Below are positions 1 to 64,000 of a stretch of 64,000 nucleotides of DNA, in pieces. The stretch lies in assembly GCA_037447605.1 (NCBI GenBank), contig CM074811.1, positions 1,240,001 through 1,304,000 on the forward strand, given 5' to 3'. Each line of letters opens with the position of its first letter. Positions within the stretch are counted from its first letter, which is position 1. The position numbers and the translations under genes are program-made. Source of the stretch: Zygnema circumcarinatum SAG 698-1b. Lineage: Eukaryota > Plantae > Zygnematophyceae. The notes beneath the pieces are model-generated. The model was not told the origin of the DNA and did no database searches. It was given only the letters and a program-made list of their open reading frames with translations.

Positions 1-725
1 ACGTTTTGCTTACGTCAGAGGACAACAGGCGCAGTTTGCAGTTTGAAGCTTGTGACCATATTCGCACCCAAAAACAGGGTACGACTTTTATTATGCATTT
101 TTTTTGCACTATAGTCTTCCACTGGCTGAAGGAGCAGAGGGTCTGTTCACATCTTAGCCTTTCAACACCATTTCAAAATGGAGGAGAGAGCAGTTTCACT
201 TAGCAGCCTTCTGTCTGTGCCAAATGAACCAAAGGCCTATATACATTCAAGCATTTGACAAAGGACTCAGTCATCACATACGAGAGCAAATAGTAAGTAC
301 CCTCCAAAAGCTTAACATCACAAAAAAGAGAATATTGAAGGTCACGAGCTGAATACATGTCCTGCAATGTTACGAGGTTGGAGCAAGGCCCCCTCTCAAG
401 ACTCAGGGCAGAAATGTCAGAGAGAAGGGGGGGTCACTCGAGCTACCAACAAAGGGGCATCCCCCTCTCCTGTCTTTCTTTTTGGCTGGAGCCAGTCCGA
501 AAGTGGGGTCACAAATCACCGACTCCAAGAAGCCTTAAGAGTTTCTGCCCCTCAAAAGAAGTAGTTCCCCCCCCTGCTGCTATTGAAATGTCATCACCTT
601 TTTCATGCGGACTATAAACACTCGCAAGACTACTTCAATTACACCTCTCTGAGTGGAAGGGGGCAGACCTCCTTGAATGAGGAGTCACAAAGACTCCTCC
701 TATACCCGCCTATTCTCAATACTCT

Positions 726-1839
726 TTATGCGTCCTTGAGCTTCTTGATCTCCGCCTCCATGCGGAGAACACTCATATGAACTTTGAGGAAGCGGAAGAG
801 AACCCTGAAGCAGCAAAAAGAAAATTTGTCAGTTACACCTGAACATGATGTCGTGCTCCCTTCCTAGTTGTCCAAAATAAAGGGCTCAGCTTTTGGGGAA
901 AAAACCAAGATGTTATCAAGCGAAGGAAGGAATACAGACGAGTGCTCGTAAGCTTTGTGAAGTAAAATGCATGGCAGCGATAATGTGTGCGAGACCTCAC
1001 CAGTACAGAAATAGAGCCGCTAAAGCGAGCAAAAAGTTTCTCTGGTTTTTGACAGCCTGCAGCCCCAAAAGGAAGCACCGCAACATTCGCTGATGGCCAA
1101 TGGTTAGAAGGTGAATACTTGCAGAGTTGACATAAGCATGGTGGCTTCTGGGGTGGCACTTTAATGGAAAATATTAATGTGAGTAGATGCTGCCTGTAAC
1201 CATCTCATTTGCTGACATTCCCGGCTGCTCCATTCAGTGGTTTTCACGTGGCATTACTCACCGACTTTTCATGGCGGTCTCGATCGGCAGACGTGCAGAG
1301 ACCACCTTGCCCTCCACAGACCGGCCGGTGCTCATACTTCCAATATACATCTGCAAATACCGCGATTGTAGTGGATTACGCAGAGAGGAGATATGCTGCA
1401 TAATATTACTAAGTTGCAGAATAGGAACATGAGTAACGAAAGACCAACATTCAGAACTGACCTTTCTACAGCTCTGCTCAACTTCTTCCAAGGACTTATC
1501 GAGACGTGTACTGCACTAATGATGCGGCAACCAAGAAAAAGAATTGGCCCCATAAACGTGTCGTTAGCCAGCCTCATTCGTGATTCAAGCCGAATAGCTA
1601 TTCCTCGGTACAAAGGAGCAAACAGCTAAACTAATACAAAGCCATAAATAACGGGAAAGTGACATACCAAGGAGTTGAAAGATAGCGAAGGGCACGATGG
1701 CTGCTAGTGGATGCATGAGTTTGGATAAAAGCGGAATTGTTTTCGCACGAATTGCATGGTAGCTAGGGATGGAAAGAACTAGAAGCAAAACAGCCTCAGC
1801 TGCTGCTAAAGCTCCACAGACCACCCATTGTAGAGACAT
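726..1839 (-). CDS. B-cell receptor-associated protein 31-like ER membrane protein (4 exons: 1839-1668, 1350-1262, 1056-1001, 804-726)
   Basis: GT-AG exons join in frame: MSLQWVVCGALAAAEAVLLLVLSIP..FQLL/DVYWKYEHRPVC..DRDRHEKS/AVKNQRNFLLALAALFLYW/VLFRFLKVH..KKLKDA*. This matches the plant BAP31-like pattern (MALQW..AEA..FQLLDIYWK..QRN). Confidence 0.85.
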
Positions 1840-3583
1840 TGTCCTCCTTTAGCTTTAGTCGAGATTCCGGTAAACGAGAACTCTAATAAGCAGGGTATAT
1901 TCAACACGAACTGTCGGAGGAGAAAAACCAATGGCCAAAAAGGGAAAAGATTCTAGAGATAATATGAAACAGACTTTGCAGATTTTGCCAGTTTTCCTCG
2001 GAATAAAAACTTGCTCAGGTCATGCACATGTATTTGAGTAACTGCAGATGCAGATCGAGTTAAGAAACAGCAAAAGTCAGTCCATTGCCCAAATGGCAGC
2101 ATCTCCGTTCAAGAAAATTCCGAAAGTACATTGCGCAAGAAACGTCAGAATTTGACAATGTGCGCTAACGTGAATGTAACAAAGCGATGGACCAGCTTGG
2201 ATTTTCTGAGATTGATGGACAAAATGCGCCAAAAAACAAGAACAAAGACGTTTTTTGCAACAAAGTATAGCCACCAGATTGGATGTCACTAAGCTCCACC
2301 TATCCTTCCCATCTTGACCCAAACAGCCTTTCGGCATCAAAACCAAAAAAAAAAAAAAAAAACAAATCATTTACTCTATCACAGTGAACAGGAAAATGTA
2401 GATATCCTGTGCATTCTCCACCTTCTTAAAAAAAGATTCACGAGCAAACGGCCAAACCAACAAGGCATCGGAGAACCGAGAAAGCATATGCTCTATGGTG
2501 AGCCTCGCTTCTACTGTACCTTTGTGCAACAGAAGAAACTGTCAATACTGAACGAGCCTTGATAGCGAAAGAGGGACAGTCTGTGAGAAAGAGAAAATAT
2601 ATTCCCAGAATGATGCAGGCTTGGAGTGCGGTTGCAGGGATGACCAAGATGGGCGTGACAGATGTCACGCACGACCTTGGCCTTCCCGGAAGAGGCGTGA
2701 AGACTGGAGATGCTTCTCGCGGGAAACGAACCCTAAACGGTTCCATGCTCCCGTTAACGGTTTAACTGTGGGCAATGGAGAGGCCTTTGCATGCGTCTGC
2801 ACTGTATTGTGAACTGTGAGCTAACGCAGCGTGAAACTAGGCTCATGGAACGGCAGATAAGTGCCCCTGACTTCCATACATTTCTGTAGTGTACTATGGT
2901 ATCTGAATGGAGCTTCATATAAAAGGAAATGAAAGGAAGGAAGAGAGAGGGATTGGGAGAGAGAGAGGAAGAAAGAAAGAAAGGAATGAATACAGTAGAG
3001 AAGTACAGAAGTAAATTGAGAGGGATTCAGAAGAGTGCTTTGACAGAGTGAGTCGCTTTACATGTCCACAAGGGATCGAGGATAATCGATGTATAATTTA
3101 CACGAGCCCTGATTCAGCAACCCCGTTTTGGAGTGTTCAATAGAGGAATTTCATAATTAATCCCATCTTCTTTTGGCATCTTCCAACATTTGCCTAACAA
3201 AACTTACCTGCAATGACCGAGAGCTTATTTGGGGAGTCAAATTTCATGATTCTTCCATTTTGGTTATGTGCAATCTCTCGAGTTTACCCTCTTTTTGCCG
3301 ACACGTACCCATCTACTTTAGGTAGTGCTCCTCATGTCCTTAAACAGCACGATGAAAAAAAGAGATAAACGGAGGGGGGGTGGTGTTGGGAGAGAGCGAG
3401 AGAGAGAGGGAGAAAAAACAGGGCCCTTCCATGCGGGCTCAATAAGAGGAACAAGTACATTCTGCCTTCCCCCCACCAACCAACTCATGTTGGGAGACAG
3501 GGTTCAGTCAGGGTTCATGTTGGTCCAACATGAACCCTTCCTTTACAACTTCCAGTCCGACTGCCAATCACTCCTTTCCTACC

Positions 3584-6500
3584 TCATTTCTGCAACCATT
3601 CTCTGACCAGCACTGGGTCCTCCGGCAGCCTATGATGTTGAGGCAGCCCATTCCCACTATCCACCCCCCTCTCCTGCTGGGGCACCACTCCCCACACGCC
3701 ATCCATAGCCATGGCTCCAAACTCCGGACTGGCCTGCCCTCCTTCTCTCCCTTGGCCCTCCGCATCCTCTCCCGCCTCACCCCCCCCTCGCTCGCCTCTC
3801 TCTCCCACAGCCTCACTCCCACTGCCTCCCCCACTCTGCTCATCATTCATCGCTAAAGCTTCTCGCCGGCTCTTCCTCCCTGAAGGAGCAGAAATGTCGC
3901 TTTGCACCCAGCCTTTGGCTGCAATGAAGCTGAGCACTGCCTGCGTCTTAAGAGGGTCCACTTTGAACATTCGACGAGCCTCTTCTCTTGTAACGAGGCC
4001 CTTCTGTGCGCCAAGTGTCAAGAGGGCTTCCTTCATCTTCAGGTAATGGACCGGGAGAAGGCGATGGAGAGAGCAGATTTCACGTTCCTGATGGCAAAGC
4101 AAACGAAACAGAATATGAGAAACAAGAGTTTGCCAAGATCTACGACAACTCGCCCTTCATGGAAATAGAGTGTATGTAAAGAACCCATCAAAACAGAGAA
4201 TGTTGAGTTAGCGACCACAGTGCAGATTCACAATGCACTAGCAGGGTAGAAGTAAGGGCCATGCACGGCTATGTACGGATTCTGTGACATACGTGATCAA
4301 GCTGTTTATGGTTATGCGAGAAACAAATTTGTTGAGTCTGCATCTTTACAAGCTTCCTAAATCCGTCTAGAGCAAAATCCTCTCCGCCATTAACCCTAGG
4401 GGTTGCAGTTCAATCTTGGTATTCCCTTCAACAAACTTTGTCTATCGTACTTATTGACATCCCACCAATTGCGACCCCAAGAAGTGAAAACTCCCCCAGA
4501 AGCATCACCTGCAGGGACAAAAGCTCCGTTCCAAGATGCCCCTTGAGATCAAGAGGTGTGCTCGCCTTCCTGCCTCCCGACCTCCCTCCTCCACCTGCAA
4601 AGCTTGCCACCCTCTTTAGGTCACAAAACACAAAACAGAACACATGACAATCCCAGAACAGCAGTAGCCACCTTCAGATTTCAGCATAGAGCCGCTTGCT
4701 AAAGTGTTAACTCAGTGCAGAATCACGGACAACCCACTTCCTCTCTCTCTCATTTCCCATCTCGCTCTCCCTCCCTCCCCCCCTCCCCCTCTCTCCCTCT
4801 CTTCCGCTCTTCCCACCCTCGTCTACCCTCTTCTCGCGGATCTTTGAAATGACTAAAGGAAGTTCCCCCTCTTTACCATCAGATCGTTCGCGGCTGCTCT
4901 GCCTTGCTCGGGGATTATTTTTTCCATGAGGATGAGAAGGGTTTTCTCGAGCCTTCCGCAGGCTTTGCTCGGTCTCACGTTTCCGCTTTTCAAGCTCATA
5001 TTGCTCTGCTTCTGCGAGGGTTCGGCAGCCGGCAGAACGGTATTCCTGTTCAACAGGAGAGCAAGCAAGAATAGACTTTCCGTTTGATGAGCTGAAGTGT
5101 TTTGTTTGATGGGTTGATGTATTTGTTATATCGTTTTGGAGTGTTCAAGTATCATGTGTAAATTTAAACATTACGAATGTTGATTGAAACAAGTTTCTGC
5201 CTGAATGCAATGGAAAGAGCACCTGCAGCTCTTCTATACGCTGTCGAATTTTACGTTCCACATTTAGACCATTGAGCCACGCTTCATGCTCCTCTGGAGA
5301 GAGATATCGCGCAAAAACACGGCCCCTTTGATAGAGCTCCTTCTCTTCCTTGGACCTCCGCCTATCCAAAGCTTGTTGCTTCCTCAAATTGAGAAGCCCC
5401 CTCTCCAAAATAAACTCTTTTCTGCGTTTCCTTTCGTCCAGCCTGCAAACAAACACCATCAAAAGGGGGCTCCAAAGTCATAACGTAGAACCGATGTGAC
5501 ATCTCCTCTCCAAAACCTGCATCTTCAAGACATTGTACACACTGCTTTTTCAGAGACTGTGAGAGGCAGCTGCCCACCTGGACGAGTAAATCTCCAACAT
5601 TCGGATTTTGAGCTCTCTATCTGTTGCGGAATCTGTGTCCTTGAACTCCATCTCTGCCAGGGGAACTTCTGCATCGTTATCGTATTCAGGATCAAACTCA
5701 TTCCGTTTCGGATTGTACCCTGTCTGTTCAATAGCGGCTGCTCCCAGCTTGTCCTGCTCCGCCCCCCCCATTGGCCCCCCCTTCGGCATAGAGGCTCCGA
5801 GGGTTCGCTTGCTTTGCTGCTGGTCACCACCTGAAGCAAAAGGGAAACCATCAATATCATCAATACCATCAATACCATCAATACCACTATCAATACCACC
5901 ATCAATACCATCAATACCACCATCAATACCATCAATACCACCATCAATACCATCAATACCATCAATACCATCAATACCATCAATAGAGCAACTCAATGGC
6001 TTCACAAAGACTCCCCTCCCTACCTCTTACACACAACACTACATTCACACTGCAAGTTTCCTTTTCTCTTCGGCTGCATATATCTCATCCCCAAGTGGTG
6101 TTGATTGAAGAGAGAGAAGGAGAGGCACATTACCTTCACTGCTGGTTGCTGCAGCAGCGTCCTCCTCCCCTCCACCTCCTCCCCCAGCCGCCATTCCGGC
6201 TGCTGCTGACTTCTTCGCTCCTCCCTCCCCTCCTCCCGCACTACCACCACCACCAAACTCTCCTTCTCCAGCGGACAGAATCGGCGGAAAGCTTTTAGAC
6301 CCTGTCACTGCCGCCCATTTGGGAGCACATTTCCTCCTTCAGATATTTGAAGAGGTCCTGAAAGCTTAAGGAAAACAAAAGGGCAAAGGGCAAGGAATTC
6401 TGAAGAAGTGTGGAGCCAAAACAGGAGATGAATGAGCAGGAAGGGAAGGCACACCATTGAACTCCGGAGTTTTGGGCTTTTCCTCCTTCACCTCCTCCAT

Positions 6501-9500
6501 TCTGCATTAAGGGGACAGAAGCCCCAAACATTGTTACTTGTAAAGAAAGGTATCTAGACAATGCCTCCTATGGAGTAACGCACAACACACCAATGTAAAG
6601 GATCTCCAAAACCATTTTTGTGCACACAGAGATCTGCCAAAGTTCATTGGTGAAGTATGCTATAGCACAAAAAGGGTCCTTTTGTTTTAAGCATGCCTAG
6701 TTTTGCTATCCACTTCACTTGCTGAAGAAGGAGCTCACTTGAGAGAGGCGAAGCCAGTTTCCTGTTTCACGAAAGAAGGGGCTGCTCCCTCCCTCGGAGG
6801 TGTTGGCCCTGCTCCATTCCCAAACAACAGACATTTCATCACTGCTCATCAGTGCAACAACATTAAAACACACATAATGGATTAGCCGAATAGCAAAAAT
6901 GGCCCTGAAGAACTACATGCAGCACACACTGCTAGTAAATATCTATCTCGCTAGATAAAAACAAGATGATGGGTCATAAATAACTAGCCATCCTACGCAC
7001 CCTCCATCTTCCCCCCCCCGCCCCTCACCCTCCTTTTTCTCCCCTTTTCCCTATCGTTTCTCCTGTTTCTCACATTCGATCTCAATCCCAAAAAAGAAAA
7101 GAAAAGGAAAAGGAAAAGAAAAGAAAAGAAAAGAAAAGAAAAGAAAAGAAAAGAAAAGAAAAGAAAGAAAGTAAGTCGCCTACCTCGGCTTAATGGCTCT
7201 TGCTTGCTTATTGCGGAAAGCTCTGCTTTCGTTTTCCCAGCGACATGGGTCATATCCTACCATCTCAATCATCCAAAAACTCTGAGACCAGTGTCCAAAC
7301 CATCATGCTGTCTTGCAAAACAAAACATTTGATAAAGTCATCAAGTAGCTCCATGCAGATACGCCCTTTATCTAGCAGGCATGTTATCATCTTCATGTAC
7401 AGGAATTGGACCAGTAAGTGCGCCCCTAACTACAGGTAGAGAATTGAAGTACGGTGCCGAGTCATACCGGAAGAGGAGAGTAGGGCGAGTACATATAGGA
7501 GGCCATGTAATGCATGTAGCATTGTTCGGAAGACTTGCTTCCAATATGCTCTGCAACCTCATTCCAGTTGCCCAATCCGTACATTTCCACACCCTGCCAT
7601 ACACAACGGCGAGAGAGACAGGAGAGAAGAAAACAAAGCATGAGAGGACGAATTTAAAGCATCTGGAAAATAAAGCAGCATAGTGGGAGAGGAACGTTAC
7701 TTGAGAGGAAGGAGGGAGGGGAAGGTTTCAAAAGTAGTGAAGAGGGAGGCGGCAGACGAGAGGAAAGGCAGAAAGAGGGTGGAGAATGTTGGGGAGAGGG
7801 AAGAACAGGATACAAACATTAAGAGAATTTGAGGGCTGGTTATAAAAGTACAACGATGTTCAAGAAGGGGACAGGGGGGACAATTTGCTGAGAAATACAG
7901 CGGGGAATATGAACATTCCACTCTTTACTGTAGAGAGAAAGAGCCCTCCGAGTACTCACTTCCAATAACAGAATCTCCTCGTCTGCGTTCCAATCGGGAT
8001 AAAAAAAAGGAAAGGAAAGGTTGTCCTGCACATCATAGACCCAACGGCCTTCGTGAAAACTTCGACATGCTCTCGTTATTGCAGCCAACACAGTACATTC
8101 AAAGAAAATCAGTAATACCATTACTTCCTTTCCATTGAATCTCCCAAAGGTTAGGGATCAACGCATTTTTTCCGCACCATGACATGGTAGGGATGGGTCG
8201 ATTTATGGGGTTTGAGCTCCGCTCCCACAGAGAAGCATTCCACACAGAGGTCGAAGTCGGCGCAGCGAGCACACTTAATGCGAACGGTGCTGGAAATATC
8301 CTTTTGGCAATAGTTGCAGTGGTACAAGCCTCTCTTTCCATCGCTTCCAGCTGCTTCAGTATGGCTCGACAATGACCCCAACAGTGAAACTGGTTCAGAA
8401 CTCTCTCAAAATCAAAATCTATCTGATGGTAAATCAAAATCTATCTGTTGGAAAATCAAAATCTGTCTGTTGGTAAATCGCATGAAAGGTTCCGACCACA
8501 CCAAGATAGGCGCACTCTCATCGTTGCAACTGTTAGGGAGAAACAATAGCTTTCTTCAACCCTTTGCTTGAGCAAGTCAGGCTTGACGTAACACAAAAAC
8601 CAAGTACTGTGTTCAAAGTTTGACTTGTTGGATTATACGAAAGTGGCTTCATCATGTCAGTTTCCTAATCTGTGAAACCTTTTTTTACTTAGGATACCGC
8701 AGATCAACTTTGAATACTTGCTTCCATTGATGTGGTGACAATTGAGAACAGGAGGCGTAGTGCAAGCGGGCCAATCGTGCGAAAAACTTGAGAACTAATC
8801 GATGTGATCGCCTTCAAAAGTAATTGCATAACATGCAACTACGATTATCTCATGTAATAATATGCTTGCGTTAGACGTGTGCGTGTATTAAGCATGTAAC
8901 CTCGGACGACCTCCCCAAGATGCAGCCCTGCCTGAAAACAGTGAATCGTGAGATACAAATATCACCCAAGACCCCGATTCCTGCACTGCATTGCGTTGCA
9001 TTGCATTGCATTGCATGGCGTAACGTACCGAGCAGAGCGAGCTCCCAGGGTTCAGGGGGGGCCGCCGCCACACGACGCCGCTTCGACCTGCGATGGCAAC
9101 ACGCGAACATTGTTCAACAAAGACCGAATGCATGCAATGCCATGCACGAACCACGAGCCAACAGGTACAGGACGAGCAGGTTTGGAGCTTGCGTGAAAAT
9201 ATGTCTGGTGTTCATGTAAGAGGAGGAAAGGGAAAGAGGGAGGGAGGGAGGGAGGGAGGGGAAGGTTTCAAAAGTAGTGAAGAGGGAGGCGGCAGACGAG
9301 AGGAAAGGCAGAAAGAGGGTGGAGAATGTTGGGGAGAGGGAAGAACAGGATACAAACATTAAGAGAATTTGAGGGCTGGTTATAAAAGTACAACGATGTT
9401 CAAGAAGGGGACAGGGGGGACAATTTGCTGAGAAATACAGCGGGGAATATGAACATTCCACTCTTTACTGTAGAGAGAAAGAGCCCTCCGAGTACTCACT

Positions 9501-11907
9501 TCCAATAACAGAATCTCCTCGTCTGCGTTCCAATCGGGATAAAAAAAAGGAAAGGAAAGGTTGTCCTGCACATCATAGACCCAACGGCCTTCGTGAAAAC
9601 TTCGACATGCTCTCGTTATTGCAGCCAACACAGTACATTCAAAGAAAATCAGTAATACCATTACTTCCTTTCCATTGAATCTCCCAAAGGTTAGGGATCA
9701 ACGCATTTTTTCCGCACCATGACATGGTAGGGATGGGTCGATTTATGGGGTTTGAGCTCCGCTCCCACAGAGAAGCATTCCACACAGAGGTCGAAGTCGG
9801 CGCAGCGAGCACACTTAATGCGAACGGTGCTGGAAATATCCTTTTGGCAATAGTTGCAGTGGTACAAGCCTCTCTTTCCATCGCTTCCAGCTGCTTCAGT
9901 ATGGCTCGACAATGACCCCAACAGTGAAACTGGTTCAGAACTCTCTCAAAATCAAAATCTATCTGATGGTAAATCAAAATCTATCTGTTGGAAAATCAAA
10001 ATCTGTCTGTTGGTAAATCGCATGAAAGGTTCCGACCACACCAAGATAGGCGCACTCTCATCGTTGCAACTGTTAGGGAGAAACAATAGCTTTCTTCAAC
10101 CCTTTGCTTGAGCAAGTCAGGCTTGACGTAACACAAAAACCAAGTACTGTGTTCAAAGTTTGACTTGTTGGATTATACGAAAGTGGCTTCATCATGTCAG
10201 TTTCCTAATCTGTGAAACCTTTTTTTACTTAGGATACCGCAGATCAACTTTGAATACTTGCTTCCATTGATGTGGTGACAATTGAGAACAGGAGGCGTAG
10301 TGCAAGCGGGCCAATCGTGCGAAAAACTTGAGAACTAATCGATGTGATCGCCTTCAAAAGTAATTGCATAACATGCAACTACGATTATCTCATGTAATAA
10401 TATGCTTGCGTTAGACGTGTGCGTGTATTAAGCATGTAACCTCGGACGACCTCCCCAAGATGCAGCCCTGCCTGAAAACAGTGAATCGTGAGATACAAAT
10501 ATCACCCAAGACCCCGATTCCTGCACTGCATTGCGTTGCATTGCATTGCATTGCATGGCGTAACGTACCGAGCAGAGCGAGCTCCCAGGGTTCAGGGGGG
10601 GCCGCCGCCACACGACGCCGCTTCGACCTGCGATGGCAACACGCGAACATTGTTCAACAAAGACCGAATGCATGCAATGCCATGCACGAACCACGAGCCA
10701 ACAGGTACAGGACGAGCAGGTTTGGAGCTTGCGTGAAAATATGTCTGGTGTTCATGTAAGAGGAGGAAAGGGAAAGAGGGAGGGAGGGAGGGAGGGAGGG
10801 GAAGAGGATTTGGGGAGAGAAAGTGGGAGCCACAACTGCCCATCAAGTAACAGTGGCCAGGTTAAAGAACCCCTTAAAATTCCGACAACAAAAAATACAG
10901 AAACTGTATGAGGAAGAAATAGAAGGAGACTGATCTTTGCCACGAATGAAATGATCAAGACAAGGACCCAACTAACACATCATAGTCATCTGGATTTTGG
11001 CAGATGAAGTTTGAATTTGTTAGATATTATTTGAGTTGTTGGAGTTTCAGCAGGTTTCATGCTTTACACGTTTAAAAAATTAGAGTTGCATGGCAAAACA
11101 GTTGAGCAGTTAAATTCGAAGTTCCTTTGGGTTTGGGCAATTAATATTGTGGTTGGCATTCTAGCATTCAGATCGTAAATTCTTTGGCTTGCGTAGTTAG
11201 GGGTCCGACTTTCCGGGGTTTACGTTTGGGCAACTCCAAGAGCAAGGTTTGAAGAGTAAAAAAGTCTGGATCTTTCCAGAGGGTGCTGTTTGATAAGTTA
11301 AAATTTACAAATTGGGATTCGACCGACAAAGAGTTCAAGGCCACAGGCTTAAAAAATTAGGGTTTCAAGGTTCGGGCTCGAGAGTTGGGGTTCCAGAAGT
11401 CTGGAATACAGCAGCTAAGAAGAAGTTCCAGAAGTTGGAGCTCTGAGAGTTTCTACAAGTTGGCCTTAACGGCTATGTCTTTCACACGTTAAAACATGAG
11501 GACTCGAGTGTCCAGACGTTCAACGTTCAAACGGTCCAAGAGTTTCAGTTATTAGCGTTCGCGAAAAACGTAGATTCAAAGTTTCCTCCCGAACAAGGCC
11601 CCAAAATGCCGGGTCCAAAAACTACGATTCTCAAAAATTAGGGTTTGCACGGAAATTAGGGTATGTTCAGACCCTCCGATCCGAGCTTCCAAAAATAATG
11701 CAGCAGCTGCGAATACGGCTATCAGCAGTGCAGATTATGGAGTGAAACACATCCAACCGTACAACCATGTCCCCCATATGCCATCCGCGCAGGCAGCCAT
11801 GGCCATTGCCCGAGCGGGGCAGCAGCGCACCTTGAAGCAGCCTGCGCCGACTCCTCCTCCTCCGCCGCGGCAGCAGCAGCAGCGGCGGGAGCGCGGGACC
11901 GCCCCAT
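3584..11907 (-). CDS. ADA2: Transcriptional adaptor ADA2 (SAGA subunit; ZZ zinc finger, SANT, ADA boxes, SWIRM); exons 2-4 present twice
   Basis: Start MGRSR at 11907. ZZ finger YHCNYCQKDISSTVRIKCARCADFDLCVECFSVG (9890-9718, duplicate 8350-8178). DWNADEEILLLE exon, then SANT GVEMYGLGNWNEVAEHIGSK (7593-7468), GYNPKRNEFDPEYDNDAE (5830-5578), LDERKRRKEFILER (5442-5223) and SWIRM EREICSLHRLLPVHYLKMKE (from 4087) to the stop at 3584. Confidence 0.95.
5848..5985. repeat. 9-bp tandem repeat (ATCAATACC)n with 12-bp variants, in an ADA2 intron
   Basis: Visible directly; it produces the spurious DGI/MVL/SIP repeat ORFs. Confidence 0.9.
7093..7165. repeat. (GAAAA)n pentanucleotide microsatellite in an ADA2 intron
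   Basis: Direct observation. Confidence 0.9.
7711..10804. repeat. 1540-bp direct tandem duplication (7711-9264 = 9251-10804) inside ADA2
   Basis: Identical ORF translations at +1540 offset. The same 14-bp GGAGGGAGGGGAAG occurs at all three junctions. Confidence 0.95.
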
Positions 11908-12627
11908 GGCGGGGAGCTTCCTCCGCACGTGCGAAGCTTCACCGAGAGCCTGCCACGTGTCGCGCTCCTACTCGCCCCCGCTGAAGGAGGAGCAACAACC
12001 GGCCGCCACGTGGCACCTGCTCACTGCTGCTGTACCGTGAAACCGTAGTCAAATTTTGGCTTCTCAAAAAAAATAAAAAATGAAAAACAGTTTCTCAAGA
12101 AAACGACCATTTATTTGTCATTTTTGAGAAATGATTTTTGTTTTTTTCTCAATACAATTTTTACGGAGAACCAATTGAACGTTGAACAATTAATTATTGT
12201 TCGTGTTCAATTTGTGGTTTCCTTTTGTCCATGGATCAACAATGAGATTTTGGCGGATCGTAAAAACGCGTGGACCCGGTTTTTCGTACAGAAATTGTTG
12301 ATCTGCTCGCGGGGGACTGTCGTACGGGAAAACGGGGTCCGGGTTAACCGGATCCCTCAAATCGCGTGGAATCAACGTGGCAAAAAGTGGAATCCACACG
12401 TGCGACCGAACGTGTTGAGTCTTTGAACATTTTCTTTAAGACTTTCCTTTCTTAAATCAAAAAAGTTGTCGAGTGTTCAAAGGTCAACCCTAGACAATTT
12501 TGAGAATTGAGAAATTAAGTAAACTCGTTCCTCATTTTCTCAACCTGTTCGGTTTCACGGTAGGGAGGGCATATGAGCTGTGGAACCACATCATCCTAAA
12601 AAGGAGACGGAGGCAACTTCTGCATAA

Positions 12628-12865
12628 GGGGGGAGGGGGAGGGGGGGTCCCTTCAAATAGAGGGGGGTGGGGGGTTCTTTCNNNNNNNNNNTCAAATCGA
12701 GGGGGGTGGGGGGTTCCTTCAAATTGAAGGGGGGGGGGGGAAGGGGGGTCCTTCAAATAGCGGGGGGTGGAGAGGGTACTTCAAATTGAAGGGGGAGGGG
12801 GGGGGGGGTGGGGTCCTTTAATTAGAGGGGGGTGAGGAGGGTTCTTCAAATTGAGGGGGGGAGGG
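12628..12865. repeat. G-tract minisatellite (core TCCTTCAAAT(A/T)GA, about 7 copies, separated by G runs); contains N gap 12682-12691
   Basis: Direct observation. Confidence 0.8.
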
Positions 12866-13460
12866 CTCATTCTAAGAGACGCATCTGTGCATTTTGTGAT
12901 ATCCGAAAGGTATTATTCATCCCTGGCGCCTTATTCTCTACACTGACTCCAAAATTTAACAAGCATTTTCTACCTCTGATTCAAAACTTCCCCCCTTGCA
13001 CAAAGAAAGATTCAGGCTCGGCTGACTACTTACAGTGCCGAAACTGCCACTCACTGAGCCAGCTGCTAAGTAAGCTTGCTGACCCTCTAATTTCTTCAAC
13101 AAGCTCCGATTGGACGTACCCACATCCTATACCCCGCTCCTGCTCCCAACACTTTTCTACAGTCTACCATCAAACATCATCGAACCTCCGTTACCTCCCC
13201 TGAGGCAAACGCTTTCTGCAAGTTTTGCAGAATTTGAAGCAGGTAGAGGATTTCTGCCCTGCTTGACAAGGATTTCAAGAATTATTGCAGCAACCTATGA
13301 CAGATATCAGCATCATCAGCAGCTTGTTGCCGCCATATCGGACCCCACAGGTCCTTGCATCCTGCAAGGACCCAGGAATTTTTTAAACCCTAAAACTCTC
13401 TGTCTACAGGCAGGTCGTCAAGATGGCTCCCTCTTTGAAGGCAGACACCAGCAGCTGCTG

Positions 13461-16445
13461 CTACTGAATCCCGAGCCTACGCTTCATCTCCTCATATGTG
13501 ATATATGTGATAGACGCCGCAGGAGCAACTTTGAGAAGATTCGGAAACAGGCCCCTATAGAACCCTCGCAGGCCTTCCCTGCGGTACGTTTGACGGAAAA
13601 CATCCAACATGCCTGTGTACTGCGGAAAAGACTCAGCAGTTTGAGCCTGCAGCCTGCCAGAAAGCCCCCACAAGCAACCCCACAGATTCAAAGTCGCTAC
13701 AACTTGTCGCATGCAAAGTAAAGACTGTACTTCTATGCAAGTTGTCTTGAAAATACTTTAATCTGCATCACTACAACCATGGGTATCCTGATCCTTCCCC
13801 ACATTCGAGGGCAGCCTACCAACTTTCGACTCACCTCGTTCTCACCACGTTGAGTGGGTACACAGCTGTGGCTCCGAAGGCCCCCGAGATAGTGCCACAT
13901 GTCAGCTGCGTGAGAGGTCCGGGCTCTGTCCTCCAACCCATGCAGACTTCCCCTTTCAGGTGACAAAGAGGGAGAGGCAATAGAGGAGAGAGAGCCATAT
14001 ATATAATGCCCACACATACAACTAATCTAAAGGGTCCCCTGCCGCAACCGATTCCTCACAAATCAGGAAGAAGCAGATATGTGCCGTACCTTGCCCTTCT
14101 GGCAAGATATTCTTTGATAGATCCTTCAACGTTTCATAGGCTGCCAAGTCGAGCCCAGCATAGGGTACCATTCCCAATAGCGATGGTGTGAGCCCCCTAT
14201 AAAAGGCAATAGGGCCTTCCTTCCGTAGTATCTCTCCTGCAAGGCGAGGGAAGGAAGGGGGAGCCTGCCCTCCCTGCACCTTGTAGGTCTGCAGGCGAGT
14301 CTTCACAAGGTCTAAGGGATAAATGGCGGTCTGAGCAATGGCTCCGGCTACTCCCCCTGCTGCCAAACGGCCAAAAGGGCCAATCTCCTGTTCAACCCTC
14401 GAAATGTGGGAGTCAGGGGTTTGTTGATGTCTACCTCCTCTGAAATTACGATCCAAAACAGTTGACAAAAACAGAACCTGCAGCATCTCACACAACCCAA
14501 ACGAACACTGATCGAAATCTGTTCGCCAAATGATCAGAAAGATGCACTCACCCCATTCGACCCATTTCCGACGATGAGCTTCTTCATCATCTCATACGCG
14601 TAAAACTTGATTGCCGACTCCGGTGCCACCTTCAACACGTTGATCCCATTCCCCCGGAAGCAGCCCCGCAGCCCCCCATCTCCATACATGTGCGTGAACC
14701 CTCCCAGCAGGCTCCCGGTGGGCCCCACCGTCTGCACCTGAAGGAGCACCTTCAGACGGTCCAAAGGCGCTGTGGCCGTACGGGACACTGCGCCGGCGGC
14801 GCCGCCGGCGAGAAAGTACTTCCATGCATCCACATGCACGCGGACGCCCTCGGGGATCACAGACTGCTCGCCGATGTCCACCTGGCAGACCTTCTCCCAG
14901 TACTGCATGCATGGCCATGCATGGCATGGCATGGGATGGCATGGGGCAGTGGGCGGCTGTCAGATATGGGGCAATGCAGGTTTTGGGAAGGTGGGGAAAG
15001 AGGGACAATGCAGGCTTTGGGAGGGTGGGAAAGGGGCACAATGCAGGTTAATGAAAGGTGGGAGAGTGATAAAATGCAGGCTCTTCCGAGGTGGGAAAGA
15101 GCAGAACATGGGAACTGATTGTAGAGGATGGCTATGGCATGATGATGAGTTGCCAAGATGTTGTCAATGGCATCAGAAGGGGCCGCCCTTGCTGAAGCTA
15201 TGCTGACAAATGCATGAACATGCAAGAAGGCGAGTGTTGAGGGACTTGCCTGATACACACTGGCCATGGTTACTCTTCGCGGGTAGAGCAGAAGGAAATC
15301 TCGCCATTCTTCGAATGTGATGATGCCGTTATTGTCTTTGTCGATGTGGTCCACGAACTGCCCGAGCTCATCCTCTGCCAAGTGGATTCCTGAAGCATCC
15401 CTTCCTCAAGGACTCAGTAGATAAGCCCTTTTGTAGGACAAGCAAATACCGAATTCTTCCTCTCGCTGTTCACTTCAGCCCCGGTATGACCAAAAACGAA
15501 GACTCTAGAACGAGAAACTTCGAAAAAGAAGGAACCGACCTGCTCTTTGCAAAGCGCGTTGAAGATCGCTTGGATATATGGTGCCATTACTTGCAAGGTC
15601 TATTTCACGAAAGAGCGTATATAATTCCACCTCTTTGTCGTCCATATAGCGCCGAAACTCACGGTAATCACACTTTCCATCTCTATTCTGCATCCAGATT
15701 TCAGCAAAGAACATCAGAATGCAATTATGCAAAACTTGTTTCGGCGAACAACAAAAAACAAACTTTAAGCCTGTTAGAAGCAAAAAATGAGAACCGATAA
15801 GACAGTAAGGGCATGTATGACTACTTAAAGGGATGCTGCCCTATCATACATAAGAAAATTCCAATATCACTTTCATTGAGCATTTTGCTGCCTTTGGACC
15901 CCACAATGCTCAATTCTCCTTCGCTTCTTCTCGCCATGCTTCTCTCCTATGCTTCTTGTATTCTCCGTTTAGCCCAGCCAACCACCACTGTTCTTCGAAC
16001 ATCAATTGATACAAACAGACTCTCTGCCTCACACCTTGTCACAGGCCTCCAAAAGCTCGCGAGCAAACTTATAGTGGCTGGAAATGTCCAGGCCTTGAAA
16101 TCCCTCCTCGATCTGCTGCCGATCAAGTGCTCCTGCCCAAGCCAGAAAACACATGACAACTCTGTTTCACATCATTTAAAAAAAGCGCTCTAAGCTACAA
16201 GTTATAAGCTATAAGCTACAAGTTCAACATTAGTAGGGGCCGAGGGTCCCCTCATTGACCAGGCTTCAGATTTTGCCAGTCTTCCGGAAATCATTTGAAA
16301 ACAGGAAAGAGTAATCCATAGGGCCCTCACCAGTGTTGGCCTGATCAAAATGTCTAAAGAGTCCACGTAGGCGATTCTCTCGTTTGTCAGGAGTCTCTTG
16401 GAGGGCCAGCTCGACATCCTCCACAGTTGCTGGCGACTGCGCCAT
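13461..16445 (-). CDS. Calcium-binding mitochondrial ATP-Mg/Pi carrier (APC/SCaMC, SLC25A23-25 family)
   Basis: N-terminal EF-hand exons ([42 protein letters not shown]) precede three carrier repeats ([32 protein letters not shown]). Eight exons were reconstructed, one with a GC donor. Confidence 0.93.
14953..15108. repeat. About 33-bp degenerate minisatellite x4 (ATGCAGG...GGTGGGAAAG) in a carrier intron
   Basis: Direct observation. Confidence 0.7.
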
Positions 16446-19144
16446 GGATTACTCTACAACTTGAGATATAGGTTCTACTTACTTGTCTCTTAAATATCGT
16501 GATAACTTAGTAGAGTGAGCTGCTTGTTATGGACTCTCCAATTACAAGCTACTTTCCAGGCGTTGTTACGTTGCTCATCACTTCAACCTTACAGATGCTG
16601 AATACTTTCATGTCAGTATTTTACTTCCTTTTGTTCTTCAAGAGGATTGAGTTGCTATCTCTAGATTTAAAAGTACCACTAATGAAGTTCCATATTGCCA
16701 TAAAGGTTCAGACATTTGAAAATGAGAGGCCATCCAAATGAGTTTCCCAAGCAGCCCGACGCGTTGTATTGAGGTCGTCAAGTCGACATATTTCAGCTTT
16801 CCATGTTTTCTCTGCACAAAGAAAGTGCGTGATTTCACACCAAGTTCATCAGTTGAACAAAAGCGCAATGCAATTCGCCTTGGAAAAGAAGAACTAGCAG
16901 ATCAGCCCTCGTCCACTTAAACCGATTGCCTTACCCTTCTAAAACTAAGGTCATAAATCTGTTCAACTAGGAGGAAAATCTTATTTGCGTTTCACTCACG
17001 CCCACAGGGCTCAACAGATAATCAACACTGCAGCTTTTGGCCATCCCTCTTTAAGCAAGTATAGAGAATCACCACCTTGCTGGCTTTCAGAAAAAAAAAT
17101 TGATAGAAAAGGTAATTACCGCCTTACGACCTTTCAAGGCAAGTTGTTGAATGTCTAGTCAAAAAATCATTTTGAATAATCAAACCATGCTCTTTACGTC
17201 ATTTTCAACTAGAACCTACCCGGTACTATACATCTGGCAAAAGAGTCATCTTTTTTCCCTGATACTTTTATAAACACCATCAAGTAGATAATCTCAGCAG
17301 AACTTGCGATACACAGATAGACTCATAAGACTAGGTGCTTCCCTTGGAGCTTACAGTAGGTTCTACAAAAGTAAGCGGAGCACTTACAACTACAAAAATG
17401 CCATGCAGCAAGTAGACCAGGCTTCAACAAAAGGCTGTCTTATTGGCTTGATTCCAAGAATCTGGTGAACCCCAAAAGACCAGTGCTCCTTCCAGCAGGG
17501 CCTCTCACCATGCCTAGCCAGGCTTTCTTTGCAAGCCCTACAATCATAAGCTTCCCTCCAAGTCCTCTCACAATACTCCCTGCTTCTACTTGGGGGGCTC
17601 TCACAATTTCTGATCCTACTGGGGGGCTCCCTCTCCCTTTTCGCTCCCTTCTCTCACTCGCCTCCACAACTGATATGGCTGAGAGAAGAGCCACAGGAGA
17701 GAGACCCCTCCTGGCCTGTCAGCACCATCAGCAAAGCTTTCCATGGATGCGTTCAGCAGGACAAAAGGATCGTCTGCTCTCTCTCTCCCTCTCTCTCTCA
17801 CACTCTCTCACTCTCACTCTTTTATCCCCCTCAGCTCCTCCATGCTTTATCCCCCCCTCCTTGCCGCCCTCCCATCAAATCGTCCGCTGAAAAAAATTGC
17901 CCTACAGGCGCTGCGTCGAAACATTGGACGCTGGCTTTGAGTTGGAGCTCTTGAAAGCAGAAGAGAGCATCTGAATGCCTCTCTCTCTCTCGCGCTCTCG
18001 CTCTCTCTCTCGTGTACTCTTCAGTATAGGAGGAGTTCGGGAACGCATGGTTGCCGCCCCGGTGGCGGCGGAGAGATCGAGTGGAAGAAGAGCGGGTGCG
18101 TGAGATCCCAGCATTTTCTGGGGAGATTACGGCAGTTGTTTTTAGGGTTCTTTGTAGGGTTGAGTATCTTGAATTTTACTTTTACTTTTGCTTTTGATCT
18201 TGCTTTCTATCTCCTGGCATGAGAGAGGTTTAGGGCGGTAATGGGCATCAAGACTGCTGAGGAGAGATTGTATGTGGAGCTAAATAGTGGAGGAAGGGAG
18301 GAGAAGAGGAAGAAGAAGGAAACTTCGGAACAATGCAAGAAGAAAGGTATTGGAAGAGGGATGTGATAGAAATAGCAGTTAGAGGAAGGAGAAACGGAAG
18401 GCTGTGATTTGAGGTAGAGAGATAGCGAATGGTAGAGAAGGACGGAGGAAGGTGAGGAGCTGAGAAAGGATTAGAGAATAATAAAGGTGGATAATGCAAG
18501 GGAACGTGGCCTGGGAGTCTAGGGAAGGAAGAGAGAGGTAGGGAATGGAGGATTGCAATAGAAGCGAGTGGGCTGCGAGTACAGAGAAGAAAGGGGAGGT
18601 AGGGGATGGGGGATTACACGAGGGGAGAGGCGATGGTGAGGAGGGTTAGCTCTTACACTGGAGTTAGTCCTGACTTTCCAATGAAGCATCGACGATTGAT
18701 TTGCCCTCGTTGTAAAGAAGGCCAATATCTCTATTTCCGTGCAAAGTTGTTTGCATAGTTTGAAATTGCTTAATCAAAGGCATGCGAAGATTTAGCTCAA
18801 ACAGATTAGTTCAGATGTGAGTTGGGAAATAAATCATTGATTTCCCAATGTCGTTTTAGCAGCATCCATTGACGATTCTTTACAGGCCTTGTCACAAAAT
18901 TTCACAACATTTCCAGGAATGAAATGACACTATTGGGCAAGATGTGATTCTGCATTGTAGTAAAGCATCTATCTATTGGGCACCTAGCTGGTAGCCCATT
19001 GTGTCGGCAGCTCTTAACATTCATCAGCTTTGCTGTTTCTACCATTCAGTAAGTTACAGCCAAGAGCTCAAGCTGAGGCGCGTCTTTCCCTTGCTGCAAA
19101 CTGCAGCTCATCTTGTGGTGCTCGTCTGAGGGAGCATAGAAGAG

Positions 19145-21389
19145 ATGAAGTCAACGGCTTCTTCACAAACGCATAGGTATCTGTGTTGTTTCCCTCTTGG
19201 TCGCCAGCGGGATGCTGTGTTCTCAGTAGGGGCCCTTCTTCTCGCCCTTTTCTTCACCCGGTCAGCGACAATCTCCTTATGGAATCTCTGGCTATCCCCA
19301 TTGAACGAACTCACGGAAAGTCTTCACGATCTTCAAGCGGAGTGTCAGAGCGTCCTTCAGCCTGGTCAGCATCCTCTCCTTGAACTGGCCTTCTCTTCCT
19401 TCACTCCCATCTAAAACCCTAGAAAACCTCACTCTCTCTGTTTGTCTATTCTTTTTCCAACCCCTGGTCCTGCTGGGTGATTTGGCTTTGATAGGCCACT
19501 TTCCGGTTGCTGCCGGAAAGGAAGGAAAAGGCCATAACGTGATGTATGGAGACTTCCGTGGACCCCACAACTTATGCGGGAATTCACCCGAGAGTGTCTC
19601 AAAGCTGTTGGCTATTCCGCACAACTGCAGGTGTGTATTCAGGAGGAGGGGGGGAGATGCTGTGATTGGCGGGTGGCCATTCTTAAGGGACTGACTGACC
19701 TCTTCCCTTTTCCTTGGGAGGGGTGGCAGCCGAACAGCAGAGCGTGTGTGGCTGAGAGAGAAGTGGATGACAGTGTATGACATGGTGACGATTGTGAAGG
19801 AGCCCAATGAAGGAGGCGAAAGTTCTGTAGAGTGCGCAATCTTCTGTGTTGATCATGAGGTGCATATCCACACAGCAAAAGAAGGTGGAAGGAAGATGGA
19901 GTTTTACTACGTAAACAAGATTTCAGTTGTCCCTTCGAATGTTTTCTTCCTCCTAATGCCCTCTGCCTTCGTGCTTTGTGTGCAGGGGCCCTGCCAATAC
20001 GACAGGTGTCTCGTTCCTATATTTATGCGCAGAAATTCGACAGATCCCTTAGTGGCGAAGCAGCTGCTGGAGAGAGGCGAATATGATGTTGTCCGGCCGG
20101 ACATGGCCTTTCGGACGATTCTTGATGCAGGAGCCAATTGCGGAATTGCCTCCATAATTTTTGCAACCATGTGAGTAGTATGCCTCTCTTTACTCCTCTG
20201 TCCCAAAAGTCTCCAGCAAGGCCGTATCGCCCCTCTGCTTTTCACCTTGTCGATGCTTTTCTCCACTAGTTTTTTTTTATTCCAGTCATCTAATAAAACT
20301 CTACTGATAGTTTGCAGCTTGATGAGGTATTGCATCAAGCTGAAATGGTTAGTTAGCCCATAATGTCAGGGACTGTTCCTTTTGACTTGACCCTTGAACT
20401 GACAGCATGCATCTCCCTGAGTCTCAAACACCCAACTGAAACTTGGAAGTTGCAAGTAACGTGAACTGAGCAGTTTGTCTTTATGCTGAGTCCTCTTCTG
20501 CACTTGATTGAGAAGAATTAGTGCTTTGAACCTTCAAAGTCTTGTCTCAACCCTCCCTCCCTCCCTCCCTCCCTCCCTCCCTCCCTCCTTGCCCCATTCC
20601 CCAGGTTTCCCCACGCCACCATAGTGAGTGTAGAGCCTTCCAGCGACAACTTCCGCAGTCTTCAGCGGAACACTCAGAACTTCCCCAACGTCATCCCTGT
20701 GAGGGCAGGCCTATGGCCGAGAGTGGCCACTCTCGCTCTCACTGCAGGCCCGAGAACACCGGGACTGGAGGAGTGGGGCTTCATGGTGCAGGAGAAGGAG
20801 AAGGTGAGGCATAGGGTTGTTCAGACTGCAGGCCACCGTATACTTCATAGAGAGAGAGAGAGGTGGCTCTTGAACAAGAATATGATTTTCTCAGGCCCTC
20901 ACATTCCCTCTCCCTCTCCCTCTCCCTACCCCTCTCCCTCTCCCTCTCCCTCTCCCTCTCCCCCTCCCTCTCCCTCTCCCTCTCCCTCTCCCTCTCCCTC
21001 TCCCCTCTTCCCTCTCNNNNNNNNNNCCCCTTCCTCTCCCTCTCCCTCTCCCTCTCCCCCGGCAGGTCGTTCGAGGCGTAAAGGTGCTCGACACGCTGCG
21101 CGGCGTCTCCATAGAGTTCCTCCTTCGTACGTTCAACCTTGCCGGATTCGACCTTTTGAAGATCGACATTGAGGGCAGCGAGAAGGAGCTCCTTGCCTCG
21201 AGTCTGAAGGTCCCCCTCCGTTGGCTTGACTCCGCCAAGATGGCCATGTTCGAAGTTCACGAAGACATGCGCCGCGGGTCCAAGGAGGCGGTCTCCTCCG
21301 CCTTCAGGCAGCGACCGGAGTGGTATTGGGCTCAGCGCTGGGGGGAGTATCACATCTACAAGAGGAGGGGCTGGGACAAGAGGGCGTAA
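19145..21389 (+). CDS. FkbM-family SAM-dependent methyltransferase with N-terminal membrane anchor
   Basis: Motifs ILDAGANCG (19986-20170 exon), VSVEPSSDN (20605-20803) and [15 protein letters not shown] (21066-21389). Hydrophobic [14 protein letters not shown] lies in exon 1. The 5' exon boundaries are less certain. Confidence 0.85.
20905..21058. repeat. (CTCTCC)n hexanucleotide repeat in an FkbM intron, with N gap 21017-21026
   Basis: Direct observation; source of the SP/GR/ER repeat ORFs. Confidence 0.9.
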
Positions 21390-22908
21390 TGGGTACGAGT
21401 CCCGCATTTATTTGGGAGCAAGGGGGAGTGGTTGAGGGGAAGGGGGAAGGGGGGGGTACAAGTGGTGTGATCTCTAAGCAGGTGTAGGGATGGGTTCAAG
21501 AAGTTTACATGGACTGGCAGGGTTAGGGTACGTCTGGCAAATGTCTGGCAGTACTGGAGAGCCCTTCGATTAGTTATTCCTTCATTTTCAATCATTGTTA
21601 AATTGGCACCAGGAAAGACTGTGATGGTGTTTATTTTTTTTACGCTGCAAATGAGACACGATAAGTTAGACGAGGTGTAGTAGGACGTGGTTGCAGACCT
21701 AAGTGAAGGCCTTAGTTTCATTGGGGGTTATCAAACTTGTCACCACCTTGCAGTGGAGACTGAGCATGACAGGTCGAAACCTAACTCCCCCGAGGATTGA
21801 AACTGTTTCCCGTAACGCTATAAAAAAAAAAAAAAATCTAGTCTGATGCCCATCTAGCAATGAAGTTGGAATCAGCGCTGGACAGAATTGGAAATTGCAA
21901 ATTAAGGGACAAGCAGATAAGTCCACATGCAATGCAGCGTATCTGATTTCGTACTATTAATGTTCTGTAAAACGACAATTCCAGAATGGTAAAATGGTTC
22001 CAACATGGTGTAAAAAAACATGACACGTCGCCCCCCCCAAGTCATATTGTTTACATGTGCACTGTAGAGCCCCCTCCACCTCCCCTAAACCCAGTTGCGG
22101 AAAGGTATTGTCTTCTTCGCACAGTCGGAGGATTACAATAGCAGGTGCCTTCGGCACTGCTAAAAGCCTCTGTTGTTTCCCCTAAAGTTTTCAGCTCGTT
22201 TGGAGCAAGCCATCCTAACTGTTTTTCTGGCACAACTTGAGCGAGATGTTCTGGGCCTTCCTTAAATGGTACGCAGCATTGTTTAGGACCGGCGTGCCGC
22301 CACATTGTGCGGATTTCCCCCATGTCAACACCCACAGAAGGTCCTGCATACATAGTGAGGCACGCTGTGCAACACTCCTTATTTTGGTTCAAATAGCCCC
22401 TCCCTCCCTCCCCTGTCCATACAGTCCTTTTCCTTTTCAAACCACGCCAGTCAGTCGTGTCAATCTGTGGCTTCAAATGAAGTGCTTCTCCGTTCACTCT
22501 CCACTTTTGAATAGTCCTCATCGCCCTCACACTCCGCCTTCATTCCATTCGCCCTTCTGAACTACCAACGTGCACAGGCTGCCACGTGGCCAGACATGCT
22601 TTCCCTTCAGCCAGTTCTGGTTTACAAAAGGAAACCACAAACAGGCAGGCATTCATCAGTCCCAACAAAAGGCCTCCGTCATGTGCTCAATGTTTCTTGA
22701 AGGCTTTTGTGCACCCACAAAGCCTCATACTTAATCTACAGCATCTCTCCAAAACAGGATTTCAAACATGAGGTATGAGCAACCTTCTCTACACATTGAG
22801 AGCATAGTCGAAGGAATTGACAGCTGAAAAAACCTGAACTTTAGAAACTAACTTTCAATAATAAACCTGAACTTTAGAAACTAACTTTCAATAAAGTTGC
22901 AGCATACT

Positions 22909-27452
<4,544 letters not shown>

Positions 27453-27931
27453 GGCCCGCACGTGGTCAGATACCGTTCATCTCATTTCATTCTACCCTTT
27501 TTTTTTTTTTTCAGCTCGGTTTCCGGTGTAGCGTGGTTCCGGTTGCAAGCCCAGCTTAGGATATGCAAATGCAATTTTTTTTCTTCCTCGAACCCACAGT
27601 AATGATGTACCTTATGCAAGCCATCCTTATTACTGTCTGTATTACTGGCTCGCAAAATCGCCCCTCTCTCTGTCTGCATCACGCGGTTTCTCATACCATC
27701 AAAACAACCCTCAGGAGCCATGCATAGCACGTGGGCTATGGGACTGAGGCCAAGTGACGAGTCACATTGCCCAACCACCAGACGCACCACCAGACAGTCA
27801 ATTCCGACAGTTCGCTCCACGAAAGCCAAGATTGCCATCGATTGAAAGAGCAGTCCACGGTTGGCATTTGTGGTGGCATTTGCCCCAATTCTACATCTAC
27901 CTCCTGTGGGAGGGGCAAGACGAGCCCAGGG

Positions 27932-30900
27932 TCAACTGCCATTAGTAGCTTGATTGGAGCTAAAGACCGTTTCGTTCATTGCAACAGGCGGCACTAATTC
28001 TTCCTCTTCAACAAAGGCGTTTGCCAGCTCCGGTGGGCCTGCAAGGAAAGGTTCGTCCTTCGCCTGTTCTGGATTCTCACGATTTAATAGTACAGCTTTG
28101 ATCGACCTTTCGGAGATCTGCAGAACTGCGCAAAAGAACCGCAACAACCATTTCTTATTAGAGAAGACGGTGAGAGAATCAAGCAGCCCCATAAGGGTCT
28201 TCAAGGGTTTGGCATCTGCTGGACCACAAAGTTCAACAAAACAGAATGACTAAACGACTAATGATGTTCCAAATGTAAGAGCTGAGGGAGTGCAGTTTGT
28301 CTGTACCTACACCCAAGGATATATCAAAGGCATCGTCCCCATCCAAAGGCCCTGGTTTCTTTCTCCCACGTGACATTTTTAGGGCCACGTCAGGTGCCCT
28401 ATTTTCCACCCGAAGCCAACCGGCTTTAGATTCAATCTCACGCGGCTGTTTGCTGATTTTCATTTGACTGGCCGAAACAGAGTAGCCGTTGTACCCACGG
28501 TACTTCCGCCATGGAACAGAATACAACACACGAAAGATGTACTTCCTCATGTTCCTCCTCAGATACTGCTTGCGCCTTCGTGAAATTTTAGCGAGAAACT
28601 TCACCACCGAGCCACGGCGAAACTGCTTTCTTTTAACTTTAATGGACACCTCGTCCATCTTCGGAATGTGCCAGAAATACTGATTGTGAGCACTGGATAA
28701 CGTCCCCATTTCATAGACCCAACAGAAAACAATACGAACAATAATCAGCACAGTAGGCCTCTAAGAGCTTCCGCGTACCCCTCCCACCCCACCTCCTTTC
28801 TCTCCCCCCTTCCCAGCACCTCTTTCCCCCTCCTCCCCTCCCCTCTCTCTGTACTGACTAGCCCTCCCTCCCATCTGCCCCATCTGGGCATCGGCAGCGA
28901 GAATGGACCTGCCATTGTGAAAGAAGACAGGGATGCATCCTGCAAGCATTGCGTCAAAGATGGACCGCCGTGTCATTCGGTCCCCTGGAGGCTGCAGACA
29001 AAACTGCGAGCGATGAAAGAGGCTCATCACCACCTCCGGGAGGTCGCAGAGATTGTATGTGTTCATGTTCCCGGGGCCAAATCCGTCTGCATCTGCCTTA
29101 GACTTCCGGGTCACACAGTTCAGCATAGCGCATACTCTGGAGGAGGAGCACTGCCTCATTAGAACTGTGCGAGTGCGGGCCATGGTGCCACGCTTTGGAC
29201 TCGCAGCCATGGCCACAAAAATGTCGCGTTGTCGGCCTCGAGATATCCAGCCCTGAGAGTGAAAGCAGCGAGCGTAGAAAGGACATAAGGTTTTGAAGGA
29301 TGGGAGCTTGCTTGTGGTGCCGGACAAGGACTATTATGTGATGTGAGACCGATCCTCATTGGTTTATCTGAAAACAGAAAAGGTTGGTTTTAGGTTTTGT
29401 TTCGGTTGGTGTGAAAGAGACAATGTCACCTTTTGAGCTTCAAGTTCCTGAAGAGTGGATGGATGAAATGAAGTTGGATACGGGATAGCCACGTCTGATT
29501 CCTTTCCAATCTGACTCCTCTCTGGTGAAAGCGTGATCACCCTATTCAATTCAGGGTGCTCAATGACCTGCGAGGAAGTTTTTTCCAAGGTAGTTTCAGC
29601 AGACCAAAGGACATGTCGACAGGACCACAGAAATGGAATTTGCGATGTAGATAAGAGTCGAAATAGTTCTTCAGGAGTACGTAATGAGGAAACACTGATC
29701 GCACTGTAGAAGATGAGATGAAGAGATTGTCACTGTGAATGGATGATAAATATCTGTGACACTGAGGTAGCCTACAATAACCAAGCATGTACAAACGAGA
29801 TAGAGGGCCCAATCTTCATCGAATTTCCGTTTTGAGCACAACTCAAAAGTAAGACATAAGCAGGGCAACGAAAAAAACTTGCACTGATTGGCAAATGGCT
29901 AAGTTAAGACACGATATCCATACACTGAGTATATTGTATTTGACAATAATGCACTCTTGCCAGAGAAGAAAAGGCAGTATGAAAGAAAGATGCCTCCTTC
30001 GAGTTCAACGGAAAAGTGATCGAATAATCCGAGTTACACTTTTTTCTCAAGAGCAAATCATCGCAGTACAGACACCAACGTACAAGACGGTCCCGCACTC
30101 CGGGTAAGGTATTCAGGCATTTGTCATACCAATCGGTTGACTATGGAATTGCGCCAACACTTCGAGGAGGGCTGGCTGAGCACAATGAAGTGATCTGCCC
30201 CATTGTAGCGCTTCAGGAATGGCTGCTTATTGAGCTCCTCCAAAAGGTCTTCCACCATTGTCTTCACAGTTTCATTACCCTGCAGCTGCACACGAAGTCC
30301 AGGATCCATGCTTGCGAAGAACGGGATATAGAAAGCGAGCGCCTGTTTAGCGTTCACTGCACTGCCACAGTAGCACACCAACCTCCCTCTCAGCCACCTC
30401 TGACATCCCTTAAGTGAGCTATGAAGGCAATTCCCTTGTTTCGAGAGCAAAACGATGGACTTGCCATGACAAACAAGAACAAGAAATTCGGGACCTGCTT
30501 CATCACTTTGGATCTCATAAAACGCAGCAAAACATACTCACCCTTCTCTTGCCATTACGGTAAAGTTCATCTCAAAAACATAAACAATTATGACCAAACC
30601 AACTAAATGCTGCCAAACAAAACATCCTTGGCAGTAGAATTTCCGTATATAGAAGCACAATGTGACTTGAGGCAGCATTTACCCATCATACCCCCTGAAG
30701 GTCCACGGTGTTTATTCCCCTCAGGTGAGGAGCATGCTAACAACTGGCCAAGCCCAAACTTCACTCAGAAACGATCAAATGCAGAGCCATTGTAATACCC
30801 CTTGTCGAATCATGTACGCACTCATCATTTCTCCGCTTTTGCTGATTTAGCCGGAGTCTCCTAGGCGTTAAGGAAACGTTGACAGCACCATCGTCAATCC

Positions 30901-31774
30901 TACTCGTAGCAAACGACTCAATCCAGGAACATTTGGTTATTCAAACTAATCCAATTCCACTTACGCTGAAACGGGTAGCTTTCTCCGCCCACAGGCAAAA
31001 GCCGAGCATTCTATACGAACAACTTGACAATAACAACATAGAAATAGTTGTTAGGCAAAGACAATGCCATCCGCCGGACACGTACCAGTCCTGCAAGGAT
31101 AATCTTGGAAGCGCTCGTAGAAATACTGTTCCAAGGAGGAGTCCGAAGTCTGGTACCACCCCGTTCCCACGCCTATGGCCGGGCCGCCCCTACTGAAGCC
31201 GTAGTCACTTTCAGGACCGAGGCCGCGGTTGTCATACCGCTGACAGGGGGACTTGCCCTTGTCCTTGTCGAGCCACGAGCACTCCTTGAGGAGAGCAACG
31301 TTGAAACGTGGGGACAGGTCATACATGTAGATCCACTTGCCCTGGACATGCAAAAAAATCCTGATGATAAGGGAGAATTGCATGAACGGGAGAAGGTTCA
31401 AACATGGCAATGGTATTGTTTTCGGTCCTTGTATTGAATGTAAGAAGTAGACGACTAGCAGGGCGCCTGAAGCGGTTAAGAGATTGGAGAAGCTGGCACT
31501 TTGTACTCCGTTAAAGCAAGGAAAAAATCCACAATAGAATACAAATTGGTTGCGCAAATGTTGCGTGATGAAAAAGGCGCACCTTGCAGTCGTACGAGCT
31601 ACCAAAAATGCCCAGTGATGCTATAGCGTCTCCATCGTAGAGACCAAAAAACAGGAACGGGAAAGCGCAGAGAAAGAGAGCTCCTATGCAGAACCTCAGG
31701 CGCCATGACCGCAGTCTTGAAGCTCCCTTCTGTCGGCCGCTACTATTCCGCGCTCTTTCCTTCTCCACATCCAT
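27932..31774 (-). CDS. Exostosin-family glycosyltransferase GT47, MUR3/XLT2-like (xyloglucan galactosyltransferase clade)
   Basis: Type II anchor (IGALFLCAFPFLFFG). Motifs GKWIYMYDLSPRFNVALLKEC, GWYQTSDSSLEQYF, AFYIPFFA, DVAIPYPTSFHP, SQFCLQPPGDRMTRRSIFDAMLAGCIPVFF and DAFDISL. The 3' end is uncertain (stop at 28233 or 27932). Confidence 0.88.
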
Positions 31775-32259
31775 AGGCCCTCCACCGCTTATACACTCGC
31801 CTTTTCTTTTCCCACCCCTTCTCCCCCTATCCTCTCTCTGTCTCTCTCTCCTCCTTCCATTCTGCCGCTCAGAAAGCTCACGCCCTCATGGCCCATGGCA
31901 GTGCCGGACCGCCTGCAGCCATGGCCTGCTGCTTCCCGGTAGTGGTCTCAATCCAATCAAGGGCTTGCCAATCGTTGGCATTGCGCTTTGGGTTTTAGTT
32001 CGAAAACAGTATTTCAGAACTCACGCTTGTTATTTATTAGGCACGATTCCATGTACGTTTTCTTGCCTACTGTTTGGCTTCCAACTGCGAACTTGGAAAA
32101 AAAAGTAAAGCATTTTCCAATGGCGACACGCCACGTATGCACTATTGATACACGTGGTGGATTCCCATTCGCCATTACTATGCTCGTCTGGAGTTCGCAG
32201 TGGAGGCTCCAAGAAGAGAGGCCATCGGGAGGGGAGTGTAGGGCCAGCTCGGGGCCGCC
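31775..32259. promoter_or_regulatory. Candidate bidirectional promoter between GT47 (-) and EEF1AKMT4-like (+)
   Basis: Divergent ATGs about 485 bp apart; CACGTG G-box near 32173. Confidence 0.5.
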
Positions 32260-34730
32260 ATGGCGGGGGCGGAGAGGCGCGGGGAGGAGGGCGAGAGGCA
32301 GCGCAGGGCCTCCTTTCTCCCGGAGAAAAACGCGGAATATCTCCTTCCGCACTACTGGTAAGCTGCCTCTCTCGTCTGGGCGGCTTCGCCACGCGCTTTT
32401 TAAGATTATTGGAATTGCGCAGAAAGTTTGAATATCTCGTAGTGGTCGGAGACTATGCAGGACGGACATTCTCTGTTGACTTTTTTTGAGTTTTTTTTTG
32501 TTACTGCTATTGGCATTGTTCAAGCTTGTCGTTGGCCAATTTTGGTTCAAAACTTTTGAGTCAATTTTGAGGTGGTGGTACACTCATGCTCTGCTTTGCG
32601 CAAGTTCCGCTCAGGAATCAGGCGTTAATAGTAGTCCCTTTTTTATATATATAGTGACATAGAAGTGGACATTAACACCTTTGGTTTTTTTCACACGCAT
32701 TTGCATTCATCTGCCTCTGAAAAGCATCTTATTTGCCTCGTCACAGGGATGAGCGGTTCAAGGAGGAAGATGACTACGATTGGTTTAAAAAGTATGAGGA
32801 CTTTCGACACCTCTTACTTCGCCATGTACATGCGGACAATAGGGTGTGTCACAGCGCACCTGTCCTGGAGTCTGAATCTTCGACATGCTAAGTACCATTG
32901 TTGAGGCTCAGTAAGATAGGCTTACATGCCTGTAACACCTCAAAGACGGTTCAAGAAAATGGGAGGGCGAGCTGTTTGCAGGTGTTGGTTGTGGGCTGCG
33001 GAAACTCAGGGCTGAGTGAGGACCTTTATCGGGATGGTGTGAGGAAGATCACCAGCACTGACCTCTCATCAGTGGTTGTGGATCGGATGCGCACTCGATG
33101 TCTCACCAACGGGTGTGAGGGCATACGCTGGGAAGTGGCAGACATGCTGCAACTGCCCTATCAAGCAGCCTCCTACGATGTTGTGATTGAGAAGGGCGCC
33201 ATGGTAGGTCAGCAGCTCGTGTAACTGTGCTTCCTCTGCGCAAATTTAGCTGCATTGCAGGAGCAGTCGCACCGAGGGAAATAGTCTCAGCATTACTATA
33301 ATTTGGGCCACTCTTCAACTTGTGAGACTGACAGAGAAGTTGAGCTCTGTCTTTGCAGGATGTGCTATTTGTAGATAACGAATCCCCATGGAACCCATCT
33401 GAAGCAGTTCAACAGCGGGTGCAGGCCATGCTGGGAGAGGTTCATCGAGTTCTCACTGATAAGGGCCTCTTCATATCCGTCACTTTTGGCCAGGTGCGAG
33501 AAACACAGGGGTTCTCGCTCATCCCATTGGCGCTTATCAATAATGTCCTGCAACGGGTATCACGAAATCTTGCATCTGCAGGATGCCTTGTTCAACTAAA
33601 TGATTGCATATGACAGGAAGAAAGCTTGATGTGCATGAAACAGGCGTATTTCTTGCATACACGATGTGATCATAGCTTTTGCGAATTTTGGGGGCTGGAT
33701 AAGTTGCCTCGTGTCTATATTCCATCACTCGGCAACTTCTGGATGTTGGATTACAGTCGTAACTGATGAAATTGCCGCATTTGTCGTTGGATGGATGCAG
33801 CCTCACTTCCGGCGACCATTGTTTGAACGGGCGAGTTTCACATGGAGCATGAAGGTGAAGAGAGCATGCATGCAAGGTCTCCTGTTTCCAATACAGCGTC
33901 TGAGTTCTCTCAGTTCGTGTGCGGAGATTCTCTGAAGTTAGAATCGCGTTCATGTTTGGGCAAGTACTCGCCATCTGGAATGGCTTCCATCAGATGTTTC
34001 CCAGAAGCAAGTTGGCAAAATGAATAGTCTCTTTGTTGGAGTGAGAGTGCTCCTTCGAGCGAGCAGCAACGGTGAGGAATAGCTCAATTTGGAGGGTGAA
34101 CTCCCTCTGAGGCTAAGTTCTTGCCCTCACGCAATATTGGCAGGAAGGGAGGAAGGGAGGAACTGAAACATATAGTGATGGGGAGCAGATCGAAAAGAAG
34201 CTTTAGATTAACGAAAGAGATTTTCATTGGTAGTGCTTGGATCTTGTGTACGTGTTGTAATGCACTGCTTTGATCATTTCAGTGAAGGGAAATGTAAACC
34301 AGCTTTTGTTCATGTGCAGTATGAAACGTTTGGTGAAAGCTTCCACTACTTCTTCTACACTCTTTACAAGGTGAGCTCTTGTCTGCTTCTCTCAGATACG
34401 CAGGCCTTTGCTTGCCAATGGTAAACCTATAGCTGTTGGGGAGAGGGGGAGGGGGAGGGAAGAAGGCAGCTGTGCTAAGCAGCATTGCTTTGAACGTGTC
34501 AATTTTCAGAAATGCTCCCTCGTCGTGTTCTATTATCTCTTCCTCCCTCTTTTCATTGGCAACTACCTTTGATACGTGAAATTGGCTGACAGGGCACTGC
34601 AAGGCAGCTGGAGCCATCTGAAGTCACGAGAGCGGCGGAAGAAACCACGAGTGCTGCAGACATGGAGCATGAGGACATGGACCATGAAGATTATTTGTTA
34701 AGAAATTGCTTTCTCCATGATGCTGGCTGA
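32260..34730 (+). CDS. EEF1AKMT4: EEF1A lysine methyltransferase 4-like (class I SAM methyltransferase)
   Basis: Seven exons join in frame: EYLLPHYW/DERFKEEDDYDWFKKY/VLVVGCGNSGLSEDL..DVVIEKGAM/DVLFVDNESPWNP..FISVTFGQ/PHFRRPLF/YETFGESFHYFFY/..DHEDYLL. Confidence 0.88.
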
Positions 34731-34910
34731 AGCGCTCACACACATCTCGAGTTCCGTTTTGAAGCAATATCAAACCCTAAATCAAGGCTGGTGAAATGGC
34801 AAGAATAGATCCTTGAGTGACCTTGAGTAATACTGAGCCGTTCCTTGTCGTAAAAAATAAAAAATTCTAGCTGAAGGCTTTCTGCAGTCCTCCCCGCTCT
34901 AAATAAGGCG

Positions 34911-34932
34911 GCCTACGTGGCGCCTACGTGGC
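34911..34932 (+). promoter_or_regulatory. Tandem ABRE/G-box-like elements (GCCTACGTGGC x2)
   Basis: ACGTGGC at 34915-34921 and 34926-34932; a further CACGTG at 35220-35225. Confidence 0.55.
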
Positions 34933-35397
34933 AAATGAGGACTCATTTTGCTCGGTTCCCCAGAACGTTGACCGAAAATGAAAATTGGTCTAATCGCGCG
35001 CCGACTTTGTGACCGTGTGAACTCGATTTTGTACGGCGCTTCGCCGGCCGGGCCCTACCGCCGGCACCGGCAAGCTCCTGGCCGGCGATGGCGATACGCC
35101 GGCGATGTTTTGGCGATATTTACACGAATGACGGAAACGACAAGCGATGCCCCGCGACGGACCTGCGCCGACGTGGAACGGCCCACCAATCATGCGCCCC
35201 CACCGACACGGGTCGCCGCCACGTGACAGCGCGCGGCTGCGCCCGGCCGCCCGGCGGTCGCGGGGCGCCGACCGACCGACCGACCGACCGACCGCCCGAC
35301 CGACGGATGTCCGCGCGGGCCGCAGTGAGCACCTACAAGAGGCGGCGGGCGGCGGCGGAGAAGGGCAGGGAGGCGGAGAGGAGGCGGAGAGGGGGCG

Positions 35398-36069
35398 ATG
35401 GCGGCGATGGCAACCATGGCAATGGCAATGGCAATGGCGGTTCTGGCTCTGGGCCTGGCCATGGCCCCTCGCGGCGATGCAGGAATGGCTCCTCCCTGGA
35501 GATCTTCATCACCTTCGCCTTGCGAAAGCATTTGTCCCTCAGACCCACAAGAGTTTTGCGATTTTTTCTTCGCCGGCCATGAGAAGGAGGTCCCCACATT
35601 TCATTTGGTTGACAGTGCGAGCAGTGGCGAGTCGAAACCTCTCAGTCCCGGCCTCCGTACATCGAAAGTCGGTGGAGAGGCCAGGGTGAAGGTGGAAGTC
35701 GATGAGTCCGGGAAAGGCGAGTTCAATGGCTGCCCTCGTACCGACGAGTCTCCAGGAAATCAGTTTTATCTCAACGGGGAGGACGCCACTCTGAGGGCTC
35801 GCACTTATCAGAACGACCGCGGCGTCGATTTCTTCATCAATCGTTGCATTGTTCTCCCTGTTGAGGCGTTCTCCGTAGTCTACAACGGAAATGGGCCGTA
35901 CAATGTGCCTCCCGACACAGACGGCATGTTTCCATCGTCACGCCGCTGTGTTGATGACGTGGCATTGACCATCATTTCCAGATGTGTGTGCTTGCCGTTC
36001 AGTCTCGAGTCGGGAGTTTGGCAGATGACAATCAGCCCCAATTTGCGGCCTCTTTTAAAACCCTGCTAG
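35398..36069 (+). CDS. Putative secreted protein of unknown family (223 aa, single exon)
   Basis: ATG followed by hydrophobic MAMAMAMAVLALGLAMA; GC3-rich codons; 9 Cys; normal globular composition; no family recognised. Confidence 0.6.
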   Translation: MAAMATMAMAMAMAVLALGLAMAPRGDAGMAPPWRSSSPSPCESICPSDPQEFCDFFFAGHEKEVPTFHLVDSASSGESKPLSPGLRTSKVGGEARVKVEVDESGKGEFNGCPRTDESPGNQFYLNGEDATLRARTYQNDRGVDFFINRCIVLPVEAFSVVYNGNGPYNVPPDTDGMFPSSRRCVDDVALTIISRCVCLPFSLESGVWQMTISPNLRPLLKPC

Positions 36070-36700
36070 CGCGAGCGGTTACTACTGGCCGGTTGCTGAC
36101 GTGTCGTTTCCGGGGGAGGTATTCGCACATAGGACAAAAGAAGGGGACGGATACGGAATTCTGAGACAGCCAATCAGGGGCTGTGCCGTCTCGGCTTCGT
36201 GCCACGTAAGCGACTTCATGTACGGACAGCAAGTGTCCGTACAGGATCGGTCGCGCGGGCGGACAAACCGGCGGAACTTGCCGGCCGGCCCGCTCGTCGC
36301 CGGGAGTTCACAAGTGCGAAAAACTATCTTCAGGAAACTTTTCTAGGGGAAGGAAAAAAACGAGCGCCTAAAAATTTCGAGAATTTGGAAACTCTCATTT
36401 GGACACTTGTGCGAAATGCGAAGCAAAAAAACATATTTTGGGCAGATATAAACTTTCCCATCTTTTTTTCTCTTACGAAAGCTTCCACACGAGCCTTGCC
36501 TTGGCTCGCCGGCGGTGCCGGCCAATCCCGCCGGCCGACATGCCGCCGACAATGCCGCCGGCCGGCGCGCTTGGGTGATCGCAGATCCTGTCCGTACAGC
36601 CAGTCCTCCCTCTGACGCGTGCCTCGAGGCGTCGCCGCGTCACCCCCCGAACCTTCCCCTGCTAATGAAAAAAACTTCCGTACATGTAGTAAAAAAACAA

Positions 36701-37645
36701 GGGTAGTGATATTTCCACCCCTTTTTTGGATCCAAACACCCCTTCCCGGCCGGGCAGATGTCAAAAAGGATTAAAAGCGGAAAATGGCTTTTTCACACCT
36801 TTTTGGAATCGATACCACCCTCCATCGGCAGATTTATTTCTGCGAAACAAGGAAAATGATAACCCATCACCCCATTTGAATATCCCGCTTACCTGAATTT
36901 TTTTTCACGCGTGCGGTCAATCGCAGCCGTCGATTCCCTCGCAGATCGCAACACGGCAGATTACTATTTGATCGGCAGCCGGGCTCGGTCACAGCGCGGG
37001 GCACCTGCCCACTTATCCCGCCAAAGTCGTCTCAAAAATTTGTCCGTACAAATGGCGTACGATCGCAATGTGAGGAACCCAAAATTTTGTACATTGAGAT
37101 CTTGAACCAATCATAATTTTCCACGTCAAAAATGAAACACGTGGCAGATGTTGATTGGCTGGGAGCTAACAATGACGAGATCTCGGGCCGAGGGACGCGC
37201 GCACTCGCACTTGCGATTTGGCTTTGACGGGACTCGTGGGCGCTTTCCATTCGCTAAGATCGAGCCCGGCTGCAGATCGAACGGTGATTTGCAGTGGTGC
37301 GATCTGCGAGGGAATCGACAGCTGCGATTGACACACACGTGTGAAGGACGGACACCCGCGAACGATCTTGTGGCGGACGGATCTTCCGCTCCGAGCGGAT
37401 TCGGGCAGGCAGATAATTCTTTCCCTCAAAAAAAAAATTCAGTGAGGCGGGATACAGTATTCAAAATGCGGTGACGTGGTATCATTTTCCTTGGTTAGCA
37501 AAAATAAAATCAGCCGACGGAAGAAGGTAGGTATCGATTCCAAAAAGGTGTGAAAAAAGCATTTTCTGTTTTTAATCCCTTCTGAAATCTGCCCGGCCGG
37601 GAAGGGGTGTTTGGATCCAAAAAAGGGGTGGAAATATCACTACCC
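36701..37645. mobile_element. Non-autonomous foldback DNA transposon A (Mutator-like MITE), long TIRs, 8-bp TSD
   Basis: TIR begins GGGTAGTGATATTTCCACCCC at both ends, with about 130 bp high-identity and about 200 bp total degenerate arm. TSD AAAAACAA at 36693-36700 and 37646-37653 (9-bp AAAAACAAG if the left end is 36702). Confidence 0.85.
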
Positions 37646-37685
37646 AAAAACAAGTACTCTTCTTTTTTTTCCAAGTATTCTTATA

Positions 37686-38732
37686 GGAAAATGATACAGC
37701 GGCCCCACTTTTTGGATATCGGCGCCCCCTTTTGGGAAAAATTGTACTTTTTTTTTTGGCTAATTACCCCCCCCTTGGATCTTTCGGGAGGAGAGATCTT
37801 GTAGACAATCGGACCCCGCGCCTCGCGCGCAGGATCCGACCGTGCACCGACGTACGGCGCCGCGCATCGCGGCGTGGCCCGCGAGATGCGGCGAGCCTAC
37901 GGAAACGTTGTCCTCACCTGACCCGTTTGGGTCAGAGGTTGCCACGTGGCAGTCTGCCATTGAACAGCCCTGCTGCCAGTCCCCCATGCCGATACAGTGG
38001 ACCCCAATAATATTTTCCACCTTGTACAGTGCGTCCCCAAGAAATTCGCCCCGATTTTGCCGAAACCACCTTTTTGTACGGTAACTCAATGTTAACGTAT
38101 TAGGGGTGTTAACCTAACCTGACCTATTCTCCAATACAAAATCTGTTAATCGAAACGGGTTTAAAACATGGGTCACGCTTTTACGCTGTACGGTAAGTAC
38201 GAATAAAATCTCTGAGTCGTACGATATACGTACGGCACCAATAGGAGCTCGTGTATATAAATCACGGTACGATACGATACGATACGATACATACGAACAG
38301 ACATGAACTCCAACATAATACCGCTCGCCTATTAGTAACACGGACCTTATATTTGCAAATTACAATATTTTCGCCCAGTATTTGCCGAAACCATGGCGAA
38401 AATATTATGGGGGTCCACTGTATCGGCATGGGGGACCGGCAGCAGGGCTGTCCAATGGCAGACTACCACGTGGCAACCTCTGACCCAAAAGGGTCAGGTG
38501 AGGACAACGTTTCCGTAGGCTCGCCGCATCTCGCGGGCCGCGCCGCGATGCGCGGCGCCGTACGTCGGTGCACGGTCGGATCCTGCGCGCGAGGCGCGGG
38601 GTCCGATTGTCTACAAGATCTCTCCTCCCGAAAGATCCAACGGGGGGGGGTGATTAGCCAAAAAAAAAAAGTACATTTTTTCCCAAAAGGGGGCGCCGAT
38701 ATCCAAAAGGTGGGGCCGCTGTATCATTTTCC
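37686..38732. mobile_element. Non-autonomous foldback DNA transposon B (Mutator-like MITE), about 330-bp TIRs, 8-bp TSD
   Basis: Arms 37686-38017 and about 38398-38732 are near-perfect reverse complements with terminus GGAAAATGATACAGCGG. TSD TTCTTATA at 37678-37685 and 38733-38740. Confidence 0.9.
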
Positions 38733-38947
38733 TTCTTATACATCACTATCTCCCCTCACAACAGTACCGATACTCTTGTTGTGAAAAATTTGCCGTGCCT
38801 ACCCGTGCCGTACATGCCGTATATTTCTTACGTCTTGTCCGTATGGAACCCTCCAGCGGCACATCATCCCCTTCGCGGAAGGTTTGGTCGACGTCGCGGG
38901 CGACGTGCGCCCGCACCTTCGCGGAAGCTGCGGCCGCCCGGCCGCCC

Positions 38948-38952
38948 TATAA
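38948..38952 (+). promoter_or_regulatory. Candidate TATA box of the GST gene
   Basis: CCCTATAAGGG about 300 bp upstream of ATG 39252. Confidence 0.5.
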
Positions 38953-39065
38953 GGGCCGCCGCCGCCACTGGTCTGTGGCACGAAGCAGATCGAGATCTGA
39001 AGCCACTCTGTCAGTCAGGGAGGCAGTCAGCCGCAACCCCAAGCAAGCAAGCAAGCAAGCTCAAG

Positions 39066-39238
39066 GCCGAGGGCGAGGAGAGGGAGGAGGAGAAGGAGAA
39101 GGAGAAGGAGGAGAAGGAGAAGGAAAAGGAGAAGGACGAAGGAGAAGGAGGAGAAGGAGAAGGAGAAGGAGGAGAAGGAGGAGAAGGAGGAGAAGGAGAA
39201 GGAGGAGAAGGAGGAGGAAGAGGAGGAGGAGGAGGAGT
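39066..39238 (+). repeat. Polypurine triplet tract (GAG/AAG/GAA/GGA)n in the GST 5' region
   Basis: Direct observation. Confidence 0.85.
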
Positions 39239-39251
39239 AGCGGGAGCATCC

Positions 39252-40867
39252 ATGGCCACCATGAAGCTGTACGGGCCGTCCATGTCCACATGCGTCATGC
39301 GCGTGCTGATAGTGCTCGCCGAGAAGGAGGTGTGGCGCCTCACTCGCCGTATTGCTGCTGCAGCATGCACTTCCTTGCGCGGTTTTAGGGTTTGCTTGGT
39401 TTCTTTGTCGCCTTCCTTTTTGGTTCTGCAGGTGAAGTGGCTTTTTGGAATAGATCTGAAGGGTTAGGGTCTGTGCGGCGCGCAGGTGACTGACTACGAT
39501 TTGGTGCCGATCGCCCTCGCCAAGGGCGAACACAAGTCTCCGGAATTTCTCGCTCGCCAGGTACTGGCTGCATCCTCCTCCTTGAATGCACTTAAGAAGA
39601 AGAAGCATGAATGATGCATGCATCCCTCACTTTCCTTGTGTTTCTCTTTTTGTTTATTCAATTTAAAAGCTGCATCTATTGAAATGAGATATTCCTCGTC
39701 GTTCCCTATGTTTTCTGCAGCCGTTCGGACAAGTTCCTGTCTTTGAGGACGACGACCTCTCCATTTTTGGTGGGCCTACCGCTGCTTTCCTTTGAAGGGG
39801 AGGTAGAATTCAAGATGAAGGCGCAGCAAATAGCATACTTAGCAGCATGTTTATCGGTCTCCAGTTCTTTTCCTTCTTATATGTATACGTGCTGTTAGCC
39901 TCGTATGTATGCACAGAGACCGGTAACTGGATCTACTTCCTGCCTTGTTTCTGTTGCTTCAAGAATATCTCTTATTGATACCCATACATTAATTTGTGCC
40001 TTTCCCGTGCAGAGTCCCGTGCCATCGCCCGCTACATTGCGAACAAGTACGAGGGGCAGGGCACCGACCTGCTGGGGGCCACTCTCGCGGAGAAGGCGAA
40101 AGTGGACACGTGGCTGGAGGTGGAGCACTCTAACTACAACGCCGCCATTGCCCCGCTCGTCTACGAGCTGGTAAGCAATGGAACGGTGCTCAGGACGGGC
40201 TCCTTCGTGCGCTAATTCAATTGCAGGAAACGAGAGAGAAACTGAGCATGAAGCGGTGGTTTGTGCGTGCAGGTGTTTGCCAAGATGTTCGGTCGCACCA
40301 CAGACGAAGTGCGCGCAGCAGAGTTCACCGAAAAGTTGGCCAAGGTTCTCGATGTGTATGAAGTGCATCTCGCGAAGCAGCCGGTGAGCGCTTTGTCCAT
40401 TTTGCTTCCCCTAATCGTATGCCGATGATCACTGCGTACATGTTTGACTCTATTCTCGTTATACATGGTTATATATCAGCGTCCCCTCCCTCTCTCCTGC
40501 CCTCCCTATCTCCCTCCCTCTCCGCCTGTCCGCTTCCCCCCCTTCTGCCGTCCCTATCTCCTCCACCCGTCCCTCCTCTCCTGTCCCGGCTCCCTCCCTC
40601 CCTCCCCGCTCTCACCCTCCCTCTCTCTTTCTCTCTCTCTCTCTCTCACTCTCTCTCTCTCTCTCTGACTCTGTTTGGAGCATGTGGTGGAGGCAGTATC
40701 TGGCTGGCGAGCAGTACTCCATGGCGGATCTGTCGCACATTCCGTACACGCACTACCTGATCAACGCGGCCAAGTCCGACCTCTACGCCTCGCGGCCCAA
40801 TGTGAGCGCATGGTGGGAGCGCATCACGGCCCGCCCCTCCTATGAGAAGGTCATCAGCATGCTGTAG
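39252..40867 (+). CDS. GSTF: Glutathione S-transferase, phi class (6 exons)
   Basis: MKLYGPSMSTCVMRVLIVLAEKE/..KGEHKSPEFLARQ/PFGQVPVFEDDDLSIF/ESRAIARYIANKY..VDTWLEVE/..KVLDVYEVHL/YLAGEQYSMADLSHIPY..RPNVSAWWERITARPS. Confidence 0.93.
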
Positions 40868-41877
40868 TGGGGCTCACCTGCTCTCCATGCTATCACTTAG
40901 GTTAGACTGTTTCCATCGCCTTCCATTGGCTGGGTTCGTCCAGCATTGGCCACATGTGATTGATGGCTACGCCTCACTTTGGGTCTTACAATAATGGAAA
41001 AAAGGTTTTGATCAGTGAGAGAAAGCGGAGTTTCGTAAAAGCATCTCCGTAGCATGTACATTTCATACTTGTGATAAAATGATACATTCCGTTTTCTTGT
41101 GATCAGTGGAAACGCATTGTTTGAGCCTTCTGTTTGAAAGTGTCATGCATGCTGTTGCTGTAGATAGGGCAGAATGCTGTCAATGTGCATGCTGCATGTT
41201 TGAAAGTCTTCAATGCTGTCGCCTCAAAGCCGAGAAACTGGAGAAGGTGTGTGCTATGGAAGGAGGGGCAACTTTAGGAGGATGAAGGAGGGGGGGTGGT
41301 GGGGTTGTCGCGGAGCTGCCGGTGGGGGCGGCTTAAGGATATCAGAATCCCCACAGGCGCTTGATATCGCAAGTAATCGCCGAGAATGATTAGTGTTGAG
41401 CCGTATCAAATGGGAGGCCCAAACACATGAAGTGATCTGCCAGCTCGCCATCATCGCCACCATCATCCGCAGGGCACGGCACGGCAGGGCAGCGGAGAGG
41501 GCACGAGCCCTCTCCGCTCTCTCTCTCAAGGCCCAAGGCGGCGTTCGGGCTTAAAAACTCGAACAACAGAGGGCCCTCGTGCTTCCACTCTACACCGCAT
41601 CGCATCGTGGTGAAATTCACATCTCTTAATTCATTCACAGAGGAAACGAAAAACCTCTCCCGAGTTCTCCCTCTAAACTGCTGCGGACACTCCACAAGCG
41701 CCTTGCTCAAGAGGCCTGCCCTCGCCCTTGCCCCTTCCTCTTGCGGCTGCTATAGACAGCGCTGCAGTGTGGGGCAGGCGCATCCAATGCTTGAGGGGAA
41801 TCGGACATGCTCGGGAGAGGTGGGATCTGAAGGGTGAAGGGGGACAAGGTTTCTCTTTTTCTCTATTGCCGACACCA

Positions 41878-42017
41878 CCAGTCCTTCTAAGCGCTAATGA
41901 CACAAAATGATCACTACAAAACCTTTGATCTACAAGCTTCGTAAGGCATGCTATTACGAGCCAATTACATCATCTTCGCAATAGCAATATTATTGTCAAT
42001 GGCTGACCACTGGCTAG
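41878..42017. repeat. Diverged direct repeat, copy 1 (copy 2 at 44763-44926)
   Basis: Shared blocks CAGTCCT..AAGCGCTAATGACACA..GATCAC..AAAACCTTT..AAGGCATG..CGAGCCAATTACATCA.CTTCGCAATAG..GACCACTG.CTAG. Confidence 0.8.
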
Positions 42018-42262
42018 AACATGTAGTCACAATGTTACATAGACACACACACATCGATGCTTGCGTGAAGCTCTCATCGACTCTACCCCCGACTCCGGCC
42101 GACTAAGAACATCTTCTATTTTCCAAGTTTTTCAACTATTTAGTTTTTCATGTTTGTACATTATATGCTTATTATGGTTTCACACAAGGCAAAGGCATGA
42201 GGCAAAAAGACCAGATTAGGAAAAAAAATTCCAAGACAAATCATTGACAGTTTTAACTGAGT

Positions 42263-43933
42263 TCAAATCGTAAAGTTTGTAATGCAACAAATAGAAACCA
42301 TTTCGTTTTCCTCCTCTAATATAGGCAAGCGCTTCAATTCCCAAGCCGTATTTTCTGTCCTGTACTTTAACTCAAGCACCTTAATCTTGCTGATGGGATA
42401 ATCTCTCGTTGCATCTATGTACCCCTTGCACACTACAAAGAGCAAATCACTTACTGCCACGAGTTCAGAGCAGCTCTCAAAAAACTCTGGCCAATCATCG
42501 GGAGAATACTCCAAAGCAACTTTCCATCGCCCTTCTGATTCATCCAAAAATCGAACGGCGTACTGTGCCTCTCCTTCCTCGTATGGCCCCCTCCGGTGGA
42601 AAACGCCATAAATTTGATTTCCAACGACGGCAAAGCAACTATGGCAAACAAAGCACTGATGGGAATCCCCAAGTTTGAAATATCCCGGTTCTTGTACCCA
42701 TGTGACCTTTATAGGGTCAAAAACATCAAAATTTGGACGAATCTCCATCTTGTCATCCTCCTGAGCACCTTTCACGAGATAGAGTTTCCCGTTCTTCACA
42801 AACGAGCCTTGGGTTTTCAAGGAGTGATTCACATTCACCTGGTGAATGGGAACCCATCCATTCAGTTTCAGGTCTCCCTTTAAATTCAAAACCTCCACCT
42901 CTGCCAAAGTTTCATCTGCATTCAATCCACGAGAGAAAAACATAAAGAAGTACAATACATTACATTAAGTAACAAAATGTTTTACAATCAACATTAAGTT
43001 TGATTTTATTATAAGAAACAGCTTAAAACTAAACCAATATTTCAAGCATAGCTCCCAAAAAAGCATTGTTCTTCCAAATAGACAAATGTTTGTCGTTAGT
43101 ACTTTGCATACAAAGGAACTGAAATAAGAATCCTAGATTATGTAAACTCATTGATTCACAGAAACTTTCAAATACTAGAGTTGTTTTAACCCTTGTTATT
43201 TTTAACTCGATAAGCTTGATTTACTCACCATCTGCTACGTACAGGCAATCATTGATAATGCCCGCGACAAAACCACTCCGAGGAATGGTCATCGACGGGC
43301 CTTCTTCCCAATTTCCCTTCAAAGCATCAAAGATCCACATACTTGCTTGCTTTGAAAAACGAATTAAACCACCGAGAATGAAAAGGTTTGGCCCGTACGA
43401 GAGGCACACAAAATCACTTAGCTCGTCATCAGAATCCGTGACTTGCAGTGGAGGGAGTGAAAACCAAAGGCCAGTTTTGGGGTTGAAAAGTTTAACCACT
43501 ACCACCATTGACGTTCCGTCAATGGCTAAGCTATTATAGCACACGCACAAATGGTCTTCGTGAAACTCTCTGGTGGCGCGTTCCTGATAAAAGGACAAGT
43601 TCAAAGCCAACAACGTAGCATTTAGAGTAAAAAATGTGAGGTAAATGTCATTGAAGGATGAGGATATTAAGACCTTCTGAAGTTAAAGGCCAAGACACTG
43701 GGCCGGAGATGAAGCTCAACCTTTCAGCAGTTAGTGGTTGCATTTGAGGTAGTTTGGCAAGGCTTAGGGGTTGTTCTCACCTCGTAAAAATCTTTACTTC
43801 TGAGAACGCTCCTCCAATGCGGATTCACTCTCTGTGCAACCAGTCGCTCCTTCAACCCCAACCTTACGACTATGTCTAGACCTATGACATCCGGCAAAAG
43901 CGGAAATAACGATTGCTCCATTTGCTTGCTCAT
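42263..43933 (-). CDS. F-box/kelch-repeat protein (3 exons: 43933-43781, 43583-43229, 42915-42263)
   Basis: F-box LFPLLPDVIGLDIVVRL..VNPHWRSVL; kelch motifs LFILGG..WEEGPSMTIPRSGFVAGIINDCLYVADG. An upstream in-frame extension is possible. Confidence 0.85.
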
Positions 43934-44762
43934 TCCACGGGTCAACTCTTCAGAAAGTGCCAGCAGTTCTCCAGAAACTGCTGACCCTACTTCAACACCT
44001 GCAACATGCTAAGCTTGCCAAACACCCTAAGTTGCCATTTTAGGATCTGCCAAATGAAGGATTTGGAAATTGGGTTGTTTGATTAGAAAGTGATTTTCCA
44101 ATGGTGTCCTCTCCCTCTCCCTCTCCCTCTCCCTCTCCCCCTCCCTCTCCATCGCCCTCCCTGCGAGTGCCCACCGCTCCGAGTCCTTTGTCGCTCTCAA
44201 CGAACCCCTCCCTCCGGCGCCGCCGGCCTCGCCTTTGTACTTTTCCTGGCTGACATATTTTTTTTTCTCCACAGAACCAGTCACAGCGTACCATGTGTGC
44301 AATATGTACACGTGGCGATCTCTATTGGCTTCAAGTACCCCCAGCGTGGCAATCTCTGATTGGCTTAAAGTACCCCCGGTGACCACGTGTCTGGCCAATC
44401 TCAGGCAGGCGTCGCCAGGGGGCCGGGGAAGGGGCCACTGAATTCTGGCTCGTCTTGTTTCCTTTCTTTGTTCGTTTGTTTACTTACGGTATATTTACAC
44501 ACCTTTTTGGGCTAGATACACACCTTTTTCGCTGGTCAGATTTCATTCAGGATTCTAGGTTTTGGGGGTTTTGTTTAAGGTGTGTATCTACCCAAAAAAA
44601 GGTGTGTGAATTACAAATTCCTTGTTCTTTTGTTTATTTTCCTTCTTTTGTTTCTTTTCTTTCTGTTTCCCAGTGGACATGGCCGGCCTCCCACTCTTCT
44701 CGTTCCTCCTCTCGTGGCTATGGACGCACACTCGCCATGGGGCCAATGCAGGAGCTGCACTG

Positions 44763-44926
44763 CCAGTCCTACCAAGCGCTAATGACACAGAAGGATCACC
44801 TCAAAACCTTTATCAACACGCCTCGAAAGGCATGTTCTTGCGAGCCAATTACATCACCTTCGCAATAGTCTTTAGGGCTTTTAGGGTTTAAAAACCCTAA
44901 TCCTAACCCGGCAGACCACTGCCTAG
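44763..44926. repeat. Diverged direct repeat, copy 2, with telomere-like insert 44871-44909
   Basis: Aligns by eye to 41878-42017. Confidence 0.8.
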
Positions 44927-45170
44927 CCTATATGGTGAACATGCAACCGCTCAAAGGAGGCTCTCCTCTCAACTTCCACTCCTCTGTGAGCCCAAGCTTT
45001 TGGCCCCTGCAAGCGACTCGAGGAGGCAGATTACGATGCACGGCCGATGGCAAAACTTGATGCTTATATCCCTCTCTTTTTGAAAAACATAGCGCATCAT
45101 TGCCGAAAGCCTGCAATTTCTTTTAGGAAAAAAAAAAAATCTTCTATTGAATGAAGTTGACCGCGGAGCA

Positions 45171-45856
45171 TCAGTCCTCGTCCATTCCGATCGCCACATC
45201 GGGTAAGTTCCGAAAGTCCTCCTCCATGATTCCATTTCTGACTGCCACCGGGCCATGTGTTGGGGGGTCAAGGAACACTCTCATTCAAAGTAAGGAGCAA
45301 TCAGCATCGCGCTCTCTCTATTTCTATTATCTCTATTATTATTTCCAGTTCGCATTATGTACAGATTCACAGGAGAGGCAGAAAAAACTCTGAAAAAGGA
45401 TATCAAAAGGGACCCCTCCGTCCTCCTTTTGCCCTCGTGTGCGACTGTTTTGCAACTCTCTCTGAATTTCCGGCGTGACCTGCGTCACATGTGCAACCGA
45501 GCTGCTGTCAAACCAACTAAACAGGAAGAAGGAAAGACTGTTGAAAACTTCCAAGAGCAAAGTGACATTCTAAATGAAACCTTTGCCAGATTGTCTTCGT
45601 CCTTTACCAGAACCTGCTGCCCTCAATGAACAATATTCGCTTCTAAGCTTCTCCACAAACAACATTCCAAGGGAGTAGCTGCAAAGAAAAAAAAAAATCT
45701 CACAAGGTAATGCCGATGCTGCCGCATGATTCGCTTCAAATTCTCCTTATCTTCCTCACTCAGTTCGTTCTTATATCTGACCCCACAAATTTACTTCAAA
45801 AAATTTCAGATAAACACGTTGCCTCGGAGCCTTGCCACCCAGCATCAGAAAGCAAC

Positions 45857-45890
<34 letters not shown>

Positions 45891-48800
45891 TCCGGTAAAG
45901 CCCCACCTAAAACCTCTCTATCCAAGACCATTTCCTCCTCGTTTCAATCCCTTTGACAACACTTCTTTTTGCAAGATAGAAGAGGAGTGCCACCAACCGT
46001 TGTATGAAGGTAAGCAGACACTGATGCCAGATTACGGGCACCTCCGAATCCACCTCCGTGAAGCGCATGAAGTGGGCGACCAGGGAGTCGATGACCCTGT
46101 ACGGCAGAGCATACTTCTTGTCCAAAAGCAGCTTCATAAAGTACGAGTTTGTACCGGCATAGCGCATCTCCGCTATCTTCATCAGAGCCACACTGCTCGG
46201 AGGGGGGGTTGGGATTGAGATCACAATGCAAAGGTTAGTTCAAATGAATTAAGCTGCGGTGGATATGGAGAGAGATGTTCTCAGACCGGTCCTACGCTTC
46301 AAAACTCATCGCATTGGAATTTCTGAAGTTGAGGGAACAGATGTCGTGGGAGAGAATTCCAATGACAAAACTGACATTCTTCCTTGGTAAAAGTCATTCA
46401 AGCAACTTCTAAGTTGGTCTCGCCAATATGGCCCTGAGTTGGCAGTTGGAAGGTGCAGACATACTTTCAAAATCACAATGAAGCATGCTGAACTCTTTTA
46501 GACCTCGAGCAACACATGCTTATCAATAGCCGATATCAGCTTGAGGTTCAGTGGAAATCTCCTTACCTTGAATGGAGAACAGGAATGGACACCTTCTGAA
46601 GCACACTTCCAATAATAAATGCTTCGCGAAGATTACATGTTCGTGACTGCTCCACCAACAACACCCACACGTGAAACTGAAAATCTTAACGAATGTTCTC
46701 TACATCTCACAACCTTTCCCTTTGAAACTCCTTCCTCATGCCCTCTCTCTTTCATACTCTTTCAGTTTCAGCACAGGGAACAGCAGGTGTACCTGGCAAA
46801 GCGGAAGCAGGAGCCCCTTATAGAAAGCAGACGGCTTATAGACTGCCTTTTTGAGTGCCTGGTAAAGTGCAAAATGTAAACGCTTGTGAAGTTTGATATC
46901 GAGTCGGATGCGAGGGAGAAGAACAAGGTTGTAGAACTGCTGAGCCATTCGAGCATTCAGATTCGATGCAAACAGTCTTGTGGCTGCATAGACTGCATTT
47001 GGAGACCAATCTTCCGGAACTGTGAGCCATAGAATCTCCTCCCAATTGGAAAGTGACGGCACAATTTTGAAGGCTTTGGGAACCTTTCCCGCTTTGTAAC
47101 GTCTTAACAGCTTGCCCACCCTGCAGATGCAATTGAAGATGGGAAAAGAGACCATATAACTCACAAGTTCTTATTAGTATCGGACCGATGTTTGATTCCT
47201 GGCAAGTCCGCATTCAAGAAACTCACTTAGATGCCATCTTTAAGCCCCCCCTTTTGTAATCTTATTTTGATGAATCTTATCTTATCTTATCTTATCTCTA
47301 AGCGAGTTATTGGAAGAGGATTTCACCCTCTATAGACCTCCACTACTTTGCTGTCCACTCCCGTCAACGTGCGTTCCTCTGCAATCGCCAACACCATCAC
47401 AACCACTTTCAGAAACTCAGCGTTGAAATGAAATTTAGAAGATTGATGGCAAATATCTCCCTGGGTCCTCTCTCTAACTTAACAAATAGTGGGCAGCAAC
47501 ATTCTTGCCCATCAGCTTGCTTGAAGAAGAATATCTATGAAGGAAACATGCAAAGTCGAGGAATCAGATCATGCCTGAACTCTCTGCAGGGCCAATTCCA
47601 GCTTCCGTCTCCTTCTCTCTGATTTTCGCCATGATGATGTCAGCCAACGTTCTCTGTGGCACATCTTCTTGTGCCAAGAATCGAGCCATTATTTGCTCGT
47701 CCTCCTCTGTTACCTCTTCCTGAATTTTTTCAAAGCGGAATATAGCATTAGAATCACATACTTCTGCTTGAATTCTAAGGTCTTTCTGAGTACAATCTAA
47801 TCCCTACGAGCTGAATGGTTGATGATTAGAAGTCCGGGATCACAGGTTGGTTTTCATGACACCCCGTGAATAGCCTCAACACATAAACAGGTTGTTGCTT
47901 TGTTGAAAAGAACGTGCATATTCCACTGCATATTTCTCTGTATGTTGCAAAGTTTTACCCCCATCATCTCCTCATACTGGCTCTCCGTGTCTGAGTATGC
48001 TCGTTCGTCTTCCTCACTGTCACTATCTGCATCCCCTGTTCTCGCAATTGCCATTTCCGCTGCTGCAGAAAATGCTCGGCGGGCCGCTCCTTTTCCAGTT
48101 TCTTCATCTCTGAAGCCGAAGGAGATGAAGAAATGGAGCGATGAAGGATGAAAAAAAGGGTAATACTTGTCAGATACATCCCCCTGGTTTGAAAACATGC
48201 ATGAATTTCAGCGGCTGCAAGTTCAAAACATCGGGCAAAGTGGATAATTCCCCAATTACTCCAGAACTAAATTTCCCAGTCTGACTATCGCCGATAGGAT
48301 TCCTGGGAAACAAGTGTGATGGTTTTACCATACTATTCACGTCAAAAAAAAATATAAGACAAACGCACCTCTCAGCTTCAATTTCCTGTTGTTGTTGCCG
48401 GGCAACGCGAAGAATTCGCCCACTTACCCCTGGGTCCACATACTGATGCACAACAGAGTCCCGATAAATATGTTAATAGTTAATATGTTAATATTATAGC
48501 AAAGTCATCATAAAGTACTCAAGGTCCCAAAAACACGACATAAAAAAAGCAAAACCAACCTTGAAGTGCAAGAGGGTTGCAGCAAAGGTCTGACGGCAAT
48601 TTTCGAAGATAGGATCCCCAGAGCTCATGGAGTTACAGCACATTTCTTGAGCTTTTAAAAAATGTTCAAATGGGAGGGTGCCTGACGGAATAAGGCTTTC
48701 AGCTACCCTTATCTGGTAATAGAAGTCAGAAGAGCATAGTGTTGTTATCCAAAAAATACATGAACAAGGAGCACCACTCCAATTTTTAGTAGACCTTGTT

Positions 48801-49521
48801 CCTGAAAACCTAGTGTACTTTCAGTGCTTGCGCAACAAAGCGTTGATTTTATTTGCCTTGATTTTTCTAATGCAGACATGGTAGGACATACTGGCGTGTT
48901 TGAAGCCACAGTAAAAGCTTGTGAAGTAATAGACCAGTGTCTCGAAAAAGTAGTTAAGAAAAGCCCTAGAAAATAATTACACTACGCTGATCGTATCAGA
49001 CCATGGCAATGCCGATAAAATGCGCCTAAGTAAAGGAAGTTCAGAGCATGTTTGAACCGCATTATTTTTAAATAGATGCTTGGTAATGGTACTTTTGCCA
49101 ACGCCAGAGAGACCAGAGAATATGATAGCTTTATGTGACTATGCGACCTCTGTGGCATTTTGTATGGATTCTCACAGACGAACTCCAGCTGAGCGACATT
49201 TACAGCCTCTGGATGAACTCTAGTTTCTCTAGCGGCCTCCAATTCTAAACTCTTCAAACCAACATCCAGACATGCAGTCTGATCAATCAAGCAAGAAAAC
49301 CCCATTTCTGGACATTCGTCTTGAATTACATCTGCCCGTCGCATCAACTTTCATAATTAAGAACGCACGCCGCTTACCTCCTCTGCCTCCTGCCGTTGCC
49401 GAACTTTCTCACCGCGCCTCTTTACACTTCGCTCACTCATGAAGTCATCATCCATCTCCTGCTCCAAAGTAGCGCCATGCTTCTCTTTCTTGGCATCAGC
49501 AGGCCTCTTCTTCGGCTTCAT
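45171..49521 (-). CDS. BYSL: Bystin (ENP1, 40S biogenesis factor)
   Basis: [124 protein letters not shown], ..[18 protein letters not shown]. Confidence 0.93.
48842..49025 (+). pseudogene. gpmI: Fragment of bacterial-type 2,3-bisphosphoglycerate-independent phosphoglycerate mutase, 1-nt frameshift, antisense in bystin intron 1
   Basis: Translates as [40 protein letters not shown], then (+1 shift near 48962) [21 protein letters not shown]. Both iPGM metal-binding motifs, DMVGH and DHG, are present with the expected spacing. Confidence 0.85.
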
Positions 49522-50097
49522 TCTGCCTTTTACAGCAAAGTCGCACTCTCCCACTGTGCAATTAACCCTGTACCGGTTATCCAAGAACTGTAACCCTAAA
49601 CCTGCAACCCTGACCTGCTCCGCAACTTCCTCTGCAGAAAGCAGCAGAGCTTTGCAGCTCTGAAAACCCTAAATTTCCCCCTCGAAGCCTCCTTTACAGC
49701 AGCAATCCACGCACTCCCTCCCTCTCTTCCAAAGCCGCTCAGAGAAACCTTGGACTGCCAAATTTAGGGCTCCCTGTGTAGCCGCCGCACACAAATTAGA
49801 GCGTTCTAGTTCCACGGAATCCCGTAAAACAAAGCATTATCTCAGTTACGAAATTCCGTTTCAGCTGTCGAATTCCAATAATGTAGAAAAATACCGTAAT
49901 TATCAAGTTGCATGCGAAGTCCCGTAGAGATAGTTCCCGTGATACTGAAAAATAGAACGGTGAACGGTCAACAGGTTCCATGCTGGGGCCAGCCGCTTTT
50001 CCTCTTATCCCCGAGTGCGGGGCGCAGAGCTCCACGTGCTCCTTTCTGGCTGACTGGCAGCCATAGCCGGGAGGCTGCCACTGGAGCTGCCGCAGCC
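49522..50097. promoter_or_regulatory. Bidirectional promoter region bystin / plastid RPL34 with telo-box
   Basis: Divergent ATGs about 575 bp apart; AAACCCTA near 49664-49671 and a variant near 49591. Confidence 0.55.
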
Positions 50098-50893
50098 ATG
50101 GCTGCCGCCGCCATCTCGAGCCTCTCCTGCTCTGCACGCATGGTGAGTGCGCCTGCTCTTTCCGCATGCAAGGGAGTCCTCCGGGGAGGACACGTGTCGC
50201 TTCAGGCCGCTCGGTCCGCCTCTTCTCTCTGCCAGAGCGCCTTCATTTCTTCTAAGCCTGTGGGAGGATTCGCCAACGCTCTTGCTGGTGAGTGAGAGGG
50301 TGGTCAGGCTTATGTGGCCGTCGGAAGGCCGTTTTTTCCTGCATAGGTTGTTGCGTTTGAGTCGGCATTTCAGGACCATGGGGGTTCAGTGGAAGGAAAG
50401 GGCGTTGTAAATGAATCTGGTGACTGAATTCTGGCAGTATCCTGTGATTCCTGGTGGAATTAGGATTTTTAGGGTTTGCAGAGAGATGTGTTGGCACTGG
50501 TTCTAGTTTTGGCAGCATATGAGCGATCCAAAAGCCGTGAATCGCAGGTATTTCAGGTTTCCAGATGATTACTTGTTGTAAGCTCCATTCTTTCTTTGTA
50601 TGAATGTCTCTGATGTGGCTATGTCTCATGCAGGCACCGCATTCCGCCCGTCTCTCCAAGGCGTCGTTCTGCCTGTGAACCGCGGTGCACGCCTAATTGT
50701 TAGGGCGGGAGGTACTGCCATGGCTTGCACAAAGCGCAATGCCTCGCGCAAGAAGAGAGCAAAGGTTCATGGCTTCCGCGCTCGCATGAGCACCACATCA
50801 GGAATTGCAGTTCTCAAGCGCAGGCGGGCCAGGGGCAGGAAGGTCCTCTGCACTCAAACTCACTCTCCAACAGGCAAGAGGCCACCACTGTAA
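50098..50893 (+). CDS. RPL34: Plastid 50S ribosomal protein L34 with transit peptide
   Basis: Ser/Ala-rich N-terminus [15 protein letters not shown]; last exon [40 protein letters not shown] is the bL34 signature. Confidence 0.92.
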
Positions 50894-51717
50894 GGTTTCA
50901 GGAATGAGCACACTGCCTCGCACAAGCAGTCAGAGCAAGCAAGGGGAGACTGCAGGAGGAACTTGTATCTTTGAGGAGGTCATAGATAGGTAGATAGGCG
51001 GATAATGATAGCCAGGAGAAGAAGATGCTGGCGGCAGTTTGATATTTCTTTTCCTTCTGGGTTTTTTGGAGGAAGCCCTTGTGCCTCGCAGTAGTGCTGC
51101 AGTGCTTCTGAAAATTCATTGTTCTATGCCGCCAATTACACATGGAGCAGCTGCGAACACATGTCGGATATTTAAAAAGCCTTAACTAGGATCGGGTGTT
51201 TCGACGAGGAGCACATGCTTGCCCTAACTGTGAAAAGGCCCTTTTTAATGTTTTGGCTCTAAGCAGTCAATTCGCCCTTACAATTCTACATGGAAGAATG
51301 CGTAGTGCAGGCCTCCAATGGATGAATTTGGGCAGAGTGAAGGGGATGGAGATGGGCACTTCTTGGGTCTCTTTACTCTTTTGGAAATCAGACCCGTCTG
51401 TCATCACCCACCCTATCGTCAAAGGTGTATTGATAATGCAAAATTAAGCTTACATATCCATCATACAAATGTAAATTGTTGATAGTTTTCCTTTCTATTG
51501 TCTAAATGTCTAAAATTGTCCTGAAGTGGGGCATTCGAGGGGCGCTCCATGGTCATAAAATCTGAATGAACATTCTCAAATGAATCTTTTGGCTGACTGC
51601 TTAACTACCCAATCCAGCATTCCCATTTTTAGAACATGCTGCCTCTCCGACATCACTTAACACGCGTTACCTTCTTTTAGAATCCTTCCTAGAAGTCCCA
51701 TTATCCCATCGGTCCAT

Positions 51718-51797
51718 CATGCCCATGCCCATGCCCATGCCCATGTCTATGCCCATGCCCATGTCTATGCCCATGCCCATGCCCATGTCCATGCCCA
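51718..51797. repeat. (ATGCCC)n hexanucleotide repeat
   Basis: Direct observation. Confidence 0.85.
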
Positions 51798-52125
51798 TCA
51801 TTGTACGGGCGGTTCCTTCCAGAAGCAACGGTACCCCTCGCTTTCCATGCGGTCGCAAGTAACGGCGAACTGCACACATGGAGCCACCCCCTCGCGCGGA
51901 CCCATCCGGCATTTTTCCTTCCCGTCTTCCTGTAATTGCTCTGCTTCCCCCTCGGCTGCCCCTCCGGCTTCACCTCCTCCAGAAAAGCCGAGCGAGAGAA
52001 AGATTAGGGTTGGCGGAAGGATTAGGGCTGAGGGCGGTTGTGTGGACCCTATTCTGGGCGTGCAGACTTGGAAGGTGCTTGCCGCTAATCTCCCTGAGTC
52101 GGAGGGGAACCATCTGTCAAGAGCC

Positions 52126-54333
52126 ATGAGCTTTCAGGACTTTCAGGAGGATGGTTTGCCTATGCGAGGGCCTCCTCGGAGCCATGGCGCGGAAATAAGC
52201 CAGGCTTTAGCAGCAGGAGTGTTCCATATGAACACACAAGTTGCAAGCTTTCGGCGTCTGATCAACTCGTTGGGGACGCCCAAGGACACGCCCGCACTCC
52301 GCGAGAAACTGTAAGCCGTCTCTGCCCTCGGTTTGTTCTTTACTGGCTTGAATAAATATAATATGGCGCGTATATGCAGAGAGGTTGTGCTGACTATTTT
52401 TAATAGGGCGGATGATTGCGAGAGTGGGATGACTACGTTTTGCACACGCCTTCGTATGGTCTCTCTTTGGTCTTTGTAGTATTGATGAGCAGTTTTTTTG
52501 TCTCTCTCCACATATCCTCTGCAACAGGTATAAACTGCGACAGCAGCTTGCACAGCTGGCCAAAGAGACGTCTGCAAAGCTGAAGGACGCGCAGGAGTCC
52601 GATCACACTAAGGGCGTACCCGTATGTTATATTTCATAACCTGTCTGGGAGCTGGGAATTGGCTTGGGCGGACTGAGGGGATTTTGATGCTTAGAGCATG
52701 TGGTTGCGATACCTTCCTATTTCGCCCTTTTTTGCAAGAGCTCCATTTGTCGCAGTTCCAGAGGTGTAATTATCGCTTTGTTTTGTGCTGTGCAGACGAG
52801 CAAACAGCTTACGGATGCAAAACTCGCGAGAGATTTCCAGGCAGTTTTGCGGGATTTTCAAACTGCTCAACGCCAAGCTGCTGAACGTGAAGCCCAGTTT
52901 TCCCCCATTGTATCACACTCGTGAGTTCTGTTCATTTTACACTCGCCTGACTACATCAAAACAACTGAAGCAAGTGCAAGGATGCACTACGGAGATGGTT
53001 TTAAACTGTCATCTATATTTTGGGAAGTATTTTGAGATATTGGCAGTTATTTGACGTGAATATGTGAAACGGTCGTTCTTGACTCGTGAGAAGGATTCGT
53101 TGGATTGCAGAGCCAATGAGAATGGCGAGATGTCCTCAAGGCTGCAAGAGAAGCAGCCATTGAATGCCGAGCAAAGAAGGTGAGCCCTTATTTCTCTTAC
53201 CTTTTTTTTGTTCCTTGATGATCTAGTAGAACTGCAAAGTCAATCTGATGATTGCATTCATTTTTGGAAAATTTAATGATGAGATCGGCGAGAGGTCATT
53301 GGATAACCAGTTACAGTTGGCAGGCGTTAAGAACGCAATCATGGTAAGAGTTGACGAGGTCTTGCATATTGGTACAATGGCAGACAAGAGATGCTGCTAG
53401 TGGAGAACGAGGTGGTGTACAATGAGGCAGTTATTGAGGAGAGAGAGCAGGGAATTCGAGAGATACAGCAACAGATTGGCGAAGTCAATGAGATTTTTAG
53501 AGACCTTGCTGTCCTTGTGAACGATCAAGGGCACATGATTGGTAAGTACCTTGCCCTTCTTCTAGTTTGTGACCAGCTCATTTTGGAAAGTAAGGAGTTG
53601 CTTTGTCAAAGCTTAGTTGTTACGCGAAAGCAACTGCTCAAGCACTACTGTAACACACTTTTTCTTGACCTTCACTGCATGGTGAGATCGCAAGTTGAAA
53701 CAGAGATAGTAAAGACTTATGTGGATCTGATATACTGCATAATCAAACCAATGGAGGTTCTAACTGATGAACGAGCCAAATTTACAGTAATATGCTTTCT
53801 AGTGGTCAAGCCTCACTGGGAAGGTGAACTCTTGCATTTCTGTGTGAACTCTGCATCATTCTCCTGCAATGTGTCTCTTGTAGGTTGTTGCACTTCTACT
53901 GCACTTCTTCACTGTAGGGTAAGTTTTAAGGTTTGGACGGAGGTTAAGCTAGCCTGGCAAGCCGAATGTACATTTGTGGTTCTAACATGTTTTGTGGTGT
54001 TATATTCGTGCAGACGACCTCGAAGCTAATGTTGAAAAATCAAAGACCAATGCCCAGCAATCCAATCGGCATTTGATTGGAGCAGTCAAGAGGCAACGGA
54101 GCACAAACTCTCTGGTCAGTGATCCGACCATCCTTCAGGCAGCTATGATGAAAGGCGAGGCAGAAGCTTGTACTGAACGCCCTTATTCTTTACATACAGT
54201 CTTGTGCCTTCCCTTCTTTGGTGAGTGAGCCTTCAAGACTTAACACATCGATACTTTCTTTTTGCAGACGTGCTGGATAATGGTGGTATTCGCTGTCGGA
54301 ATCATTATCTTCTTCCTCATCATGTCATCCTGA
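52126..54333 (+). CDS. Syntaxin of plants 2 family Qa-SNARE (SYP22/VAM3-like), 7 exons
   Basis: MSFQD start; [14 protein letters not shown]; [16 protein letters not shown]; [52 protein letters not shown]; C-terminal [23 protein letters not shown]. Confidence 0.92.
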
Positions 54334-55065
54334 GCCTCTGCCAGGGTTCTTTTCCGGCCGTTCATATATCTGCTATGGAGCTTCCATCTTCCCCAAGTAA
54401 CGCATTGCATACGGCCACATCTTGGAAATGTTTACAAGCACAAGCAGCACGAGCCTTGTTATGGCTTTAGAGAAAAGCCGGATGGGGCGGGGTGGTCATG
54501 TGGAAGCTCGTTAAGCGGTCTCTTGGAGTTTCCTAGAAAGAATTATACATAGCTTTTGCAGAACTTGTCAAAGCAGGGGTCTCATTATTCGGAAGCATCA
54601 CTGTATAGGCGCTCGACTGAGGCACGTAGTGGGAGGCTTAGAACTGGGATACCATCTCTACCTCTCGCCGTGGAAGAATCCTCCGTTCCGGGGCCAGGTA
54701 GGGTGAGGTCGGTGAAGAACTTCACCTTTTCTGGTGCCTGGAACTTGTGTAATTTGTAACACCATTTTTTTCTGATGTTTTCTATCACATAGGCTCACTT
54801 GAGGCGAACGATAGGGCGTCTCTCAACATGGAAATGATGATGGATTGTGGATGTGAAAAATGATGATGACATAAACTCAGGGTGGCATGGATGAATGGAT
54901 GCATGGAAAAAGACTAACAACAAAAGCGTGCCTGGAGGCTGAGTTCTCATTACATACAGAGGGAGGGCTACAAAGGTTGAACAAAAGGGGCCTGCTTGTT
55001 CTTAAGGCAAGGCACTGAGATGAGACCACATACTGCCTTGTATGTGGGACGAGAGGGGAGAAACG

Positions 55066-57438
55066 CTACAGGCCTAAAGGTGCCGGTTGGAAGTAGGTAA
55101 AGAAGTAGAGCTTCAAGACAAGGCCCAGCAGCAGCTGCAGGCCCACCGCCCCCAAAGCGACCACCAGCCACGAGTCCTGAGCTGCAGAAATCTGCGTCTT
55201 CAAATTGGTGAAGAGGAAAGCGGCTGACAGAACAGTGGCCAGAGCCACCACAATCCACCTCACAATTTCAAGGGGAATGACTGAGAGGAACTGCAAAAGA
55301 GAGCACAAATAATGGGACAATTATCAGAAACTGCATAGAGGGAGCGGGGCTCAATAGACGTCCAGGTAAGTTGAACCAAGGCCCGATTGATTGTGTGATT
55401 GAAGCAAATGGACGCATGATCTTCGATGAAAAATGAGGGTTTAAAGGTTGGGCTTAGGTAACATAGTAGAAGATTTTGTACTAATCAAGTGACACGCTGG
55501 TACGTATGAACATTCCGTGTGAATACTACTATGGTCGGACGTTTTGGTTCATAAGATCCTCAAATTTATCAGTTCAAACCTGCCAATCCCTATCTAAATA
55601 GCAAGTTATCAGGGATGTCTACTTACAGAAGTCGGGATGAACACAAAAAGCGAGTATCCATAAAGGCACCATAATTGCACGAGGCCTGATGGCACCTGCA
55701 TGTATTTTAAAAGGAAATATAGGCCGAGCGGAATAAAGGCTGCATAACCGTAGAAGATTGCTGCAGCCCAAGAAACCTTATTGATATCATAGTCCCACTT
55801 CACAGTGGCGGACGCATCACTCGTAGCATGGCTCAAGTATGCAGAAAGATTCCCGAGCGCGCCAGTCACAAAAATCAAGGTCGTGCAGATCCAAAAAGGT
55901 CCATACCTGCGAGATCAGTTTCAACATTTCCGATCAAAGCAAGAATACTGAAAGTATAGCTGATTTATTCGCAGTGCTTGGACATTAAAACTATATGATC
56001 GAACTGAAACAAGTCTTGCAGCTATGGGAGAAATAGGCAGCATCTCTATCTGGAGAAATCTAGTGGTCGCAGATAGTATAGGTTGAAAACCAATGTGGTT
56101 GGGGGAGAAAATGCCCTGTACAAAGTTGAGATGCTTCAATCTAAAGTGCAAAGTGCAAATTCGCAATTTGAATGCAGAGGATGCGGCATTGATCTCACGA
56201 TGGCGATGCCATCAAATGTACATGGACAATAGCAGCATGGGGAACCACGAGGAACTGGTCGCAAAGGACCTAAGGACAAAAGAAAAAAGATAGGAGCGAA
56301 AAGCTATGCCTGGCTCAACACCGCAGCCCTAGAAGAATTCGCAATTTGATAGTTCGCTGAATTATCAAATTTACAGAGTGCCAAAGATAACAGTATACTA
56401 AACCTAAAAAATGAAAGGAATCTGGTACGTAATGCCATGAAATGACGGGGTGGTTTGATGGCGTGGAAGTAGAGGTGATAGTACTTGAAAAGAAAACCAA
56501 TACAAAAAGGTTTTTTTATATAGCCGCTTACATATCTGGGTTCAAACTTGTCTTCTCCAGAAAGTTTGATCTTGGAAAGGGTACCAAGGAATCTCGAATC
56601 CTCTCCAATACGTCGATGGTATCAACGTCAAAGTATGGTCGATAATAAGCGACAGTGAAAAATGCCCACCTGCTTGAGCTTGATTGCCCCCCTCCTATAC
56701 TACCCTGCCCTCCAGGCGTAGAGAAGGAGTCTGCAAGCAGCCCTCTCCGCACAATATTTCTCAGCACATGTTTCTAGCTTTCACTGCTGCACATTTTGTT
56801 GTGCCTAAATGGATGATCTTAACATTTTTTAAAATTGCAAAATAAGCTGCTGTAGCTGTTGAAGCCATTCGGGACAGACTCTGATCAATGCGGATCGTAG
56901 ATTCTAAAAGATGAATGACAAATGACGAACGTAAGAATAGATGCTTTCGCTTCCTCTTACCATCGACATTTCGCGGCGGAGCCGCAGATCCCGCCAGCCT
57001 GGTATTTGAGGATCCAGCATTTGCACCAGCAGCGTAAGTAGAATCTGCGAGTGTGAAAACAAAGAAAGGGAGCTTATCACCGCTACTATCTGCTTCACTC
57101 CACTTAGTTGCACTGCAAATTCAATATTTGAACCCTAAAGAGACCACTGGGCAGCAGAACAAGGACTCTACCAAAGATACAACGTGACTGAAACCCTAAT
57201 GCATCAGAAAAACAAGAGAGTCCGAACTCACCCTGGAACTGTAGCATGACATCAGGTCCTGCCGCAACCTGCACGGAGTTCCCATCCAGCAAGGAAGAAG
57301 GGAGTTTATGTGTGCGGAAATGGGAGAAACGGGACGGAAAAGGAGGTCGAGAAAGCGCAAAAAAGACGGATAAGTCTGCCCCGTCCTTACCGGAACACTG
57401 CCAGTGACTTTGTCGAAACCCTTGCCATCATCCGCCAT
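55066..57438 (-). CDS. Yip1-domain Golgi membrane protein (YIPF1/2-like)
   Basis: FFTVAYYRPYFDVDTIDVLERI, NPDM/YGPFWICTTLIFV, QLWCLYGYSLFVFIP, GLVLKLYFF. Confidence 0.9.
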
Positions 57439-57659
57439 GGCAGCCAAGTGTGCGAAGGAAGAGGAAGGAGAGAGATCAGGGAGGGAGAGAGAGAGAGAGG
57501 GCGGGAGAGGGGTCCGAGAACAGCGCAACTGCCAGAGGCGACCAGGGCCCTCATGGAACGCCTCTGAACGCTGGGTCGTTCACCCTAGAGCGTTTAACAG
57601 CGAGGCATTTCCATGTGGCCAGCCATCCCATGGAGCCGTTCAACTCTTCAGCTTCCCTG

Positions 57660-57772
57660 GACCGTTGGATCAACCGTTGGATTAACCGCTGGATCAACCG
57701 TCGGATCGGCCGTTGGACCAACCGTTGGAATTGTTGCGAACCGTCGATTCGCGACCCGGCCAACCATTGCGA
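57660..57772. repeat. 12-bp tandem array (CCGTTGGATCAA variants) plus unique tail; repeated at 58553-58688
   Basis: Both loci end in GGAATTGTTGCGAACCGTCGATTCGCG(A/G)CCCGGCCAACCATTGCGA. Confidence 0.85.
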
Positions 57773-58552
57773 ATGTCCCAACCATTGCCTTTCTGCAGCT
57801 CTCTTCATTTCCTGCCTCCTTTTCTCCTTCCTTTTTTACTGCAAGTGGTACATGTTTGCCTTGTACGGGGAAGAGAGAGCGGGTCCCAAGGGGCTAGAGA
57901 AAGCATAACCTGCCAACTATGCTTTTGTCCGAGTACACTTGATGGCATCGCCATTGTGAGATCAATGCCAGATCACATTCTCTTCTTTTTTGTTTGCCCA
58001 TTAATAAGGAGGCATTGAAACAGAAAACAAGATTTGTGTGAGTGTTGTCCTTTGGTCTACTTTTCTTGTTACTGTATGATTAATTGCTTACTATTTTTAG
58101 ACTTCTAACTTTATTTTCTGCTTAGCTCCAATGTTCTTTATCGATGAGTTGTTTTTGCAGATTGAGCATTCTGATCGATTTTATGTTCCCTTTTTCATGT
58201 GACCTTTCTCGACCACCTTTCTTTGGCGCCCCCATTCTACTATCGTGCTATCATGACTAACGTCTGACCTCATAATTTGTGATAATATTAGACAAGTCGC
58301 ATGTAGGATAACAGTTAGATTTATGGAAATATTCTTCTTAGCGTTGCAAGCATGTGTTGTATTCGACTGATTGCATGCTGAAAGTTTACACCTTGAGTGA
58401 GAATCAGCTTTACATTGCATTTCGATTCGAGAGTTGCGACTTTGAAGCATAGAGTCACACGATGTTTAAATCATAAGAAACTTGTGTGAACTCCAAAATC
58501 GAAAGGCACTTCAAATGATGTAGCACGTGAAACACGTCCGGCTGTGGACAGA

Positions 58553-58688
58553 ACCGCTGGATCAACCGTTGGATCAACCGTTGGATCAACCGCTGGGTCA
58601 GCCGTTGGATCAACCGTTGGATCGACCGCTGGATCGGCCGTTGGAATTGTTGCGAACCGTCGATTCGCGGCCCGGCCAACCATTGCGA
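58553..58688. repeat. Second copy of the 12-bp array plus tail
   Basis: Direct repeat of 57660-57772. Confidence 0.85.
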
Positions 58689-58885
58689 GTGGTCTCACCT
58701 CCTATTGAACGAACACCGAAAAGTTGAAAACCAACCCAACCAACCACAGTGCCTACATACAAGCAGAGAAAGGGAGAAAAAGAAATAACTTGGAGTCCTT
58801 TGTTCTACACTTTTTCTCCCTTCAGAGATTTTATTTCGCTTGGTTCACGTGTGTTGAACCGAAAAAATAGTTCAATTTTTTTTTT

Positions 58886-61800
58886 TCAGCCATCCCCATC
58901 ATCGAGCAAAAACTCCTCGATCTCTGCCCTGCAAAGACGTAAACACAAGAGCTTAAGCAAGTAGCAAGCAAACCAATTAAGCTCACTCTAGACACAACAT
59001 CAACAGCAACCCTAACCCCCCCCCCCTCCTTCCCCCNNNNNNNNNNAGCAACCCTAACCCCCCCCCCCTCCTTCCCCCCCCCCCCTCCCCCCCTTCCCTT
59101 TCCGACAAATTCAGCGAATGTGGAGCTGAAAGATGGGCCATCGTACAAACCTCATTCGAAAAACGGTGCCCAAAGCAGGTCCCAATAACACCCCTGACTT
59201 ACCGCGCTCTTTGCCGCCTTTCTGCCACCGACCGAAGCCCTCTTGATCGGATAATTGGCGGCATCAATTCCAACACCCTACCTCCCCTCGTTGAGCTGCC
59301 TGCAATGTCCTCCGCAAGAATGCTGAACCTACAGCTTCTACAAGCGTTTCGATGTGGCGAACCGTTCTTCAACTCCGTAGGGAGAGAGAAGCCCACTTTG
59401 ATGCTCTCACCATTACCTCCCAAACCCTCATCGTTCACTGCGGGGAGATCCCTCAATGCAAGTGGGGCCCCACATATGAAGCACAACTCTAATGGGTCAC
59501 AAGACAATCCCTCTATCGATGTTGGGGTCGCTGTGATTTTCTCTGAACTGTCTGCCTGCAATGGCATGCTTGTGTTACGCAATGTGCTTTTCTGTTGGTG
59601 GGAGCCATCCTCAATGGGAGCACAGTTGAAAGCAAAGGGCTGCAGCTTGGCTGCTGTTCGCACGATGGTGTACTCCCGAGATGGGTTCTCCACCTGCATG
59701 ATCAACACTGCCGAATTGAGTTTTGCATACAGCTCCAATATAAAAGAGTGGAAAGGAGCAAAGGAAAAGGGGGAAAATGTCACCTGCACTCATTTGTTAT
59801 GTAAAAGACGAAAGCGCACCTGAAGAGCATTCACAAATTCGTTCGTCAAAGCACTGATGCTTTTGCGGGCCACTTGGAGGGTTCCCATTTGTCGTACAAA
59901 AACTGTTTCTAGCCTGCCGGACAATACATACGCAAAACAGATAAGCCGCTTGAGAACCAAGCTTTCTCCCCTAATTCTTTTATGCGGACTATTGTTTTGC
60001 CTGCAGTTCGACAATCTGACAGGACATGCTCTGCTGATCATTCTGTAGAAACATGCTGATGCAACAGTAGGGTAAGGATGTACAATCCAACCTGGAGAGA
60101 TGGCAGTGCAGGGCAAGCTCTCGAGCCACGCAATCCCTCAGTGGCAATACGACAGGAACTGACCATCGTGCATCATAAGGCTGAATATCTGCAGGGAGGG
60201 CAAATCCTCGGCCCTGTATACCGTATCGCCAATTTTAGTGTGTTGTCCAACAACACCGTCTTTTCAAAAGGCACAACATTACAGTTTGTGTCTGGAAGCA
60301 AAAGACCAGAATCACTGGTCTACAAGTCCAGCATAACTAAACTACTAAAAAAAAATATAATATTCGTCAGAAAGCTTGTCTCTTTCCAAAAGAGGTGGAC
60401 ATCAAAGACAAACAGAAAAACCACACCTTAGTTGTAGCTGCGATGACCCGAGCAGCTATCCTGGAAGTGCATGTCCCAAGCACCACCTTTGTGTACCGAT
60501 GCACTTGGGCTATCTGCAGCTCACAAGGATCCAAGCGTTCTCGCATTAAATTGACTTGTCAAAACTACCATAATGATGCGACTGCAATATCTTCTATCTC
60601 AGTAAAGACCGTAACTGAGTGCTAGCTACAATGATAAGCCCACTCTTCTCACCTGCTGGAGCACCTCCATGCGAAGGGACTCCACCAAGTCTTCCTTGCC
60701 AGTCTGATCTTTTATTCCATCCAACAAAGCAACTAACTTCCGAGCTCGCTCGAGTGGAATGTCTGTGTGAAGCCCTCTAATTTTGCCAACTGATCCATAG
60801 GACCGCTCTGGGTCCTCCAAATCTGGTGCACTGCTCGCGTCAAGAGCTTCCTTAGTCACTGATCTGCCTTCTCTCTCTATTAAGCATCCCCCTCCATTTA
60901 CGGCTGCAGACAATTCCACCCTATCCTCCATTTTCTGAGCTTCTAGAAAGCCATTAATAGCACCATCTCGGGACTCCCGTCTCTCCTCTGCACTTGTAAT
61001 GGCGGCTTCTTCAGAGTAACAAAATACGTCTTCCAAAGAAGCTACATGAAGACGGATGGGCTCTGCACCAGTTGGGTTTGCCCGACAAATTTTCCTGATT
61101 TCTTCTACCTTCTGTGCAGCCTCTTCAGCACTGACGCCAGTCGCTAATCTCTCTTCTACAAATGCAATGCCCAAGCTAAAAGCTATTCGTCCACGCTCAG
61201 CAGCAGCTTCTGCATCAGTCTTCGCAGCAGATTGAATCTCACGAAGAAACTCAAGTGCGACTCTGCAGTTAATAACCTCACAATGTTTAAATCAGTCAAT
61301 GCTTGTAGCCAAAGACCAAAAATATGAACCTCATTTCGAATTACTAAAGCTACCATTTTCTTCTGTGTGCCATGCTCCCAAACCCTACACAACTTTGCAG
61401 TTAACAGAGATAATGCCTTTTGTCTCGAATTTCTTGTCTAGATTCGAATTCGAAGTCCTTCATATGGGTTGAAAACTATTACTCAGAATTCTCTAAATTT
61501 AGCTTCTCCTCGTACGATATGGATTTCCTATCCCTTCCATAAAATGATCCTTACAACATAGAAATATTAATACCAGAACAAGATAGGCAATATGAGACCA
61601 TAGTATGTAGTAGACCGCTTTATGCATCCCACTTGTCTATGGATGGTTGCTTGCCTGGAGGAATGGCTGCCTGAAAAAGCCAATAAAACGCGGTCATGTC
61701 GAGTAATAAGGGAATGTTTGTTAATGGCTGATTTGAACTTGGCTAACAAAAGGTTATGCAGGCAGGATCTGCATACTGCTTCTCTTTGGTTAGCCATGGC

Positions 61801-62202
61801 TTCTGCAGCTGCTTCTTTGCACTTGATGCAGAGCTCCCGCTTACTTCCTCTCCTCGCCTTCGACATCCCGGCTTCTTGATAGATTTTCTGTTGACCAATT
61901 TCTTCAAGAGCGCAGCCATGTTCCCCCTCTACACTGTTGTCTGGATTGATAGTTTTGCCTCTCAGTCCTGCTCTTTTCTGATCATCTTTCTCCTCTTTTT
62001 CACAACCCTTGGCGCACAAATTGCAGGCAGCACCTTTACATGATTCCCTACGTTCAGGAAGTTCAGAAGACCGTGTGCATAATCCAGAGCAGGAATCTCC
62101 TGTCTTGCAGCCAGCGCATCCTTCCTGCGCATGCTTCTCCCCTACAATATACTCTTGCGCATCATCATCATCTTCCTGAAAGCAGCCAAAACCAGAGCTC
62201 AT
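58886..62202 (-). CDS. CTU2: Cytoplasmic tRNA 2-thiolation protein 2
   Basis: CIKC..CRSC..KFKSAINKHSLITRHDRVLLAFSGSHSSR/VALEFL, VVLGTCTSRIAA, GRGFALPADIQPYDARWSVPVVLPLRDC, NPSREYTIVRTAAKL, CFICGAPL, CRSCRF, EIEEFLLDD. Confidence 0.92.
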
Positions 62203-64000
62203 AGTCTTCAAATTTCCAGCTGCTGCACAGAGTTCAAAATGTTTCCAAATTCTCCTTACTCATCTCCGCAACCAGTACATAATTTCTATAACCAACTTTG
62301 AAAGCGCCCGCCCCAACACAGCAGCAAAGCTCAACAAGATAACCGCCCTCTGCCTTTCGAGATCAACATGAAATCCTTGTCTCGAAACATAAATACCAGC
62401 GTCCGCAACGTCCTTCTACGTGGTACATTTCCGTGCTATTCGCTTTCTACCGTCCTCAAGTCGCAGGCAGTGCAACCTGAACTAAAGCTCTTGTTCAGTC
62501 TTCTGACTGAGAACTTCCACCTCCCTCCCTCCCTCCCTCCCTCGCTCTCTCTCTCGCTCTGCTGCATGTGATAAGGCTTTAGAAAGTCCCCTCTTTCCTT
62601 CCTTCTGTGGGGCATTTCCTCTCCTGCCGGAGCTGGCGGTAGAGAGAGTCGTTTGGGAAGGTGCTGTTGAATTGGAAGACTGTGGACTCTGCCTACTGGC
62701 GCTCTGGCCTTTTCAAAGAACTAATGACGACTCCGCTCCACATGTCGTGCTATCGTGATTTCAAGTAATTTCTTTCTTCCTCTCTCAGTTTTACGGGATG
62801 ATGCCAGTGGACCACCGCATTGTGTCAAATGTGGTCATCAAAGAAGGACTAGCCTGATTGCAGACGCAATCTCAATTATGTGCCTGTGAGGTACGAGAAA
62901 GTATTTAGCGATTGAAAAGCATCACCTTCCAGACAAAGCACATCCTTTTGTTTTTTATGTGAGCTTTCGATAGGTAGAATTGCCAAGCCGACCGCATGAT
63001 GACCCGAATTCCACTTCCGAAAGAAAAAATTCGTATACTGGGCTGCGCGCTAGCTTTGTGCTTTGAATACACAACAATTCCCCAGACACATTGTGCGAGA
63101 CAAACAATCTGGTCTCTAGGTGGCCACCTTCTAGTGACTGGTTGGTTTCATTCTTCTTCATTCTGACATGCACTGTGCAATTGCTTACGCTACATTTCCG
63201 CTCCTTCTTTATCAAGGCAACGAGCGCGCTTTGATTGCAAAGGGCAGGGTTATCTGAAGATAGAGTCGCGATAAGGCAGGAGGCTTTCTTGCTATTTTCT
63301 CTGTTTTCCCATTGCCTCCAGTCGTCAAAAGCACTTGCTTATAGGAACAAACAGCCGGGAAATGATTTCATCAAATTATACCGGAAACTTTTGATCTTGC
63401 AATGTATGTGAATTTCGCCAAATCCATTTTGTCCATGTGAATCGTGTACACGATTTCTGTATTCAGTAAAACTGATCATGTGTAGGGGATCACGTTTACC
63501 CCTGAATGTGTAGGGCGTGGATTAAGAAACGGCGACGAGCTCTGTTAGTGACAGCGGGCGTTGTGGGGGTGGGTATCGGAACATATTATCTTGTAAAGAA
63601 CTATTCCGCGGCATTGGAGTATGAGAAAAAGCGGCAACAGCGACAAGTGGCGGATGAAAGAGCAGAAGCCCAGTGAGTTTTTCACCATTAGTGAGACAAC
63701 ACACATATCGCTAATGTTTGCCTGTACCTCAATGGAAATCCTTTTTGTAGTTATCATAGTTGTGGGATCCTCTGTGAAAGGGTGAAGATGATGTATCTCA
63801 AGCAGTTGCCCTTGCTCTATCTCTAATGACGCCCTGATAACCCTTAACGCACAGAGATGTGTTGAGGAGACAATATTTCTCCAACTATGGTTCATGCTGA
63901 GAAGACTTTTTATTGGCTGCTGGGGGTGGGATACGTAGACTGCAGAGCCATTTCGAAAGCGTGCAGAAGATTTCTGACTTGACTACCCTTCCTTCAGTGC

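Follow-up and report, generated by a model that had tools for sequence, protein, structure and literature searches.

The bystin locus and its first intron

The window, by which we mean the whole 64-kb stretch of DNA that was analysed, contains on its minus strand the gene for bystin, and the first intron of this gene holds two pieces of coding sequence that do not belong to it. The larger is a fragment of gpmI, the gene for cofactor-independent phosphoglycerate mutase (iPGM), read from the plus strand and hence antisense to bystin; the smaller is a P-loop relic on the minus strand. The features discussed here are listed below, with the evidence for each in parentheses.

48369–48442, minus strand: bystin exon 2 (RNA joints, spliced translation)
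48443–49377, minus strand: bystin intron 1, 935 nt, GT..AG, which contains both relics (RNA contig splice joint 48442 to 49378 in two runs)
48815–49025, plus strand: gpmI fragment (Pfam and NCBIfam matches, blastn, sharp homology edges)
48959–48962, plus strand: A-run lengthened by one A; the resulting +1 frameshift separates ...VVKK from ALENN... (alignment to four bacterial relatives, adjacent profile positions)
49061–49132, minus strand: P-loop coding relic of 24 aa, comprising a beta-strand, a Walker A P-loop and a helix (Pfam and NCBIfam matches, motif rarity)
49378–49521, minus strand: coding part of bystin exon 1, with the ATG at 49521 (spliced translation, RNA contigs)

The host gene was delineated with public contigs of four runs, all from the same species, aligned to positions 46800–50400. 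On the minus strand, the RNA contigs define five joints of the GT..AG type; one of them skips 48443–49377, and the spliced minus-strand message translates to bystin, with a match to Pfam PF05291 on the last exon checked (E = 9e-50). The RNA joint and the spliced bystin translation agree with the original prediction, made from the DNA letters, of a gpmI piece lying antisense in a bystin intron. Within intron 1, the fragment is approximately 370 and 350 nt away from the two splice sites. The other four bystin introns that were mapped are 196–259 nt long, making intron 1 approximately 700 nt longer; roughly 600 nt of it lie outside the recognised relics.

A frameshifted piece of gpmI

The gpmI fragment is 211 nt long, and its 70 codons correspond approximately to residues 383–452 of a 513-aa GpmI. 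The translation consists of a first piece of 49 aa and, after a +1 shift, a second piece of 21 aa. Piece 1 matches the Metalloenzyme profile of Pfam (PF01676) at profile positions 139–186 (E = 6.7e-13) and piece 2 matches it at positions 188–216 (E = 0.007). In the NCBIfam profile for iPGM (TIGR01307, 504 positions), the two pieces occupy positions 376–424 (E = 4.7e-14) and 426–449, respectively. Because the profile positions are contiguous across the break, the pieces were adjacent in a single gpmI, from which one residue has been lost. Both metal-site motifs, DMVGHTG and DHGN, are intact in the translation, as had been noticed earlier, and 17 of the 20 columns that are conserved at 95% or more in GpmI are kept. 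Relative to bacterial GpmI/iPGM as a family (TIGR01307, with iPGM_N and Metalloenzyme domains; structures 1EJJ and 4MY4), the fragment thus represents part of the phosphatase domain, with DMVGH and DHGN, but it retains only 70 of approximately 510 codons and these are frameshifted.

Alignment to four bacterial relatives traces the break to an extra A within the run at 48959–48962, the single additional base in an A-run to which the frameshift had already been attributed. At this point the window reads AAGAAAAGC, two of the relatives read AAGAAAGC and the other two read AAAAAAGC. Apart from this one base, 210 nt of the fragment run collinear with the bacterial genes, and no intron interrupts them, again as proposed.

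The same alignment sets the limits of homology. On the left it starts at 48815, where the fragment encodes VLSVLAQQ and the relatives encode VLPVLAQQ; on the right it stops at 49024/49025 (...DKMR), and on both sides the flanks are unrelated. The fragment originally placed at 48842–49025 therefore begins 27 nt further to the left and keeps its end. Weak hints from tblastn and from an HMM of Bacteroidota GpmI, which would have carried the homology upstream to 48728 and downstream to 49058–49211, were rejected as chance, since the nucleotide alignment to close relatives stops at 48815/49025. A complete two-domain ORF of approximately 505 aa is absent, with homology confined to 48815–49025 and crossed by a +1 frameshift, and the fragment has neither a start codon nor the N-terminal domain. 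Judged by its sequence, it would be a dead gene piece, incapable of making the enzyme.

The closest relatives are uncultured Bacteroidota

Searches with phmmer point to a bacterial source. Piece 1 scores 63–65 bits against Bacteroidota proteins, compared with 39–43 bits against Firmicutes structures, 39 against E. coli GpmM, 33 against nematode enzymes and 25–29 against trypanosomatid iPGMs, which we take to be the closest solved relatives of the plant enzyme. For piece 2, the scores are 22–27 bits against Bacteroidota versus 11 against E. coli. In an exhaustive phmmer comparison with 1.84 billion representative proteins, the best 150 matches, to which no names are attached, are exclusively bacterial-looking iPGMs at 45–66% identity, and the plant-type iPGM signature was not found among them. 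A scan of GTDB species genomes gave at least 80 Bacteroidota loci at 51–73% among the matches listed; it is biased by its use of exact 8-residue patterns, and the restriction of the best 80 to Bacteroidota is not taken as independent proof.

A scan of metagenomes identified contig L083 (Ga0316608_1000093), whose GpmI is 88% identical in amino acids over residues 4–52 and whose DNA is 86% identical to the fragment over 201 nt, interrupted by one gap. With blastn, the metagenomic Bacteroidota contigs L083 and L169 match at 86–88% over 201–203 nt, with one gap. The identical L083 protein is present on 22 contigs from JGI, ENA, SRA and the GenBank MAG GCA_002325615.1. The neighbours of gpmI of this type, namely recA, asd, groES/EL, parA/parB, DUF5683, dapB, lepB and the class A RNase P RNA, indicate an ordinary bacterial chromosome, and the L083 and L163 contigs, with recA, groES/EL, parAB, dapB, lepB and class A RNase P, are plainly bacterial. 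The L083 GpmI, searched against 5.8 billion proteins, then returned a clade of relatives, the best of which (P0153) shares 65 of 70 residues (93%) with the fragment; clade members that bear NCBI names are labelled '[Bacteroidota bacterium]'. At the nucleotide level, the fragment is 83–86% identical to the four relatives over 210 aligned nt. The phmmer scores together with these identities uphold the original view of the fragment as a bacterial-type GpmI that is nearest to Bacteroidota.

A GpmI phylogeny, which had been suggested as a check, shows the fragment as sister to the metagenomic L083 (SH-aLRT 98), and the clade that they form stands beside the sampled Cytophagales, Flavobacteriales and Chitinophagales. 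No labelled genome compared has a GpmI more than 62% identical to that of L083, indicating a divergent, uncultured donor lineage, and the neighbouring genes in the L083 clade gave no match to labelled sequences. The placement of the fragment was settled by the finding of L083 in the metagenome scan. Before the close relatives were available, a quick tree put the fragment inside Bacteroidota; an AU test in their absence scored the constrained tree better than the free one, and branch-by-branch placement gave an ELW of 0.28 inside Bacteroidota and of approximately 0.55 for positions close to the stem or along a long branch.

An origin from a nuclear iPGM of the plant or green-algal host was rejected on the gap between the scores of the plant-like trypanosomatid iPGMs and those of Bacteroidota, together with the 93% identity to the metagenomic clade, in a comparison in which the trypanosomatid enzymes stood in for those of streptophytes. 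GC3 is 0.30 in the fragment and 0.50 in bystin. Separately, the EukProt collection of eukaryotic proteomes contains P0190, a 506-aa Bacteroidota-type GpmI that shares 62% identity with L083 over the region tested and whose presence there could reflect contamination or a further transfer.

The fragment has decayed little

The four relatives are 88–91% identical to one another in nucleotide sequence, as opposed to 83–86% to the fragment. Differences between fragment and relatives are distributed over first, second and third codon positions as, for example, 7, 1 and 21, and they amount to 21–25 synonymous and 5–8 non-synonymous codons, a pattern expected of living genes that diverge under purifying selection. 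The 13 substitutions specific to the fragment are distributed as 5, 0 and 8. If all 13 were neutral, a complete lack of second-position changes would have a probability of approximately 0.005, and zero changes at 70 second positions place neutral divergence since insertion at or below approximately 4% per site (95%).

The CpG observed/expected ratio of the fragment is 0.94, versus 0.56–0.65 in intron 1 and the other introns of bystin; CpG decay was rejected as the source of the fragment's own changes, only 1–2 of the 13 being in CpG context. The fragment contains a single indel and is free of stop codons. The clearest damage after insertion is the extra A and the replacement of N by D in an otherwise invariant LNF motif. 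In terms of neutral decay the insert appears young, on a scale that does not convert to years. The earlier suggestion of a recent insertion holds in this relative sense, given the purifying-selection pattern, the intact second positions, the undepleted CpG, the single indel and the open frame free of stops.

A second relic on the opposite strand

The P-loop relic lies head-to-head with the gpmI piece, approximately 35 nt away. It matches RsgA_GTPase (E = 1.3e-4) and many other P-loop families in Pfam, and guanylate kinase (E = 7e-4) and EngB (E = 2.8e-3) in NCBIfam, matches that leave its family between a GTPase, such as RsgA or EngB, and a kinase, such as Gmk. The motif G..G.GK[ST] has a single occurrence in the six frames of the 64-kb window, which is the one in this relic, and the chance of finding it in a composition-matched random sequence of 935 nt is 4.5e-4.

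For homologues of the relic, a protein search gave no candidate and a scan of viral contigs gave nothing; tblastn against plasmids reached only E values of approximately 0.4–0.7, and Atlas leads did not exceed 0.90. The relic was not found in approximately 35 kb of contigs from relatives of the donor. On the collected Bacteroidota contigs, the strongest tblastn hit, itself weak, was an EngB-like match of 45% over 29 aa (E = 0.016). Six contigs (L056, L124, L139, L142, L149 and L152) carry an EngB-like P-loop match approximately 0.4–3 kb downstream of their gpmI match and on the same strand. This proximity in Bacteroidota contigs may hint that both relics derive from one donor neighbourhood.

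Given the second coding relic on the other strand, the insert is probably a mosaic of unrelated coding scraps. A 108-codon open frame on the minus strand at 48497–48820 was rejected as coding, with no Pfam match, low Atlas protein-likeness and an estimated chance probability of approximately 0.1; it is probably a chance frame, and could be a third, unrecognisable scrap.

Origin and chromosomal linkage of the insert

We consider it very likely that the insert is dead bacterial chromosomal DNA, derived from the gpmI of an uncultured member of the Bacteroidota and fixed in bystin intron 1, probably by way of break repair. Approximately 210 nt from the middle of gpmI would have entered the intron, and at least one more coding scrap, the start of a P-loop NTPase, would have been inserted with it in the opposite orientation. 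The likeliest route, by analogy with organelle and Wolbachia DNA that has entered nuclei, would be end-joining repair of a chromosome break that took up stray bacterial DNA: the pieces are short, intragenic and of mixed orientation, with sharp ends, an intronic position and no mobile-element features, all of which favour such capture. At approximately 350–370 nt from either splice site, the insert would have left splicing intact and could have been tolerated and fixed. It would have no role and would now be starting to decay, with a 1-nt insertion and the N-to-D replacement in LNF as almost the only changes so far.

No direct or inverted repeats beyond chance were found around the insert, and no second gpmI copy was found within the 64-kb window. 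A gene fragment carried by a transposon of the Pack-MULE or Helitron type was rejected on these grounds, there being no terminal repeats, no target-site duplication and no second copy in the window; two unrelated scraps arranged head-to-head, without terminal repeats or duplications and without a copy nearby, fit a captured mosaic better than a transposon. Nuclear copies of organelle DNA (NUMTs and NUPTs) offer the nearest likeness in form. They too are short, often mosaic or inverted pieces of unlinked donor regions, located in introns or intergenic DNA, without transposon hallmarks and subject to neutral decay, and they arise when organelle DNA is captured by end joining at double-strand breaks. 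Here, in contrast, the donor is a foreign bacterium, and delivery would need another route, either through prey or associated cells that lyse or through an intracellular stage.

The fragment might instead be a secondary copy whose source, either a bacterial insert of greater size or a functional gpmI gained by horizontal transfer, lies elsewhere in the algal genome. The purifying-selection pattern on the fragment branch would fit a functional, host-resident copy as well as a bacterial gene. We nevertheless regard this origin as improbable: the window has no other copy, the GC3 of 0.30 and the undepleted CpG resemble those of the bacterial relatives and not those of host coding sequence or introns, the fragment is collinear with bacterial genes that lack introns, and it adjoins an unrelated P-loop scrap, as is typical of a primary mosaic insert.

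Still less probable is that the piece has been exapted for regulation, for example as an antisense RNA or in the control of bystin intron retention. One RNA run does retain a sizeable amount of intron 1 (depth 47, versus 88 for the spliced form), but the intron depth is approximately 0–2 in another RNA run, and such a difference in retention between runs says nothing specific about the insert. Moreover, the contigs with retained intron carry no strand information, and the fragment displays no conservation beyond the bacterial coding pattern and no sign of selection in the host.

Several data sets place the fragment in the algal chromosome. DNA contigs from runs X1 and X2, which belong to different studies, each span 46800–50400 (3,601 bases) unbroken and with 0 differences; the data behind the assembly may be among these DNA runs, which are to that extent not fully independent, and the RNA runs come from two other studies. 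An unspliced RNA contig (record 11, run X7) covers 48464–49407, that is, the fragment and 30 nt of exon 1. Together, the DNA contigs of two studies and this RNA contig supply the physical link between fragment and bystin exons whose absence was to count against the original reading. The stretch is present in runs of eight studies, all of one species, and the abrupt end of bacterial similarity on both sides after 211 nt disfavours a mis-joined bacterial contig.

Contamination or chimerism is excluded for practical purposes. A false join at the bystin locus, made with reads of bacteria from a non-axenic culture, would agree with the frequent role of contamination where coding sequence exceeds 70% identity to that of prokaryotes (PMC5067920), and with DNA runs that may be the source of the assembly. 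Yet this is the least credible reading: contigs of two DNA studies span the whole 3.6 kb without a difference, a contig from the RNA data of a third study extends from the intron interior through the fragment into exon 1, the homology ends sharply instead of continuing along a bacterial contig, and the frameshift is absent from the bacterial relatives.

Relation to known transfers

Ku and Martin argue that a eukaryotic sequence whose identity to a prokaryotic counterpart exceeds 70% most likely reflects an assembly artefact, and that there is a lack of recent acquisitions (PMC5067920). The fragment, which is not a functional transfer, does not contradict their conclusion about genes (PMC5067920). 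It does bear on the disputed question of whether bacterial DNA continues to enter eukaryotes, being a piece with 93% amino acid identity that is anchored in the spliced intron of a housekeeping gene, seen in both DNA and RNA data, and still bearing the codon-position pattern of a bacterial gene that was alive not long ago. It indicates that raw bacterial material enters the nucleus of an alga closely related to land plants and is fixed there. Functional gene transfers from bacteria to streptophytes run in the same direction; the material here is raw, unprocessed and non-functional input DNA.

Dead bacterial integrants in nuclei are already known as a kind, and the present one is a new and unusually clean case in an alga of the plant lineage. 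The transfers from Wolbachia to host nuclei ('nuwts') that Dunning Hotopp et al. reportedly described in 2007 are likewise non-functional bacterial DNA fixed in a eukaryotic nucleus, closely matching the donor clade in nucleotide sequence, with broken frames and a non-coding site. They differ in that their hosts are arthropods and nematodes as opposed to a green alga, in that the donor here is an uncultured member of the Bacteroidota not known to live inside the host, and in size, which ranges from kilobases to megabases compared with 211 nt here. It is conceivable, if rather doubtful, that the donor lineage lives in intimate, possibly intracellular, association with the alga and sheds a steady 'rain' of DNA into its nucleus. 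Were this so, the alga would be a free-living-eukaryote counterpart of the Wolbachia hosts, and the rate of bacterial DNA input to a plant-lineage nucleus would become measurable.

Other observations in the window

In run X17 (DNA, same species), only 0.39 of the sampled words of 48300–49600 are present, a shortfall that may stem from low coverage or from partial absence of the intron in the strain sequenced. The base at 48151 is absent from a low-depth RNA contig of run X7 (48082–48398, with intron 2 retained) and may mark a strain difference or an error.

Upstream of the bystin ATG at 49521, in the 5′ leader or promoter, telo-box-like sequences (AAACCCTAA/TTTAGGG) are located at 49594–49600, 49667–49673 and 49763–49769. 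The telo-box is an element typical of plant ribosome-biogenesis genes. A short segment at 50052–50288 has a contig depth of approximately 2,000–3,000, compared with 100–300 for bystin; a loose contig end at 50288 continues beyond the aligned stretch, and the segment is probably an exon of a neighbouring gene that is spliced further on. Finally, the window as a whole contains 47 copies of TTTAGGG, the plant telomere repeat, versus approximately 9 expected, and dense interstitial arrays of this repeat at 25791–26833 are arranged head-to-head, with approximately 25 copies on the plus strand followed by approximately 10 on the minus strand.
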